Source of the DNA: an uncultured Acidobacteriota bacterium
GTDB taxonomy: Bacteria > Acidobacteriota > Thermoanaerobaculia > Multivoradales > UBA5704
NCBI GenBank assembly: GCA_963700145.1
Contig: OY969474.1
Span: 2,528,001-2,592,000 of the forward strand
Direction of reading: 5' to 3'
DNA length: 64,000 nt
Part shown: positions 1-64,000 of the stretch, piece after piece
How the letters are laid out: the number at the start of each line of letters is the position of its first letter
How positions within the stretch are numbered: position 1 is the first letter of the stretch
The notes under the pieces: model-generated
Seen by the model: the letters and a program-made list of their open reading frames with translations, nothing else
Database searches by the model: none
Told to the model about the DNA's origin: nothing
Made by a program: the position numbers and the translations under genes

Positions 1-2
1 TG

Positions 3-185
3 TCGCTGATGACGCGCGAGCTCAACGAGAAGCTCCTGCCCGCGATCCCCGAGCTGGCCGGGAAGGAGCCGCGGGTCAACTGCACGACCTGCCATCGGGG
101 TCAAGAGAAGCCGGCGCTCTCGCTCGAGGAGGAGCCCGCCGTGAGACCGCCGGCGGGCGTGGGAAGGGGCGTACCCGGAAGGTAG
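3..185 (+). CDS. C-terminal fragment of a c-type cytochrome (photosynthetic reaction-centre cytochrome c-like family)
   Basis: Frame from nt 3 reads SLMTRELNEK...RVNCTTCHRGQEKP to TAG at 183-185; CxxCH motif; 5' end is outside the window. Confidence 0.7.
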   Translation, partial: SLMTRELNEKLLPAIPELAGKEPRVNCTTCHRGQEKPALSLEEEPAVRPPAGVGRGVPGR

Positions 186-212
186 GATTCAGGCATCCAA
201 GGGAGATCCGCC

Positions 213-932
213 ATGTCCGAAGGCACCGGGAGGTCGGTCCTGTGGTGGCTGTGCCTTTTCTTTTCGCCGCTGGTCCTGCTGGTCATCGAGCTGTTCCACC
301 CCGCGGGGTTCACGACGGACCCCGGGATGTTCGCCTACCTCTCCCAGCCCGAGGCCCACAGCCCGCAGCACGGGGCGTTGGCGTACTTCGGGCCGCGGTG
401 GTGGTTCACGCTTCACATGATCCAGACGGTGCTGATGGGCTTGGTGGCGGTCGGGCTCTGGCTGCTGGTGGACAGCTTCGGGCCGAGCGACCGGCGGCCG
501 GCCGGGATCCTCGCCTGGCTCTCCCGCGTCGCGGCGTTCGTCTTCCTCATCTACTACACGGCGCTCGACTCGATCGGCGGCAGCGGTCTCGGGCGCACCA
601 TCGAGCACACGCTGGCCATGAACCTGCCGCCCGACCAGCTCGCGGCGGTGGCGGCCGTCCTCGACGCCACCTGGACCGACCCCTGGGTTGGCGGCGTGGG
701 CTCCTTCATCAGCGAGACCGGCTCCTGGGCGGTCTTCATCGCCGCGCTGGCCGCCGCCGGGGCCCTCTTCGCGGCGAAGAAGGCGCCCTGGCCGCCGCTC
801 GTCCTGCTCGTCGCCTTCGGCTGGGAGCTGCAGGTCAGCCACGCCGCCCCGCACGGGCCGATCGCCTTCGCTCTCCTGCTGGTCGCGGCGTTCTGGCTCT
901 GGTGGGCGTGGCGGCGGCGGGTGGAGACGTAG
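213..932 (+). CDS. Polytopic membrane protein of unknown function
   Basis: 239 aa, about 6 hydrophobic segments, GGGAG RBS upstream. Confidence 0.75.
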   Translation: MSEGTGRSVLWWLCLFFSPLVLLVIELFHPAGFTTDPGMFAYLSQPEAHSPQHGALAYFGPRWWFTLHMIQTVLMGLVAVGLWLLVDSFGPSDRRPAGILAWLSRVAAFVFLIYYTALDSIGGSGLGRTIEHTLAMNLPPDQLAAVAAVLDATWTDPWVGGVGSFISETGSWAVFIAALAAAGALFAAKKAPWPPLVLLVAFGWELQVSHAAPHGPIAFALLLVAAFWLWWAWRRRVET

Positions 933-1129
933 GCTTACACGAACCCGACGGTTCAGCCCGGCCCGCCACTTCAGCACCGTTTGCCCTCCCCGCGGTTGCA
1001 CCGCTTCCTATAGCGGACGGTGCTGCCGCGCCGCCGACAACACCTGCTTCGGAAAAGTGTCTCTAGGAGCGGAGTCGCCACAGGCGACCGAGCTCTGTCC
1101 TGCGGGTGTCGACAGAAAGGGAGGTTTCG

Positions 1130-1579
1130 ATGACTGGCTCTGAGAAGTTCACTTGGGGTGTTGTGCTGAGCGTCGGAGGGTCGGTTGCGCTTTTCGGCGG
1201 GATCCTGTTGTCGATGACGCTCATCGGGGCGTGCCTGGGAGTCCCGATGGCCGTGGCCGGCCTTCCACTCATGATCTGGGGAGCCGTCTGGGCGTATCAG
1301 GGTCGCTTCGAAAAGGCGCAAGAGGTCATCAGCGCCGGGATTCGAGAAGGTCTCTCCGCTGCACAGACTGCGAGCTTGCAGCCGGCTCCCAGGGTCGCAG
1401 TGGCTGTAAGCGGTAGGCCGGCAGAACTCGCCCCGGCAGCACTGAGCCTCGAAGGTTCGATCTCTGCAGAACCTTCCTTTTCGGAATCGGGCGAGGCGCA
1501 AGATAGGGAAGGAACAACTCCGGAAACTCCATCAGCACGGAAAACCGCAGAAGAGGACCAGCATTCAGGGGATGGCTAG
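1130..1579 (+). CDS. Hypothetical membrane protein (two TM helices and a disordered acidic tail)
   Basis: AAGGGAGG RBS before ATG 1130; hydrophobic N-half; GC lower than neighbours. Confidence 0.6.
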   Translation: MTGSEKFTWGVVLSVGGSVALFGGILLSMTLIGACLGVPMAVAGLPLMIWGAVWAYQGRFEKAQEVISAGIREGLSAAQTASLQPAPRVAVAVSGRPAELAPAALSLEGSISAEPSFSESGEAQDREGTTPETPSARKTAEEDQHSGDG

Positions 1580-2277
1580 GTCTCGGGACCCCTGCCGCCG
1601 TGTGCGGGGAGGGGCCGGTCGCCTGCCCGCAGCAGCCCGAGCTCCAGGGCCTGGAGGACGGCCTGCGTGCGGTCGCGCGCGCCGAGCTTGCCGAGGATGC
1701 TCGAGATGTGGACCTTGACGGTGCCCTCGGCGGTGCCCAGGGCCTCGGCGATCTCGCGGTTGGTGTAGGCCGCGGCGAGGAGGCGCAGGACCTCCGTCTC
1801 GCGCCGGGTCAGCGGCTCGACGGCGGCGGCCGCCGGCGCCGGCAGGGTGCCGCGGGCCGCTTCCAGACCGCGCAGCAGCGAGTCGGTCAGGGCCGGCTGA
1901 AAGTAGCTCCGGCCGGCCGCGAGCGCGCCGATCGCCTCGGCGAGCTGCGCCAGCGAGACGTCCTTGCGCAGGAACCCGCGCGCCCCCTCGCGGATCGCGG
2001 CCAGGACCAGCTCGCGGTCGTCGAAGGTCGTGAGGACCAGGCATGGCGGGGCCGCGGGGCGCTCGCGCAACGCGCGCAGCACGCCGAGGCCGTCGAGGCG
2101 CGGCATGCGGACGTCGAGCAGCACGACGTCCGGCGCGGTCTCGGCGATGCGCGCCAGGGCTTCCTCGCCGTCGCGCGCCTCGGCGGCGACCTCGAAGCGG
2201 TCGTCGAGCTCGAGGAGCTTGCGGATGCCCTGCCGCACCAGGGTCTCGTCCTCGACCAGGCAGACGCGGACCTTCAC
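1576..2277 (-). CDS. NarL/LuxR-family response regulator
   Basis: REC domain (LVEDE, LLDVRMP, LTTF) plus LuxR HTH (LTRRETEVL...TVKVHISSILGKL). Confidence 0.95.
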   Translation of the reverse strand: MKVRVCLVEDETLVRQGIRKLLELDDRFEVAAEARDGEEALARIAETAPDVVLLDVRMPRLDGLGVLRALRERPAAPPCLVLTTFDDRELVLAAIREGARGFLRKDVSLAQLAEAIGALAAGRSYFQPALTDSLLRGLEAARGTLPAPAAAAVEPLTRRETEVLRLLAAAYTNREIAEALGTAEGTVKVHISSILGKLGARDRTQAVLQALELGLLRAGDRPLPAHGGRGPET

Positions 2278-3392
2278 GGCGCCCGCCGCTCGGGCACCTG
2301 TGCCGTCACCGTGAATCCCCGTCCCGGGCCGGTCTCGACGGTGAGCCGCCCGCCGGCCTGCTCGAGCCGCTCGCGCATGCCGGTGAGCCCGCGCCCCGGC
2401 TGAAAGCCGTTCGCGCCGCGCCCGTCGTCGCGGCCGCGCAGCTCGATCGCCTCGCCGTCCCGCACCAGCGCCAGCCAGAGGTTCTCGGCCCCGGCGTGCT
2501 TGGCGGCGTTGGTGACGATCTCCTGGCTGCAGCGCAGCAGCAGGTGCGCCAGCTCGGCGTCGCCGGCGGCGAAGTCCTCGGGCACCTCCAGGTGGACGCG
2601 CGGGCGCGGCATCTCGGCGGCCAGCGTCGCGAGCGCCCGGCGCAGGTCGAGCCCCTCGTCGCGGCCGAGCGTCCCCACGATCTCGCCGACGTCGGTGAGC
2701 AGGAGCTTGGCGAGCGACTGGGCGAGCCGCACCTGCTCGCGGGCCGGGCCCGCGGTCTGATGGGCGGCGACCTCGAGGTTGAGGCTCAGGGCCACCAGGT
2801 GATGGCCGATGGCGTCGTGCAGCTCGCGGGCGATGCGCAGCCGCTCGGCAACCCGGGTGGTGTGCGCCAGTGCCTCGCGCGCCGCGCGCAGCTCGGCGTT
2901 GAGCAACGCCAGCTCGGCACGGCCGCGGGCCTCGCGGGCGAGCAGGCCGAAGGCGAGGAACGCCAGCACCTGGAAGCCGAGGTAGGGCGGGGTGAGGAGC
3001 AGCGCCGGGCGCGGCGACCAGTGGTAGCCGATCGCCAGGGCGAGGACGAGCGACTGGGCGGCGATCCAGGCGAGCCCAGCGCCGCGGCCGGCGAGCCCGC
3101 CGAGCTGCATGGCGACGAGCACCAGGAGCGCGCCCTCGAAGCCGTTGCAGAGGGTGAGGACGAGGGCGACGACACAGGCCCCCTGCACGAGGAGGAGCGC
3201 CAGCGCCGTCCGCCGCGAGAGCCGCGCCCCGCTCGTCCCGGCCCAGAACGCGGCGGCGAAGAGGAGGTAGGCCACGGTCCAGACGAGGAGGCGGACGGCG
3301 CTGTCGGCCCCCTGCGCCAGCACCGGCAGCCCGACCATCAGCCAGGCGGCGAGGCCGCCCCAGCGCAGCAGGCGGGCGTGCTCGGGGGACAT
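2274..3392 (-). CDS. HisKA_3 (DesK/NarX-like) membrane sensor histidine kinase
   Basis: ERLRIARELHDAIGH H-box, EIVTNAAKH N-box, DDGRG and GLTGMRER; about 5 TMs; start at MSPEH (3392). Confidence 0.93.
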   Translation of the reverse strand: MSPEHARLLRWGGLAAWLMVGLPVLAQGADSAVRLLVWTVAYLLFAAAFWAGTSGARLSRRTALALLLVQGACVVALVLTLCNGFEGALLVLVAMQLGGLAGRGAGLAWIAAQSLVLALAIGYHWSPRPALLLTPPYLGFQVLAFLAFGLLAREARGRAELALLNAELRAAREALAHTTRVAERLRIARELHDAIGHHLVALSLNLEVAAHQTAGPAREQVRLAQSLAKLLLTDVGEIVGTLGRDEGLDLRRALATLAAEMPRPRVHLEVPEDFAAGDAELAHLLLRCSQEIVTNAAKHAGAENLWLALVRDGEAIELRGRDDGRGANGFQPGRGLTGMRERLEQAGGRLTVETGPGRGFTVTAQVPERRAP

Positions 3393-3548
3393 CCTCCGAT
3401 GATACGCGCCGCCCCCGGGGACGCTCGTATGCCGGAAGTCGTAGACGGCGCCTAGGGCCGGCGGCGGATGCGGCGGCGCCGGCCGCGGTCTACGATCCTC
3501 CTCGGACGCCGCCGAGCCCTCGGCCGCGTCCCGACACGGAGGCAAACG

Positions 3549-4058
3549 ATGAACCCGTCCCGCAGAGAGCTGTTCCAAGGCGCCGCGGTCGCCGCCGCCG
3601 GCGCGCTCCTCGCCCGGCCCGCCATGCTCCTCGCCCAATCGTCGCCGCCGAAGGCCGCCCCGGACCGCGGGCCGGCGCTCGACAAGGAGATGGTGCGCGA
3701 GTTCGTGGTCGCGGCGCACACCAACCTCGCGCGGACGAAGGAGATGCTCGAGCCGCAGCCGGCGCTGGTCAACGCCACCTGGGACTGGGGGGGCGGAGAC
3801 TGGGAGACCGGCCTGGGCGGCGCCTCGCACATGGGCAGCAAGGAGATCGCCGAGTATCTGCTGGGGAAGGGCGCGCGGATGGACGTCTTCTGCGCCGCCA
3901 TGCTCGGCCGGATCGAGATCGTCAAGGCGTTCCTGGCCGCCGATCCGCAGGTCGTCCACCTGCGCGGCCCGCACGGCATCCCGCTGGTGCGCCACGCCGT
4001 GGCCGGCGGGCAGCAGGCAGTGGTGGACCTGCTCGTCGCGGCCGGCGCGAAGGTCTAG
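3549..4058 (+). CDS. Tat-exported ankyrin-repeat protein
   Basis: SRRELF twin-arginine signal; ankyrin-like repeats (EIAEYLLGKGA, VVDLLVAAGA). Confidence 0.8.
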   Translation: MNPSRRELFQGAAVAAAGALLARPAMLLAQSSPPKAAPDRGPALDKEMVREFVVAAHTNLARTKEMLEPQPALVNATWDWGGGDWETGLGGASHMGSKEIAEYLLGKGARMDVFCAAMLGRIEIVKAFLAADPQVVHLRGPHGIPLVRHAVAGGQQAVVDLLVAAGAKV

Positions 4059-4696
4059 GTCAGGCTCTCGACGTCCGCCCGCAGCCGCTCCATCGCCTCG
4101 TCGTCGAAGGCGTCGTAGTAGCCGCGGATGCGGCCTTCGCCGTCCACCAGGACGAAGCGGTTGCTGTGGAGGATCGGCTCCTGGGGCGACGCCGTCCCCG
4201 GCGGCGGCGACGGCTCGACCGCGAGCAGGAAGCCCTCGCGCACCAGCGGGTAGACCTCGGCGGCCGGGCCGCTCAGGAAGAGCCAGTCGTCGGGCGCGGC
4301 GTAGCGCTCGGCGTAGCGCGCCAGCACCTGCGGCGTGTCGTGCTCCGGGTCGACCGTGAAGCTGACCCGGCGGAACGGCGGCTCCTCCCGCCCGCGGCCC
4401 AGGTCCGCCATCCGCTCGGTCATCAGCGGACAGGACAGCGCGCAGCGGGTGAAGACGAAGTCGGCCACCCAGGGGCGGCCGGCGAGATCGGCGCGGGTGA
4501 CCGTGCTGCCGTCGCGGTTGGTGAGCGCGAAGTCCGGCACCTGCCCGAGCACGGGCGGCGGCGCGGCCTTCTGCCCGCCCGCCAGCCGGCTCCACACCGC
4601 CGCGCCGCCGATCCCCACCAACGCCAGCACCAGCACCCCCCAGAGGACGAGCCGCTGGAAACGGCGCGCCGATGCCGGCGCGGGCGCGACGCTCAA
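4055..4696 (-). CDS. SCO1/SenC copper chaperone
   Basis: FVFTRCALSCP (CxxxC), TVDPEHDT, ILHS; TTG start overlaps upstream stop. Confidence 0.92.
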   Translation of the reverse strand: MSVAPAPASARRFQRLVLWGVLVLALVGIGGAAVWSRLAGGQKAAPPPVLGQVPDFALTNRDGSTVTRADLAGRPWVADFVFTRCALSCPLMTERMADLGRGREEPPFRRVSFTVDPEHDTPQVLARYAERYAAPDDWLFLSGPAAEVYPLVREGFLLAVEPSPPPGTASPQEPILHSNRFVLVDGEGRIRGYYDAFDDEAMERLRADVESLT

Positions 4697-5520
4697 TCGA
4701 CCCTCGCGCCGCGGCTGGCGAGGAGCGCGGCGAGGAAGCCGGCGATGGCCACCAGCGCGGTCGCCGCGAGCGCTGTACCGAAGGGCGGCAGCGCCGGCCC
4801 GAGGAGCGTGCCGTCGGGGTAGAGGGCGCGGCGCAGCGCGGCGACGCCGTAGGTCATCGGGTTGACGCGCATCAGCGCCGCCAGCCACCGCGGCGCGCCG
4901 TCGAGCGGGAAGAACGCCCCCGAGAGCAGCCACATCGGCACCAGCAGCAGGTTCATCACCGCGTGGAAGCCCTGCACCGAATCCACCCGCCAGGCGAAGG
5001 CCAGGCCGACGCCGGCGAGGCCGAGCGCCAAAAGCGCGAGGACCCCCGCCGCCGCCAGCGCCGAGCGCAACGTCAGCGCCACGCCGGCGAACGGGGCGAG
5101 CGCCAGGAACGGCAGCCCCTGCAGCCAGGCGAGCGCGGCGCCGCCCAGGACCTTGCCGCCGACGATCGCGGCGCGCGGCACCGGCGCCACCAGCACGCCC
5201 TGCAGGAACCCCTGGGCGCGGTCCTCGATCGTCGAGATGGTGGCGAAGATGGCGGCGAAGAGGACGACCAGCGCGACCGTGCCGGGGAAGAAGTACTCGC
5301 GGTAGTCGAGGCCGGCCGGGCCGCCGGGGAGGCGGAAGGAGCTCGAGAGGCCGCTGCCGATGAGCAGCCAGAAGAGAAGCGGCGAGCCGGCCGCGCCGGC
5401 GATCCGCCAGGGCTGGCGGAAGAAGCGCACGACCTCGCGGCGGGCGAGGGTGGCGGTGGCGAGGAGCGCCGAGGGGCTGCCCGGCGCCGTCGCGGCACCA
5501 GCCGCCGCCACCGCGCTCAC
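4693..5520 (-). CDS. ABC-2 type exporter permease
   Basis: Six TMs, FFPGTVA, LSGAFFP, NPMTYGV; GTG start at 5520. Confidence 0.9.
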   Translation of the reverse strand: MSAVAAAGAATAPGSPSALLATATLARREVVRFFRQPWRIAGAAGSPLLFWLLIGSGLSSSFRLPGGPAGLDYREYFFPGTVALVVLFAAIFATISTIEDRAQGFLQGVLVAPVPRAAIVGGKVLGGAALAWLQGLPFLALAPFAGVALTLRSALAAAGVLALLALGLAGVGLAFAWRVDSVQGFHAVMNLLLVPMWLLSGAFFPLDGAPRWLAALMRVNPMTYGVAALRRALYPDGTLLGPALPPFGTALAATALVAIAGFLAALLASRGARVD

Positions 5521-6470
5521 CGCCGCTCCTCGGCGTAGAGAGGATGACCGGTGCGCTGGAGGAAGACGTCCTCCAGCGTCGGCCGCGCCACCGTCACCGC
5601 CGCGAGCCGGCCGGGGAAGGCCTCGGCCAGGCGCGGCACCAGCTCGTGGGCGCGCTCCCGCTCGAGGCGCACCTGCCGGCCGCCGGGCCCGTCGGCGACG
5701 CGCGGCGCCAGCTCCGGGAAGCGGGCGGCGAGCTCCGCCGCCAGGCCCTCGGGGTCGTCGGCGCCCAGGGTCACCACGTCGCCTCCGATCCCCTCCTTGA
5801 GCGCCGCCGGCGCCCCTTCGGCGATGATGGCGCCGCTGTCGAGGAGCGCCAGCCGGTCGCAGCGGTCCGCCTCGTCCATGTGGTGCGTCGTCAGCAGCAC
5901 CGTCACGCCGGCGCTGCGCAGGCCGGCGAGGACGTCCCAGAGGTCGCGCCGCGCGCCGGGGTCGAGGCCGCTCGACGGCTCGTCGAGCAGCAGGAGCCGC
6001 GGCGCGTGGAGGAGGGCCTTGGCGATCTCCAGCCGCCGGCGCAGGCCGCCGGAGAGGGTCGCCGCGCGCTCCCCCGCCCGCTCGGCGAGGCCGAAGCGGG
6101 CGAGCTGCTCGCCGGCCCGCCGCGCCAGCTCGCCGCCGGCGAGGCCGTGCAGCCACCCCTGGTGGAGGAGGTTCTCGCGCACCGTGAGCTGGAGGTCGAG
6201 GCTCGGCGCCTGGAAGACGACGCCGAGGAGGCGCCGCACGGCCGCCGGCGCGGCCGCGACATCGTGACCGAAGACGCGCAGGGCGCCGCGCGCCGGGCGC
6301 GCGAGGGTGGCCAGGATGCGGAAGAGGGTCGTCTTGCCACCGCCGTTGGGGCCGAGGAAGCCGTAGACCTCCCCCGGCGCCACGCTGAAGGAGACGCCGC
6401 GCAGCGCCGGGCGGTCGCGGTAGGAGAACTCGAGCCCGGAGGCTTCGACCGCGGCGGTCTCGGCGGTCAC
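5517..6470 (-). CDS. ABC transporter ATP-binding protein (DrrA-like)
   Basis: GPNGGGKTT, LSGG, LLLLDEP, TTH, PTLEDVF. Confidence 0.95.
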   Translation of the reverse strand: MTAETAAVEASGLEFSYRDRPALRGVSFSVAPGEVYGFLGPNGGGKTTLFRILATLARPARGALRVFGHDVAAAPAAVRRLLGVVFQAPSLDLQLTVRENLLHQGWLHGLAGGELARRAGEQLARFGLAERAGERAATLSGGLRRRLEIAKALLHAPRLLLLDEPSSGLDPGARRDLWDVLAGLRSAGVTVLLTTHHMDEADRCDRLALLDSGAIIAEGAPAALKEGIGGDVVTLGADDPEGLAAELAARFPELAPRVADGPGGRQVRLERERAHELVPRLAEAFPGRLAAVTVARPTLEDVFLQRTGHPLYAEERR

Positions 6471-7369
6471 GCCAGGCCGTCGACCAGCATGACCGCGAGC
6501 AGCGCCGGCAGGTAGAGGATCGAGGCGAGCATCAGCCGGCGGGCGGCCGGCGTCGAGCGCCGGCGCGCGAAGTCGACGCCGAACCCGAGGTAGGCGAGGC
6601 CCAGCACGAGAGCGCCGAGAAAGTAAGGCGCGCCGAGCAGCCCCTGCACCGCCGGCAGCAGCGAGATCGGCACCAGCGCCGCGCCGTAGAGGAGCACCTG
6701 GCGGGCGGTGCGCGTCCCCTCCGGGTCGTGGACCGTGAGCATCGGCAGGCCGGCGCTGGCGTAGTCGGCGCGGCAGAGCCAGGCGATCGCGAGGAAGTGC
6801 GGCATCTGCCAGAGGAAGAGGATGCCGAAGAGCGCCCAGGCGGCGGGGTCCAGCCCGTCGCGCACCGCCGCCCAGCCCATGAGCGGCGGGATGGCGCCGG
6901 GCACCGCCCCGACCACGGTGTTGAGCGAGCTCACCCGCTTGAGCGGCGTGTAGGCGAAGACGTAGCCCGCGAGGGCGAGGGCGCCGAGGAGAGCGGTCAG
7001 CAGGTTCACCGCCAGCGCCAGCTCGAGGAGCCCGGCGACGGCGAGCCCGACGCCGAAGAGGAGCGCGAGGTCGGGGTCGAGCCGCCCGGCCGGGAGCGGC
7101 CGCTCGGCGGTGCGCCGCATGCGCGCGTCCACCTCCCGCTCGAGGACGTGGTTGAGCGCCGAGGCGCCGGCCGAGACGAGGCCGGTGCCGACCAGGGTGT
7201 GGACGAGGAGGAGCCAAGGGAGGCGGGCGTCGCCGCGCGCCAAGAGGAACCCGAGGCCGGCGGTGAGGACGACCATCAGGGTGATCCCCGGCTTGGTCAG
7301 CTCGACCAGGTCGGCGAAGCGGACGGCGGCCAGCGGCCGCGCGCCGGCGGGAGCGGCGTCGGCCTTCAC
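6467..7369 (-). CDS. ctaB: Protoheme IX farnesyltransferase (heme O synthase)
   Basis: LTKPGIT, LNHVLEREVDARMRRTAERPLP, YTPLKR, WQMPHF. Confidence 0.95.
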   Translation of the reverse strand: MKADAAPAGARPLAAVRFADLVELTKPGITLMVVLTAGLGFLLARGDARLPWLLLVHTLVGTGLVSAGASALNHVLEREVDARMRRTAERPLPAGRLDPDLALLFGVGLAVAGLLELALAVNLLTALLGALALAGYVFAYTPLKRVSSLNTVVGAVPGAIPPLMGWAAVRDGLDPAAWALFGILFLWQMPHFLAIAWLCRADYASAGLPMLTVHDPEGTRTARQVLLYGAALVPISLLPAVQGLLGAPYFLGALVLGLAYLGFGVDFARRRSTPAARRLMLASILYLPALLAVMLVDGLA

Positions 7370-8307
7370 GCGGCGACCTCCTGCGCGGCGGCGGCCCGCG
7401 GCAGGGCGGCCGGCGCGCCGGCGCGCCGCGCCTCGAGGGCCAGGACCAGGCAGGTTCCGAGCAGCACCGCCCCCGTCGCGACGTGCAAGGTGTTGGGGAG
7501 GACGGCTTTCTGAGTGAGGACGACGGAGGCGCCGAGGACGATCTGCGTGGCGAGCACGACCAACGCGCTCAACGCCGGGACGATCAGCGCGCGCTCGCCG
7601 CGGTGCGCACGCAGGACGCGCGTCGCCGTCGTCCCCACGGCGACGGTCACGAGCAGCGCCCCGACCCGGTGCAGGTAGTGGACGCCGATGCCGAAGCTCC
7701 AGTGCGGCGGCACCAGCCCGCCGAAGATGTCCGGGAAGGTGGGGATCGCGAGCCCGGCGCCCGAGTGGCGCATCACCGCGCCGACGAGGATCTGCACGTA
7801 GACGAGGGCCACGGTCCACGTCGCCAGGCGCCGCAGCCGGTCGTCGCCCTCGCCTGAAGCTCCTCCGCCCGCTCGCCACCGCGCGGACGTCACCACCGCC
7901 AGCGCGACGACGAGACAGAGGAAGGCCTGCGCCAGCGCCGCGTGCGAGATCGACACCGCCGGCGGCAGGAAGAGGCGGACCGTGAGGCCGCCGAGGAGCG
8001 CCTGCGCCACCACCGCCGCGAAGGCCGTCCAGGCCAGGCGGCGCACCCAGCGGCGCGGCTCCACCCGCTGCGTCCAGAGCGCCAGCGCCAGGGTCAGGAG
8101 GCCGACCGTGCCGGCGATCAGCCGGTGGCCGTGCTCGGCGCGGACGGTGTCGATCTGCCACCAGCGCGGCGGGTTGAAGCCGCCGTAGGAGGTCGGCCAG
8201 TCGGGCACCGAGAGCCCCGCCTCCTTGCTCTTGACCAGCCCGCCGGCGGCGATCAGCAACACGACGGCGCAGGCCAGGAAGACGGCGAAGCGGTGGAGCT
8301 GCGTCAT
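7366..8307 (-). CDS. ctaA: Heme A synthase (CtaA/COX15)
   Basis: AGLSVPDWPTS, EHGHR, HYLHR, NTLHV; about 8 TMs; adjacent to ctaB. Confidence 0.88.
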   Translation of the reverse strand: MTQLHRFAVFLACAVVLLIAAGGLVKSKEAGLSVPDWPTSYGGFNPPRWWQIDTVRAEHGHRLIAGTVGLLTLALALWTQRVEPRRWVRRLAWTAFAAVVAQALLGGLTVRLFLPPAVSISHAALAQAFLCLVVALAVVTSARWRAGGGASGEGDDRLRRLATWTVALVYVQILVGAVMRHSGAGLAIPTFPDIFGGLVPPHWSFGIGVHYLHRVGALLVTVAVGTTATRVLRAHRGERALIVPALSALVVLATQIVLGASVVLTQKAVLPNTLHVATGAVLLGTCLVLALEARRAGAPAALPRAAAAQEVAA

Positions 8308-8367
8308 GCGGGATGGGATGGGGACGACCTTCAAAGGCCGCCGGGAGTGTAGCGGAATTGGCGGCCG

Positions 8368-11300
8368 CTACGACAGCAGCAGCTCCAGGTCCTCGCGGGT
8401 GAGGCTGCGGAGCACTCCCTGGTCGGCCTGGATGATCGCGTCGGCCAGCTCGCGCTTGCTCTGCTGCAGCTCGAGGATCTTCTCCTCGACGGTGTCGCGC
8501 GCCACCAGCCGGTAGGCGAAGACGTGGCGGAGCTGGCCGATGCGGTGGGCGCGGTCGATCGCCTGCGCCTCGACCGCCGGGTTCCACCACGGGTCCAGCA
8601 GGTAGACGTAGTCGGCGGCCGTGAGGTTCAAGCCCAGGCCCCCCGCCTTGAGGCTGATGAGGAAGAGCCGGCAGTCGGGATCGTTCTGGAAGCGCTCCAC
8701 CGGCTTGGCGCGGTCGCGGGTCCTGCCGTCGAGGTACTCGTAAGGGACCCCCTGCTCGTCAAGCTGGCGGCGGAGGAGCGCCAGGAAGCTGGTGAACTGG
8801 GAGAAGACGAGGGCCTTGTGCCCTTCGTCGAGCACCTCTTCGAGCTGGGGCAGGAGGAGGTCGAGCTTGGCGCTCGGCTCCTCGCGCCTTTTCTCGTCGA
8901 GGAGGCCCGGATGGCAGGCCGCCTGGCGCAGACGCAAGAGGGCTTCGAGGACGAGGATCTTCGACTTGCCGAGGCCGCGCTCGCCGATGCTCTGGCCGAG
9001 CGCGGCGCGATACCCGTCGCGCAGCTCGTCGTAGAGCCGGCGCTGCCGCGTCGGCAGCTCGCAGTAGAGGGTCTGCTCCACGCGGTCCGGCAGCTCGGCG
9101 GCCACCTGCTGCTTGGTGCGGCGGAGGATGAAGGGGCGCACCGCGCTCGCCAGCAGCCGGCGGGTCGCTTCGTCTGGGGTGCGCAGCGCGCCGCCGTGCG
9201 CCCGCAGCACCGAGGAGGCGCCGAGCAGGCCGGGGTTCAAGAAATCGAGCAGGCTCCACAGCTCGCCGAGGTGGTTCTCGACGGGCGTTCCCGAGAGCGC
9301 CAGGCGGTGCCGGCCGCGCAGCAGCCGCACCGCCTTGGCGGACTGGCTGTCGGCGTTCTTGATCGCCTGCGCCTCGTCGAGGATGACGTAGTCCCATTCG
9401 ACCTGGTGGAGCAGCGCGGCGTCGCGGCGCAGCGTGCCGTAGGTCGTGAGGACCAGGTCGCATTCGGTGAAACTGTCCTCGGCCTGGGCGCGCCCGAGGC
9501 CGGTGTGGTTGACCACCCGCAGCTCGGGAGTGAAGCGCTCCGCCTCGGCGAGCCAGTTGAAGATCAGCGACCGGGGGACGACGACCAGCGACGGCCGCGG
9601 CCTCCCCTCCGCGCGCTCCAACCGACGGGCCTCCAGCAGGGCGAGGACCTGAACGGTCTTGCCGAGCCCCATGTCGTCCGCCAGGCAGCCGCCGAAGTCG
9701 AACTCGCGCAGGTAGTCGAACCATCCCAGGCCTTCACGCTGGTAGTCGCGCAGCGTGCCCTGGAAGCTGCTCGGCTCGACGGCGGGCCGCACCCCGGCGA
9801 AGGCGTGCAGCCGCTCGCGGGCGCGGGCGAAGGCCGCGTCGCAGGAGACCTCCGGCTCGCCGGCCAGGAGGGCGTCGAGCAGCGGCGCCTGAGCATGGGA
9901 GAACCGGATCCCCTCCTCCTGCAGCCGCCCGAGATCGGCGGCGCGGTCGAGCCGCCGCAGCCACTCCACGGGCAGGAGGCCGTAGCTGCCGTCGCCGAGG
10001 CGCACGAAGGACTCGCCGCGCCGCAAGGCGGCGAGCAGCTCGGGGAGCCGCGCCGCCTGCTCGCCGAAGGCGACCTCGCCGCGCAGCTCGAACCAGTCGA
10101 TGCCGGAGGCGACGGCCAGCCGGTTCACGCCGGCGGTGGCGTAGCGCCTGCCGTCGGCTTCGACGCGCCACCCGGCGGCGAGCAGGGCGGCGATGGCGGC
10201 GGCGAGCCGGGAGGGGTGGAGGCGCCAGACGAGCTTGTCGTCGGCGTGGCTCCAGACCGTCCGGAACCCCAGCTCCTCGAGCTCGCGGCCGGCGCGGCTC
10301 TCCGTCGCCGGGTCGCGCAGGAAGAGACGGCCCGCCTCCGCGTCGTAGAAGGCCGGACCGGGCGCGCCGGACACCACCTCCCCCGACCCGTAGCCGAAGG
10401 AGAGCTCGGCCCGCAGCCTGTCGCGCGCCGCGCCGGCCGCCCTGCCTCCCCAGAGGCGCAGCACCGGCTGCGGCGGCTCCTGCACCTGCTCGAGCTCCGG
10501 CGGCAGCTCGAGGGGCGGCAGGTCGGGGAGCATGAGCAGCTCTTCGAGGAAGGCCGCGCGCTCGCCCTCCGCCACGTGCAACCCGCCCGGCTGGCGCAGC
10601 TGGGCGATCCAGCCGAGGGCCTGCGGCGCCAGCGGCGCCGCGGCCGCGTTGGTGACCAGGATGCCGCTCGGCAGGAGCAGGACCGGGTCCGCGAGCGCCA
10701 TCCGCTCGGCGCCGCGGCGCAGGGACCCCAGCATCTGGAAGCCGCCGCCGGCCGCCGTCCGCAGCTCGAGCACCAGCTCCCACGGCGGGCCGTCCTCCCA
10801 GGCGAGCGGCGTCATCGCGACCGCCCGCGGCGAGCGGCGCAGGTGGAAGCGGCCGGTGGCGCAGAGCAGCGGCACGAGCAGACCGACCATCGCCTCCGGC
10901 ACCACGCTGCGGACGGGCAGGCTCTGGTGGCCGGCGCCGCGGCGGCCGGCGGGTCGGTGGGGAGCGGAGGCGGCGATCCCCGCCAGCAGCTGCAGGACCT
11001 CCCGGTCGGGCGTCGGCGGCAGGCGGGCGAGGCGGCCGAGCGGCAGCCGGGGGTGGCGCAGCCTGCCCTCCTCGCCGCCGTGCTTCCGGGTGCGCTGCAG
11101 GATCTCCAGCGAGAACCCCTGGCCGGCGCGGACGGCGGGCACGTCGAGGACGTAGAGCAGCTCCTCGAGCCGCGGCGGCCGGGCCGTCTCGGGCTGGTGC
11201 GGAGCGGCGCCGGCCAGGACGTTCCGCCACCGCGCCGGCGCGGCGTTGGCGGCGCCGGGGCGGCGCGTGTCGGGCGTCAACCGCTGGGGCAGCCGGCCGG

Positions 11301-11580
11301 CGGCGTCGGCGAGCCGGCCGTCGGCGGCGGCGGCCAGGACCGTCGCCCAGACGTGCTTGCAGCAGTCGCCGGTGGCGAAGAACGGACAGGTGCAGGAGGC
11401 GCGCAGCGTGTCCGCTTCGCGGAGCAGCAGCACGCGGTAGACGCGGCTGCCGCGCACGCTCGCCTCGATGCGGTCCGGGTCCCGCCGGCCGAGACCGACG
11501 CGCCGCTGCTGGAAGTAGCGCGCGCCGCGGCGGCGGACCGCGGCCTGGACGAACGGCGCGAGGGTGGCGGCTGGAGTCAT
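8368..11580 (-). CDS. SWIM zinc-finger / SNF2-family helicase-like ATPase
   Basis: CTCP...CKH SWIM; LADDMGLGKT, DEAQ, SGTP, FSQF, QAIDRAHRIGQ. Confidence 0.95.
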   Translation of the reverse strand: MTPAATLAPFVQAAVRRRGARYFQQRRVGLGRRDPDRIEASVRGSRVYRVLLLREADTLRASCTCPFFATGDCCKHVWATVLAAAADGRLADAAGRLPQRLTPDTRRPGAANAAPARWRNVLAGAAPHQPETARPPRLEELLYVLDVPAVRAGQGFSLEILQRTRKHGGEEGRLRHPRLPLGRLARLPPTPDREVLQLLAGIAASAPHRPAGRRGAGHQSLPVRSVVPEAMVGLLVPLLCATGRFHLRRSPRAVAMTPLAWEDGPPWELVLELRTAAGGGFQMLGSLRRGAERMALADPVLLLPSGILVTNAAAAPLAPQALGWIAQLRQPGGLHVAEGERAAFLEELLMLPDLPPLELPPELEQVQEPPQPVLRLWGGRAAGAARDRLRAELSFGYGSGEVVSGAPGPAFYDAEAGRLFLRDPATESRAGRELEELGFRTVWSHADDKLVWRLHPSRLAAAIAALLAAGWRVEADGRRYATAGVNRLAVASGIDWFELRGEVAFGEQAARLPELLAALRRGESFVRLGDGSYGLLPVEWLRRLDRAADLGRLQEEGIRFSHAQAPLLDALLAGEPEVSCDAAFARARERLHAFAGVRPAVEPSSFQGTLRDYQREGLGWFDYLREFDFGGCLADDMGLGKTVQVLALLEARRLERAEGRPRPSLVVVPRSLIFNWLAEAERFTPELRVVNHTGLGRAQAEDSFTECDLVLTTYGTLRRDAALLHQVEWDYVILDEAQAIKNADSQSAKAVRLLRGRHRLALSGTPVENHLGELWSLLDFLNPGLLGASSVLRAHGGALRTPDEATRRLLASAVRPFILRRTKQQVAAELPDRVEQTLYCELPTRQRRLYDELRDGYRAALGQSIGERGLGKSKILVLEALLRLRQAACHPGLLDEKRREEPSAKLDLLLPQLEEVLDEGHKALVFSQFTSFLALLRRQLDEQGVPYEYLDGRTRDRAKPVERFQNDPDCRLFLISLKAGGLGLNLTAADYVYLLDPWWNPAVEAQAIDRAHRIGQLRHVFAYRLVARDTVEEKILELQQSKRELADAIIQADQGVLRSLTREDLELLLS

Positions 11581-11585
11581 GACAG

Positions 11586-11617
11586 GAGCCCCCCGCGGCG
11601 GGCGCCGCGAGGGGCTC
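11586..11617 (-). terminator. Strong GC hairpin after the Rieske/cytochrome b operon
   Basis: GAGCCCC-C-CGCGGCG / CGCCGCG-A-GGGGCTC inverted repeat; no clear U-tract. Confidence 0.45.
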
Positions 11618-11638
11618 GTGGAGAAACGCGCGATGCGC

Positions 11639-12423
11639 CTAGGCCTTGGGCGCGAAGCTGAAGCTGACCTCGACCGTGCCGCTCTCGGGCACCGTCACCT
11701 GCTGGGTCTGCGTCCCCAGCTCCTCGTGCCAGGCCTCAAGCTCGTAGGTGCCCGGCGGCAGCTTGGCGATCGAGAAGCTGCCGTCCTCGCCGCTCACCGC
11801 GTAGTAAGGGTGCTCGAGGACGCCCATGTACGAGCTCATCCAGGGGTGGACGTCGCACTTGAAGGGAACCATGACCTCCTTCTGGGCGAAGGTCTTCTCG
11901 TTCTCCATCCCCTTCACCGGCTGGCCCTGGTTGAACTCATCGTTGGCCTGCGGCATGGCGTGGATGTTGTGCAGCGTGTCGTCGCTGTTGCGGATGACCA
12001 GCGCCTGGCCCACCTGGATGCCGGAGACGTGCGGGTGGTACTGGCAACCCTGCTGATCGAGCACCTTCTTCTCGTCCGGCGCGTCGAAGGTCATCCCCGC
12101 CGGCAGCCCCGACTTGACGTAGACGAAGACGTTGGCGAGGTTGCCGTCCTTGGCGACGATCTTTTCGGTGGTGACAGGCGTGGTGTGCAGGCCGGCGCAG
12201 ACCGCGTCGGCGTCCATGGCGATCGGGGTGTCGGGATCGGCGGTACCGGAGTAGGCCACCTTGCCGTTGACCGTGCCGGCCTTCGACTCGTCGAAGCCGG
12301 CCGGCGCGGTCTCCTCGGCCTGCTCCCCCCTTCGGACGACGCCTTCTCGCCGCCGCCGCAGGCGGCGAAGACCGCCACCAGGCAGAGGGCGAAGAGCGCC
12401 AACAGCGAGTTCCTCTTGATCAC
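11639..12423 (-). CDS. Cupredoxin-like / carboxypeptidase-regulatory-like lipoprotein, frameshifted in a G6 run
   Basis: AAGGAGG RBS and GTG 12423 give lipobox LVAVFAAC; one base missing at 12325-12330 joins it to the frame with LHNIH...CDVHPWM. Confidence 0.8.
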
Positions 12424-12520
12424 GTGCAGCCTCCTTGTGGATTCGTGGATGGCCGGAGGGGGGCCCCAAGGGCGCTCCGGCGCGTGAATTATATGCAGGA
12501 CTCGGGCCGGACCCGGGGCC

Positions 12521-15500
12521 TCAGGGCGCTCCGGCGGCGACCGGCGCGGTCTCCGTTTCGTGCGCCGGCGCGGGTGCCACACCGGCACGCAGCCCGCCCC
12601 CGAGGCGCCAGATGTGATCGCGGAGCGCCGCGGTCACCTTGCCGACGTCGTTCAAGTAGGCCTTGAGCTCCGCCTCCGAGCCGAAGTGGGCGAGGAGGCG
12701 CTGCCTCTCGGCGGCGTAGCGCGGCTGGTCGATGGCCATGACCGCGGGCGACATCCGCTTGCCCGGCTCGACCTCGGGGAAGAAGGCGGGCATGCGGGTG
12801 CCCGGCACCCAGCGCTGCGGGTCCTCGATCCAGGAGGGCACCCAGACGTGGCGCAGGCGGTCGTTGGCGAGGAGCAGCGACGGCGCCAGCTCGGCGGTCG
12901 CGGCGCCGGCGGCCACCGGCCCGGAGGGGTGGCACTTGGCGCACTGGAACATGTCGAAGACCACCTGGCCCACCGCCAGCTCGCGCGGGTGCGCCGCGAC
13001 CGGCGCCGTGGTCAGCGGGTAGGCCGCGTCGCGCGAGGCGAAGTAGGAGACGACGGTGTTGACCTCGTCGTCGCTGAACTGGAAGGTCGGCATGCGCACG
13101 GTGAGCCAGGGCCGCATCGTCACCCGCGACGGGTCGTGGAGGTAGGCGAAAAGCCAGTCGCCCTGGACGCGCGCCCCCTCGGCCGCCAGGTTCGGCGGCA
13201 GGAAGGCCGGATCCTGGATCATGCTCTTGATGGCGTGCCCGTGCCCCTCGATCAGGTGGCACCCCTGGCAGTTGTAGCGGGTGATCAGCTTCCTGCCCGC
13301 GGCCAGCGTCGCGCCGCCGCCGCCGTTGCCCGCCTTGCGGGTCGCGACGACCGACTCCTTGGTGAAGCCGAGGAGGTTCGAGAGCACCGCCTTGGCCTCG
13401 CGGTCGCTCATGCCGAAGCTCGGCATCTTGAGCAGCTCGTTGTAGTCCTTGACCTCCTCCTTCCCCTCGTCGAAGACCCGCGGCCGCTCGAGCTTGGTCT
13501 CGAGCCAGTCCTGGCGGGTGTGCGCCACCTCGTGGACGTGCCCGAAGTCGAACTGGTGGACCGGCTTCGAGCCCTCCTCGGTCAGCTCGGTGCCGATCGG
13601 CTTGAAGTCCTCGAAGCCCTTGATGTCGTGGCAGCCGTAGCAGCCGTACTTGGCGATCGACTGCTGGCCGAGGTAGACCAGCCGCTCGCCAGGGTTCATC
13701 TCCTCCTTGAGGCGCTTCTCGGCGGCGGTGATCGAGAGGGTGTTGGTGAGGTAGCCCAGGACCAGCTCGTCGCGCTGCTTCGCGGGTGCTCCCGGCAGGC
13801 GCAGCCCTTCGTACTTCGGGTCGCGCGACGAGAGCAGGTAGGCGGTGACGTCGGCGGCTTCCTTGTCGGTCAGCCGCAGGTCCGGCATGTTGGTCTCGGG
13901 GAAGTACTCCTTGGGGTTCCGCACCCAGGCGTAGAGCCAGCCGGGGTCGACCTTGCTGCCGGTGCGCACCAGGTTCGGGCCGTGCAGGCGGTTGATCGTG
14001 GGGAAGAAGTCGTCGCGCTTGGCCTTGCCGTCGAGCACGTGGCAGCCGGCGCAGCCGACGGTCTCGAAGAGCTGCTTGCCGGCCGCCGGGTCGCCGGCGG
14101 GCGGCGCGGGATACCGCGGCCGCTCCGACTGCTGCCAGAGGTAGGCGACGATGCCGGCGATCTCCGCCCGCTGCCGCTCGAGGTCCCCCGGCCGGTCGGT
14201 GTTCTCCTGGTGGAAGAAGTGGGGCATCCAGGTCGTCGGGTGGAAGTCGCGCGGCGCCTCGATCCAGCGGTAGGCCCACTGCGGCGTCGTCTTGCCGGCG
14301 ATGCGCTCGAGCGACGGCCCCGCCTTGCGCAGGCCCGTGAAGGGGGGCAGCTCGATCGGGTGGCACCCCTGGCAGCCCATGTGGACGATCAGCTCGCGGC
14401 CGACATCCTGGTGCTCCGAGCGCGGCGTCCAGACGTCGCCGGCGTGGCAGGAGACGCACCCCGCCTCCGACATCTTGGCCGGCAGGATCGGCGTCTCCAG
14501 GTACTTCTGCGGCTCCCAGCCCCACTTCTCCTGCCACTGCCGCGCCTCCTCCTCGGACTCCGGCGTGTGGCCGGCGCGCGCGAACTCGGTGGCGCGGTCG
14601 AGGCCGCCGTGGCAGGTGGTGCAGCCGAAGCGGGTGTACGGGTGGGGCGAGCTGTCGCCGACGAAGAGGTCGAGCCGCGGGTGGGTGCGGAAGGGCTGCT
14701 TCCACTCCTTGTCGTCCTCGAAGCCGGGGCGGTTGGCCGCCACGTGGCAGGTCATGCAGCGGTCGACGCGGTCGACGTCGGTGAAGTTGATGTCGTGGTA
14801 GAGGCCGGGGAGGATGACCTGCTCGATCTTGAGGCTCGGCTGGACGAAGTCCATGAGCGGCGCGTTGAGGAGGAAGAAGTCGAGGTCCTTGGAGAGCTGG
14901 GCGAGCCGCTCCTCGAGCCCGGTGAGCCCTTCGCGCAACGCCTCCAGCCGCTCCTCGGCGGCGGTGCGCGAGGCGGTGCGCTCGGCGATCTGCTTCTGCT
15001 TGGTGGCGCGGGCCTCGCTGAACCCCTCGAGCGCCACCTTCTCCTGGCGCAGCTTCTCCCGCAGCTCCGCGACCTGCCGCTCCTTCTCCCCGATCTCGCC
15101 CTTGTCTCCCCCCTGGATCGCCTCGTCGTACTGGTAGCGGGCGGTGTCGAGGAGCGACTTGGTGGCGCGCCAGCGGGCGTCGGTGGCGTAGACCTGGTCG
15201 CCGAGGTCGCGCTCCTCGGCGCGCAGCTTGTCGATCTCCTCCTCGTGGGCGGCGATCTCCTTCTCGGCGGCGGCGATGTCCTTCTCGAGCTGGGCGATCT
15301 GCTGCTCGTCGATCTTCTTCCGCTCCGCCTCCATCTCCTTCTGCACCTTCGCCCGCTCGAGGGAGCGGAACTCCGCCTGCAGCCGCTTCCAGGGCAGCGC
15401 GTAGTCGGCCACCACCATCCAGATCGTCACGCCGAGCAGCGCCAGGGAGCTCAGCGCGAAGACCATGTTCATGCCACCGAAGTCGTAGTGGCGGTCGGGG

Positions 15501-15532
15501 CGCTTCTCGGGCGGAGACGAGCGGGTCGCCAT
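12521..15532 (-). CDS. Membrane-anchored octaheme cytochrome c with a long coiled coil
   Basis: 8 CxxCH motifs (CMTCH, CTTCH, CVSCH, CQGCH, CAGCH, CYGCH, CQGCH, CAKCH); N-terminal TM then an E/K-rich coiled coil. Confidence 0.92.
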   Translation of the reverse strand: MATRSSPPEKRPDRHYDFGGMNMVFALSSLALLGVTIWMVVADYALPWKRLQAEFRSLERAKVQKEMEAERKKIDEQQIAQLEKDIAAAEKEIAAHEEEIDKLRAEERDLGDQVYATDARWRATKSLLDTARYQYDEAIQGGDKGEIGEKERQVAELREKLRQEKVALEGFSEARATKQKQIAERTASRTAAEERLEALREGLTGLEERLAQLSKDLDFFLLNAPLMDFVQPSLKIEQVILPGLYHDINFTDVDRVDRCMTCHVAANRPGFEDDKEWKQPFRTHPRLDLFVGDSSPHPYTRFGCTTCHGGLDRATEFARAGHTPESEEEARQWQEKWGWEPQKYLETPILPAKMSEAGCVSCHAGDVWTPRSEHQDVGRELIVHMGCQGCHPIELPPFTGLRKAGPSLERIAGKTTPQWAYRWIEAPRDFHPTTWMPHFFHQENTDRPGDLERQRAEIAGIVAYLWQQSERPRYPAPPAGDPAAGKQLFETVGCAGCHVLDGKAKRDDFFPTINRLHGPNLVRTGSKVDPGWLYAWVRNPKEYFPETNMPDLRLTDKEAADVTAYLLSSRDPKYEGLRLPGAPAKQRDELVLGYLTNTLSITAAEKRLKEEMNPGERLVYLGQQSIAKYGCYGCHDIKGFEDFKPIGTELTEEGSKPVHQFDFGHVHEVAHTRQDWLETKLERPRVFDEGKEEVKDYNELLKMPSFGMSDREAKAVLSNLLGFTKESVVATRKAGNGGGGATLAAGRKLITRYNCQGCHLIEGHGHAIKSMIQDPAFLPPNLAAEGARVQGDWLFAYLHDPSRVTMRPWLTVRMPTFQFSDDEVNTVVSYFASRDAAYPLTTAPVAAHPRELAVGQVVFDMFQCAKCHPSGPVAAGAATAELAPSLLLANDRLRHVWVPSWIEDPQRWVPGTRMPAFFPEVEPGKRMSPAVMAIDQPRYAAERQRLLAHFGSEAELKAYLNDVGKVTAALRDHIWRLGGGLRAGVAPAPAHETETAPVAAGAP

Positions 15533-15533
15533 G

Positions 15534-16616
15534 TCAGATGTTGAAGAAGAACTCCTGGATGTGGATGAAGTACTTGAGGTTGAAAAGCCAGCGGCAGTAC
15601 ATCTTGATCGGCAGCATCATCATGACCAGGAAGAGGCTGATGCCGACGTAGAAGCGCGGCGCTCCCATCTTCTCGTAGTAGCGCCGCCCCCAGCGGGTCT
15701 TCTTGGCGAGAAGCACCGGCAGGACGACCAGGTAGAAGCCGACGAGGAGGATCCCGGGTAGTTCCCTGATGAACCAGTTGCCGGGGAGCCCCGTGCCCAG
15801 CATGCGCACCCAGAAGTACTCCGAGAGGTCGACGTTGACCAGCGGCTCGACCTTGTTGACGTCCCAGAACTCGTAAGGCCCGAAGAAGTTCCAGTTCGGC
15901 CCGCGGAGGAAGGTGCCGATGACGATCATCTGCGTCCAGAGCAGCAGGAAGCCGAAGAGGAAGAGCGCGATCTCGACCCGGCGCTCGCGGAAGGTGAAGT
16001 AGCCGTTCCCCTTGGGGTTGGTGTCGATGTAGGGGATGGCCATCAAGCCCACGATGATGAGCCCCGGCAGCACCACGCCCGCCATCCACGGGTCGTAGTA
16101 GACGAGCATCTCCTGGAGCCCCAGGAAGTACCAGGGCGCCTTCGACGGGTTGGGCGCGATCGACGGGTTGGCCGCCTCCTCGAGCGGCGCCTTGAGGACG
16201 ATCGACCACACGGTCAGCGCCACGGTCAGCACCACCATGCAGATGAACTCGGAGAAGACCAGGTCGGGCCAGGTGAAGATGCGGTCCTCGACCTCGGTCG
16301 ACTCGAACGTCGGGTCGCCGCGCGCCGTCAGCTCGTCGTTGCGGTGCCCCTTGTACATGGCGAACCAGACGAAGAAACCGACCAGGAAGACCATCATCAC
16401 GATCGGCACGTTGTCCGGCTTGGCGACGACCGAGAAGAAGTCCTCGTCGAGCATCGACAGCAGCAGGAAGACGACGCCGACCGCCAGCGCGATGAGGCCC
16501 CCGCGCTTGGTCCACAGCGACTTCGACCAGAGCATCAGCCCGAAGAGGCCGATCGACAGGGTGAACGACCACCAGGGGTAGGAGAGCGCGTTGATCGCGT
16601 CCTTGAGGAATTCCAT
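15534..16616 (-). CDS. Cytochrome b subunit IV (PetD/QcrC-like) with extra TMs
   Basis: IFTWPDL, PLEEAANP...KAPWYFLGLQE, IPYID. Confidence 0.85.
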   Translation of the reverse strand: MEFLKDAINALSYPWWSFTLSIGLFGLMLWSKSLWTKRGGLIALAVGVVFLLLSMLDEDFFSVVAKPDNVPIVMMVFLVGFFVWFAMYKGHRNDELTARGDPTFESTEVEDRIFTWPDLVFSEFICMVVLTVALTVWSIVLKAPLEEAANPSIAPNPSKAPWYFLGLQEMLVYYDPWMAGVVLPGLIIVGLMAIPYIDTNPKGNGYFTFRERRVEIALFLFGFLLLWTQMIVIGTFLRGPNWNFFGPYEFWDVNKVEPLVNVDLSEYFWVRMLGTGLPGNWFIRELPGILLVGFYLVVLPVLLAKKTRWGRRYYEKMGAPRFYVGISLFLVMMMLPIKMYCRWLFNLKYFIHIQEFFFNI

Positions 16617-16620
16617 ACGC

Positions 16621-17397
16621 CTAGACCGGGCCCGAGATGCCGCCGTCCTTGCGCACGCGCCAGAAGTGGACGGCGATCAGGAAGGCGGCGACGAGCGGGA
16701 TGCCGACGCAGTGGAGCACGTAGAAGCGGAGCAAGGTGCCGCCGCCGATGGTGCGGCCGGCGATCAGCGCGAAGCGGGCGTCGCTGCCGACGTGGATCAG
16801 TTTCTGCCCGCCGAGCGACAGCAGCGCGGCGCCGGGCCCTTCGTGACCTAAGAGGGGTGTGGCGCGCGCCATGTTCGAGCCGACGGTGATCGCCCAGATG
16901 GCGAGCTGGTCCCAGGGCAGCAGGTACCCGGTGAAGGAGAGCAGGAGCGTCAGCACCAGCAGGATGACGCCGACGTTCCAGTTGAACTCGCGCGGCGGCT
17001 TGTAGGAGCCGGTCATGAAGACGCGGAACATGTGCAGCCAGACCGCGATGACCATGGCGTGCGCGCCCCAGCGGTGGAGCTCGCGCATGATGCCGAAGGC
17101 CAACGCCTCGCGCAGGTCGAGCATGTCGACGTAGGCGTACTCGACGGTGGGGCGGTAGTAGAACATCAGCAGCAGGCCGGTGATCGTCTCGACCAGGAAG
17201 AGGAAGAACGCCGTCCCCCCCATGCACCAGGTGTAGCTCATCCGGATGCCCGACTTCTTGACCTTGATCGGGTGCAGGTGGAGCACCACGTTGCCGAGCA
17301 TCGCCAGCGCGCGCTTGCGGTTGTCGGTGGGGATGCCGACGCGGAAGATCGAGCGCCAGATCTGCGACTTGGTGATGCTCTTGCCGAGGTTTGCCAT
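16621..17397 (-). CDS. petB: Cytochrome b6-type short cytochrome b
   Basis: WCMGG heme ci Cys; four His ligands; [24 protein letters not shown] terminus. Confidence 0.93.
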
Positions 17398-17435
17398 GCG
17401 CCCTCGCGAGTCGTCCTGGGTCCGTCAGGCGTGTT

Positions 17436-18113
17436 CTATGCGACCGGGATGTAGGAGCTGGGGTCTTCCCACTGCCCCATCTCCCACTGGAACTTCTGCG
17501 CCTTGTCCACCACGACCTGCCCGTCGTCGGGACTGATGTAGATGCGCGCCCGCTCGAGCGGCCGCGGGGTGGGGCCCTCGAAGTTGATGCCGCTCTTGTA
17601 GTAGCCGCTGCCGTGGCAGGGGCACTTGAACTTGTTCTGGGTCGCCAGCCAGGCCGGCGGGCAGCCGAGGTGGGTGCAGATGGCGATGAGGGAGAAAATC
17701 CGTCCTCCCTCGTTGACGATCCAGACGCCGTACTGGTCGACGAAGCGGGTGTCCACGACGCCGACCGGGAAGTCCTCGGGCTTGCCGACCTTGAAGGTGG
17801 TGGGCGGCTCGTAGAGGACGTTGGGGAACATGAAGCGGGTCATCGCCGTGACGCAGCCGCCGATCGCGGCCGCGAACCCGACCCACGCCACCGCCGCCCA
17901 GGAGAACTCGCGGCGCGTCACCTCGCCGGCGGGCGCGGCGGGCGCGGCGGTCTTCTTGGCCGGTCCGAAAGCGCTCTGGTCGGGAGGGGTGGGCTGCTTC
18001 TTGGCGAGCGGGACGGGGGCGCGGGCGGCGGTGGGCTCGGCGGCCGCTCCGGCTTCGGGAGCGGCCGGAGCCTCGCCTGCGGGCGCCGTGCCGTCCTGGA
18101 TTTCGTCAGCCAT
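17436..18113 (-). CDS. Rieske 2Fe-2S subunit
   Basis: CTHLGC and CPCHGS boxes, TRREF Tat motif, GPTPRPL. Confidence 0.95.
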   Translation of the reverse strand: MADEIQDGTAPAGEAPAAPEAGAAAEPTAARAPVPLAKKQPTPPDQSAFGPAKKTAAPAAPAGEVTRREFSWAAVAWVGFAAAIGGCVTAMTRFMFPNVLYEPPTTFKVGKPEDFPVGVVDTRFVDQYGVWIVNEGGRIFSLIAICTHLGCPPAWLATQNKFKCPCHGSGYYKSGINFEGPTPRPLERARIYISPDDGQVVVDKAQKFQWEMGQWEDPSSYIPVA

Positions 18114-18216
18114 GTTGCCCCTTTCGCGGTGCGACGGGTGTGGCCGGTGGAAGCGGGCTCTTTCTAGCGGAGCCGCCCGGCCGCGTCAAGAGCCTGAAGA
18201 GTTCCGCGCGCGCCCC

Positions 18217-19128
18217 TCAACGCTCGCGCTCCGCCGCCCCGCGGCGCGCCGCGATCGCCGCCTGACGGACCTTCAAGCTGGGATCTTCCTGCTCGAGGCG
18301 CGCGAAGACCGGCTGCGCCCCGGGGCCGCCGACCGCGGCGAGCGCGCGCACCGCCGAGACCATCGCCTCCTCCTGCTGCTCGGGCGTGATGCCGGGCACC
18401 TGCGCGAGGAGCCGGCGGTCGAGCATCGCCTCGAGCACCGGCACGCCGGCGGCGCTGCCCAGGCGGGCGAGGGCCAGCGCGGCGTTCCAGCGCACGTCGG
18501 CGACCGAGTCCTCGAGGCGCGCGGCGAGGGCCGGGATCGCGGCGCGGTCCCCGAGCTCGCCGAGCGCGAAGGCGGCGGTCTTGCGCACCCCGGGGTCGTC
18601 CGAGGCGAGCGCCGCCTCCAGCGGCTCGCGCGCCGAGGGGTGGCCGAGGGCGCCGAGCGCCCAGATGGCGTAGATGCGGGTCTTGTCGTCCGGGTCGTCG
18701 AGGGCGGAGACGAGGAGCGGCACCGCCGCCGGATCGCGCGTCCGGCCCAGCACCAGCGCCAGGTACTGCCGCATCTCCGGGTCGCGCGTCTCGACGAAGA
18801 GCCGCCGCACCTCGGCCTCGGCCCCCGGCGCGTCGGCGAGCGCGCGCGGGTCGGCGACCAGGATCTTCGACAGCTCGTACGCCGCCTGCACCCGCCGCGG
18901 CTTCCACCAGGACTGGAGGTCGTTCAAGTAGTCGGAGGTGGACTGCCGGTCGTAGGCGATCCAGCCGAAACCGATGAAGACCGCGACGCAGAGGAGGACG
19001 ACGAGGAGCGGGACGACGAAGAGGCCGAGGAAGGAGCGCAGGGCGCTGCTGCCGACCTCTTCAGGGAGGTCCGCCTCCGCCGGCACCTCCGCCGGCTCCT
19101 GTGCCTCGTGCGGCCGGGGCTCTGTCAT
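18217..19128 (-). CDS. Membrane-anchored HEAT-repeat protein
   Basis: One TM then repeated VR..AA.ALG.LG PBS-lyase HEAT-like units; start at MTEPR. Confidence 0.85.
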   Translation of the reverse strand: MTEPRPHEAQEPAEVPAEADLPEEVGSSALRSFLGLFVVPLLVVLLCVAVFIGFGWIAYDRQSTSDYLNDLQSWWKPRRVQAAYELSKILVADPRALADAPGAEAEVRRLFVETRDPEMRQYLALVLGRTRDPAAVPLLVSALDDPDDKTRIYAIWALGALGHPSAREPLEAALASDDPGVRKTAAFALGELGDRAAIPALAARLEDSVADVRWNAALALARLGSAAGVPVLEAMLDRRLLAQVPGITPEQQEEAMVSAVRALAAVGGPGAQPVFARLEQEDPSLKVRQAAIAARRGAAERER

Positions 19129-19401
19129 GGGCGCGCAGCTTAGCGCAGGGTCGCGGTCGGGCGAGCGGCTCAGCGGATCTGGGCGGCGGCCGCGGGCAGG
19201 CCGGCGAGGAGCAGAAGGGGAAGAAAGCAGCAGACGAGCCGACGCCGGAGTCCCAGCGGGTCCATGCGTGGAGCCTGAACCGACGGCGACGCCGGTCCCA
19301 GCCGGGACACACCTCAACAGAGGCGGGGAGAATCACCCAGGTCAGGCCGCGGTCACCAACTGCGCGGCTGGGGCGATCGAATCAGACCTCCCCGATCTTC
19401 G

Positions 19402-22400
19402 CTACCGCCCAGGGAACGCTCCCGTATCCGCGACGCTGGCGAACTGGCCGCTGGCGTTCCGGTATTCCCTCACTTCTCCCGTCCGGGTGTCGGTCACGGT
19501 CAGGGTGTATTCCACGCTCGAGAGAGCGCCGTAGAAGACCCAAAAGTTTCCGTTCAACGGGGTCCCGTCGAGCACCTTCACCAGGACCTCGACGTTCGCC
19601 GCGTCGAAGAACCAAAGGTAGCCGGTGTCGGCGGAGAGCGGCACGGCCGTCCCCTTGCCGGTCTTTCCCGAGAAGTCCTTCCACGCCGCCTCGACCGCGA
19701 AGCGCCCGCCGTTCAGACAGAGGCGCCGCGGTCCCGGCACGCAGGCTTCGGCGGCCGCGGCCGGCGAGGTCCAGCCGCGAACCGGAGTCAGAGTCGCAAG
19801 GGACGCCGTCTGCAGCGGCGCGCGCCACGTCGCGAACGCCCCGGCCGGCCCGAAGCCGGTCGTGTCGCCCACGCTGGCCAGGTGGCCCAGGGGATTGGCG
19901 TACCGTTGGGTCACACCGGTCTGCGTGTCGGTCACGGTGAGCGCGTACTCCACGGTGGTGAGCGCGCCGTAGAACACCCAGAAGTGGCCGTTGAGCCCCC
20001 GGCCGTCGAGGACCTTCACGATGACCTCGGCGTTGGCCGGGTCGAAGAACCAGAAGTAACCGGTATCGCCGGTGAGGCCAACGGCCGTCCCCTCCCCGGT
20101 GTTGGCCTGGAAGTCACGCCAGGAGGCTTCGACTCGGAAGCGCCCGCCCTGAAGGCAGAGGACGTGAGCGGAGGGCTGGCAACCACTGCCACCAATCAGG
20201 GGCAGCGTCCAGAGCTCGCGGCCGACGAGCGCATCGTCGGCGGTGAAGTAGAGCCGTCCGTGGCCCGGGGTCAGCTCCGTCGGGGCCGACGACCTCGGAC
20301 CCGGAGCCACATCGTGCACCATGCGGGTGCCGGCACCGGTCCCGTCGCTCTCCCACAGCTCGATGCCGTGGACGTTGTCCTGGGCGGTGAAGAAGACCTT
20401 CCCGCCGGCGACGGTGAGCCCGCTGACGCCGGCCGAGAACGGGCCGCGAGCGATGTCTCGCACCAGCCGGGTCCCCGCCGAGGTCCCGTCGGTGGCCCAC
20501 AGCTCGAGGCCGTGCTCGCCGTCGTCGGCGGTGAACAGGACCAGGCCGCCGGCGGACACGAGCCGCAGGGTCCTGCCGAGCGGGTGCTTGCCGAACGTGC
20601 GCAAACGGACCGCCGTATCGCCGTCGACCCGCCAGAGAGCCAGGTTCGTCTTGGCAAAGCCGTTGTCGTCGTACTCCTCGGCGAGGAGAACCAGCGATCC
20701 GTCGTGCGCGATCACGTCGGCGACGTGAAACGGCTCCGTCGCGAGCGGGACCTCGTGTGTCCCGGCGGTGGTGCCGTCGGTGCGCCACAGCCGGCTGAAC
20801 TCGAAGTTCACGCCACGGGAAGAGACGAAGTAGTCCACCCCCCCGAGATGGACGAACCGGTTCCTGAGGCCCTCGTACGGCGGCAAGACGAGGATCCCAC
20901 GGGTCCCCGCAGCGGTGCCGTCGCTCGTCCACAGCCGGATGATCCCGTTCGGGGCGTCGTACAACCTGATGTAAAGCCGCCCTCCGGCGGCGGCCACGAA
21001 ACCGACTGTCCAGTCCTCCGGGAAGGTCAGGACCGAGACGGTGCCCGCCGTCGTGCCGTCGGTCCTCCAGAGCTCCGCGACTCCGTCGCGGAAGACGTCG
21101 AAGTAGAGGTGCGAGCCGAGGGCTGCGGCGGTCACCGAGGCCTCGCCGTAGGTGTCGGTGGTGTCGGCGACGCGCAAGGCGCCGTCGTCCGTGACCCGCC
21201 AGAGCGTGGATTGGTCGTCGAAGAAGTAGACCACCCCTCCGGCGGCGACGGCCGCTTCCATGGAGGAGACCTCGCGGGAGGTCAGGCGCGTCGTCGCGGC
21301 GGAGCCCGCGCTCCGCCAGAGCCCAGACTCCGAACCGCTGCCGACCACGAAGTGGAGCACGTCACCCTGCGCGAAAAGGCCCTGGAGGTCCGAGCCGGAG
21401 CCGAGGCCGGAACCGAAAGTCAGGGGCACGACCTCCCCGTTCTCCAGCAGCCCCAGCCTGCCGAAGGAGGAATCGCCCAGCTTCAGGTAGGTCTTGCCGC
21501 CCACCGCGGTGATCTGCGGACGGAGGATGTCGTACCACTGGAGCGGCTGGCGCGTCAGGCGCCGGGTCCCCGCCGCCGTGCCGTCCGATCGCCAGACATG
21601 GTTCTGCGCCGTCAGATAGACGCCACCGTCCGCCGCGGGAATGAACGCTGGGTCCGAGTCGCAGGAGCCGGGGCAGAGGTCGCGGAGCAGTCGCGTGCCC
21701 TTGGGCGTGCCGTCGGTGGTCCAGAGCTCGATGCCGTGGGCATCATCTACGGCGATGAAGAGGACCGCGTTGCCGACGCGGGCCGTCCGGTACGGGCCGT
21801 TCTCAAGGTTGCACTCCCGCGGACAGGGCTGCGACAGTTTGGTCGTGGACTCCGGCCGGCCGTCGGTCGTCCAGAGCTGGAGCGTGTCGGGCAGCCCGTC
21901 CGTGGCCCCGAACACCACCCGCTCCCCGATCTCCTGGAGGGTAGCGGGCAGGAAACCGTCCTTGAACGGGAAGTAGTAGCCGAACTCCGTGATCCGCCGC
22001 GTGCCCCCGGGAGTGCCGTCGCTCGCCCACAGCTCGTTGCCGTGCTCGATGTCGTCGGCCACGAAGTAGAGGCGGCGTCCGGTGGCCACGAAGGTCCCCT
22101 GGTGGCCGAAGGGGTCGCGGTTGGCGAACCGCGTCAGCGCGCGGGTGCCGGCGGCCGTGCCGTCGCTGCTCCAAAGCTCGTCGCCCTCGCTCGTCGTGGA
22201 GACGACCATCAGCAGCCGGCCCTGGACGACGAACGTCGGCCCGATCTCGCCCACCTGCGCCACGCGAGCCGGCGTCTCGCTGCCGGGGTCGAGCCGCCAC
22301 AGCTCGTTCGCCGTCGCCAGGAGCACTCGCCCGCCCGCGAGCGCCATCTGACGGAACGGGAGATCCAGGACCTCGCGCGTCCCGGCCGGGGTGCCGTCGG

Positions 22401-22887
22401 TCCGCCACAGAGCGCATCCCGGGAGCCCCTCGCAACGCAGGAAGAAAAGCACCTCGCCGCGCACCGCCCAGCGATTGCCGGCAGCGCTGAACAAAACGTC
22501 GCCGATGAGCGGGAACGTCCCCGCGCGCGTGCCGTCGGAGCGCCAGAGCGCCGACGGATCGCCCATCATCCAGAACGACAGGTCCCGGGTTGCACCGACG
22601 AGCAGCGGGCTGCTGTTGCATTTCCCGGGGCACGTTGCGAGCACCTCGGTGCCGCCAACCGTCCCGTCGCTCGTCCAGAGCTCGTATCCGCGCTCGTCGT
22701 CGTATGCCGCGAAGTACAGCCGGCCGGTGGCGACGGCGAGCTGCACCGGGTTGACCGGGCTCGTCGTGTCCCCGCCCTGGGGAGTGATGTCGCGGACGAG
22801 GGAAGCGACCGCGGCCTGCGCCGGCTGGGCGGCGGCCAGCAGCGCCAGCAAGCTCAGGGCATGGAGACAGGCCTTGGTGCTCGGCAT
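19402..22887 (-). CDS. Secreted ELWxxDGT-repeat protein with two C-terminal modules
   Basis: Signal peptide (AQPAQA); many ELWxSDGT repeats. Confidence 0.9.
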   Translation of the reverse strand: MPSTKACLHALSLLALLAAAQPAQAAVASLVRDITPQGGDTTSPVNPVQLAVATGRLYFAAYDDERGYELWTSDGTVGGTEVLATCPGKCNSSPLLVGATRDLSFWMMGDPSALWRSDGTRAGTFPLIGDVLFSAAGNRWAVRGEVLFFLRCEGLPGCALWRTDGTPAGTREVLDLPFRQMALAGGRVLLATANELWRLDPGSETPARVAQVGEIGPTFVVQGRLLMVVSTTSEGDELWSSDGTAAGTRALTRFANRDPFGHQGTFVATGRRLYFVADDIEHGNELWASDGTPGGTRRITEFGYYFPFKDGFLPATLQEIGERVVFGATDGLPDTLQLWTTDGRPESTTKLSQPCPRECNLENGPYRTARVGNAVLFIAVDDAHGIELWTTDGTPKGTRLLRDLCPGSCDSDPAFIPAADGGVYLTAQNHVWRSDGTAAGTRRLTRQPLQWYDILRPQITAVGGKTYLKLGDSSFGRLGLLENGEVVPLTFGSGLGSGSDLQGLFAQGDVLHFVVGSGSESGLWRSAGSAATTRLTSREVSSMEAAVAAGGVVYFFDDQSTLWRVTDDGALRVADTTDTYGEASVTAAALGSHLYFDVFRDGVAELWRTDGTTAGTVSVLTFPEDWTVGFVAAAGGRLYIRLYDAPNGIIRLWTSDGTAAGTRGILVLPPYEGLRNRFVHLGGVDYFVSSRGVNFEFSRLWRTDGTTAGTHEVPLATEPFHVADVIAHDGSLVLLAEEYDDNGFAKTNLALWRVDGDTAVRLRTFGKHPLGRTLRLVSAGGLVLFTADDGEHGLELWATDGTSAGTRLVRDIARGPFSAGVSGLTVAGGKVFFTAQDNVHGIELWESDGTGAGTRMVHDVAPGPRSSAPTELTPGHGRLYFTADDALVGRELWTLPLIGGSGCQPSAHVLCLQGGRFRVEASWRDFQANTGEGTAVGLTGDTGYFWFFDPANAEVIVKVLDGRGLNGHFWVFYGALTTVEYALTVTDTQTGVTQRYANPLGHLASVGDTTGFGPAGAFATWRAPLQTASLATLTPVRGWTSPAAAAEACVPGPRRLCLNGGRFAVEAAWKDFSGKTGKGTAVPLSADTGYLWFFDAANVEVLVKVLDGTPLNGNFWVFYGALSSVEYTLTVTDTRTGEVREYRNASGQFASVADTGAFPGR

Positions 22888-22900
22888 CGCCGGATCTCTC

Positions 22901-25900
22901 TCAGAACGCGGCGGTGTCGCCGACGCTGGCGAACCGACCGCTGGGGTTTGCGTACTCCCTCACCGCACCGGTCCGGGTGTCCGTGACCTTGAGCGTGTAT
23001 TCGACGTTCGACAGGGCGCCGTAGAAGACCCAGAACTTGCCGTTCAGCGGCGTGCCGTCCAGCACCTTGACCGCCAGCTCCACGTTGGCGGGAGCGAAAA
23101 ACCAGAAGTAGCCGGTGTCCCCGGTGAACGGCACCGCGGTTCCCCGGCCGGTCTTCCCCGCGAAGTCCTTCCACGAGACCTCGACGGCGAAGCGGCCGCC
23201 GTTGAGGCAGAGGCGCTCGGGCTCGGGCACACAGGTTCCGGCCGCCGCCGCGGCGGAGGTCCAGGCGCGGACCAGGGCCGGCGGGGATGGCGGGGCGGTG
23301 AACAGGTCCGGCTGCGCCGACCGGGCGCCGCGCGGACCGAAGGCCTGGGTGTCGCCGGCGCTGGCGAGCTGGCCGGCGGGGTTGGAGTACCGCCGCGTCA
23401 GCCCGCTCTCGGTGTCGGTGACGGTCAGGCCGTACTCGACGCTCGACAGGGCGCCGTAGAACACCCAGAAGTGCCCGTTGAGGCCGCGGCCGTCGAGCAC
23501 CTTGAGCAAGACCTCCACGTTGGCGGGATCGAAGAACCAGAAGGTCCCGGTGTCGGCGCTCAGGGGGACCGCCCTGCCGACACCGCCCTCGCCCTGGAAG
23601 TCGCGCCAGCGGGCCTCGACGCGGAACCGCCCCCCCTGCAGACAGAGCGCCGTGGCCGACGGCTGGCAGCCCTGCGGCTCGGCCGGCCGGACGATCCACA
23701 GCTCCCGCCCGCTGACGCTGTCGTCCGCCGAGAAGAAGATCTTGTCGCCCACGACCGTGAGCTGCTCGGGAGAGGAGGACAGCGCCTCGGGCGCGATGTC
23801 CTGGACCAGCCGGGTTCCCGCCGCCGTGCCGTCGGTGCGCCAAAGCTCGCGGCCGTGCACCGGGTCGTAGGCGGCGAACCAGAGCGCGCCTCCCGCCGCG
23901 ACGAGTTCGGACGGCGCCGAGCTGGAGGAACCGGGAGAGATGTCGGCGACGAGCGAGGTCCCGGCCGGTGTGCCGTCGCTGACCCAGAGCTCGGCGCCGT
24001 GAGCCGCGTCGGCGGCGACGAAGAAGAGCTTCGCGCCGACCGCGACCGGTCCGGGGAGGGGACGGTCGTCATCGTAGGGCAAGTGCCTCCACGTGAAATC
24101 AACCAGGGCGGCGGTCCCGGCCTCCGTGCCGTTCGTGCGGTAGAAGGTCCAGTCGGCGAAGCCCTGCGTACCGTAGAGGTAGAAGGCGCCATCGTGTGCG
24201 GTGAGCCGGTGGGCGGACTCGAACAGGGGCTTGCCCCCGCTGCGGGTCAGCGGCACCGTGCCGAGGGCCGAGCCGTCGGTCCGCCAGAGCTCGCCCAGGT
24301 TGATCAGAGTCGTCGAGCCGGCCCGCGCGACCTCGAGGCGCCCGAAAGGGGGACGGGCGAGCAGGGGGATCGTGCCGGCGGGCGTGCCGTCACTGCGCCA
24401 GATGTAGGGGTCTTCACCGGACCGCGCCGCATGAACATAAACGTCGATCCCGTCGGAGACGACGAAGGGCACGGGGGGCGAGACCGCGTAGGAGACTGCG
24501 TACAGCGGGCTTCCCGCGTTGTCGACGAGGCGGGCCGTGCCGGCGGGGGTACCGTCGCTCGTCCAGACCTCCTCGCCTTCCTGCCCCACCGAGAACCAAA
24601 CCTTCCCCCGATGCTCGAGCAGCGCCAGCTCGCGCGGCACCTCCTCCGCCAGGAGCACGCCGCCCGCCGTGGCGGGATCTGCCCGCCGCAATTGCCGGTC
24701 AGAGAAGTCACAGAGGAAGACGAGGGACGATCCCGCAGACGTGAGCTGGGAGGGCGACGGGCAGTCCGGGTCCATCCGGAGGAAGGGGGAAGTGTCCTCG
24801 GCCGATCCCTCGCTGGACCAAATCGATCGCTCGGGGCTGGCGCCGCCGTCGACGGCGGTGAAGAACAATTTCCCCTGGTGAGCGATCAGATCCCACGGCC
24901 GTGCCGAGCCGTTCCGTAGGCCGGTGCCGAGGATCCGGCGGGCATCGTCACCGGCCTCCATGAGCCAGAGATCCTGCCCGCTGGTGAAGTAGACCCTGCG
25001 CTCGCCGCCCGTCACCGCGATCTGGCGGATGGCGGACGACGAGGAGAAGAGCCGATCCGTCCCCTTGACCGTGCCGTCGCTGCGCCAGATCGACCACCTG
25101 GAACCGGCGATCTCCGACGCCGCGAAGTAGACCCGGCTGCCGGCCACGCGGAGGACGATATTGTCCCAGTACGTGTCAGGCCCACACGTCCGCGCGGTCA
25201 GGCCGTCGACGATCCGCGTACCGGTCGTCCGTCCGTCGAAGCTCCAGACTTCGCAGTCTTCGTCGGCGGCGTCATAGCGGAAGGCGAACACCCGGTTACC
25301 AGCCCGGAAGAGGCGGGAGCCGAGGGAAGACTCGCTGATCGCGCGGGTGCTGCCGGGCGTACCGGTGGACGTCCACAGGCGCGGGCCGGTGAGATGGTCG
25401 TCCGCCGCGAACAGCAGGCGCCCGTCGATCTCGAACGCCCAGCCTTCGGGTCCGTCGTCGAAGGCGAAGAGATAGAAGGGCGCGAAATAGCCGAACTCGG
25501 TGAGCCGGCGCGTACCGCCGGCCGTGCCGTCGCTGCGCCAGATCTCGTGGCCATGGACAATGTCGTCGGCGATGAAGTAGAGGCCGGTCGGGCCGGTGCT
25601 CAGCCAGGTCTTCAAACTGCCGGCGAACGACGCCACGGATCGGGTGCCGCCGGCGGTTCCATCGCTGACCCAGAGATCCTGCGTCGCATCGGCCTTCACG
25701 GAGAAGAAGAGCAGATTCCCCCAGACGGTCCACATCTCGAAGCGACCCTCCGGAAGCTCCACGACCCGACGCGCCCCGCCGGCATCCGCCATCCAGAGCT
25801 GCGCTCTGGAGCCCCGCGAAAAGGCGGCGACGTAGTAAAGCCGATCCTTGCCGGCCACCAGGTCGGAGGCGCGGTCGAGCGTCGGATCTGGCGTGACGAG

Positions 25901-26437
25901 CGGCACCGGGGCGGTGCCTTCCGGTGTGCCGTCGGTGCTCCAGAGAACGCACCTCGGCTCGGGTTCGCGGCACCCCGGGAAATAGAGGCGGTTGCCGACG
26001 ATGACGGTGTTGGTCGCCTCGTAGCCAATGGCGAGATCGGGGTCGGTGAGTAGGAGTGTTCCGGCCGGACTGCCATCGGTGCTCCAGATCTGGCCTTCCC
26101 GCCAGAGAAGACGCCCGCCGAGCGTCCCGAGAACCTCCGTTCGCGAGTTGTCGCAGGAGCCCTGGCAGAGGTCGGCGAGCATCCGGGTCCCGGGGACGGT
26201 GCCGTCGGTCGCCCACGGCTCACTTCCCGAGGTGGCGTCGAAGGCCTTGAAGAAGAGGCCTTGCGCCAAGGGATAGATGGGGTACGGCGCACCCGAGGGG
26301 TCCATGACCTCCTGCGTCTCGATGTCCTCGACCAGCGAGGCGGTCTGGGCGCCGGCTCCGAGAGGTGAGACCAAGGACGAAACGAAGACCGACAGAAGGA
26401 TCAGCGGTCGCAGCGGCACCGTCGTGCGGACTTCCAT
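22901..26437 (-). CDS. Secreted ELWxxDGT-repeat protein (paralog) with two C-terminal modules
   Basis: Signal peptide, WxxDGT repeats, same C-terminal architecture as the neighbour. Confidence 0.9.
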   Translation of the reverse strand: MEVRTTVPLRPLILLSVFVSSLVSPLGAGAQTASLVEDIETQEVMDPSGAPYPIYPLAQGLFFKAFDATSGSEPWATDGTVPGTRMLADLCQGSCDNSRTEVLGTLGGRLLWREGQIWSTDGSPAGTLLLTDPDLAIGYEATNTVIVGNRLYFPGCREPEPRCVLWSTDGTPEGTAPVPLVTPDPTLDRASDLVAGKDRLYYVAAFSRGSRAQLWMADAGGARRVVELPEGRFEMWTVWGNLLFFSVKADATQDLWVSDGTAGGTRSVASFAGSLKTWLSTGPTGLYFIADDIVHGHEIWRSDGTAGGTRRLTEFGYFAPFYLFAFDDGPEGWAFEIDGRLLFAADDHLTGPRLWTSTGTPGSTRAISESSLGSRLFRAGNRVFAFRYDAADEDCEVWSFDGRTTGTRIVDGLTARTCGPDTYWDNIVLRVAGSRVYFAASEIAGSRWSIWRSDGTVKGTDRLFSSSSAIRQIAVTGGERRVYFTSGQDLWLMEAGDDARRILGTGLRNGSARPWDLIAHQGKLFFTAVDGGASPERSIWSSEGSAEDTSPFLRMDPDCPSPSQLTSAGSSLVFLCDFSDRQLRRADPATAGGVLLAEEVPRELALLEHRGKVWFSVGQEGEEVWTSDGTPAGTARLVDNAGSPLYAVSYAVSPPVPFVVSDGIDVYVHAARSGEDPYIWRSDGTPAGTIPLLARPPFGRLEVARAGSTTLINLGELWRTDGSALGTVPLTRSGGKPLFESAHRLTAHDGAFYLYGTQGFADWTFYRTNGTEAGTAALVDFTWRHLPYDDDRPLPGPVAVGAKLFFVAADAAHGAELWVSDGTPAGTSLVADISPGSSSSAPSELVAAGGALWFAAYDPVHGRELWRTDGTAAGTRLVQDIAPEALSSSPEQLTVVGDKIFFSADDSVSGRELWIVRPAEPQGCQPSATALCLQGGRFRVEARWRDFQGEGGVGRAVPLSADTGTFWFFDPANVEVLLKVLDGRGLNGHFWVFYGALSSVEYGLTVTDTESGLTRRYSNPAGQLASAGDTQAFGPRGARSAQPDLFTAPPSPPALVRAWTSAAAAAGTCVPEPERLCLNGGRFAVEVSWKDFAGKTGRGTAVPFTGDTGYFWFFAPANVELAVKVLDGTPLNGKFWVFYGALSNVEYTLKVTDTRTGAVREYANPSGRFASVGDTAAF

Positions 26438-26486
26438 GGATTTCTCTCCGGGATGTTGATTCTTGTGCGCAAGTACCTAAATCGTA

Positions 26487-28007
26487 TCACCCCCCTAGAC
26501 CCTCGACGCAGAGGAAGGGCCGCTCCGGCGACGAGTCGTCGCATGCGGCGAGGTTGGGCGCCCAGGCCGCAGGGTCGGGCGTGAGCACCGTGCCCTGCCA
26601 CTCCCCATCGCTGCCCCGGTCGAGCTCCAGGAAGCCGAACTGGCTCACCGAGAAGCCGCTCGCCTCGGCGCCGTCGACGGTCTGTTGGAAGCTACCCTGC
26701 GGCGGCCCGGGGTCCTCCTGGACGCCGCTGTTGCCGACGACGAGAGTTTGCGGCCTGCCGGCGGCGGGCGCGAAGGACAGCGACTCGAAGCGGTGCATGT
26801 GGCCGGCGAGGAGGAGGTCCAGCTTGGGCAGCAGGTCGGCGCCGGGGCCCGCCGCGAGCGCGCACTGCAGGGTGACGTTGAGGACCCCGTAGGGAGGCGC
26901 CGGGCCGCTCACGGGCTGGCCGTCGCAGCCGTAGAGAGGGCCGTCGGCGGCGTCCTCCACCCCCCAGACCGGGCGGTGACCGATCAGCCAGGCCGGCCGG
27001 TGGTCGAGGCGGGCGGCGACGGCGGCCAGTTGCTCTGCGTAGGTGTCGGTGAAGTTGGGCAGCTCGTCGCAGGCGTTGGCCGAGTCGAGCACGGCGACCG
27101 TCACGCCCCCAAGAGCGACCACCCGCGGCGGCACGAAGACGAGGTGCGGCAGGGCCGGTCCCTCGCTGTCCTGCGACGGGCAGGCGAGCTGCGTGCCGCC
27201 GCCCGCGGGGAGCTGCGAGCTGGCGTCGAGGAAGTAGAACCAGCCCGGCCCGGCGTGGCTGCACAGCTCGTGGTTGCCGCGGGCGAACACCCACGGCGCC
27301 GCCGCCAGCAGCTCCGCCGCCGGTTGGAAGAAGTCCAGCCACCACGCCTGCCAGGCGTCGGCGTCCGGATTGCCGGTGCTGTTCTGGCTGTAGTAAGGCC
27401 CCGGCACCTCGCACTGCTCCGACGGCTCGGCGCCGTCGCCGGCGTCGTAGTACCACTGCTTGACCTGCTTGCCGTCCACCGTCTGCTCGAAGCTCGACGG
27501 CGTGCCGCGGTAGTTGTAGTCCCCGACGTGGAGGACGAGGTCCGGCTTGCGGGCGGCGGCGGCCTGGGCGATGGTCTGGAACGGCCACGCCGGATCGTCG
27601 AGGCCGCAGCCGGACTGGTTCTTCGGCTGGCACCCCGTGTCCCCCACGACGGACACCCGCCGCACCTCCCGCCGCGCTACTGGCAACGCCGCCCCGCCCT
27701 CGCCCACGGTGAGCGCCCGCTCGAACGGCACCACCGCCTCGCAGACGTCCACCGTGAAGCCGTGCGGGTTGAGCCGCTTGCTCATGGCGATAGGGGCGCC
27801 GCCACCGATCAGCTCGGGGCAGGGCTGCCCGGAGTTCAGGATCACTCGCGCGAAGACCACGGCCTCCCCGCCGGGCGCCTCGCCCAGCAGCACGTAAGCC
27901 GCCAGCGACGCCGGCGCGGGCGGCAGGGGCGTCGACCCCGTCGTGGCACACCCGGCGGCGGCAAGGAGAAGGAACAGCCCGAACCCACAGCGAAGCGAAG
28001 CCCTCAT
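26487..28007 (-). CDS. Calcineurin-like metallophosphoesterase lipoprotein
   Basis: Lipobox AAAGC; GDTG, HVGDYNY, RGNHE, GHMH. Confidence 0.88.
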   Translation of the reverse strand: MRASLRCGFGLFLLLAAAGCATTGSTPLPPAPASLAAYVLLGEAPGGEAVVFARVILNSGQPCPELIGGGAPIAMSKRLNPHGFTVDVCEAVVPFERALTVGEGGAALPVARREVRRVSVVGDTGCQPKNQSGCGLDDPAWPFQTIAQAAAARKPDLVLHVGDYNYRGTPSSFEQTVDGKQVKQWYYDAGDGAEPSEQCEVPGPYYSQNSTGNPDADAWQAWWLDFFQPAAELLAAAPWVFARGNHELCSHAGPGWFYFLDASSQLPAGGGTQLACPSQDSEGPALPHLVFVPPRVVALGGVTVAVLDSANACDELPNFTDTYAEQLAAVAARLDHRPAWLIGHRPVWGVEDAADGPLYGCDGQPVSGPAPPYGVLNVTLQCALAAGPGADLLPKLDLLLAGHMHRFESLSFAPAAGRPQTLVVGNSGVQEDPGPPQGSFQQTVDGAEASGFSVSQFGFLELDRGSDGEWQGTVLTPDPAAWAPNLAACDDSSPERPFLCVEGLGG

Positions 28008-28096
28008 CGCAACTCCTTCGCGAATTGCAGCGAATTGAAGACAGCACTCTAGCAGGCCGGCGCGTGAGCCTCTGCCGCCTGCGGTACCATCAGGGC

Positions 28097-28324
28097 ATGG
28101 CCAGGGAAACCATCGAGATCCAGGTGGAGCCGGAGGCCGCGCGGGCGTACTCCTCCGCCTCCGAAGAGCAGCGGCGGAAGCTCGACCTGCTGCTCAGCCT
28201 CCGCATCCGCGAAGCCACCCGCCCGGGCACTGACCTCGAGACGATCATGGACGAGATCGCGAGTCGAGCCCGGGAGCGCGGACTGACGCAAGCGAAGCTG
28301 GACGAGCTGCTCGAGGATGGGTAG
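28097..28324 (+). CDS. Putative antitoxin
   Basis: 75 aa ending RGLTQAKLDELLEDG; overlaps the PIN gene. Confidence 0.75.
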   Translation: MARETIEIQVEPEAARAYSSASEEQRRKLDLLLSLRIREATRPGTDLETIMDEIASRARERGLTQAKLDELLEDG

Positions 28325-28739
28325 CGGCCGCTACGTCTTCGACACCAATGTAGTCATCAGCGCCCTGCTCTTTCCTGACTCCAAGCCTGGTACAGCGTTC
28401 CGGTTCGCCCTCGCCAATGCGGCCGTCCTGGTCTCGTCCGAGACTCTCCGCGAGCTCGACGACGTTCTGGCGCGCGCGAAGTTCGAGCCCTACGTCCGAA
28501 GAGAGGAGAGGGAGCTTTTCGTAGCGGCTCTCCTAGATCGCGTGGAATTGGTCGAGATCACACACAGAGTGGAAGCCTGCCGCGATCCGAGGGACGACAA
28601 GTTTCTGGAGCTCGCTTTGAGCGGCCGTGCAACGGCTGTCGTGACGGGAGATCCGGACCTATTGAGCCTGAATCCCTTCCGAGGGATCGAGATCGTCAGC
28701 CCGGCCGATTTCGTCGAGAGCCTCGCCGGCACACCCTAG
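28317..28739 (+). CDS. PIN-domain toxin (CRDPxDD type)
   Basis: VFDTNVVIS, CRDPRDDKFLE, VTGDPDLL. Confidence 0.92.
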   Translation: MGSGRYVFDTNVVISALLFPDSKPGTAFRFALANAAVLVSSETLRELDDVLARAKFEPYVRREERELFVAALLDRVELVEITHRVEACRDPRDDKFLELALSGRATAVVTGDPDLLSLNPFRGIEIVSPADFVESLAGTP

Positions 28740-28746
28740 CAGCGGC

Positions 28747-29205
28747 TTAAAGCTGCTGGTAGTCCGTGAGCTGTAGGACACGCAGGCTCGATAGCGAAGG
28801 GAGCCGGCGGTCGTTGGCGAGAAAGGCGGTGCAGCCGGTCGCGAGCGCCGCCGCGAGCTGTAGGGCGTCGGGTGTGCGGAGGCGGTGCTGGGCGCGCAGC
28901 TCGGCTGCGAGGCGCAATAGCGGTAGGTCTATGGGGACGAGCGCAAGGCCGCGGCTTGCGGTAAGCAGTTCTTCGTAGCGCGTGGCGAGCGTGGCGTCAC
29001 CGGCGCGCAACGGCTTCACGAGCGTTTCGAGCAGGGTGACAGCGGAGGTCACGCCCTGAAGCCGACCTTGGTCGATCGCCTCGAAGACCGGTCTGACGAC
29101 GGGCCGATAATCCGCATGTCGTTCGATGAAGTAGATGAAGATCGCGGCGTCGAGCCCGACCGGTCCTGGCCCCAAGGTCGCCAGGAGATCGGCTACTCGT
29201 CCCAC
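28747..29205 (-). CDS. vapC: VapC-family PIN toxin
   Basis: GLDAAIFIY, SAVTLLE, LRTPDALQLA, ANDRRL; GTG start overlaps the antitoxin. Confidence 0.88.
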   Translation of the reverse strand: MGRVADLLATLGPGPVGLDAAIFIYFIERHADYRPVVRPVFEAIDQGRLQGVTSAVTLLETLVKPLRAGDATLATRYEELLTASRGLALVPIDLPLLRLAAELRAQHRLRTPDALQLAAALATGCTAFLANDRRLPSLSSLRVLQLTDYQQL

Positions 29206-29426
29206 GAAGCGCGCTCTTCCTCGATGTAGGCGGCCGCGTCGATTCCTTCCCAGATCTCCTTGCCAAGCCCCTCGAGCTCCATGATCGAGTGCTTTGCGCC
29301 CTTCCGCGTGCCGGTCTCCAGCAGATAGATGATCTCCTGCGCCACGGAGCGTCGGTCGCGGCGCGCCCGGTCCTGGAGCTCGGCGTACAGCTCGTCCGGG
29401 AAGTTCTTGATGTTCAGCACCGCCAT
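29193..29426 (-). CDS. Arc/FitA-like ribbon-helix-helix antitoxin
   Basis: MAVLNIKNFPDELY...RRSVAQE; LEGLGKEIW. Confidence 0.85.
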   Translation of the reverse strand: MAVLNIKNFPDELYAELQDRARRDRRSVAQEIIYLLETGTRKGAKHSIMELEGLGKEIWEGIDAAAYIEEERASWDE

Positions 29427-29480
29427 GGCTATCCTCCGTAGTTCCTCCGTCGTGGAGGAATGGTACCATTACCGGCTCGA

Positions 29481-31418
29481 ATGATCGCCGTCTCAGACCT
29501 CTCCAAGTCGTATGGACAGCAGACCCTCTTCCGCGGGGTCTCGATGCAGCTCACGCCTGGGAATTGCTACGGCCTCGTCGGCGCGAACGGGTCCGGGAAA
29601 TCGACCCTCCTCCGCGTGCTCTCGGGCGAAGAGCCTCCCTCCGAGGGCACCGTCTCGATCCCCAAGCGGCTCAAGATCGGGGTGCTCAAGCAGGACCATT
29701 ACCGCTACGAGGAGATGCCGATCCTCGAGGTGGCGATGATGGGGAACCACGTCGTGTGGGAGGCGATGGTCGAGAAGGAGCGGCTGCTCGCCGATCCGGG
29801 GCACTTCGACGCCGAGCGGTACGCCGAGGTCGAGGACCTGATCCTTCGCCACGACGGTTACACGCTGGAGGCCCGCGCCGCCGAGGTGCTCGAAGGGCTC
29901 GGCATCCCGACCGGGGTGCACCGCGACGCGCTCTCGACGCTCTCGGGCGGGTTCAAGCTGCGCGTCCTCCTCGCCCAGGTGCTCGCAGCCGACCCCGACG
30001 CCCTGCTCCTCGACGAGCCGACCAACCACCTCGACATCCTCTCGATCCGCTGGCTGGAGAAGTTCCTCGGCGAGTTCAAGGGGATGGCGGTCGTGGTCTC
30101 GCACGACCACCGCTTCCTCGACAACGTCTGCACGCACATCGTGGACGTCGACTACGAGACCGCCACGCTCTACCACGGCAACTATGCCGCCTTCACCGCC
30201 GCCAAGGTCGCCGAGCGCGACCGCAAGGAGGCGGCGATCGAGAAGCAGGAGAAGGAGATCGCCGCCCACCAGGCGTTCGTCGACCGCTTCCGCGCCAAGG
30301 CCACCAAGGCGCGGCAGGCGCAGAGCAAGCTGAAGATGATCGACCGCATCAACATCGAGCGGCTGCCGCAGAGCTCGCGCCGCTACCCCAACTTCAAGTT
30401 CAAGCAGGTCCGCCCGAGCGGCCGCCAGGCGCTGGCGCTCGAAGGGATCGACAAGGCCTACGGCGACAACCAGGTCCTCACCGGCGTCTCATTGACCGTC
30501 GAGCGCGGCGACCGCCTGGCGATCATCGGCCCCAACGGCATCGGCAAGTCGACGCTGCTCAAGATCGCGGTCGGCGAGACGCCGGCCGACGCCGGCCGCA
30601 TCGAGTGGGGGTACGAGACCTACCCCGGCTACTTCGCCCAGGACCATCGCGAGATGCTGGGGGAGCGGAAGCAGTCCGTCGAGGCCTGGCTCTGGGAGTC
30701 GGCGCCGGGCGAGCCGATCGGCTTCATCCGCGGCAACCTCGGGCTCGTCCTCTTCTCCGGCGACGAGGCCAAGAAGAGCGTCGGCAACCTCTCGGGCGGC
30801 GAGGCGGCGCGCCTCATCTTCAGCCGCCTTTCGATCACCCGCCCCAACGTCCTGGTGCTCGACGAGCCGACGAACCACCTCGACCTCGAAGCCATCGAGG
30901 CGCTGGTCGAAGGCCTCCACGCCTACGACGGCACCCTCGTCTTCGTCTCCCACGACCGCTGGTTCGTCTCGCAGCTCGCCAACCGCATCCTCGAGATCAC
31001 CCCGGCCGGCATCCAGGACTTCCGCGGCACCTACGAGGAGTACCTCGACCGCCTCGGCGACGACCACCTCGACGCCGACGCCGTGCTGCAGAAGGCGCGG
31101 CGGGCGCAGCGCAAGGCGCGGGCGGCGGCCCGGGGCAACGGCGGCGGCGACGGGCTCGACGACCGCGCCCGCCTGCAGAAGCAGCGCGAGCTGGCCCGCC
31201 GGCGCGACCAGGTCACCGTCTCGGTCGAGAAGGCCGAGGCGCGCATCCACGAGATCAACGAGCTCTTCTGCGACCCCACCTTCTTCGACCGCACCTCGCG
31301 CGACCGGGTGCGCAAGCTCGAGGAGGAGCAGAAGCGCCTCTCCACCGAGGTCAACTCCCTGATGGGCGAATGGGAGACCCTCGAGGAGGAGTTGGCGGAG
31401 CTCGTCCCGCCGTCGTAA
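29481..31418 (+). CDS. ABC-F ribosome-associated ATPase (YbiT/YheS-like) with C-terminal coiled coil
   Basis: Two NBDs (GANGSGKS, GPNGIGKS), two DEPTNHLD, no TMs. Confidence 0.93.
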   Translation: MIAVSDLSKSYGQQTLFRGVSMQLTPGNCYGLVGANGSGKSTLLRVLSGEEPPSEGTVSIPKRLKIGVLKQDHYRYEEMPILEVAMMGNHVVWEAMVEKERLLADPGHFDAERYAEVEDLILRHDGYTLEARAAEVLEGLGIPTGVHRDALSTLSGGFKLRVLLAQVLAADPDALLLDEPTNHLDILSIRWLEKFLGEFKGMAVVVSHDHRFLDNVCTHIVDVDYETATLYHGNYAAFTAAKVAERDRKEAAIEKQEKEIAAHQAFVDRFRAKATKARQAQSKLKMIDRINIERLPQSSRRYPNFKFKQVRPSGRQALALEGIDKAYGDNQVLTGVSLTVERGDRLAIIGPNGIGKSTLLKIAVGETPADAGRIEWGYETYPGYFAQDHREMLGERKQSVEAWLWESAPGEPIGFIRGNLGLVLFSGDEAKKSVGNLSGGEAARLIFSRLSITRPNVLVLDEPTNHLDLEAIEALVEGLHAYDGTLVFVSHDRWFVSQLANRILEITPAGIQDFRGTYEEYLDRLGDDHLDADAVLQKARRAQRKARAAARGNGGGDGLDDRARLQKQRELARRRDQVTVSVEKAEARIHEINELFCDPTFFDRTSRDRVRKLEEEQKRLSTEVNSLMGEWETLEEELAELVPPS

Positions 31419-31447
31419 GCTCCGGGCCTCTCCCCAAGGAGGTCTCG

Positions 31448-32203
31448 ATGACCGATCCGCGGTCCCGCCCGCCGTCCGTCCGCCCCGTCGCGCTGCTGCT
31501 CTGCGCCCTCCTGGCGCTGCTGCCGGCCGCGGCCCAGGCCGCCGCCGCCAAGTCCTCCGTGCCGCTCGGCGCCGACTCCCCCGAGGCCCTGGTCAAGCGC
31601 CTCAAGACGGCGGCCGAGAAACAGGACTTCGCCGAGGTCGCCGCCCTCATGGCGCCGGCCGACCGCGCCATGATGACCATGATGATGGTGCTCGCCGCCT
31701 CGATGATGACCGCCTTCTCGCAGATGGGGAGCGAGATGGCGACCGGCATGGCCGAGGCCTTCCAGGACGAGGAGAGCATGACGGCCGAGGAGAAGGCGAA
31801 GGCCGCCGCCGAGAAGAAGAAGATGGAGGAGCAGAGCGCGGCGGTGGTCAAGAAGCTCGAGGCGGTGCTCGACAAGCACGGCGTCACCGAGCTGATGGAG
31901 AACACGCCGGACCCCGAGCCGGGGAGCGACCCGGCCAAGAACGCCGAGAAGCTGATGGCGAACGTCGATCAGGTGGCGCTCATCACCGATCTCATGGCGA
32001 TCATGAAGGACACCTTCAAGGACGCCGAGAAGGGCGAGGGCGACGGCTCGCCGATGGGCAAGATCCCCAAGGGCGATCTGAAGGACCTCAAGGTGACCGG
32101 CGACACCGCCAGCGGCACGATCGACGGCGAGGCCGTCCACTTCGTCAAGGTGGACGGCCGCTGGTACCTGAAGATGATGGACGAGGAGAAGAAGACGGAG
32201 TAA
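31448..32203 (+). CDS. Secreted hypothetical protein with a Met-rich helix
   Basis: AAGGAGG RBS, signal peptide (PAAAQA), FVKVDGRWYL terminus. Confidence 0.8.
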   Translation: MTDPRSRPPSVRPVALLLCALLALLPAAAQAAAAKSSVPLGADSPEALVKRLKTAAEKQDFAEVAALMAPADRAMMTMMMVLAASMMTAFSQMGSEMATGMAEAFQDEESMTAEEKAKAAAEKKKMEEQSAAVVKKLEAVLDKHGVTELMENTPDPEPGSDPAKNAEKLMANVDQVALITDLMAIMKDTFKDAEKGEGDGSPMGKIPKGDLKDLKVTGDTASGTIDGEAVHFVKVDGRWYLKMMDEEKKTE

Positions 32204-32208
32204 CGCCC

Positions 32209-33654
32209 GTGCCCGCCCTCCGCCGCCACCTCGCCGCGGCGCTCCTGCCCTGCCTCCTCGCCGCGGCCTGCTCGATGAACCCGGCGACGGGCAAGCGCCA
32301 GCTCTCCTTCTTCGGCGAGGAGGCGGAGCTGGCGATGGGGGCCGAGGCCGACGAGGAGATCGTCGCGACCGTCGGCCTCTACGACGACCCCGACGTCGCC
32401 GCCTACGTCGAGGACCTCGGCCGGCGCCTCGCCGCCACCTCCGAGCGCCCCTACCTGCCGTGGAAGTTCAAGGTGCTCGACGACCCGGCGGTCAACGCCT
32501 TCGCCCTGCCCGGCGGCTACGTCTACGTGACGCGCGGCATCCTCACCCACCTCTCCTCCGAGGCCGAGCTGGGCGGCGTCCTCGGCCACGAGATCGGCCA
32601 CGTCACCGCCCGCCACGGCGTCAACCAGATGAGCAAGCAGCTCCTCGTCCAGGCCGGCCTGGTGGCGGCGGTCGTCGTCGAGCCCGAGCTCGAGGACTGG
32701 GGGCTCGTCGCCTCGGCCGGCATGGGGCTCCTCTTCCTCAAGTACGGCCGCGACGACGAGCGGCAGGCCGACGACCTGGGGCTGCGCTACATGACCCGCG
32801 CCGGCCTCGACGGGCGCCTCTTGCCCGAGGTCTTCAGCGTTCTGCAAGGTGTGCAGACGGTCGAGGGGGCCGGGCGCCTCCCGAGCTGGCTCGCCAGCCA
32901 CCCCGACCCGGGGGCGCGCCGGCAGCGCATCGAGGAGCAGCTCGCCGCCGCCGGCCCCGCCGCCGACGGCAGCGTCGTCGGCCGCGACGCCTACCTGGCG
33001 CGGCTCGACGGCATGGTCTTCGGCGAGGACCCACGCGACGGCTACTTCGACGGCAGCGAGTTCCTCCACCCCGGGCTCGCCTTCCGCCTGCGCTTCCCGG
33101 CCGGCTGGGCGACCGCCAACCAGGCGCACGTGGTCTCCGCCGTCTCGCCCGCGCAGGACGTGATGATCCAGGTCTTGCTGGCGCCCGAGGGGACGGCGGC
33201 CGCGGCGGCCGATCGCTTCTTCGCCCAGGACTGGATCGAGCGCGGGGACTCCTGGGACGCGCCGGTGCACGGCCTGCCGGCGGCCTGGACGCGCTTCGAG
33301 GTGCCCGGCGACGCCACGACCGCGGACGACGACCTCGCCGGCCGCATCGCCTTCGTCGCCCACCGCGGCCAGCTCTTCCAGCTCTTCGGCCTGGCGCAGA
33401 CCGAGGCCGACGTCGACGAGATGGAAGCGGCCCTCGCGACCTTCGAGCCGCTCGACGACAAAGCGGCGAGCGCCGTCCGGCCCAAGCACCTGGAGCTGCT
33501 GAGGCTCAGCGAGCCGATGACCCTGGCCCGCTTCCAGGAGCTCCACCCCTCGACCGTGCCGCTGCCGGTCCTCGCCCTCATCAACCACGCCCAGCCCGAA
33601 GAGACGCTGGAGGCCGGGCGGCTGGTCAAGCGGGTGGTGGGCGGCGCGCCGTGA
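32209..33654 (+). CDS. M48-family zinc metalloprotease lipoprotein (BepA/YfgC-like)
   Basis: LAAAC lipobox, NAFALPGG, HEIGH, ERQAD, ASHP. Confidence 0.92.
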   Translation: MPALRRHLAAALLPCLLAAACSMNPATGKRQLSFFGEEAELAMGAEADEEIVATVGLYDDPDVAAYVEDLGRRLAATSERPYLPWKFKVLDDPAVNAFALPGGYVYVTRGILTHLSSEAELGGVLGHEIGHVTARHGVNQMSKQLLVQAGLVAAVVVEPELEDWGLVASAGMGLLFLKYGRDDERQADDLGLRYMTRAGLDGRLLPEVFSVLQGVQTVEGAGRLPSWLASHPDPGARRQRIEEQLAAAGPAADGSVVGRDAYLARLDGMVFGEDPRDGYFDGSEFLHPGLAFRLRFPAGWATANQAHVVSAVSPAQDVMIQVLLAPEGTAAAAADRFFAQDWIERGDSWDAPVHGLPAAWTRFEVPGDATTADDDLAGRIAFVAHRGQLFQLFGLAQTEADVDEMEAALATFEPLDDKAASAVRPKHLELLRLSEPMTLARFQELHPSTVPLPVLALINHAQPEETLEAGRLVKRVVGGAP

Positions 33655-34862
33655 TCGGCCTCTCCGAGGTCGAGGCGGCGCGCGCGGCGCTGCGGGGGAG
33701 CGTCGTCGAGACCCCCTGCCTCCCCTGCCGCGCCCTCGCCGACGACCTCGGCCTCGACGTCTGGCTCAAGTACGAGAACCTCCAGCTCACCGGCTCCTTC
33801 AAGGTACGGGGGGCGCTGCACAAGCTGCGCTCCCTGCCCGCGGACGTCCTCGCCCGCGGCATCGTCGCCGCCTCGGCCGGCAACCACGCGCAGGGGGTGG
33901 CCTACGCCGCCCGCGAGACCGGCGCGCCAGCCACCGTCGTCATGCCGCTGACCGCGCCGCTGGTCAAGATCGCCAACACCGAGCGGCTGGGGGCGCGCGC
34001 CGTCCTCCACGGCGAGACCTTCGACGACGCCTACGCCGAGGCCTGCCGCCTGGCGGCGGCGGAGGGGCTGACCTTCATCCACCCCTTCGAGGACGAGCGG
34101 GTGATCGCCGGCCAGGGGACGATCGGGCTCGAGCTCGTCGAGCAGGTGCCGGAGCTGGGGGCGGTGGTGGTGCCGGTCGGCGGCGGCGGCCTCATCTCGG
34201 GCATCGCCACCGCGGTCAAGGCGCTGCGCCCGGAGGTCAAGGTCTACGGCGTCGCCACCGAGGCGGCGCCCGGCGCGGCCGAGAGCTTCCGCACCGGCAG
34301 CGTCGTCGAGCGCCCGAGCCAGCGGTCGGTCGCCGACGGCATCGCCGTCAAGAAGCTCGGCGAGCTGACCTTCGCGCACATCCGGCGGTCGGTCGACGAT
34401 CTGGTGACGGTCTCCGAGGAGCAGATCCGCAAGACGATCTTCCGCCTCCTCGAAGGGTGCAAGACGCTGGCGGAGGGCGCAGCGGCGGCGGCCGTGGCGG
34501 CGCTCGTCGCGGGGCGGCTGCCGGAGCTGGCGGGGCGGCGGGTGGCGGTCGTCCTCTCGGGTGGCAACATCGACGTCCAGCTCCTCTCGCGGATCATCGA
34601 CCTGTCGCTGGTGCAGAGCCACCGCCTGGTGCGCTTCCGCACCGGCGTCCCCGACCGCCCCGGCTCCCTCGCCGAGCTGCTCAAGGTGATCGCCGCCGGC
34701 GGCGGCAACGTGGTGCGCGTCCAGCACGACCGCGTCTTCAAGCACACCGGCTTCTGGGAAGCGGAGGTCGAGATCACCCTCGAGACCCGCGGCCCGGAGC
34801 ACGTCACCGACCTCCACCGCACCCTCCGCGAGCGCGGCTTCCACGCCGAGGTGCTGCAGTAG
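33651..34862 (+). CDS. ilvA: Threonine ammonia-lyase with C-terminal ACT domain
   Basis: KYENLQLTGSFKVRG, ASAGNHAQG, PVGGGGL, SGGNID, DRPGSL. Confidence 0.95.
   Translation: MIGLSEVEAARAALRGSVVETPCLPCRALADDLGLDVWLKYENLQLTGSFKVRGALHKLRSLPADVLARGIVAASAGNHAQGVAYAARETGAPATVVMPLTAPLVKIANTERLGARAVLHGETFDDAYAEACRLAAAEGLTFIHPFEDERVIAGQGTIGLELVEQVPELGAVVVPVGGGGLISGIATAVKALRPEVKVYGVATEAAPGAAESFRTGSVVERPSQRSVADGIAVKKLGELTFAHIRRSVDDLVTVSEEQIRKTIFRLLEGCKTLAEGAAAAAVAALVAGRLPELAGRRVAVVLSGGNIDVQLLSRIIDLSLVQSHRLVRFRTGVPDRPGSLAELLKVIAAGGGNVVRVQHDRVFKHTGFWEAEVEITLETRGPEHVTDLHRTLRERGFHAEVLQ
34826..34862 (+). repeat. Direct repeat copy 1 (ilvA 3' end, att-like)
   Basis: CCGCGAGCGCGGCTTCCACGCCGAGGTGCTGCAGTAG; 34/37 match to 37755-37791. 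Confidence 0.85.
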
Positions 34863-34864
34863 CG

Positions 34865-35036
34865 CTGAAACGCCCAGCGGCTGCGAGCTCCGCACCCAGC
34901 AGGTGCACAGGACGGGTAGTTCAACGCCCGGTTCAAAGACGAAGACACCGAGGTTAGCGGAAACGGCGCGGTTGGCGGGCGGCTTGCTCCTAAACCATCC
35001 GTCATGTGGCGTCGTCACGTGCCCGGCCATTTCTTT
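34865..35036 (+). promoter_or_regulatory. Degenerate copy of the sigma54 promoter/sRNA module
   Basis: Colinear with 42516-42709; TGGC-N7-TTGC at 34973-34987; AACCATCCGTC retained. Confidence 0.6.
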
Positions 35037-35200
35037 CCTGCCTACAGGCAACGGATCCGATCACAGAGAACTCCAGCCTCTGGTCAGAGCCTTGCGCGAG
35101 CACTGCCGAAGGAATTGTCAGTTGGCTGCGATCAAAATCGCAGACTGGCGCAAGAATTGCCCCGATTCGGCCAACGCTGTAACGCCGGTCTATCGTCCGC

Positions 35201-36088
35201 TTAAGACCTCCTATCGGGTAGAGTCTTGGCTATTCCCACCTTGTTCAAGGCAGCGAGTAGTTTCTTATGGCCACCCTTCTCGAACAAGTTTACCCATTGC
35301 AGGTGCATGAGTCTCTCGGGGACCTCGCACTCTTCGAGCCTCGCAGGAATGATGAAGATAGTGCCAGGAGGTCGCAAGTCAGCGGCGTCAAGGGCTAGCT
35401 TTATCTCCTTTTGCACAAATCCAGTCTTGCTGACCGAGTTGCGGCTAAGGCATACGACGACGACATCTGACTTCTGTAACGCTCTCTCTATCTCCTCTTC
35501 CCAATTCTGTCCCGGCAGAAGATCCACTTCATCGAACCAAGGGTTCATGCCGTCCTTCAGCAATCTCTGATATAGATCCCTGATACGAGTTCTATCGGAG
35601 GAGGAGTAACAAAGAAAAATGACTCGCGATCTCTGCTGCCAACGTGAGTAAAGTTCCTCCGACTGGTTAGCATCAACGAGGTTTGCCTCCTCAGCTTGTG
35701 AAAGAAGCGCACGTAACCGGTCCGGGTGAATATGGCGAAGGTCCCTGTCTGAGGCCCGAAGCCAAGCATCCAACGCCGCTTCCGATACATCCATTTGTAG
35801 GTAGTAAGGCAGGTGATGTTCACCAACCTGCATCGCCATGTGGAGAAGAATGTCCTGAATGGTTTCTGTGGGTTCAAGTTCTAAGGCCAGCAGAGCTCCC
35901 TCTGCCGTGACTGCGTAATCAACTCCCAAAACTCCCTCTTCGCGCTTGACAAGTCCATCCGCTTGAAGAGTATCCAATTGGAGTTGAATCTCTTCGAGCG
36001 ACACGCCAAGTAGATAGCTTAGCCCACCAGGACTGACCCCAAAACGATTATGGAAATATGGGCTGACTCGCGTGTGGACGCCCCACAA
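35201..36088 (-). CDS. TIR-domain protein with N-terminal wHTH-like region
   Basis: IFLCYSSSD...PWFDEVDLLPGQNW...FVQKEI...IIPARLE; low GC; true start may be ATG 36122 with a frameshift. Confidence 0.85.
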   Translation of the reverse strand: MWGVHTRVSPYFHNRFGVSPGGLSYLLGVSLEEIQLQLDTLQADGLVKREEGVLGVDYAVTAEGALLALELEPTETIQDILLHMAMQVGEHHLPYYLQMDVSEAALDAWLRASDRDLRHIHPDRLRALLSQAEEANLVDANQSEELYSRWQQRSRVIFLCYSSSDRTRIRDLYQRLLKDGMNPWFDEVDLLPGQNWEEEIERALQKSDVVVVCLSRNSVSKTGFVQKEIKLALDAADLRPPGTIFIIPARLEECEVPERLMHLQWVNLFEKGGHKKLLAALNKVGIAKTLPDRRS

Positions 36089-36214
36089 GTAAAAGTATCC
36101 TATCTCGCAAAGACGTGCTCATCTCTCCGCACCTATCGATTGTATCGCCCAGCGTTCAGGCGCCAGCTTGATGGTGGCGGTCCGCTCGCTCGAGAGTCAG
36201 GCGGCGTATTCAAT

Positions 36215-36897
36215 TCAGTACCACATGTGCATTGGCAGTCCGGTTGAGTCGAACGCGGGCTCCGCCGGCAGCCGGTTCGCTGTACTCGCCAGCGCGCGCC
36301 GAGTTGTCCAGAGGTTGGCGAACGCGTCGGCAAGATCGTCGGCACCGAAGCGGTTACCGCGGAGAGTCGCTGCCAGCCTTGTGAACTCATTCGAGCCGTA
36401 GAGTTGAGCAATCAGCTCCTGGCGACACTGCTTGCCCGCTGCGCTCTTCTCGCGGTGAACCATCGGGGTGCCCGCCCAAGCGGCAAAGCACAATTCCGGA
36501 TGAACATCAAGCAACCGATGGCGCAACTCAGGATTGGCCTGCAACACACTGTCGATCTCTCGGATCTTCGGGAGAATCGCGAACGTCTGCCGTGAAACCC
36601 GCCGACCATCAACAGTGGCGGTGATGTTGCAGGCTTCCTCCCAGGAGGTTGCGCGAAGCGCAGGTCGGATGGGAGTGGGAAAAACGCTAGCGCAGCGGGG
36701 CCATCCCAGTTTGACGCGTGCCGCTTGATCAGCTCGCCGTGAGCCACGATCAGGAAGACCGATCGGCACGTCGATGGCGGCAAAGTCGTAGTCAAAAGCA
36801 ACCAGCTCCGCTGTAGTCAGCACATAGGCCGAGAGGTGGAGTCGCTGGTGTCCATGACTACTACGACCCATCCGTCCTTACATCCGTCAGAGTCTGC
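36215..36897 (-). pseudogene. DUF429 (RNase H-like predicted nuclease), frameshifted and missing its start
   Basis: AIDVPIGL, VHPELCF, DDLADA; N-terminal DGCKDGWVVV motif (36868-36888) lies in another frame. Confidence 0.75.
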
Positions 36898-37557
36898 TCA
36901 CGATAAACCGAGCGATCCAACCTTGTTTTGGGTGGCGCTTCGAGTCGTCAGGGCCTCGTGATAAACCAACCGTGGGTAGTGGTCCATGAGGTTGATGAAC
37001 TCTCCGCGGTTAGAATCTTCAACAATCCGTCGCATCTTTCGGGCGGTTGGCGTCGAGACGTGGGTTGCGACAGCGTCCCAGTCGAATGACGCGAGCTTCA
37101 CGAGCCAGGACGAGTAACGTTCATGCTTGAGGATTTCGTACAGCAGCTCATAGAAGCTCGTGCCGAACTCATTTCTCTTGCCGTCGCCGCTCGCAAGGAC
37201 CAGTACCGTGGGCGACTTCTGGTGCAGCGCCACCAACCTCCAAATATGACCGATAATTGCGTGGTCGACTCCCCTCTCTCGCCATTGGAGATCGCGAAAG
37301 AGCCGCTGAGTATCGTAGTTGTTCTTCTGGTATTCGGCCCAGACCTTCTCCATCCCTGGCGGTACTCCTCCGGACACGATCTTTGTACTCAGGCCCTTCC
37401 CGCTACCTCCAAGTATGCGGTCAAGATTCCTCACGCTAATTCGAGCGCGATGGTCTGCGATGTTGGAGTCTCGAATTCTAGTAGCCCCTCGCGCACCGCC
37501 CCAGACGTTGCTGTGGTCTACGAATATGTGCACAAACGGCAGGATCTCATGTGCCAT
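36898..37557 (-). CDS. NYN/LabA-like PIN-fold nuclease
   Basis: IFVDHSN, ERGVDHAI, LVLASGDG motifs. Confidence 0.75.
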   Translation of the reverse strand: MAHEILPFVHIFVDHSNVWGGARGATRIRDSNIADHRARISVRNLDRILGGSGKGLSTKIVSGGVPPGMEKVWAEYQKNNYDTQRLFRDLQWRERGVDHAIIGHIWRLVALHQKSPTVLVLASGDGKRNEFGTSFYELLYEILKHERYSSWLVKLASFDWDAVATHVSTPTARKMRRIVEDSNRGEFINLMDHYPRLVYHEALTTRSATQNKVGSLGLS

Positions 37558-37754
37558 AGCCCCTAAAGCTCCTCGATGCCCAGTGTAGCAAGGCCGCCGT
37601 TCCGCCGGCGCCCCCGTTTCGGTGCCCGACCTACGGCTGTCGCGGCGATGGCTGCGGGCGGGAATCGGCCTGGGCGTGGAGGTGGGGGAGGTTCGTTATC
37701 CGGGCGACTTGAGGCCCCGGCGAGCGGCTGCGCGCTGCGGACTCGGCGGCGACA

Positions 37755-37791
37755 CCGCGAGCACGGCTTCCACGCCGAGGTACTGCACTAG
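37755..37791 (+). repeat. Direct repeat copy 2 (orphan ilvA 3' end)
   Basis: CCGCGAGCACGGCTTCCACGCCGAGGTACTGCACTAG. Confidence 0.85.
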
Positions 37792-37822
37792 GAGCTAGAG
37801 GGAGGAGCGCCGTCCCGGACCG

Positions 37823-38046
37823 CTACAAGGCGCTCCGGAATTCCTCGACCGTCAGCCCGGCCTCGCGAATGAGCGCACGGAGCGTCCCCTTGGCGACGCT
37901 CCGATGGCTTGGCACGACCAAGCGTCGATGGGGCTCTTCGACATGCCGGAGGACGACATGGCTCCCCCGCTGGTGGTCAACCTTTATCCGAGACGCTCGA
38001 AGGCGCGGATCGCCTCCGCACCTGAGATGCTAGGGAGCCTGCTCAA
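37823..38046 (-). pseudogene. hicA: HicA toxin, frameshifted
   Basis: LSRLPSISGAEAIRAFERLG, then a 1-nt deletion near 37985; resumes KVDHQRGSHVVL...VPSHRSVAKGTLRALIREAGL. Confidence 0.85.
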
Positions 38047-38253
38047 ACCGACTTCGACGACCTCTTCCTCGATCGGTGGCGGAATCGGCTCACCATGCGC
38101 CTTGAGGCTCTCGAGGTAGGCCTCGATCGCTTCCTGTACGTTGGACAGGGCCTCTCCGCGGGTCATCCCCTGCGAGACGCAGCCTGGGAGAGACGGCACC
38201 TGGGCCACGAAGACCCCGTCTTCGTCGCGCTCGATCAGCACTCGGTATTTCAT
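37984..38253 (-). CDS. hicB: HicB antitoxin (reads through into the hicA N-terminus)
   Basis: MKYRVLIERDEDGVFVAQVPSLPGCVSQG...EAIEAYL. Confidence 0.88.
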   Translation of the reverse strand: MKYRVLIERDEDGVFVAQVPSLPGCVSQGMTRGEALSNVQEAIEAYLESLKAHGEPIPPPIEEEVVEVGLSRLPSISGAEAIRAFERLG

Positions 38254-38327
38254 TCCCCACCTGCCCTTCCGGAGACCAGCAGCCAGTTTACCAGGAGCCA
38301 AGAGGCGGCTGGGGCCGCCGCCGGACC

Positions 38328-38537
38328 TGGAGACGTCCTCCCGGGCGCCGGAAACCCGTTTCCAGGTGCTCGGGAAGATCCCGGGCCGCTCCGGGATAGA
38401 TCTCCGGGGCCTGGAGATAGATTTTCCGGGCTCGGAGATCTATCTCCGGGCCTTGGAGATACATCTTCCGGGGTCGGAGATCTATCTCCAGGCCTTGGAG
38501 ATAGATCTCCGGGCCTCCAAGATAGATCTCCTGGCCT
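38328..38537. repeat. 21-bp tandem array, left part (10 units)
   Basis: Core GGAGAT-NN-ATCTCC at strict 21-bp period; outer units degenerate. Confidence 0.9.
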
Positions 38538-38692
38538 GGTACTGTCCTATTTAGTTTCCCGCCCGTCTGACCCCTTGATTCCGCGCTAGCTTCTCCCCCG
38601 AAGGGGGAGGCGTTCTCCCCTCAAACCGAAGCGGCCCGACGGAGCGCAGGCACGCCCCGCCGAGCCTGACCACGCACGGAGGACTAGCCCCC

Positions 38693-39106
38693 ATGCACGG
38701 CTCAGACGAGTCTACCGCCCCGCGCCCCGCCGTTCCCCCACCCACCATCGACCCCGCCAAGTGGGAAGACTTCCCGACGTTCCGAGAAACCTTCCTGCGC
38801 TGGTTCACAGAGCCTACGGCGAACGCCGCGCTCCGCAGCTTTGGCGTGCTCCTCCACGACCTGATTCTGGAAGCCAACCGCGTCCAGCCCGACGAGCCGG
38901 AGGGGATCTACCGCCACGACCTGCGCGCAGCGTTGGCGGACCTCCGCGCGATCCAAGGCTTCCTAGCCTTCATCGCTCAGTCGCAAGAGGACTTGGACGA
39001 GGACGACGCCGAGGACGCCGATTCCCTCCGGCTGTGCTACCTGGCAGAGCAGCTAGCGCCGCGCGTCGGGCGGATCGCGGACAGCATCGAAGGGGCGTTG
39101 TCATGA
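38693..39106 (+). CDS. Hypothetical helical protein (IS cargo)
   Basis: GGAGG RBS; ATGA coupling to the HTH gene. Confidence 0.75.
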   Translation: MHGSDESTAPRPAVPPPTIDPAKWEDFPTFRETFLRWFTEPTANAALRSFGVLLHDLILEANRVQPDEPEGIYRHDLRAALADLRAIQGFLAFIAQSQEDLDEDDAEDADSLRLCYLAEQLAPRVGRIADSIEGALS

Positions 39107-39447
39107 GAGCGCGCAAGCTGGAAGGCGGCGAGCTGGCGGTGGCCCTGCACATTCTGCGCATCATCCGCGGCTGGACCCAGGCCGAAGTCGCCACGGCGGC
39201 CGGGACACGGCCCGGCGCCGTCTCCTACTACGAGAGCGGCCTGAAGGCGCCGGAGCTGCCGACGTTGAGGGCCATGCTGGAAGGGATGGGCTACCAGCTC
39301 TCAACGCTCGACGAAGCGCGGGCGTTCATCCGGCAGGTGCAGAGGGGCGATGCTCCCGCATCCGAGACGAATGCCCAGCTCCTCGCGCTGGAAGTCGGCC
39401 GGCTCGCTACGCGCTTCGCTGCCGCGCTCCTGGAGGCGCGGAAGTGA
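39103..39447 (+). CDS. XRE-family HTH regulator (IS cargo)
   Basis: LRIIRGWTQAEVA...AVSYYESGLKAP. Confidence 0.88.
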   Translation: MRARKLEGGELAVALHILRIIRGWTQAEVATAAGTRPGAVSYYESGLKAPELPTLRAMLEGMGYQLSTLDEARAFIRQVQRGDAPASETNAQLLALEVGRLATRFAAALLEARK

Positions 39448-39881
39448 ACCGGCTTCGGACCGCGACGTTCACGGTTCACGGCACCACGGCGCAGAGCGCG
39501 CGGTGGAAGCAAGCGGCAGAGGCCGAAGGCTTCGCCAGCGCCGGCCAATGGCTTGCGGCGGCGGCCGATAGCTACCTCAAGGCTAGAGCTCGCGCCGGCG
39601 CTCCGGTGCCGCTGGCGTGGCGCCTGGGGCGCTTTAAGGTGCGGCTAGAGGACGGGGGCGAGGAGCTGGTGAGCGGCCACCTATCGCCCCCGTTCGCCAG
39701 CTTCCGGGGCGGGAGCGATGGGCCAGCGCCGCGCGGCTTCAACGTCCATAGTCTCGTCTACCTGCCAAGCGGGCGCATCCTTGCGACCGTGCGCCGCTAC
39801 CAGGAAGTGAGGGCGCTCGCGTCTGAGCTGGCGCGGCAGTGGCTACGGGAAGAGCAGCCGGCCAGGATCGTGTTACCGTGA
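39444..39881 (+). CDS. Hypothetical protein with RHH-like N-terminus (IS cargo)
   Basis: WKQAAEAEGFASAGQWL; GTGA coupling. Confidence 0.65.
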   Translation: MNRLRTATFTVHGTTAQSARWKQAAEAEGFASAGQWLAAAADSYLKARARAGAPVPLAWRLGRFKVRLEDGGEELVSGHLSPPFASFRGGSDGPAPRGFNVHSLVYLPSGRILATVRRYQEVRALASELARQWLREEQPARIVLP

Positions 39882-39886
39882 GCGCC

Positions 39887-40138
39887 ATGCCTAAGCGCCC
39901 ACGCAGACCCCGCGACCCTAACGAGCTGGCGTTTCAGGTCTACCAGGAAGCCATTGGAGAGGCGCCGCCGCAAGCCGACGAGGACGCAGGAAAGAATCCC
40001 GCAGCTGTGGCGCTCGGGAAGCTCGGTGGAGCGAAGGGCGGGAAGGCGCGGGCGGCAAGGCTCACAAAAGAGGAGCGGAGCGAAGCTGCGCGCAAAGCCG
40101 CGCTGGCCCGATGGGCAGCCTCAGCGCGCAAAGATTAG
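39887..40138 (+). CDS. Small basic protein typical of IS1-like elements
   Basis: RPRDPNELA...KNPAAVALGKLGGAKGGKARAARLTKEERSEAARKAALARW. Confidence 0.85.
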   Translation: MPKRPRRPRDPNELAFQVYQEAIGEAPPQADEDAGKNPAAVALGKLGGAKGGKARAARLTKEERSEAARKAALARWAASARKD

Positions 40139-41049
40139 GGTGGAATGTGGACTTGGACCTGTTGTTTGACGAACGCGTTTCCTAGGTGGTTCTCGATGAT
40201 CTTGAATGCTGCCGTGTTCGTCAGGCTGTGCATATAGCAGTGATGCACCGTTAGCACGAGATCCTGTAAGTGTTGATCGTCCTCGATCAGCTTGACCTTT
40301 AGACCAATCGCTGCGCACTCGTCAAAGTGAATGTGGCGTTGGTGTGCGCGGTTACGGCTGTAGTCGGTCAGTTTTTTTACGATTCGCGCAGCCTTCTGCG
40401 CGGCGTCCGGCTCGCCGTCAAACATTACTTGCTCTAGCTGCTCCCTCACGAAGTCATTAGACCAGCGAATTGCATTCTGGCAACGGCTGAGGAGGGTTGG
40501 GGGGTATTGCGCGATGATCGGCTGCCACACCGCCAGTGCCGCCGGATCTTTCTTAATCTCTTTCAACGCCCTCTTGAACTCAGCTATGATCCCGAAGGCT
40601 GGACGTCCAGCAAGATGCGGGTCCATTGGCCCCAAGTTGGCGTGGCGAGCCATGAGAATCTCATGGCAGGAACAAGCCAGCATCGTGCCGGCCGACATCG
40701 CAATCTGCGGCACAATGGCCCGGATATCCTTGCCGAACATCTTGCGGAGGTAATGCACCAGCGATTCTGTGGCGGCAATATCGCCGCCTGGCGTGTGGAG
40801 AATGAGGTCTAGGCCGATGGCGCGATCCATTCCGTGCACGGCCATCATAAAGCCGTTCTTATCTTCGTCGTTGATCTCCGCCATTGGTAGCGAGGGCTTC
40901 GAGAGAAAGCCAGAATAGTATGCGATGATGTTCCTGTGGGTGAGCTGGTGGAGCTGGCCTAGATAGTCATGGCGGACACCATCAACAGCAAGCGCCGCCA
41001 AGTTCTGGCGGCGCTTGATCTCGGCTAAGACTTCCTTCCAGTTCGGCAT
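40135..41049 (-). CDS. ClpP-fold serine protease (SDH/S49 family; IS cargo)
   Basis: LDLILHTPGGD, AMSAGT, LGPMDP; lower GC. Confidence 0.9.
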   Translation of the reverse strand: MPNWKEVLAEIKRRQNLAALAVDGVRHDYLGQLHQLTHRNIIAYYSGFLSKPSLPMAEINDEDKNGFMMAVHGMDRAIGLDLILHTPGGDIAATESLVHYLRKMFGKDIRAIVPQIAMSAGTMLACSCHEILMARHANLGPMDPHLAGRPAFGIIAEFKRALKEIKKDPAALAVWQPIIAQYPPTLLSRCQNAIRWSNDFVREQLEQVMFDGEPDAAQKAARIVKKLTDYSRNRAHQRHIHFDECAAIGLKVKLIEDDQHLQDLVLTVHHCYMHSLTNTAAFKIIENHLGNAFVKQQVQVHIPP

Positions 41050-41064
41050 GCCTGGAAGGCTATC

Positions 41065-41268
41065 TTAACCCACGATAGGATCTTCGAAGGGCGAGTACGT
41101 CGTGATGTAGCGCACCTCAGGATTGGACGTCTGGGTCTGCGGCAATACGACCACAGGTGGAGTGTAGCCCCTCAATAGCTCGAGACGCTCTTGCTCCAGA
41201 TCCTGCGGTTCAGTCCGTTCATGGGTAGGCTGCACTCGCTTGGCGCCCGCCCGGCCTCGAACGCGCAT
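41065..41268 (-). CDS. Small hypothetical protein upstream of the protease
   Basis: AAAGGAGG RBS; 67 aa; 15 bp from the protease start. Confidence 0.6.
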   Translation of the reverse strand: MRVRGRAGAKRVQPTHERTEPQDLEQERLELLRGYTPPVVVLPQTQTSNPEVRYITTYSPFEDPIVG

Positions 41269-41303
41269 AGCGTGAACCTCCTTTCACGGTACAGGTACTC
41301 GTG

Positions 41304-41447
41304 ATGCTATCACGAACGCTGCACCTTGTCGAAACACCCTAGCACGATCTGCGCCTTGTCAACCCCCGCCAGCACGAGCCGCGTCTTGTCAACCCCTGTC
41401 AACCCCCCGCCCAAAGGCTTGACTTTGCCTAAGCGCCTACGTATAAT
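41304..41447. promoter_or_regulatory. Divergent sigma70 promoters with 30-bp repeats between them
   Basis: Plus strand TTGACT(41419)-17-TATAAT(41442); minus strand TCGACA(41332)-17-TAGCAT(41309); three 30-bp units at 41321-41410. Confidence 0.75.
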
Positions 41448-41454
41448 GTCTAGT

Positions 41455-42330
41455 ATGGCTAACGTGCTCAGCACCGAGAAGCGAGTCGAGATCGTCCGCT
41501 GCCTGGTCGAAGGCTTAGGCATCCGCGCCACCGCCCGCAAGGAGCGCGTGTCCAAGGACACCGTCATGAAGCTCTGGCGGGAGATCGGCGAAGCCTGCAT
41601 CCAGCTCATGGATGAGAAGCTGCGCGGGCTCACCTGCAAGCGGCTCCAGGTCGATGAGATTTGGGCGTTCTGCCACGCCAAGGAAAAGAACGTCCCGGCC
41701 GACAAGCGGGGCGTCTTCGGCTACGGCGACATCTGGACCTTTACCGCGATTGACGCGCAGACCAAGTTGATTCCGTCCTTCCTGGTCGGCACGCGGGACG
41801 CGGGGTGCGCCACCGAGTTCATGCAGGACTTGGCGGGCCGGCTGGTCAACCGCGTGCAGCTCACCACGGACGGACACAAGATGTACCTGTCCTCCGTCCC
41901 GGATGCCTTCGGGGGCGGGATCGACTTCGCGCAGCTCCAGAAGATTTACGGCGGCGGGCCGACGGATGAGCAGCACCGCTACAGCCCGGCGAAGTGCCTA
42001 GGGACCGAGCGGCGCCGTATCCTCGGCGACCCCGACCCCAAGCACGTCTCGACGTCCTACGTCGAGCGCGGGAACCTGACCATCCGCATGAGCATCCGCC
42101 GCTTCACCCGGCTAACGAATGCCTTCTCGAAGAAGGTCGAGAATCACGTCGCGGCGCTCGGGCTCTTCTTCGCCTACCACAACTTTTGCCGGATTCATCA
42201 GACCCTGCGAATCACTCCGGCGATGGCGGCCGGGGTCACGACGCGGATATGGGAAGTCGAGGAGCTGGTGGCGCTCCTGCCGCCGGTCGCGCATGCGGGC
42301 GGTCGGCCGCGCCGGGCGGAAACTAACTAG
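41455..42330 (+). CDS. IS1-family DDE transposase (single ORF, ISMhu11-like)
   Basis: HTH (EGLGIRATAR), QVDEIW, QLTTDG, STSYVERGNLTIR, RRFTRLTNAFSKK, TPAMAAG. Confidence 0.93.
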   Translation: MANVLSTEKRVEIVRCLVEGLGIRATARKERVSKDTVMKLWREIGEACIQLMDEKLRGLTCKRLQVDEIWAFCHAKEKNVPADKRGVFGYGDIWTFTAIDAQTKLIPSFLVGTRDAGCATEFMQDLAGRLVNRVQLTTDGHKMYLSSVPDAFGGGIDFAQLQKIYGGGPTDEQHRYSPAKCLGTERRRILGDPDPKHVSTSYVERGNLTIRMSIRRFTRLTNAFSKKVENHVAALGLFFAYHNFCRIHQTLRITPAMAAGVTTRIWEVEELVALLPPVAHAGGRPRRAETN

Positions 42331-42347
42331 GACAGTACCCCTGGCCT

Positions 42348-42515
42348 TGAAGATATATCTCCGAGCCTCCGAGATATATCTCCAGGCGTCCAAGATAGAT
42401 CTCCAGCCCTCGGAGATAGATCTTCCGCGGCTGGAGATCTATCTCCAGGCGCCCGGGAGACATCTCCCGGCGCCGCCGGGACATCTCCAGGCGCTGGGGG
42501 GACATCAACCTTCGA
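42348..42515. repeat. 21-bp tandem array, right part (8 units)
   Basis: Continues in phase with the left part once the IS and one TSD are removed. Confidence 0.9.
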
Positions 42516-42639
42516 CTGAAATGCCCAGCCGGTGCGCGGCGGGTGCCAAGCGGGTGAGCGGCGGGGGTAGTTGAGCGTCCGGTTCAACTTCCGTGAAATG
42601 AGTGACTTGGCGCTCGCGCCCCGCTGGCGCGCGGCTTGC
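42516..42639 (+). promoter_or_regulatory. sigma54 promoter with upstream enhancer-like boxes
   Basis: TGGCGCGCGGCTTGC at 42625-42639; AGTTGA-N9-TCAACT palindrome near 42569-42589; AT-richer IHF-like spacer. Confidence 0.7.
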
Positions 42640-42650
42640 CTCTGCCCCCT

Positions 42651-42709
42651 GCCGAACCATCCGTCCGATGTGGGCCGTCGCGTCACCGTGCCGCGGCGGC
42701 CCCTTTTTT
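42651..42709 (+). ncRNA. Candidate sigma54-dependent small RNA (~59 nt)
   Basis: Lies between the -12 box and an 11-bp stem (42672-42702) plus T6 terminator; no ORF. Confidence 0.55.
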
Positions 42710-42731
42710 CTCCCGACTACAATCCGCGGCC

Positions 42732-43151
42732 GTGAAGCCCTGCGTCTTCTGCGAGGTGGTGCGCGGCGAGCGGGAGGCGGCGGTGGTCTAGGACGCGGAG
42801 ACGGTGGCGTTCCTCGACCACAGGCCGCTCCTCCACGGCCACTGCCTGCTGGTGCCGCGGCGGCACGTCGAGACGCTGGCGGAGCTGCCGGCGGAGCTCG
42901 CCGGGCCGCTCTTCGCCAACGTGCAGCGGCTGGCGGGGGCGGTGGAGCGGGGGCTGGACGCCGCCGGCGCCTTCGTCGCGATCAACGTCAAGGTCAGCCA
43001 GAGCGTCCCCCACCTGCACGTCCACGTCGTGCCGCGCTGGAAGGGGGACGGCCTCTTCTCCCACAAGCTCCTCTGGAAGCGCACACCCTACGCCGGCGAC
43101 GCCGAGAAGCGCGAGGTGCAGGAAAAGATCCGCCGGGCCCTCGCCGAGTAG
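42732..43151 (+). pseudogene. HIT-family hydrolase with an in-frame TAG
   Basis: VKPCVFC...AAVV*DAETVAFLD...HLHVH; TAG at 42789-42791. Confidence 0.8.
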
Positions 43152-43240
43152 GCCAGCACTCGCAGACTAATCCCCCACCCGCGCTTGATCGGCCGTTCCG
43201 GTGTGGGGTCCCGCAGGTCTCCTCCGCGCCGCCCCCCGCC

Positions 43241-43269
43241 CAGATCCTTCGCTCTCGCTCAGGATGACA
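43241..43269. repeat. Isolated REP-like GTCATCCTGAGC...GAAGGATCT unit
   Basis: Reverse complement TGTCATCCTGAGCGAGAGCGAAGGATCTG resembles a widespread extragenic repeat I recognise; only one copy here. Confidence 0.5.
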
Positions 43270-43530
43270 AGGGGGGTAGTTCCCTTCCCTCTTTCTCCCC
43301 CCGACGTCACTTCAGAGGTTCGAGTCATGGCGCCGCGTGATGTGCCGGGCCAGAGGCCTGCGAAAGCGTCGCGTTCGGGTGAAGTCACCACCAGCGTCCG
43401 CGAACGGAGCCGACCTGGTTCTGTGGCCACCACCCCTTCTGGTCAGGAACCGCGGGGCGGCGCGACTCTTTCGCGGGCCGGGTGGCCCGGCATCTCACGC
43501 GGCACTATCCGTCCCGCGCGGGACAGCAGC

Positions 43531-44664
43531 CTAGGGGACAAGCCCCAGGTCTTCGTAGATCCCTTCCAGCGCCGCGCGCATGCGCCGCTCGTGGGCCTCG
43601 TCGGCGGGCGTGCCGTTGAAGACGAGGGCGACGACGAGCCCGTGCTCGGGGTCGAGGAAGGCGGTGGACGAGCGGCGGCCGCTATGGCCGAAGGTGCGTG
43701 GGGAGGAGTGGCGACCGTAGCCGTAGGGGACGGTCTCCTCGCCGTAGTGCTTCGAGTCCACGATCACCCCCAGCCCCCAGTCCAGCTTGTGGCGGAAGGT
43801 CAGGTCCACCATCCCCACCCGGTGCCGCGCGGCGATCGCCTCGATCGTCTGCGCCGAGAGCACCTGCCGTCCCTCGAGCGTGCCGCCGCCGCGGAACATC
43901 TCGTAGAGCCGCGCCAGCTCCCGCACCGGGCCCCGCCCGTTGCCGCCCGGGTTCGGCCGCACGCAGCGCGCCTCGCTCTCGCTGCCGTCCGGCCGCGGCG
44001 GCGCCGCCTCGGCGTCCCACATCGTCCCCAGCCGCCCCTCCTCCCGCGCCGCGCGCCAGCGCTCCGGCGGCATGCCGATCCAAGAGTCCGCCATCCCGAG
44101 CGGCTCGAACACCTCCTCCCGCACCGCCCGCTCGAAGGGTTGTCCGGTGAGCCGCGCCAGCACCTCGCCGAGCACGAACCAGGACGACGCCGGGTGGTAG
44201 CCGGCCTTCCGCCCCGGCTCCCAGCGCGGCTCGGGCTTGGCGGCGGCGATGCGCCCGACGATCGTCTCCCACGGGTCGCGCGGCCAGCCGACGTCGAGCA
44301 TGCGGATGCCGCCGGTGTGGGTGAGGAGGTGGCGGAGGGTGATCCGCTCCTTGCCCTGCGCCGCGAGCTCCGGCAGGTGCCGCGCCACCGGGTCGTCGAG
44401 GTCGAGGAGCCCGCGCTCCCAGAGCCGCGCCAGCCCGACCGCCACGACCGGCTTGGTCGTCGACTGCCAGAGCGCGAGCGTGTCGCGGCGCAGCGGTACC
44501 CCGGGGCGGTCCTCCCCCACCGCCGCGTCGGCCACCGCCTCGCCGCGCAGCGCGACGTAGAGCTGGGCGCCCAGGTGGAGCCCCTCGGCAATGCCCGCCT
44601 CGATGACTGCCCGCGTCCGCGACAGGCGCGCGAGGTCGCCGTCGATCGGGATCTGCGTCGCCAT
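43531..44664 (-). CDS. Beta-lactamase-family serine hydrolase (EstA-like)
   Basis: STTK, LLTHTGG, GYH, FGHSG. Confidence 0.9.
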   Translation of the reverse strand: MATQIPIDGDLARLSRTRAVIEAGIAEGLHLGAQLYVALRGEAVADAAVGEDRPGVPLRRDTLALWQSTTKPVVAVGLARLWERGLLDLDDPVARHLPELAAQGKERITLRHLLTHTGGIRMLDVGWPRDPWETIVGRIAAAKPEPRWEPGRKAGYHPASSWFVLGEVLARLTGQPFERAVREEVFEPLGMADSWIGMPPERWRAAREEGRLGTMWDAEAAPPRPDGSESEARCVRPNPGGNGRGPVRELARLYEMFRGGGTLEGRQVLSAQTIEAIAARHRVGMVDLTFRHKLDWGLGVIVDSKHYGEETVPYGYGRHSSPRTFGHSGRRSSTAFLDPEHGLVVALVFNGTPADEAHERRMRAALEGIYEDLGLVP

Positions 44665-44705
44665 CGCGCCGAAGGGTATCCCACCGTTTGTTACGATCCC
44701 GGGCC

Positions 44706-45464
44706 ATGCTCGAAACGATCGACCACGGCCCGGTGCGCGAGCTGCGCCTCGCCCGCCCTCCCGTCAACGCCCTCGACACCGGCCTGATCGCCGCGCTCCG
44801 CGGCGCCATCGCAGGGGCGCCCGGCGGCGGGGCGCGCGCCCTCGTCCTCTCCGGCCGGCCGGGGATGTTCTCGGCCGGGCTCGACGTGCCCTACCTGTTG
44901 AACCTCGACCGCGCCGCCATCACCGCGGCCTGGGAGGACTTCTACGGCTTGATGGAGGCGCTCGCCACCTCCTCGATCCCGATCGCCGCGGCGATCACCG
45001 GCCACAGCCCGGCCGGGGGCGCGGTGCTGGCGATCTTCTGCGACTACCGGGTGATGGCCGAGGGGGACTTCCGCATCGGGCTCAACGAGGTGGAGGTGGG
45101 GATCCCGATGCCGCCGGTCATCCACGCCGCGGCGGCGCGGCAGGTCGGGCCGCGCCAGGCCGAGCGGCTGCTGGTCGGCGGCTTGATGATCCCGGCGGCC
45201 GAGGCGCTGGCCATCCGGCTGGTCGACGAGCTGGCGCCGCTCGAGCAGGTCGTCGAGCGGGCGCTCGACTTCTGCCGGCGCTTGCTGTCGCTGCCGCCGC
45301 TGGCCATGGGCTTCACCCGCCGCCTCGCCCGCGGCGACCTCGCCTGCCTCTTCGAGAAGAAGCGCCAGCTCGAGCTCGACACCCTGATCGACGCCTGGTT
45401 CAGCGACGAGACGCAGGGCGCGATGCGGGCGCTGCTGGCGCGCCTCGCCGAGAGGCGCGCCTAG
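44706..45464 (+). CDS. Enoyl-CoA hydratase/isomerase (ECI1-like)
   Basis: PPVNAL, FSAGLD, GHSPAGG, IGLNEV. Confidence 0.92.
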   Translation: MLETIDHGPVRELRLARPPVNALDTGLIAALRGAIAGAPGGGARALVLSGRPGMFSAGLDVPYLLNLDRAAITAAWEDFYGLMEALATSSIPIAAAITGHSPAGGAVLAIFCDYRVMAEGDFRIGLNEVEVGIPMPPVIHAAAARQVGPRQAERLLVGGLMIPAAEALAIRLVDELAPLEQVVERALDFCRRLLSLPPLAMGFTRRLARGDLACLFEKKRQLELDTLIDAWFSDETQGAMRALLARLAERRA

Positions 45465-45478
45465 CCGCTACGCGCCGC

Positions 45479-46123
45479 TCAGAAGTCCGGGTGGGTGTAG
45501 ATGTGCGGGTCCCACGCGTCCTCGCCGTGCCCTTCCAGCTTGACCTTCCAGGTGAACTTGTACACACCGTGGATGAGCGGGGCCGGCAGCCGGGTGCTGA
45601 CGATGCGCTCCCCCTTGGCCTTGAAGCCGGCGGGCGGCGCCCAGTCGACGGGCTTCGGGCCGGCGGCGTCCCGGGTGACGACGAGCTCGCCGTCGATCCA
45701 CTCGAGGGCGATCTCCCCGTCGATGTACGGCTCGCGCGAGTCCCCCTCGTCCGCCTCGCCCTGCGAGTCGGCCCGGACGGGCTCGCTGAGCACATCGACC
45801 ATCTGCTCGACGTTGGCGACGAGGTGCAGACCCTCGACGGAGAACTCCGTTCCGTCCGGGCAGTCGCGGCAGATCCAGGCGATCTCGTCCCCCGGCTTGA
45901 CGACGGCCGTCTCATGGTGCGCCTCGTCCTTGTCGATCTTGATCTTGCCGTCCTTATCCAGCCTGGCGGTGACGCCGATCTCCCTCACGGCGGCGGCGTC
46001 CGCACCGTTCTCCCGGTCGACCTCCTCGGTGCCGGCCTCGTCGGTTCCGACCTCTTCGGTACCGGGGCACGCCACCAGGAGCGGCAACGCCAGGGCCACG
46101 AGCACGCTGCTTGGGAATTTCAT
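45479..46123 (-). CDS. Acidic lipoprotein of unknown function
   Basis: GGGAGG RBS; lipobox LLVAC; ends WDPHIYTHPDF. Confidence 0.75.
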   Translation of the reverse strand: MKFPSSVLVALALPLLVACPGTEEVGTDEAGTEEVDRENGADAAAVREIGVTARLDKDGKIKIDKDEAHHETAVVKPGDEIAWICRDCPDGTEFSVEGLHLVANVEQMVDVLSEPVRADSQGEADEGDSREPYIDGEIALEWIDGELVVTRDAAGPKPVDWAPPAGFKAKGERIVSTRLPAPLIHGVYKFTWKVKLEGHGEDAWDPHIYTHPDF

Positions 46124-46182
46124 CTCTGCCTCCCTTCGATCAACAAAAAATTGGAAGTGCCACGACGACGATACCCACCGGG

Positions 46183-48726
46183 CTAGCCGCCTGCAAACAG
46201 CGCTTCGAACCGGGGCTCGCCCTTCAGGTTCTTGAACTCCACGTCGAACCTCGCTTCCGCCCGCGAGTAGCCTCCTCGCAGCGCCTTCTCGAGCGAGTCC
46301 AGCGTCTTCTCCCGCTCTCCGAGGAGGTTGTACACCCACGCCGCGAAGTAGAGGTAGTGGGCGGTGTTCGGACGCCGGTCGAGAGCTTCTTCGAGAGCCC
46401 GGAGGCTCTCCTCCCGGCGTCCCAGCGCGGCCAGGCTGTAGGCGAGCCAGATCCATGCGCCCGCCCTTTCCGGGTCTTCGACGAGGCGCTCGCGACAGAG
46501 CGCCACCGCGCGCTCGAACGCCGCGTCCGCGTCCTCCCGGCGTCCCGGCGCGAAGAGGTAGGCCCGCGCCAGGTTGCCGAACGCCGTCTCGTTCGCGTCC
46601 GGGAACGCCACGGCACGCTCGAACGACGCGATCGCCTCCGGGAAGCTCCCCAGGTTCATGTAGAGGCTCCCGAGGTTCGAGTACGCCCCCGGGTTGGGGC
46701 GGATGGCGAGGGAGCTCTGGTAGGCCTCGATCGCCTCCTCGTGCCGCCCCCGCCCCACGTAGGCCGTGCCGAGCGTCAGATAGGCCTCGGCGTTGTCGGG
46801 CGCGAGCACGAGAGCCTGCCGGTACTGCTCGATGGCGGCGTCGTACCGCTCGGAGTCGAGGTAGTAGCCGCCCAGGGACCAGTACCCCGCCCAGTAGCGC
46901 GGCTGGAAGTCGATGACCCGCTTCCAGGTGCGCTCCGCCTGCTCGGTGACGCCCTGATCCAGGAAGACCTGCCTCAGCTCGCGGTAGGCGTCGAGCAGGG
47001 TGGGGTCCAGCTCGATCGCCCGGACGTACTCTTCCTGGGCGTCGACGGTGCCTCCGCGCGCCCGGTTCACCCCGGCGAGGCAGAGGTGAGCCGCGGCCAG
47101 CTCGTCGTCGATCTCGGCGGCCTCGCGACAGGCGGCGCCGGCGGCGTTCAGGCTGGCGGGCCGACGCGACCTGAGATAGCGCTGGAGGTGGATCTCCCCT
47201 TCCAGGACCCGGGCCGGCGCAAAGCTCGGGTCCTGCTCGAGGGCGCGCTGCACGAACGCCAGCGCCGCGCCGGGATCCGGCGCCGCTCGCGCGCGGAGGA
47301 AGAGGTCGAAGGCCACGGGCTCCCGGGACGGAGCCGGGCCGGGCCGGTAACGGACGGCAAGCCCGGGCCTGTCGCCGAGGAGCTCCGCCAGGGCCGCGCC
47401 CGCCCGGTCCAAGAGGTCGAAAGGCTCGCGGACACTCCCCTCGACCAGCTCGCTCCCCAGGGTGCGCCGGCGCCGCCGCTCCTGCACCTGGAACCGCAGG
47501 GTCACCGTCTCGTCGACTTTCCGGACGTCGGCTTCGACGACGAGGTCGGGCAGCGGGTCGCTCCCGGGGGGCACGATCCAGACACCGTCGAGGCCGCCCA
47601 GCCGCTCGCCGAGGGCCGCGATCAGCCCGCTGCGGAAGTACTCCGGTGCCACCTTGCCCGGGAAGAGCCGCGCTTCGCTCACGGCGAGATGGGGGAGCGG
47701 CGGCCGCGCCGGCGGGCTTCCCCGGTTGATCGCCCAGAGCGCGACCACGAGGGCCAGGGAGAGCGCGGCCGCGAGGGCCGCGGCCACCGGGCGCCGGCGC
47801 GACGGCCGCGCGGGCAGGGAACGCTGCGAGACCACCCCGCTCGCCAGCTCGGCCTGGAGGCCCGCGAGCTGGTTGCGCAGGTCCATCGCCGACTGCAGCC
47901 GCTGCTCCGGGTCCTTCTCGAGGCAGGAGCGGAGGATCCGGTCCAGGTGCTCCGGCAGGTGCCGCTTGACCCCGAGGAGCGGGGGCGGATCGTCGCGGAG
48001 GATCGCCGAGACGGTGTCGGCCGAGGAGGCCCGCTGGAACGGGTGCTGCCCGGCGACCATCTGGTAGAGCACGAGCCCGAGCGCGAAGATGTCGGAGCGC
48101 TCGTCGGCGATGCCGCTGCGGATCTGCTCGGGCGCCATGTAGGCGGGTGTCCCCACCACCGCTCCGAACGCCGTCTGACCCTCGGTCGGCGCGCTGGTGA
48201 CGGCCGCCGGGTCCGCGGGGACCGCCCTCAGCTTCGCCAGGCCGAAGTCCAGGACCTTGACCCGTCCTTGCGGCGTCACGAGCACGTTCTTGGGCTTGAG
48301 GTCGCGATGGACCAGGCCCTCCTCGTGGGCCGCGGCGAGCGCGTCGACGAGGGGGATGGCGAGGGCGAAGAACTTCGGCAGCTCGAGCCCTTCGGCCGGG
48401 ATGACCTCGCCGAGGCTCTGCCCCGCGACCAGCTCCATCGCCAGGAGGAGCTCGCCTTCGAGCTCTTCGACGGCGTAGAGCGTGACGATGTTGGGGTGGT
48501 TGAGGGCGGCGAGGCTGCGGGCCTCGCGCCGGAAGCGCGCCAGCCGGTCCGCGTGACCGGCCATCTCCGGAGGCAGCGCCTTGAGCGCCAGCTGCCGGCC
48601 GAGCTGGAGGTCCTCGGCCCGGTACACCACCCCCATCCCGCCGCGCCCGATCTCTTCGACGATCCGGTAGTGCCCCAGCGTGCGGCCGACCGGTCCGGAG
48701 TCCTCCCTCCCGGAGCCTGCGATCAC
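46183..48726 (-). CDS. Hanks-type Ser/Thr kinase with TM and TPR domain
   Basis: GRGGMG, HRDLKP, DFG, YMAPE; TM; many TPRs. Confidence 0.93.
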   Translation of the reverse strand: MIAGSGREDSGPVGRTLGHYRIVEEIGRGGMGVVYRAEDLQLGRQLALKALPPEMAGHADRLARFRREARSLAALNHPNIVTLYAVEELEGELLLAMELVAGQSLGEVIPAEGLELPKFFALAIPLVDALAAAHEEGLVHRDLKPKNVLVTPQGRVKVLDFGLAKLRAVPADPAAVTSAPTEGQTAFGAVVGTPAYMAPEQIRSGIADERSDIFALGLVLYQMVAGQHPFQRASSADTVSAILRDDPPPLLGVKRHLPEHLDRILRSCLEKDPEQRLQSAMDLRNQLAGLQAELASGVVSQRSLPARPSRRRPVAAALAAALSLALVVALWAINRGSPPARPPLPHLAVSEARLFPGKVAPEYFRSGLIAALGERLGGLDGVWIVPPGSDPLPDLVVEADVRKVDETVTLRFQVQERRRRRTLGSELVEGSVREPFDLLDRAGAALAELLGDRPGLAVRYRPGPAPSREPVAFDLFLRARAAPDPGAALAFVQRALEQDPSFAPARVLEGEIHLQRYLRSRRPASLNAAGAACREAAEIDDELAAAHLCLAGVNRARGGTVDAQEEYVRAIELDPTLLDAYRELRQVFLDQGVTEQAERTWKRVIDFQPRYWAGYWSLGGYYLDSERYDAAIEQYRQALVLAPDNAEAYLTLGTAYVGRGRHEEAIEAYQSSLAIRPNPGAYSNLGSLYMNLGSFPEAIASFERAVAFPDANETAFGNLARAYLFAPGRREDADAAFERAVALCRERLVEDPERAGAWIWLAYSLAALGRREESLRALEEALDRRPNTAHYLYFAAWVYNLLGEREKTLDSLEKALRGGYSRAEARFDVEFKNLKGEPRFEALFAGG

Positions 48727-48795
48727 GCGGTCCTCTCCGCAGCGATGTGCTGCCGGTCTGTTCTTAGAGGATGATTTTACACGACCGCTTTTGCG

Positions 48796-50040
48796 CTACC
48801 GCCGCCGTCGCTCTTCCCGCCCCTTGAAGAAGTCGCCGAGCGAGCCGAAGCCGCTGCCGGCCGGGCTGCCGCCGGCGCTCTCGCGGGCGTACTCGCGCAC
48901 TTCCTCGGCCCCCGCCTCCGTCGACTCGCCGGCCATCGAGAGCGAGATGCGGCGCCGCTGGCGGTCGACGCCGAGCACCGTGACCTCGACCTCCTGGCCC
49001 GGCTTGACGACTTCGCGCGGGTGGCTCACGCGGCGGCCGGCGCCGAGCTCCGAGACGTGGACCAGCCCTTCGAGACCGGGCGCGACCTCGACGAAGGCGC
49101 CGAAGGACTCCAGCCGCGCCACGCGCCCCGTGACGCGCGTCCCTTGCGGGAAGCGCTCGGCCGCCTCCTGCCACGGGTCCCCTTCGAGGGCGCGGCGGGA
49201 GAGCGAGATCCGCTCCGGCTGGCGGCCGTCCTTCCCCTTCTCGACCTTGATGACCTGGACCTCGATCTCCTGCCCGACCGTGAGCACCTCCTGCGGGTGC
49301 TCGACCCGGCGGTGGGAGAGCTCGGAGACGTGCAGCAGCCCCTCGAGGCCGCCGACGTCGACGAAGGCGCCGTAGCTGGCGAGGGAGGTGACCTTGCCCT
49401 TGAGCACGGCGCCCGGCTTGAGCAGCTCGCGGGTCTCCGCAGCGCGGTTCTGCGCCTCCTGCTCGAGCAGGGCGCGGCGCGACAGCACGATGTTCGGGCG
49501 CCGCCCCTTCGGGTCGTCTTCGAGGCGGAGGATCTTGAAGGTGAGCTTCTGGCCGAGGAAGCGGTTGGGGTCCTCGACGTAGCGCAGGTCGAGCTGCGAC
49601 AGCGGGCAGAAGCCGCGCTGGCCGGCGACCTTGACCTCGAGGCCGCCCTTGTTGACGCCGGTCACCGTCCCCTCGAGCGGGATGCCGTGGAGGTGCGCCT
49701 GGCGCAGCTCCTCCTTGATCTGCGGGCCGCGCGCCGGCTTGGCGCGCACCACGACGCCGCCGGTCTCGGGGTCGGTCGCCGAGACCGTCCCTTCGACGCG
49801 GTCGCCGACCTCGACGGTCAGCGCCCCTGCCTCGTCCTTGAGACCGTCGAGCGGCACCACCCCCTCGGCCTTGCCGCCGAGGTCGACGAGCGCGGCGTCC
49901 TCGCCGATCGAGAGGATCTCGCCGCTCACCGTCTCTCCTACTTCGGGCTCGCCGCCGCCGGCCGCGCCGCCGCCCTGCTGCTCGAACTCTTCGAGCATGG
50001 CGCCGAAGTCCTGCTCCTCGGTTCGGTTCTGGTCATCCAT
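48796..50040 (-). CDS. Four-S1-domain RpsA-like RNA-binding protein
   Basis: DFGAMLEE N-helix; repeated GAFVDV/GLLHVSEL; ISLS. Confidence 0.9.
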   Translation of the reverse strand: MDDQNRTEEQDFGAMLEEFEQQGGGAAGGGEPEVGETVSGEILSIGEDAALVDLGGKAEGVVPLDGLKDEAGALTVEVGDRVEGTVSATDPETGGVVVRAKPARGPQIKEELRQAHLHGIPLEGTVTGVNKGGLEVKVAGQRGFCPLSQLDLRYVEDPNRFLGQKLTFKILRLEDDPKGRRPNIVLSRRALLEQEAQNRAAETRELLKPGAVLKGKVTSLASYGAFVDVGGLEGLLHVSELSHRRVEHPQEVLTVGQEIEVQVIKVEKGKDGRQPERISLSRRALEGDPWQEAAERFPQGTRVTGRVARLESFGAFVEVAPGLEGLVHVSELGAGRRVSHPREVVKPGQEVEVTVLGVDRQRRRISLSMAGESTEAGAEEVREYARESAGGSPAGSGFGSLGDFFKGREERRRR

Positions 50041-50211
50041 CGTGCTGTCCTCTACGTCTGTGCGACTTCGTATGTCCGCGGCGGGTTACCGGCTCGCTAA
50101 CGCTGCACCTGGGCGGGGTTGGAACGCGGCGGCTCGCGGTGGGGTCTCGACAACGCGCGGCATTGTAGCCCATCGGGAGCGCCCGCGCACCCCGTGCTAC
50201 CCTTCGCCGGC

Positions 50212-50943
50212 ATGCTCCCCGAGGAGCGGTGGCGGGCGGGCGCGGCGGCGGGGCTGACGCTCGCCGTCATCGTCGTCTGGCAGGGGGCGCAGGTCGTCGT
50301 CCTCGGGGCCTGCGCGGTCGTGCTGGCGCTGCGCGGCGAGTCGCTCGCGGGGATGGCCTGGATGGCCCGCTACCTGGGGCTGCTGCTCTCCCTGAGCACG
50401 CTCGTCGCGGCGCCGGTCGGCATCGCGCTGATCATCCTCTTCATCCGTTTGCGGCGCGGGCTGCCGGTGCGCGATGCGCTCGGGCTGCGCGCGCCAAGCC
50501 TCCGCCAGGCCCTCCTCTGGACGCTGGCGCTCGTCGCCTTCCTCGCCGCCTACGATCTCGCGGCGCGCGCGCTCGGGCGGCCGGTCAGCCCCGAGGTGAT
50601 GGTGGACAGCTACCGCACCAGCGTCTGGCCGCCGCTCTTCTGGGTGGCGGTGGCGGTGGCGGCGCCGCTCTTCGAGGAGCTGCTCTTCCGCGGCTTCCTG
50701 CTGCCGAGCCTCGCCGCCTCGCGGCTGGGGGCGGCCGGCGCGGCGGCGCTCTCCTCGCTCCTCTTCGCCGCCCTCCACCTGCAGTACGACCTCTTCGACA
50801 TGACGGGCGTCTTCCTGCTCGGCGCGCTCTTCGCCGCCGCGCGCCTGGCGAGCGGCTCGACGCTCCTGACCATCGGCCTCCACGTCCTCACCAACGTCCT
50901 CGCCCTGGTGCAGCTGGCGCAAGTCGTCGGCGAGCCGCCGTAA
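50212..50943 (+). CDS. CPBP/Abi intramembrane metalloprotease
   Basis: APLFEELLFRG, FAALH, LHVLTN. Confidence 0.9.
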   Translation: MLPEERWRAGAAAGLTLAVIVVWQGAQVVVLGACAVVLALRGESLAGMAWMARYLGLLLSLSTLVAAPVGIALIILFIRLRRGLPVRDALGLRAPSLRQALLWTLALVAFLAAYDLAARALGRPVSPEVMVDSYRTSVWPPLFWVAVAVAAPLFEELLFRGFLLPSLAASRLGAAGAAALSSLLFAALHLQYDLFDMTGVFLLGALFAAARLASGSTLLTIGLHVLTNVLALVQLAQVVGEPP

Positions 50944-50982
50944 CGCGCGGGGGCCGCGGCGCGCCCAAGCTGGCGGACGAGC

Positions 50983-51837
50983 TTGGCCGTGCAACCCCCC
51001 CGCGAACCCTCCGCCGCCCCGCCGCCGCGCCCGTCGCCCTGGGAGGAGCGCGCCGCCCAGAAGCTGCTCGTCGCCCTCGCGCCGCGCCTGCCGCGGGTGG
51101 CGGTCACCGCGCCGCCGAGGCGGCTGGCGCCGTACGAGCGCTTCACCATCCCGCGGGCCGGCCGCGCCGGCGGGCTGGCCGCCACCTGGTATCCGGCGCC
51201 GGCGGCCCGCGGCGCCGTCCTCCTCGTCCACCCCTGGATGGAGTGGGGGCAGACCTACTTCCACCGCCGCGGCCGCGTCGAGGCGCTGCGGCGGGCCGGC
51301 TATCACGCCCTCAGCTTCGATCTGCCGGGCTTCGGCGGCAGCGCGGCGGCCGACGGGCTCTACGACCGCGACGTCGAGGACGCCCTCGCGGCCCTCGCCG
51401 CGCGCGCCCCGGGGCTGCCGCTCCACGTCTGGGGGATCAGCTCCGGCGGCTACTGGGCGCTGGCGGTCTTGGCACGGCGCAACGGCGTCGCCGGCGCGAT
51501 GTTCGAGGACGTGGCCTCCCACCTGCTACGCTGGTCGCGGCGGGAGGCGCCGCTCGGCACGCCGGCCTACCGCTGCTTCGAGTGGCTCCTGCCGCGCGCC
51601 TTCCGCTACCTCGACATGACGCGCCACGCGCCGCACCTGACGGCGCGGTCGGCGACCTTCCTGAGCGGCGCGCTCGACCGCGGCGTCCGCCCCGCCGACA
51701 CCGAGCGGCTGGCGCGCCTCGCCGGCGCCGGCTGCCGGATCGTGCCGGACGCCCCCCACCTCGGCGCCATCAAGCAGGCGACGGGGGAGGTGATCGGGTT
51801 GGCGCTGGAGACCTTCGAGCGGGCTACTTCCAGATAG
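50983..51837 (+). CDS. Alpha/beta hydrolase
   Basis: FDLPGFGGS, GISSGG nucleophile elbow, D and H near the C-terminus. Confidence 0.8.
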   Translation: MAVQPPREPSAAPPPRPSPWEERAAQKLLVALAPRLPRVAVTAPPRRLAPYERFTIPRAGRAGGLAATWYPAPAARGAVLLVHPWMEWGQTYFHRRGRVEALRRAGYHALSFDLPGFGGSAAADGLYDRDVEDALAALAARAPGLPLHVWGISSGGYWALAVLARRNGVAGAMFEDVASHLLRWSRREAPLGTPAYRCFEWLLPRAFRYLDMTRHAPHLTARSATFLSGALDRGVRPADTERLARLAGAGCRIVPDAPHLGAIKQATGEVIGLALETFERATSR

Positions 51838-52825
51838 CCACTTCGAAGCGGCCGGAGGCGTCGGCGGCGCCGCGGTACATCCCCGGCGAGTTGAAGGCCA
51901 TGACGATCGAGCCGTCGCGGCCGACGGCGATGATGCCGCCGTCGTCGGGCTCGAGCACCTCGAAGACTACCTGCCGCGCCGCCTCCTCCAGCGAGAGCTT
52001 GCGGTAGGCCATGCGCGCCGCGACGTCGTAGGCCACGGCGTGGCGGATGAACTCCTCCCCCTTGCCGGTGCCGGAGACCGCGCAGGTGGCGTTGTCGGCG
52101 TAGGTGCCGGCGCCGACGATCGGCGTGTCGCCGACCCGCCCCCAGCGCTTGTCGGTGCGGCCGCCGGTCGAGGTGGCGGCGGCGAGGTCGCCGTTGCGGT
52201 CGAGCGCCACCGCGCCGACGGTGCCGTGCTCTTTGGCGCCCCCGGCCGCGGCCTCCTTGGCCTTCTTCGCCATCTCCTCCTGCCACTCCTGGTAACGGCG
52301 CGGCGTCGCGAACCAGGCGTTGGGCACGCGCGCCACGCCCATCTCGTCGGCGAACCGCTCCGCCCCGTGCCCCATGAGCAGGACGTGCTCGGTGCGCTCC
52401 ATGACCAGCCGCGCCAGGGTGATCGGGTGGCGCACGGTCGTCACCGCCGCCACCGCGCCGCAGGCGTGCGTCCTGCCGTCCATGATCGAGGCGTCCAGCT
52501 CGTGGCCGCCGGCGTGGTTGAAGACGGCGCCCTTGCCGGCGTTGAACAGGGGATCGTCCTCGAGGAAGCGGACGATCCGCTCGACGGCGTCGAGGCTGCG
52601 GCCGCCGCCGTCGAGCACCCCTTTGCCGATCGTCAGTGCCTGGGTCAGCGACGCGACGTAGGCGCGCCGCCGGTCCTCGGTCATCTTGGCGCGGTCGATC
52701 GTGCCGGCGCCGCCGTGGACGGCGAGCGCCCAGGCGACCTTGGGGCGGGCCGGCGCGGCGGGCTCGTCGCCTCCGCCGCAGGCCGAGAGCAGAACTGCCG
52801 CGAGAATCGCGCACCGTCGCTTCAT
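51824..52825 (-). CDS. iaaA: Isoaspartyl peptidase/L-asparaginase (Ntn hydrolase) lipoprotein
   Basis: HGGAG, FNAGKG, GTVGAVA, TSTGG, GRVGDTP; lipobox LLSAC. Confidence 0.92.
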   Translation of the reverse strand: MKRRCAILAAVLLSACGGGDEPAAPARPKVAWALAVHGGAGTIDRAKMTEDRRRAYVASLTQALTIGKGVLDGGGRSLDAVERIVRFLEDDPLFNAGKGAVFNHAGGHELDASIMDGRTHACGAVAAVTTVRHPITLARLVMERTEHVLLMGHGAERFADEMGVARVPNAWFATPRRYQEWQEEMAKKAKEAAAGGAKEHGTVGAVALDRNGDLAAATSTGGRTDKRWGRVGDTPIVGAGTYADNATCAVSGTGKGEEFIRHAVAYDVAARMAYRKLSLEEAARQVVFEVLEPDDGGIIAVGRDGSIVMAFNSPGMYRGAADASGRFEVAIWK

Positions 52826-54441
52826 GCCCTCTCCTCCTCCCGCCGCAGCAGCACCAGCGTCTGGTCGTCCCCCTGCGGCGTGCCGGCGCCGAAGGCGCAG
52901 GTGGCCCCGTCGATGGCCTCCACCAGCTCCGCGAGCGGCAGGTCGCGGTGCTCGGCGAGGAGCGCCGCCAGGCGGTCGGTGCCGAACTCCTCGTCGCCGG
53001 GCGACAGGCACTCGGTGATGCCGTCGCTGTAAAGGCAGAGGAGGTCGCCAGGCGCCAGCACCACCGCGCGCGCCTGGTAGCGGCTGCCCGGCATGAGCCC
53101 CACCGGCAGGCCGCAAGCGTCGAGCCACTCGACCTCACCGTCCCGCCGCAGCAGGAGCCCCGGGTTGTGGCCGGCGTTGACGTAGCGCAGCGCGCCGCTG
53201 CCGGGGTCGAGCTCGGCCAGCAGCAGGGTGATGTACTTGCTCGGTGCCGAGGAGGCGAGGACGTGCGCCGAGAGCGCCTCGACCAGCTCCGGCCCCGGCG
53301 GGTAGCGGTCGAGCAGCAGGCGCAGCCCGGAGTGGAGGGTCGAGACCATCAGCGCCGCCGGCACCCCCTTGCCCGAGACGTCCCCCACCGCCAGGCCGAT
53401 CTGCCCGCCCGGCAGCGACAGCAGGTCGAAGTAGTCGCCCCCCACCTGCCGCGCCGGCCGGTTCCAGCCGAAGAGGGAGTAGCCGGGGACGGGCGGGGCG
53501 CCGGTCGGCAGGATGAGGCGCTGGATCTCGGCGGCGAGCTCCATCTCGCGCGCCATCCGCTCGTTCTCGAGCGCCTGCTGGTGGAGGCGGACGTTCTCGA
53601 GCGCCAGCGCCGCCTGGGTGGCGAAGAGGACGAGGATGCGCCGGTCGCCCTCGGGGAAGGGCGCGAGACCCCGCCGGGTCTCCTTGTCGCCGACGGCGAG
53701 GAAGCCACGCGGGCCGGCCTCGACCTGGATCGGCACGCCGATCGCGTAGCGCGCGCCGGGCAGGAGCGCCGCCGGCGCCTGCCCCTCGCCGGCCAGGAAG
53801 CGCGCGAGCTCCGGGTCAGCGACCGCCACCTCCGCCGCCGCCGCGCCGCCGAAGGCGCGGTCCAGCCGGTAGCTGCCGTTCTCGATCAGGTAGAGCGCGG
53901 CGCGGCGCGCGTCGAGCAGCGAGATCGCCCGCAGCAACACCTCTTCGGCCAGCCGCTCGCGGTCGAGCGTGCCGGCCACCGCCAGCCCGACGTCGTAGAG
54001 GGCCTCGAGCTCGACGATCCGGTAGTTGACCTGGAAGCGCTCGGCCTTGATCTGCTGCTTGAGACGCCGGTTGGTCGCCGCGGCGCCGAGGAGGAGGGTG
54101 AGCTGCGCCGCCGCCCCGGCCGCCGCCGCCGCGGCCTCGGGGGGCTCGACGACCAGCGCGCCGCCGGGGAGCGGCACGACGCCGGCGGCGCCGTCGGCCA
54201 CGTCGTCGCGCTCGAGGATCGACGGGAACCCGTCCCCGATCGCCACCTCCCGCCGCAGCAGCTCGCCCTGCTCCAGGTAGAGCGCCACGCCGCGGGCGCC
54301 GCTGGTCCGCGCCCATACCTCCACCAGGTGGCGCAGCAGCAGGTGGTCGGCCGACTCCTCGCGCGCCAGCTCGAGCAGGCGCCCCCAGGCCTCCGGCTCG
54401 GCGGCGGGGTCGGAGCCGGGGCCCGGCAGCGGCAGGCTCAT
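52822..54441 (-). CDS. GAF plus SpoIIE/RsbU PP2C phosphatase
   Basis: VGGDYFD, GDVSGKG, NAGH, YSDG, DDQT. Confidence 0.93.
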   Translation of the reverse strand: MSLPLPGPGSDPAAEPEAWGRLLELAREESADHLLLRHLVEVWARTSGARGVALYLEQGELLRREVAIGDGFPSILERDDVADGAAGVVPLPGGALVVEPPEAAAAAAGAAAQLTLLLGAAATNRRLKQQIKAERFQVNYRIVELEALYDVGLAVAGTLDRERLAEEVLLRAISLLDARRAALYLIENGSYRLDRAFGGAAAAEVAVADPELARFLAGEGQAPAALLPGARYAIGVPIQVEAGPRGFLAVGDKETRRGLAPFPEGDRRILVLFATQAALALENVRLHQQALENERMAREMELAAEIQRLILPTGAPPVPGYSLFGWNRPARQVGGDYFDLLSLPGGQIGLAVGDVSGKGVPAALMVSTLHSGLRLLLDRYPPGPELVEALSAHVLASSAPSKYITLLLAELDPGSGALRYVNAGHNPGLLLRRDGEVEWLDACGLPVGLMPGSRYQARAVVLAPGDLLCLYSDGITECLSPGDEEFGTDRLAALLAEHRDLPLAELVEAIDGATCAFGAGTPQGDDQTLVLLRREEERA

Positions 54442-54449
54442 CGCGCGGC

Positions 54450-54800
54450 TCAGCCGCGCAGAGCGGCCACGGCCGTGGCCTCGTCGCCGTAGATCGGCGC
54501 GTACTGCGTGAGGCCCATGATGTGGAAGGTCTTGTCGATCGTCGGGGTGAGGCGGCAGAAGGCGAGACGGCCGCCGATCTCGATCATCTTCTCGATGATC
54601 TCGATCAGGATCGAGATGCCGATCGAGTTGACGATCGTCGTGCCCTCGAGGTTGAGCAGCAGCGCCTTGTGCCCCTCGTCGATCAGAGAGTAGGCGACGC
54701 GGGCGATCTCCTCCCCCGCCTGGTTGTTGATGTAGCCCTTGGTGTAGATGACGGCCAAGCCGTCTCGGCGGTCCGCGGTGACTGTCGGGTGGTCGGTCAT
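54450..54800 (-). CDS. STAS anti-sigma-factor antagonist (RsbV-like)
   Basis: LLLNLEG..IVNSIGIS; 116 aa. Confidence 0.9.
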   Translation of the reverse strand: MTDHPTVTADRRDGLAVIYTKGYINNQAGEEIARVAYSLIDEGHKALLLNLEGTTIVNSIGISILIEIIEKMIEIGGRLAFCRLTPTIDKTFHIMGLTQYAPIYGDEATAVAALRG

Positions 54801-54824
54801 AGTGTCTTTCGTACGCCTCGTGCC

Positions 54825-55262
54825 CTACCGCCGCCGCTTGCTCATGACCACGGTCGTCCCCTCGCGCCCGGAATGGATCTCCACCTCGTCCATCAGCCCG
54901 CGGATGATCTTGAGCCCCCAGCCGCGCTTGCGGTCCTCGCGCAGCTTCGCCTCGATGCTCGGCTCCTCGATCGACTCCGGGTCGAAGCCGATTCCGGAGT
55001 CCCGGACCGTGATGCGCAGCTCTTCCGGCTCGCCCTTGCCCACCACCTCGAAGGTCATCGTCACCTGGCGGTCGGGCGAGTGGCTGTGCTCGAAGGCGTT
55101 GATGCAGGCCTCGATCACCGCCATGCGAACCTCGTCGATTCTATCCGGACTCATCTTCATGAACTCGGCGATGGCCGTGGCGGTCTTGCTCGCCGCGACT
55201 TCCATGTCGGGCGCCATCGGCAGCGTGAGGGTGACCTCCCTCAGGATGGCCTGGCCGTTCAT
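54825..55262 (-). CDS. Anti-sigma factor / Ser kinase (RsbW-like)
   Basis: EACINAFEH, DSGIGF, RGWGLKII..LMDEV. Confidence 0.92.
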   Translation of the reverse strand: MNGQAILREVTLTLPMAPDMEVAASKTATAIAEFMKMSPDRIDEVRMAVIEACINAFEHSHSPDRQVTMTFEVVGKGEPEELRITVRDSGIGFDPESIEEPSIEAKLREDRKRGWGLKIIRGLMDEVEIHSGREGTTVVMSKRRR

Positions 55263-55290
55263 GGCTCAGAGGCGCGCGGGCGAAGTGCCC

Positions 55291-55449
55291 TCAGAAGGAG
55301 AGGTAGAGCTGCAGGGCGAAGACGACGAGCGGGTCGATCAGGTCGTTGGCGAGCAGCCAGACGAAGCTCGACAGCGTTCCGGCCGAGAGCAACAGGCGGG
55401 CGGGCACCTGAGGGACGGTAGCGGCGTGGCGGCGCAGGGCTTGGAGCAT
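55291..55449 (-). CDS. Unannotated 52-aa hydrophobic peptide
   Basis: GAGGAGG RBS; MLQALRRHAATVPQVPARLLLSAGTLSSFVWLLANDLIDPLVVFALQLYLSF; host-like codon use. Confidence 0.7.
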   Translation of the reverse strand: MLQALRRHAATVPQVPARLLLSAGTLSSFVWLLANDLIDPLVVFALQLYLSF

Positions 55450-55478
55450 TCCATTCCTCCTCGTCGCCGCCGATCATT

Positions 55479-55707
55479 GCCAGGGGGCTGCCAGCCGCTG
55501 CCGCGGACCTGTCACCGGGCCGTAACCTCAAGATGGCGAGGAGCTTACACGAACCGCTGCGGCGTGACGGCGGCGCGGCGCTGGTAGAGCCTGCGACATT
55601 CTGACGCAGAAACAACCCGGCCGCTCGCGCGTAGTACGTCAAAAGCCCTACGTCCGTAGGGCCCAACCACCGAGAGACAGAATGCCGCGCCCGCGGCAGA
55701 ATGTCGC
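55479..55707 (-). promoter_or_regulatory. sigma54-type promoter, three enhancer palindromes and a terminator
   Basis: TGGCAGCCCCCTGGC at 55493-55479; GCGnCA-N3-TGnCGC at 55593, 55674 and 55693; GCCCTAC-GGAC-GTAGGGC-TTTT hairpin near 55642-55663. Confidence 0.65.
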
Positions 55708-55713
55708 GCGCGG

Positions 55714-57201
<1,488 letters not shown>

Positions 57202-57236
57202 GAGGGAATTCTAGCGACAGGGCGCCGCGAGCACTG

Positions 57237-57539
57237 TTATCGATCCTGCTCCTGCATCTCGTTGAGCTCCCGCCGCGCCTCCTCCAGGCGATTCACGGCG
57301 TCGATCTTCTCCTGCTCGGTGCCCTCCATGGTGCGGATCTCCTCCGCCATGCGCTCGATCTCGGCGGCCTTCTCCTCCATCCGGCGAGTGCGCTCGGCCT
57401 CATCCGAAACGGCAGAGTCGGTTGCCGCGGAGGAAGTGCCGCTCGGCGGCGGCTCGCAGCTCCACGTGACCGGCAGCAGCAGCGCGAGCAGAGACAGCAG
57501 CGGCCACGACGGGAAACGACGGACTCGACTCTCTTTCAT
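57237..57539 (-). CDS. Small coiled-coil lipoprotein
   Basis: AGGAGG RBS; lipobox-like VTWSC; E/R-rich helices. Confidence 0.75.
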   Translation of the reverse strand: MKESRVRRFPSWPLLSLLALLLPVTWSCEPPPSGTSSAATDSAVSDEAERTRRMEEKAAEIERMAEEIRTMEGTEQEKIDAVNRLEEARRELNEMQEQDR

Positions 57540-57555
57540 GGCGGCCTCCTGCGAC

Positions 57556-60510
<2,955 letters not shown>

Positions 60511-60589
60511 GGGAAGCCGACGAGGATTCTACAGCCCTGAAACGACCGGCCGGCCCGCCGGCACTGCAGGTGAATCCCAAGAGCAGACC

Positions 60590-60617
60590 GGGCAGCCGGT
60601 CGGCGGCCCGGCTGCCC
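60590..60617 (-). terminator. 10-bp GC hairpin after the DUF4038 gene
   Basis: GGGCAGCCGG-N8-CCGGCTGCCC; weak U-tract. Confidence 0.45.
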
Positions 60618-60631
60618 TGGGTTTCACGAGC

Positions 60632-62662
60632 TCAGGGGGTGACGACCAACACCCAGTCGCGCTCGCCTCGATAGGGGTTGCCGGCATCGACGCAGTAGCA
60701 CGGGTCGCTCGTCGGCTCGCCGCTGCAAGCGATCAACGGATCCGGATTGGCGACCGGCGGACACGCCGGCGGCGCCGACGGACGGTTGTAGCTCACGAAT
60801 GCCGGGTTCGCCGGATCGGGCACGGCGACGGCGGTGGTCAAGGCGCCGGTCCGCGGGTTGAGCCACAGGCCGTTGACGCGCAGGTTGGGGAAGTTCGTGA
60901 GATTGATCTTGATCGCCGGGTTGTCGGGCAGGTAGCCGATCATGGAGCTGCCGTCCGTGGCCCGTCCGAGGACCAGCCGCTTCTCCTCCTGCGCCGGCTG
61001 CGGTGTCAGGATCTGCACCAGCCGCGGGATGTAGAGCTGCCACTTCACCTTGGGCACGGTGACGCCGCGGAAGAGATTGCTGAGATAGGACATGTGCCGC
61101 CCCGAGCGGCGGCTCCAGCCGACCGAAGGGGCGGTGCCGAAACGGCCCCAGTCGGTGACGCCGCCCGAGCCGTAGGTATAGCCGGTGCCACCCGAGAGCA
61201 GCGAGAACCAGCCGGTACGGCGGGCGTTGTAGGCCGTGTAGTTGACGGCGCCGAGCTTGGGATCGCTATTGACGGCGCCGTCGTAGATCGACTCGCCGTT
61301 GAAGCCGCCCTTGGTCGCCGAGACCGCCGGCGGCGCGGGCTCCGGAACCTCCAGGCAGGTGCGCGAGCCGCAGGTCCGGTCGAAGACGCACTGGGCCAGC
61401 TGCTGGGCGCGGCAGGAGAGGGTCGTGAGCTGCTGCTGCTGGCACACCGCGGCGCTGTCGGCGCCGCCGCAGACGTAGGCCGCCTGGCCGCTCTGGAAGA
61501 GCTGGAGGTCGAGCCAGGTGTCGTTTTGCAGGCTGAGGATCTCGTTGCCCGGCGTGCGGCTCGCCCAGTGGGTGGTGACCAAGGCGTCGGGCACGGCGGC
61601 GGTGACCGCGGCGCCCACCTGCCTGATGCGGTCGAGCACCGGCGTGGCGCCGGTTGCACCGCACTGGTTGGAGCCGCTCCAGCGGTCGAAGGCGGGCGAG
61701 AGGATCACGTGGCTGCCGGCGAAGCGGGCCGCTACGGTCCGCGCGTAGGTGAGCGAGTCGGCCAGCGCCGGCGGGCACCAGGTGCCGTTGGCGTTCCTCT
61801 CGATCGTGCCCTCCATGAGACCCACGAGGAGCACGGCGAAGCCGCGGTCGTTGGCGTCGAAGATCCGCTGCTCGAACGCGCTCCAGAAGGCCGGGTTCCA
61901 GCAAGAGTCGTTGCGCGGCACCGGATTCGTCGTCTGCGCGGTGCCGGAGGTGCAGCTCGTGTTGAAGGGGGCCTGGGTGCCGATCCTGGGCTGCTCCCCC
62001 GCGGCGACCACCTGCATCCAATCGACCGGCAGCGCCACCTGGATGAGCGAGAAGCCCCAGCTCGTCCGGTTGGTCAGATAGTTGGACCAGGCGCTCGGCG
62101 AGTTGGCGGCGCGCAGCGGACCCGCCCAGGCGGTGTCTCCCAGCCAGTAAAAAGGCTGCTCGGCGCCGCTGCCGTCGAGCGCCTTGTGCTTGAGGTACCG
62201 GCCGGTCGCGGCAACCTCGAGCGAGCCTTTGAGGTAGAGAGCGCTCGTCTCGCCGGGTGCCGGGGCGGAGACGGTCACGGTGCCCGATGTCGCGAGCCCG
62301 GAGCCGCAGAGGCTGCCCGGGTCACAGGTGCTGGTCCAGTTCCAGGTGCCGGTGGCCGGAAAAAGCATGCGGAAGGTGAATGTGTTTCCGCCGTCCCAAT
62401 AGGCGTAGGTCAAGCGGTCGCTCTGCCCGGTCTTGGTGAACCGCACCCGCAGCCGGACGTCGCGGTAGGGGTTGGTGAAGCCTTGCGTACTGGTGAGGGT
62501 CTTTTGCCAGCACTTCCAGAGGTAGACAGTGTCCGGTGGGGTCGTCGGGTCGCTGGGATTGATCTTGTTGGTGCAGGCCGCTTCGGCCACGCCGGTGGCG
62601 AACGTTCCCAGGAAGACGACGATGGCCGCCCAACGAAGGCATGAGGCACAGGGTTTTGGCAT
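60632..62662 (-). CDS. Secreted DUF5060/DUF4038 (apiosidase-like) putative glycoside hydrolase
   Basis: AGGAG RBS at MPKP; NPY.DV, YWDGG.TF.FR, PFYWLGDTAW, QSG, NGESIYD, GYTYG, WLNPRTG. Confidence 0.8.
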   Translation of the reverse strand: MPKPCASCLRWAAIVVFLGTFATGVAEAACTNKINPSDPTTPPDTVYLWKCWQKTLTSTQGFTNPYRDVRLRVRFTKTGQSDRLTYAYWDGGNTFTFRMLFPATGTWNWTSTCDPGSLCGSGLATSGTVTVSAPAPGETSALYLKGSLEVAATGRYLKHKALDGSGAEQPFYWLGDTAWAGPLRAANSPSAWSNYLTNRTSWGFSLIQVALPVDWMQVVAAGEQPRIGTQAPFNTSCTSGTAQTTNPVPRNDSCWNPAFWSAFEQRIFDANDRGFAVLLVGLMEGTIERNANGTWCPPALADSLTYARTVAARFAGSHVILSPAFDRWSGSNQCGATGATPVLDRIRQVGAAVTAAVPDALVTTHWASRTPGNEILSLQNDTWLDLQLFQSGQAAYVCGGADSAAVCQQQQLTTLSCRAQQLAQCVFDRTCGSRTCLEVPEPAPPAVSATKGGFNGESIYDGAVNSDPKLGAVNYTAYNARRTGWFSLLSGGTGYTYGSGGVTDWGRFGTAPSVGWSRRSGRHMSYLSNLFRGVTVPKVKWQLYIPRLVQILTPQPAQEEKRLVLGRATDGSSMIGYLPDNPAIKINLTNFPNLRVNGLWLNPRTGALTTAVAVPDPANPAFVSYNRPSAPPACPPVANPDPLIACSGEPTSDPCYCVDAGNPYRGERDWVLVVTP

Positions 62663-62865
62663 GGAGCTCCTCCGGTCCGGGTCTCGGAGAGCACGGCGAG
62701 GCTGCCGCGCGCTCGTCATCCCAAGTTGAAGTGGCTCCGTCCGAGGAACTACAGAACAATGGAAGGGTGGCGGCAAGCAACACCGCCAGATGTTCATACG
62801 GACGACCAGCGTCGAGCGTTGGGGCTGTGTTAGGCGCCGGCCGCTCGGCGGCGGCGCGGACGGCC

Positions 62866-63333
62866 TTAGTCGCCGATCGCCGCACCCGTGCCGGCGATCT
62901 CGACGACCTGGAAAGGACCGTCGCCGATCGCCGTCTCGTCGAAGGCCGTCCCCGTCTCCTCGGCGAGGTGCTTGCGCCACGCCACGTAGCGCTCGCGGCT
63001 GAGCGTCTCGAGCCGCACCGTCCCCTGCGCCACCGCCTTCTGCCCCACGGCGTCGGCTGGGAAGACGATGACCCCGTCCTCCACCTTGATCCGGATCCGC
63101 CGCTTCGCCTCGTCCTCCAGCTCCATCCAACACCCCGCCATCGCGCACACCCCCGAGACCTTCCCTTCCACCCGCACCACGCGGCCGGCGTGCTCGGCCG
63201 GGGAATCGAGGAGGGCGGCAATCGGCGTCGGCTTCTCCACCGTCACCGCCGCGCCGTAGGCGGCGGGCCCGGCGGCGGAGAGGGGGGCGGCAGCGAGGGC
63301 AAGGGCGAGCACAAGCGTGGCGATCCTGGGCAT
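62866..63333 (-). CDS. DUF4920-like OB-fold secreted protein
   Basis: Signal peptide; VEGKVSGVCAMAGCWMEL. Confidence 0.8.
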   Translation of the reverse strand: MPRIATLVLALALAAAPLSAAGPAAYGAAVTVEKPTPIAALLDSPAEHAGRVVRVEGKVSGVCAMAGCWMELEDEAKRRIRIKVEDGVIVFPADAVGQKAVAQGTVRLETLSRERYVAWRKHLAEETGTAFDETAIGDGPFQVVEIAGTGAAIGD

Positions 63334-63401
63334 CGTGGTCTCCGGTAGAGAGCGAGAGGATATCCGTTGCAGAGGTATCCTACCCGAAGTAAGATTTGCG
63401 C

Positions 63402-63653
63402 ATGGCGACCGAGAAAGTCTCGCTGACGTTGGAGGAAGAGCTCGTGGCGGAAGCCCGCGAGGTGGGTGGCGCGCGCGGCCTGTCGGGTTATGTGAACCGG
63501 GCGCTGCGTCACCAGTTGCAGCGCGATCGCATCACCGGCTTCCTCGCGGAGCTCGAGCAGGAGAACGGCCCAATCCAACCGCAGATCATGGAGGAGGTTC
63601 GCCGAGCATGGCCCGCCCGCGGCGCCAAGGGAACCGCCCGCCGCAGCGGCTGA
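63402..63653 (+). CDS. RHH-type antitoxin
   Basis: KVSLTLEEEL...LSGYVNRALR; overlaps the PIN gene. Confidence 0.8.
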   Translation: MATEKVSLTLEEELVAEAREVGGARGLSGYVNRALRHQLQRDRITGFLAELEQENGPIQPQIMEEVRRAWPARGAKGTARRSG

Positions 63654-64000
63654 TCCTCGACTCCGGAGCGGTCATCGCGCTCGCGCGAGGTGACGCCAGA
63701 GCGCGGGCCTACCTGGCGCGAGCCCTGGAGCTGGAAGCGACGGTCGAGATCCCGGTGGTCGTCGTCGCCGAGACGATCCGCGGCGGGCCGCGCGACGCGC
63801 CGGTTCACCGAGTTCTCAAGACCGTGGGCTCGGTACCCTCAGCGCGAGAGGAGCACGGACGAACGGCGGGAGGGCTCCTCGGAGCGTACCGCTCGACCGC
63901 AACCGTGGATGCACTGGTCGTCGCTCAAGCCGTCGAGGCGGGAGGAGCGCACATCCTGACCGGAGATCGCAAAGACTTGGAACGCCTCGCCAGCCGGCAT
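63608..64000 (+). CDS. vapC: VapC PIN toxin (3' end outside the window)
   Basis: LILDSGAVIA, VVVAE, VDALVV, LTGD; not in the ORF track. Confidence 0.85.
   Translation, partial: MARPRRQGNRPPQRLILDSGAVIALARGDARARAYLARALELEATVEIPVVVVAETIRGGPRDAPVHRVLKTVGSVPSAREEHGRTAGGLLGAYRSTATVDALVVAQAVEAGGAHILTGDRKDLERLASRH

Follow-up and report, generated by a model that had tools for sequence, protein, structure and literature searches.

A putative accessory sigma-54-dependent small-RNA gene in an uncultured Thermoanaerobaculia bacterium

An uncultured Acidobacteriota bacterium of the class Thermoanaerobaculia carries a self-contained promoter-to-terminator cassette, here called module B, which is plausibly an accessory small-RNA gene judging from its sequence elements. 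A tandem enhancer, a sigma-54-type promoter, a short stretch predicted to be transcribed and an intrinsic terminator follow one another on the same strand, and no open reading frame (ORF) is conserved between the cassette and its diverged second copy, module A. Module B behaves as one presence/absence unit and is confined to the strain and its closest kin. We consider it probable that the module B promoter is functional and enhancer-dependent, and we give slightly less than even odds to module B working as a small-RNA gene in the regulon of an FHA-domain activator.

The window analysed is a stretch of 64,000 nucleotides (G000:C1:2528001-2592000) of a 5.46-Mb genome (G000) that consists of a single contig (C1). 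A first-pass annotation of the window had described enhancer-like boxes, a TGGC-N7-TTGC motif, about 59 nt of further sequence and a strong terminator, and all of these were found at the positions that it gave (Table 1).

Table 1 Features of modules A and B, their surroundings and two further loci of the genome (window positions unless a contig is named).
Feature	Position	Strand	Remarks
Module B, complete unit (enhancer, promoter, short transcribed stretch, terminator)	42512-42709	+	198 bases
12-mer GAAATGCCCAGC of module B enhancer	42518-42529	+	
Enhancer (upstream activator site, UAS), tandem 22-nt direct repeats	42522-42543 and 42544-42565	+	86% identical; spacing 22
GCCCA-N5-TGGGC-like dyads, one per 22-nt repeat	42523-42537 and 42545-42559	+	
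23-nt box GGGTAGTT-N-A-N-CG-N-CCGGTTCAA	42565-42587	+	Between enhancer and promoter
Stretch matching the 'AT-richer spacer' of the first-pass annotation	~42588-42612	+	By reading the sequence
Sigma-54-type -24/-12 promoter TGGCGCGCGGCTTGC	42625-42639	+	TGGCGC-N5-TTGC
Predicted transcript	42651-42709	+	54-59 nt; 21-nt C-rich 5' tail, then terminator hairpin
AACCATCCGTC block ('seed' of the first-pass annotation)	42655-42665	+	
Intrinsic terminator	42672-42709	+	11-bp GC stem and 2-bp inner stem (hairpin 42672-42702), then C and U6 (T6 42704-42709)
Module A, diverged second copy	34865-35046	+	12-mer at 34867
Module A promoter TGGCGGGCGGCTTGC	34973-34987	+	TGGCGG-N5-TTGC
Module A AACCATCCGTC block	34993-35003	+	
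Module A weak hairpin	35003-35021	+	8 bp; without the 3' arm of module B's terminator
ilvA-like gene (PALP and ACT domains), left flank	ends 34862		
Low-GC accessory island, between modules A and B	35050-42340		7.3 kb
GGAGAT-N2-ATCTCC-type palindrome array	42340-42506		Period 21; directly upstream of module B
HIT-family gene, right flank	GTG 42732	+	23 nt past module B U-tract
Locus C, third GAAAYGCCCAGC site	G000:C1:5129453	-	Two perfect GCCCA-N5-TGGGC dyads, 22 nt apart
Locus D	G000:C1:3468604-3468859	-	Perfect CTGGCAC-N5-TTGCAG promoter

Promoter, enhancer and terminator of module B

Sigma-54 promoters have the consensus TGGCAC-N5-TTGC, with GG at -24 and GC at -12, and the promoters of both modules carry these bases at the canonical spacing. 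The core motif TGGC-N7-TTGC is over-represented in the window, with seven matches against 1.59 expected and none of 100 shuffles reaching seven, and the genome holds 191 such motifs on both strands. The 12-mer GAAAYGCCCAGC has three sites in the 5.46-Mb genome (modules A and B and locus C), and all three are followed on the same strand, 105-107 nt downstream, by a TGGC-N7-TTGC motif. Given the 191 motifs, the chance of such a placement is about 5e-5 for a single random site; this co-occurrence is not random, but modules A and B, and perhaps locus C, are related by descent, so it does not amount to three independent events. The tandem repeats or dyads lie 100-102 nt before the first base of the promoter motif, within the range of about 80-150 nt used to recognize upstream activator sites. 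The tandem dyads of module B contain one and two mismatches, which places them among four tandem sites of the genome with three mismatches in total, the best after locus C. Those of module A (two and three mismatches) are not better than about 1,000 chance sites.

A three-way alignment of modules A and B with locus C leaves invariant only the enhancer box, the -24/-12 element TGGCG...CTTGC and a CATCCG, with the remainder diverged, a pattern to be expected where binding sites are under selection. When both modules were used as a profile to search the genome, locus C came third with a weak score (nhmmer, E = 0.047). The 23-nt box between enhancer and promoter occurs twice in the genome, once per module, and is absent at locus C; in module B it contains a 9-nt inverted repeat and may serve a bending protein or a second regulator. 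Taken together, the within-genome comparison (the 3/3 spacing of GAAAYGCCCAGC, the dyads and the alignment) supports the sigma-54 promoter with enhancer that the first-pass annotation had proposed, and it yields a defined candidate activator motif with three genomic sites.

The genome encodes one rpoN (one match to PF04552), Hfq and about 15 activators (19 matches to Sigma54_activat, PF00158). The locus C promoter drives a 498-aa gene with no Pfam domain and, by reading, an apparent signal peptide, and this gene is divergent from an operon of a Pkinase and TPR gene and a gene of FHA-Sigma54_activat-HTH_8 architecture. No orthologue of the FHA activator was found at E <= 1e-80 in four congeners (G001-G004), which also have no complete module. 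At E <= 1e-110, homologues over the full length with at most 54% identity are present in 33 of 201 genomes of the order, G000 included. Another genome, G073, has a syntenic locus, with the target gene and an activator homologue about 4 kb from each other on a single contig; the divergent spacer there contains only a partial ATGCCCAGC box, and promoter and spacing are not the same. The tie between this activator and the enhancer rests on adjacency at one locus, and we infer the assignment. For 13 homologues of the locus C target gene, the extracted upstream windows, which lie largely inside N-terminal extensions, contained no promoter or box.

At sigma-54 promoters, the usual distance from the C of the -12 GC to the transcription start is 12 nt, and this geometry predicts G42651 as the start of the module B RNA. 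For the resulting 59-nt RNA, the predicted fold consists of the 21-nt tail and an 11+2-bp terminator stem, with only a 4-bp hairpin upstream; its energy is -26.4 kcal/mol (z = -2.5), which 3 of 200 shuffles equal. The stem is GC-rich and is followed after one base by U6, as in a canonical intrinsic terminator. Such structures are rare here: on both strands, the genome has only 159 runs of six or more T, 22 of which are preceded by a hairpin of -18 kcal/mol or stronger ending within 2 nt (5 of 159 in an A-run control), and the module B hairpin, at -24.4 kcal/mol, is one of the 22. At -22 kcal/mol or stronger, 11 T-run hairpins stand against two in the control. Module B thus has its own promoter, its own intrinsic terminator and no ORF, the arrangement by which a small-RNA gene is recognized. 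We also ran the Rfam comparison that the first-pass annotation had suggested, and no described family accounts for the module. Rfam 15, which includes Qrr, Pxr and other small RNAs, gave no match in the window at gathering thresholds. In E-value mode, module B returned only sub-threshold chance matches (the best at 19.9 bits, where the threshold is 60, and at 13.4 bits, where it is 41) and module A returned none.

The same promoter and hairpin could instead form a cis-acting leader, in which the promoter serves HIT and the hairpin is an attenuator, since promoter and HIT gene are co-oriented and the GTG follows the U-tract closely. We find this improbable. By reading, the 5' stem arm has no anti-terminator partner, and the fold offers only the 4-bp hairpin; the HIT gene of G000 is itself interrupted by an in-frame TAG at 42789-42791, and relatives would express HIT without the module. 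Module A also has no co-oriented gene downstream, the next genes lying on the minus strand.

A small-protein gene is a still more distant prospect, to which we assign next to no probability. Both copies do have an ATGTGG (ATG at 42668 and at 35004) that could start a short peptide, but no Shine-Dalgarno sequence is apparent upstream by reading, the downstream alignment gaps are not multiples of three, and the peptides are unrelated past the first two residues. The frame of module B, moreover, continues out of frame through HIT. The alignment of the modules has gaps of 1, 10, 1 and 12 nt, leaving no conserved reading frame.

A diverged second copy and a patchy distribution

Modules A and B align over about 190 nt, with 118 of 205 columns identical when gaps are counted (58%), and they are the only two full copies in the genome (nhmmer with both copies as profile, E = 5.7e-53 and 3.1e-47, the latter for module A). 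Module A folds weakly (-11.7 kcal/mol, z = -1.3), the 3' arm of the module B terminator being missing as a 12-nt gap, and is probably a decaying paralogue; its transcript, if any, looks as though it would run antisense toward the TIR gene of the island. The first-pass annotation had read the AACCATCCGTC block as an unpaired 5' part of the RNA conserved in the second copy. The block is indeed exact at 34993 and 42655, but an identical run of 11 nt or longer is not beyond chance at this level of similarity (P = 0.16, 20,000 column shuffles). In module A it also begins 6 nt after TTGC, so that the predicted start, near 34999, falls inside the block, which is therefore not the unpaired 5' part of a module A RNA. 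With this run probability, this geometry and no homologue found in the further species that were searched, conservation of a single-stranded seed is not seen.

A pattern of promoter plus block finds the two modules in G000, no site in the four congeners, and four sites in three of the other 87 family genomes. On inspection, these four sites were rejected as homologues, having neither enhancer nor terminator; the one in G009 is a good TGGCAT-N5-TTGC promoter upstream of a gene and is not alignable to the module. The pattern search thus found no true homologue in 91 other family genomes (4 congeners and 87 others). BLAST of module B against 40 relatives and 400 genomes of the class gave no full match, only short GC-rich partial matches and a terminator remnant in G001. 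In metagenome and genome contig collections, GGCTTGC-N2-20-AACCATCCGTC has at least 238 loci, at least 119 in each; among the matches listed there is no true homologue (best nhmmer E = 0.008) and none with the full promoter and block. A viral scan for the 12-mer plus promoter gave eight loci, all of which look like chance matches.

The history of the site can be read from the spacer between ilvA and HIT, for which we located the ilvA orthologues in the four congeners. The two genes are 15 nt apart in G003 (84% ilvA protein identity); the spacer of G004 (97%) is a palindrome array without the module; and G002 has unrelated DNA after ilvA. In G001 (96%), the same kind of array runs into a remnant of module B, in which only the loop, the 3' arm of the stem, the U-tract and the flanking sequence are left and the -12 element, the start, the tail and a pairing 5' arm are gone. 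We also compared the region with contigs of four soil or urban metagenome runs (X1-X4). X1 holds the G000 strain, in pieces with 0-1 differences. A 4,880-nt contig of X3 leads from ilvA through 37816-38528 and 42390-42502 to 42717 and HIT, so that both modules are missing; the joint runs from 42502 to 42717 in X3 and from 42488 to 42717 in X4, with 7-9 filler letters at the joints. The soil runs X2 and X4 also carry a variant of module B that is about 90% identical. One X2 record (12) differs from 42412-42764 by 32 differences and five gaps; of the variant's differences that are listed, the four that fall in the module (42544, 42600, 42612 and 42632) precede the start and spare the GG and GC of the -24/-12 element. 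The clean joints in related strains and the G001 remnant indicate that module B is a gene-sized insertion or deletion, from enhancer to U-tract, that predates the split between G000 and G001 and is dispensable. The first-pass annotation had looked to relatives for conservation of seed and promoter, and this is largely absent: the congeners have no site (0/4) beyond the G001 remnant, no true homologue occurs in the 91 family genomes and the module was not found in the 400 class genomes.

This distribution is what a non-functional relic would leave, in which the modules are decaying duplicates of a locus-C-type promoter region brought by mobile DNA, the hairpin only shields HIT from transcription arriving from upstream and any RNA is functionless. 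The unit is strain-specific: G001 has a degraded form of it, and it is missing from G003, from G004 and from contigs of X3 and X4. The seed is not conserved; in module A the enhancer is weak, the start misplaced and the terminator broken; and the ilvA-HIT spacer, where palindrome arrays, an IS1-like transposase and a defence island occur, is a recombination hot spot. Against decay, module B keeps all its elements intact, including the rare canonical terminator and the near-perfect tandem enhancer, and the variant of about 90% identity persists in other strains with the four listed changes within the module all sparing the -24/-12 bases and the transcribed part. On balance we judge a relic unlikely, albeit with an appreciable chance of being right.

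In the island between the modules, the GC content is 0.51-0.60 over positions 35000-37500 and about 0.58 over 40000-41500, compared with 0.70-0.76 in the sequence around it, and the island is missing or rearranged in related strains. Its products (Pfam, PADLOC and NCBIfam) include a TIR-domain protein with TIR-type PADLOC matches, a DUF429 protein, a HicB-like antitoxin, an XRE-type HTH protein, an SDH-type ClpP-like protease and an IS1-like DDE transposase. The two modules flank this low-GC DNA as direct repeats of 190 nt, and module B is a discrete indel, so they might be the junctions of a 7.3-kb mobile island or MITE-like elements, with incidental promoter-like motifs. Several observations make this very improbable. 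The copies share 58% of their columns, whereas fresh att sites would be expected to have an identical core; the island ORFs scanned include no tyrosine or serine recombinase, only the IS1-like transposase; and the ends of module B have no terminal inverted repeats and no visible target duplication. Neither the combination that defines a MITE nor an identical att core beside a recombinase was therefore found. There are only two full copies in the genome, the related strains show piecemeal, array-mediated rearrangements and not a single excision, and the fixed spacing of 105-107 nt in common with locus C would be left unexplained.

A regulatory model and its candidate target

In the small-RNA reading, an activator would bind the tandem 22-nt repeats about 100 nt upstream of the module B promoter. 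The likeliest would be the FHA-domain sigma-54 activator whose gene accompanies that of a Ser/Thr kinase at G000:C1:5.13 Mb; this protein would open the complex of sigma-54 holoenzyme at TGGCGC-N5-TTGC. Transcription from near G42651 to the U6 tract would then give an RNA of about 54-59 nt, whose C-rich single-stranded tail of 21 nt and terminator hairpin with U-tail would make up a minimal base-pairing small RNA of the Hfq type. Such an RNA would most likely act in trans through its 5' tail. What the sequence itself shows is the elements, their non-random co-occurrence and the pattern of presence and absence; which activator binds, where transcription begins, whether a stable RNA is made and what it might target are inferred from these. 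The trans-acting sigma-54 small RNA of the first-pass annotation thus keeps its promoter and enhancer, a host with rpoN, Hfq and activators, and an ORF-free cassette, and loses the conservation of its seed and its conservation in relatives.

A single specific target candidate emerged, an accessory gene of 231 aa. Module B positions 42654-42669, which include the AACCATCCGTC block, are a perfect 16-nt complement of G000:C1:2150771-2150786, the best complement of the tail in the genome outside its own locus, with a duplex energy of -38 kcal/mol; when the 22-nt tail was shuffled 100 times by mononucleotides, one shuffle had an exact match of 16 nt on either strand. The site lies at about codons 165-170 of the 231-aa ORF, deep in the coding region and not at the start codon. 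This ORF has a low GC content, adjoins an IS3-type transposase pair and matched no Pfam, NCBIfam or PADLOC family. The gene is present in two of 92 family genomes (G000 and G087), and the G087 copy is without the 16-nt site. A 219-aa ORF of the island was considered as a relative of the 231-aa candidate and rejected (BLASTP E = 5.3). We treat the 16-nt complement as a lead, not as evidence of regulation.

At its fullest, the model would be a cascade from the eukaryote-like Ser/Thr kinase through phospho-threonine sensing by the FHA activator to the 22-nt enhancer of a portable cassette, whose 59-nt RNA would pair over 16 nt with the transcript of a horizontally acquired gene and silence it, with kinase, activator, its protein target and the two RNA cassettes forming one strain-specific accessory regulon. 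As a whole, we regard this chain as quite unlikely.

Known sigma-54 small RNAs and a family-wide candidate

Qrr RNAs have several stem-loops and are conserved across a genus; unlike them, the module B RNA would be about 59 nt long with one real hairpin, is strain-specific and matched no Rfam model. The Qrr small RNAs of Vibrio are described as LuxO- and sigma-54-dependent, and module B is like them in its predicted use of sigma-54 and an activator, its paralogous copies, its terminator hairpin with U-tail and its Hfq-containing host (PMC10162802). Pxr of Myxococcus, described as having three stem-loops and as conserved across myxobacteria, offers a likeness as a small RNA (here predicted) of a soil bacterium with many activators and kinases and with diverging paralogues (PMC5684412, PMC5568312). 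Module B matched no Rfam model, that of Pxr included, and it has no sequence similarity to Pxr.

GlmY/GlmZ and NrsZ are sigma-54-dependent as well; they are larger, structured and conserved, with known targets, and module B is not similar to them. GlmY/GlmZ are reported as activator-controlled small RNAs (PMC4152352) and NrsZ as an NtrB/C-induced one (PMC4253122), and RpoN-dependent flagellar small RNAs are reported from Campylobacter (PMC11187230).

A parallel in layout comes from the sigma-54 regulome of Desulfovibrio vulgaris Hildenborough, whose report gives four non-coding RNAs (ncRNAs), each under one activator, and assigns them to post-transcriptional regulation (PMC4641369). Module B resembles these in having a short, predicted non-coding product under a sigma-54 promoter with its upstream activator site (PMC4641369). 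Several of the D. vulgaris ncRNAs are placed beside an activator gene ('downstream of DVU0653', 'downstream of DVU0679'), whereas the presumed activator of module B lies 2.56 Mb away; and the D. vulgaris activators listed are two-component or single-component, whereas that of module B would be an FHA-domain protein paired with a Ser/Thr kinase (PMC4641369). Module B has no sequence relationship to these ncRNAs. The first-pass annotation was right to treat sigma-54-driven small RNAs as an established class, as the accounts of Qrr (PMC10162802), Pxr (PMC5684412, PMC5568312) and the D. vulgaris ncRNAs (PMC4641369) bear out. Our literature search brought up no relevant work on sigma-54 small RNAs from Acidobacteria or on small RNAs from Thermoanaerobaculia. 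The kind, an activator-dedicated sigma-54 small RNA, is thus already known, and module B is a new, strain-level and putative case of it, as yet unproven.

Listing the rare canonical terminators of the genome exposed a further locus, locus D. It comprises about 205 nt without an ORF, with two CCCAUCC motifs and a terminator of -28.6 kcal/mol followed by U6, and it matched no Rfam family. By BLAST, it is present in 75 of 92 family genomes and in all 11 genera (11/11), often as 2-4 copies in tandem. The 20 loci extracted gave 42 copies, usually 2-4 in tandem; their alignment keeps GGCA in 41 rows and TTGC in all 42, and one hairpin has covarying pairs (AU 32, GC 7 and GU 3 at one position; UA 22, CG 15 and UG 5 at the next). 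Locus D is apparently an undescribed, tandemly repeated sigma-54 RNA family, with no Rfam match and no paper found. It is like module B in its sigma-54 promoter, canonical terminator, lack of an ORF and C-rich unpaired motifs (AUCCUACC-type in locus D, AUCCGUCC in module B). It differs in its length of about 205 nt, its covarying hairpins, its family-wide distribution and its frequent tandem arrangement; the upstream palindrome, TGCCA-N9-TGGCA, differs from that of module B, and module B is not alignable to it beyond the short motif. The likeness of AUCCUACC and AUCCGUCC is the only hint that the tail of module B could be a functional motif.

A functional module B RNA would show that small RNAs under enhancer control can come and go as cassettes the size of a gene, and that an activator of the kinase/FHA type can have RNA outputs. 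By itself module B is a strain-level curiosity, and locus D would be a much better entry into riboregulation in this class.

A putative family-wide RNA and an accessory cluster with sigma-54 promoters

Beyond module B, the putative sigma-54 small-RNA unit of the window, the genome holds a separate sigma-54 RNA locus, here called locus D, which is predicted to encode a non-coding RNA of ~205 nt. The sigma-54 promoter of this locus is conserved, and its terminator is of the canonical type. This RNA is carried by 75 of the 92 family genomes and by all 11 genera (11/11), mostly in tandem arrangements of 2–4 copies. Its hairpins show covariation and its C-rich unpaired motifs are kept, and a search of Rfam returned no matching family. 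The palindrome upstream of locus D, TGCCA-N9-TGGCA, is unlike the module B enhancer.

Locus C, the third genomic site of the enhancer 12-mer, is an accessory cluster in which a 498-aa gene is preceded by a sigma-54 promoter that carries a pair of perfect GCCCA-N5-TGGGC dyads. The product has an apparent signal peptide and no Pfam domain, and the gene is patchily distributed (16/92 family genomes). Divergent from it lie a Pkinase+TPR gene and a gene for an FHA-domain sigma-54 activator, the latter not found in any of the four congeners searched. Separately, one more Sigma54_activat-domain gene is found within the window.

A 16-nt complement of the module B tail, the predicted 5' part of its RNA, sits in a 231-aa ORF of unknown family within a low-GC islet, next to an IS3-type transposase pair (HTH_Tnp_1, rve).

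Two recurrent strings end in T-runs. The first is a hairpin element of ~27 nt (GTAGCGCCCGG...CCGGGCG) followed by T5-8, present genome-wide at 15 or more sites; the second is a 42-nt string with a T-run at its end, present in eight identical copies. Both look like repeat families that supply many of the terminator-like sites of this genome.

Features discussed in the text. Plain positions are those of the window; G000 is this genome and L numbers denote extracted loci.
Feature	Position	Strand	Remark
Sigma54_activat-domain gene	56113-56604	minus	13 kb downstream of module B
Three co-oriented accessory genes	35201-37557	minus	
HIT-family gene	42732-43151		in-frame TAG at 42789-42791
Palindrome arrays	42340-42506; 38400-38530; L013 2741-2950; L014 3060-3330		GGAGAT-N2-ATCTCC-type
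Locus C, accessory cluster	G000:C1:5127800-5134393 (L048)		outside window
Locus D	G000:C1:3468604-3468859; loci L344-L364	minus	outside window
Low-GC islet	G000:C1:2148900-2151000 (L340)		outside window

Genes beside copy A and module B

The promoter of copy A, the diverged second copy of module B, is oriented antisense into a group of three accessory genes, which may constitute a defence cassette. One encodes a protein of 295 aa that bears a TIR domain at its C-terminus and gave TIR-type matches in PADLOC, none above a system cut-off; another encodes a DUF429 protein, and the third, a 219-aa ORF, has no family match.

The HIT-family gene, which flanks the module-bearing spacer, is interrupted by an in-frame stop codon at a point where the gene of the congener G001 reads through, and contigs from two metagenome runs (X3 and X4) have three additional bases in this gene at 42781. 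Either the gene is a pseudogene, or translation begins again at GTG 42804; the resulting product of 115 aa would retain most of the HIT domain.

Palindrome arrays and the ilvA-HIT spacer

Arrays of palindromes with a period of ~21–25 nt occupy the ilvA-HIT spacer of this genome and of the congeners G001 and G004, and occur at no fewer than eight sites in this genome. Because the two arrays of the window are fused directly in metagenome contigs (38528 to 42390), such arrays seem to mediate both the gain and the loss of the DNA lying between them.
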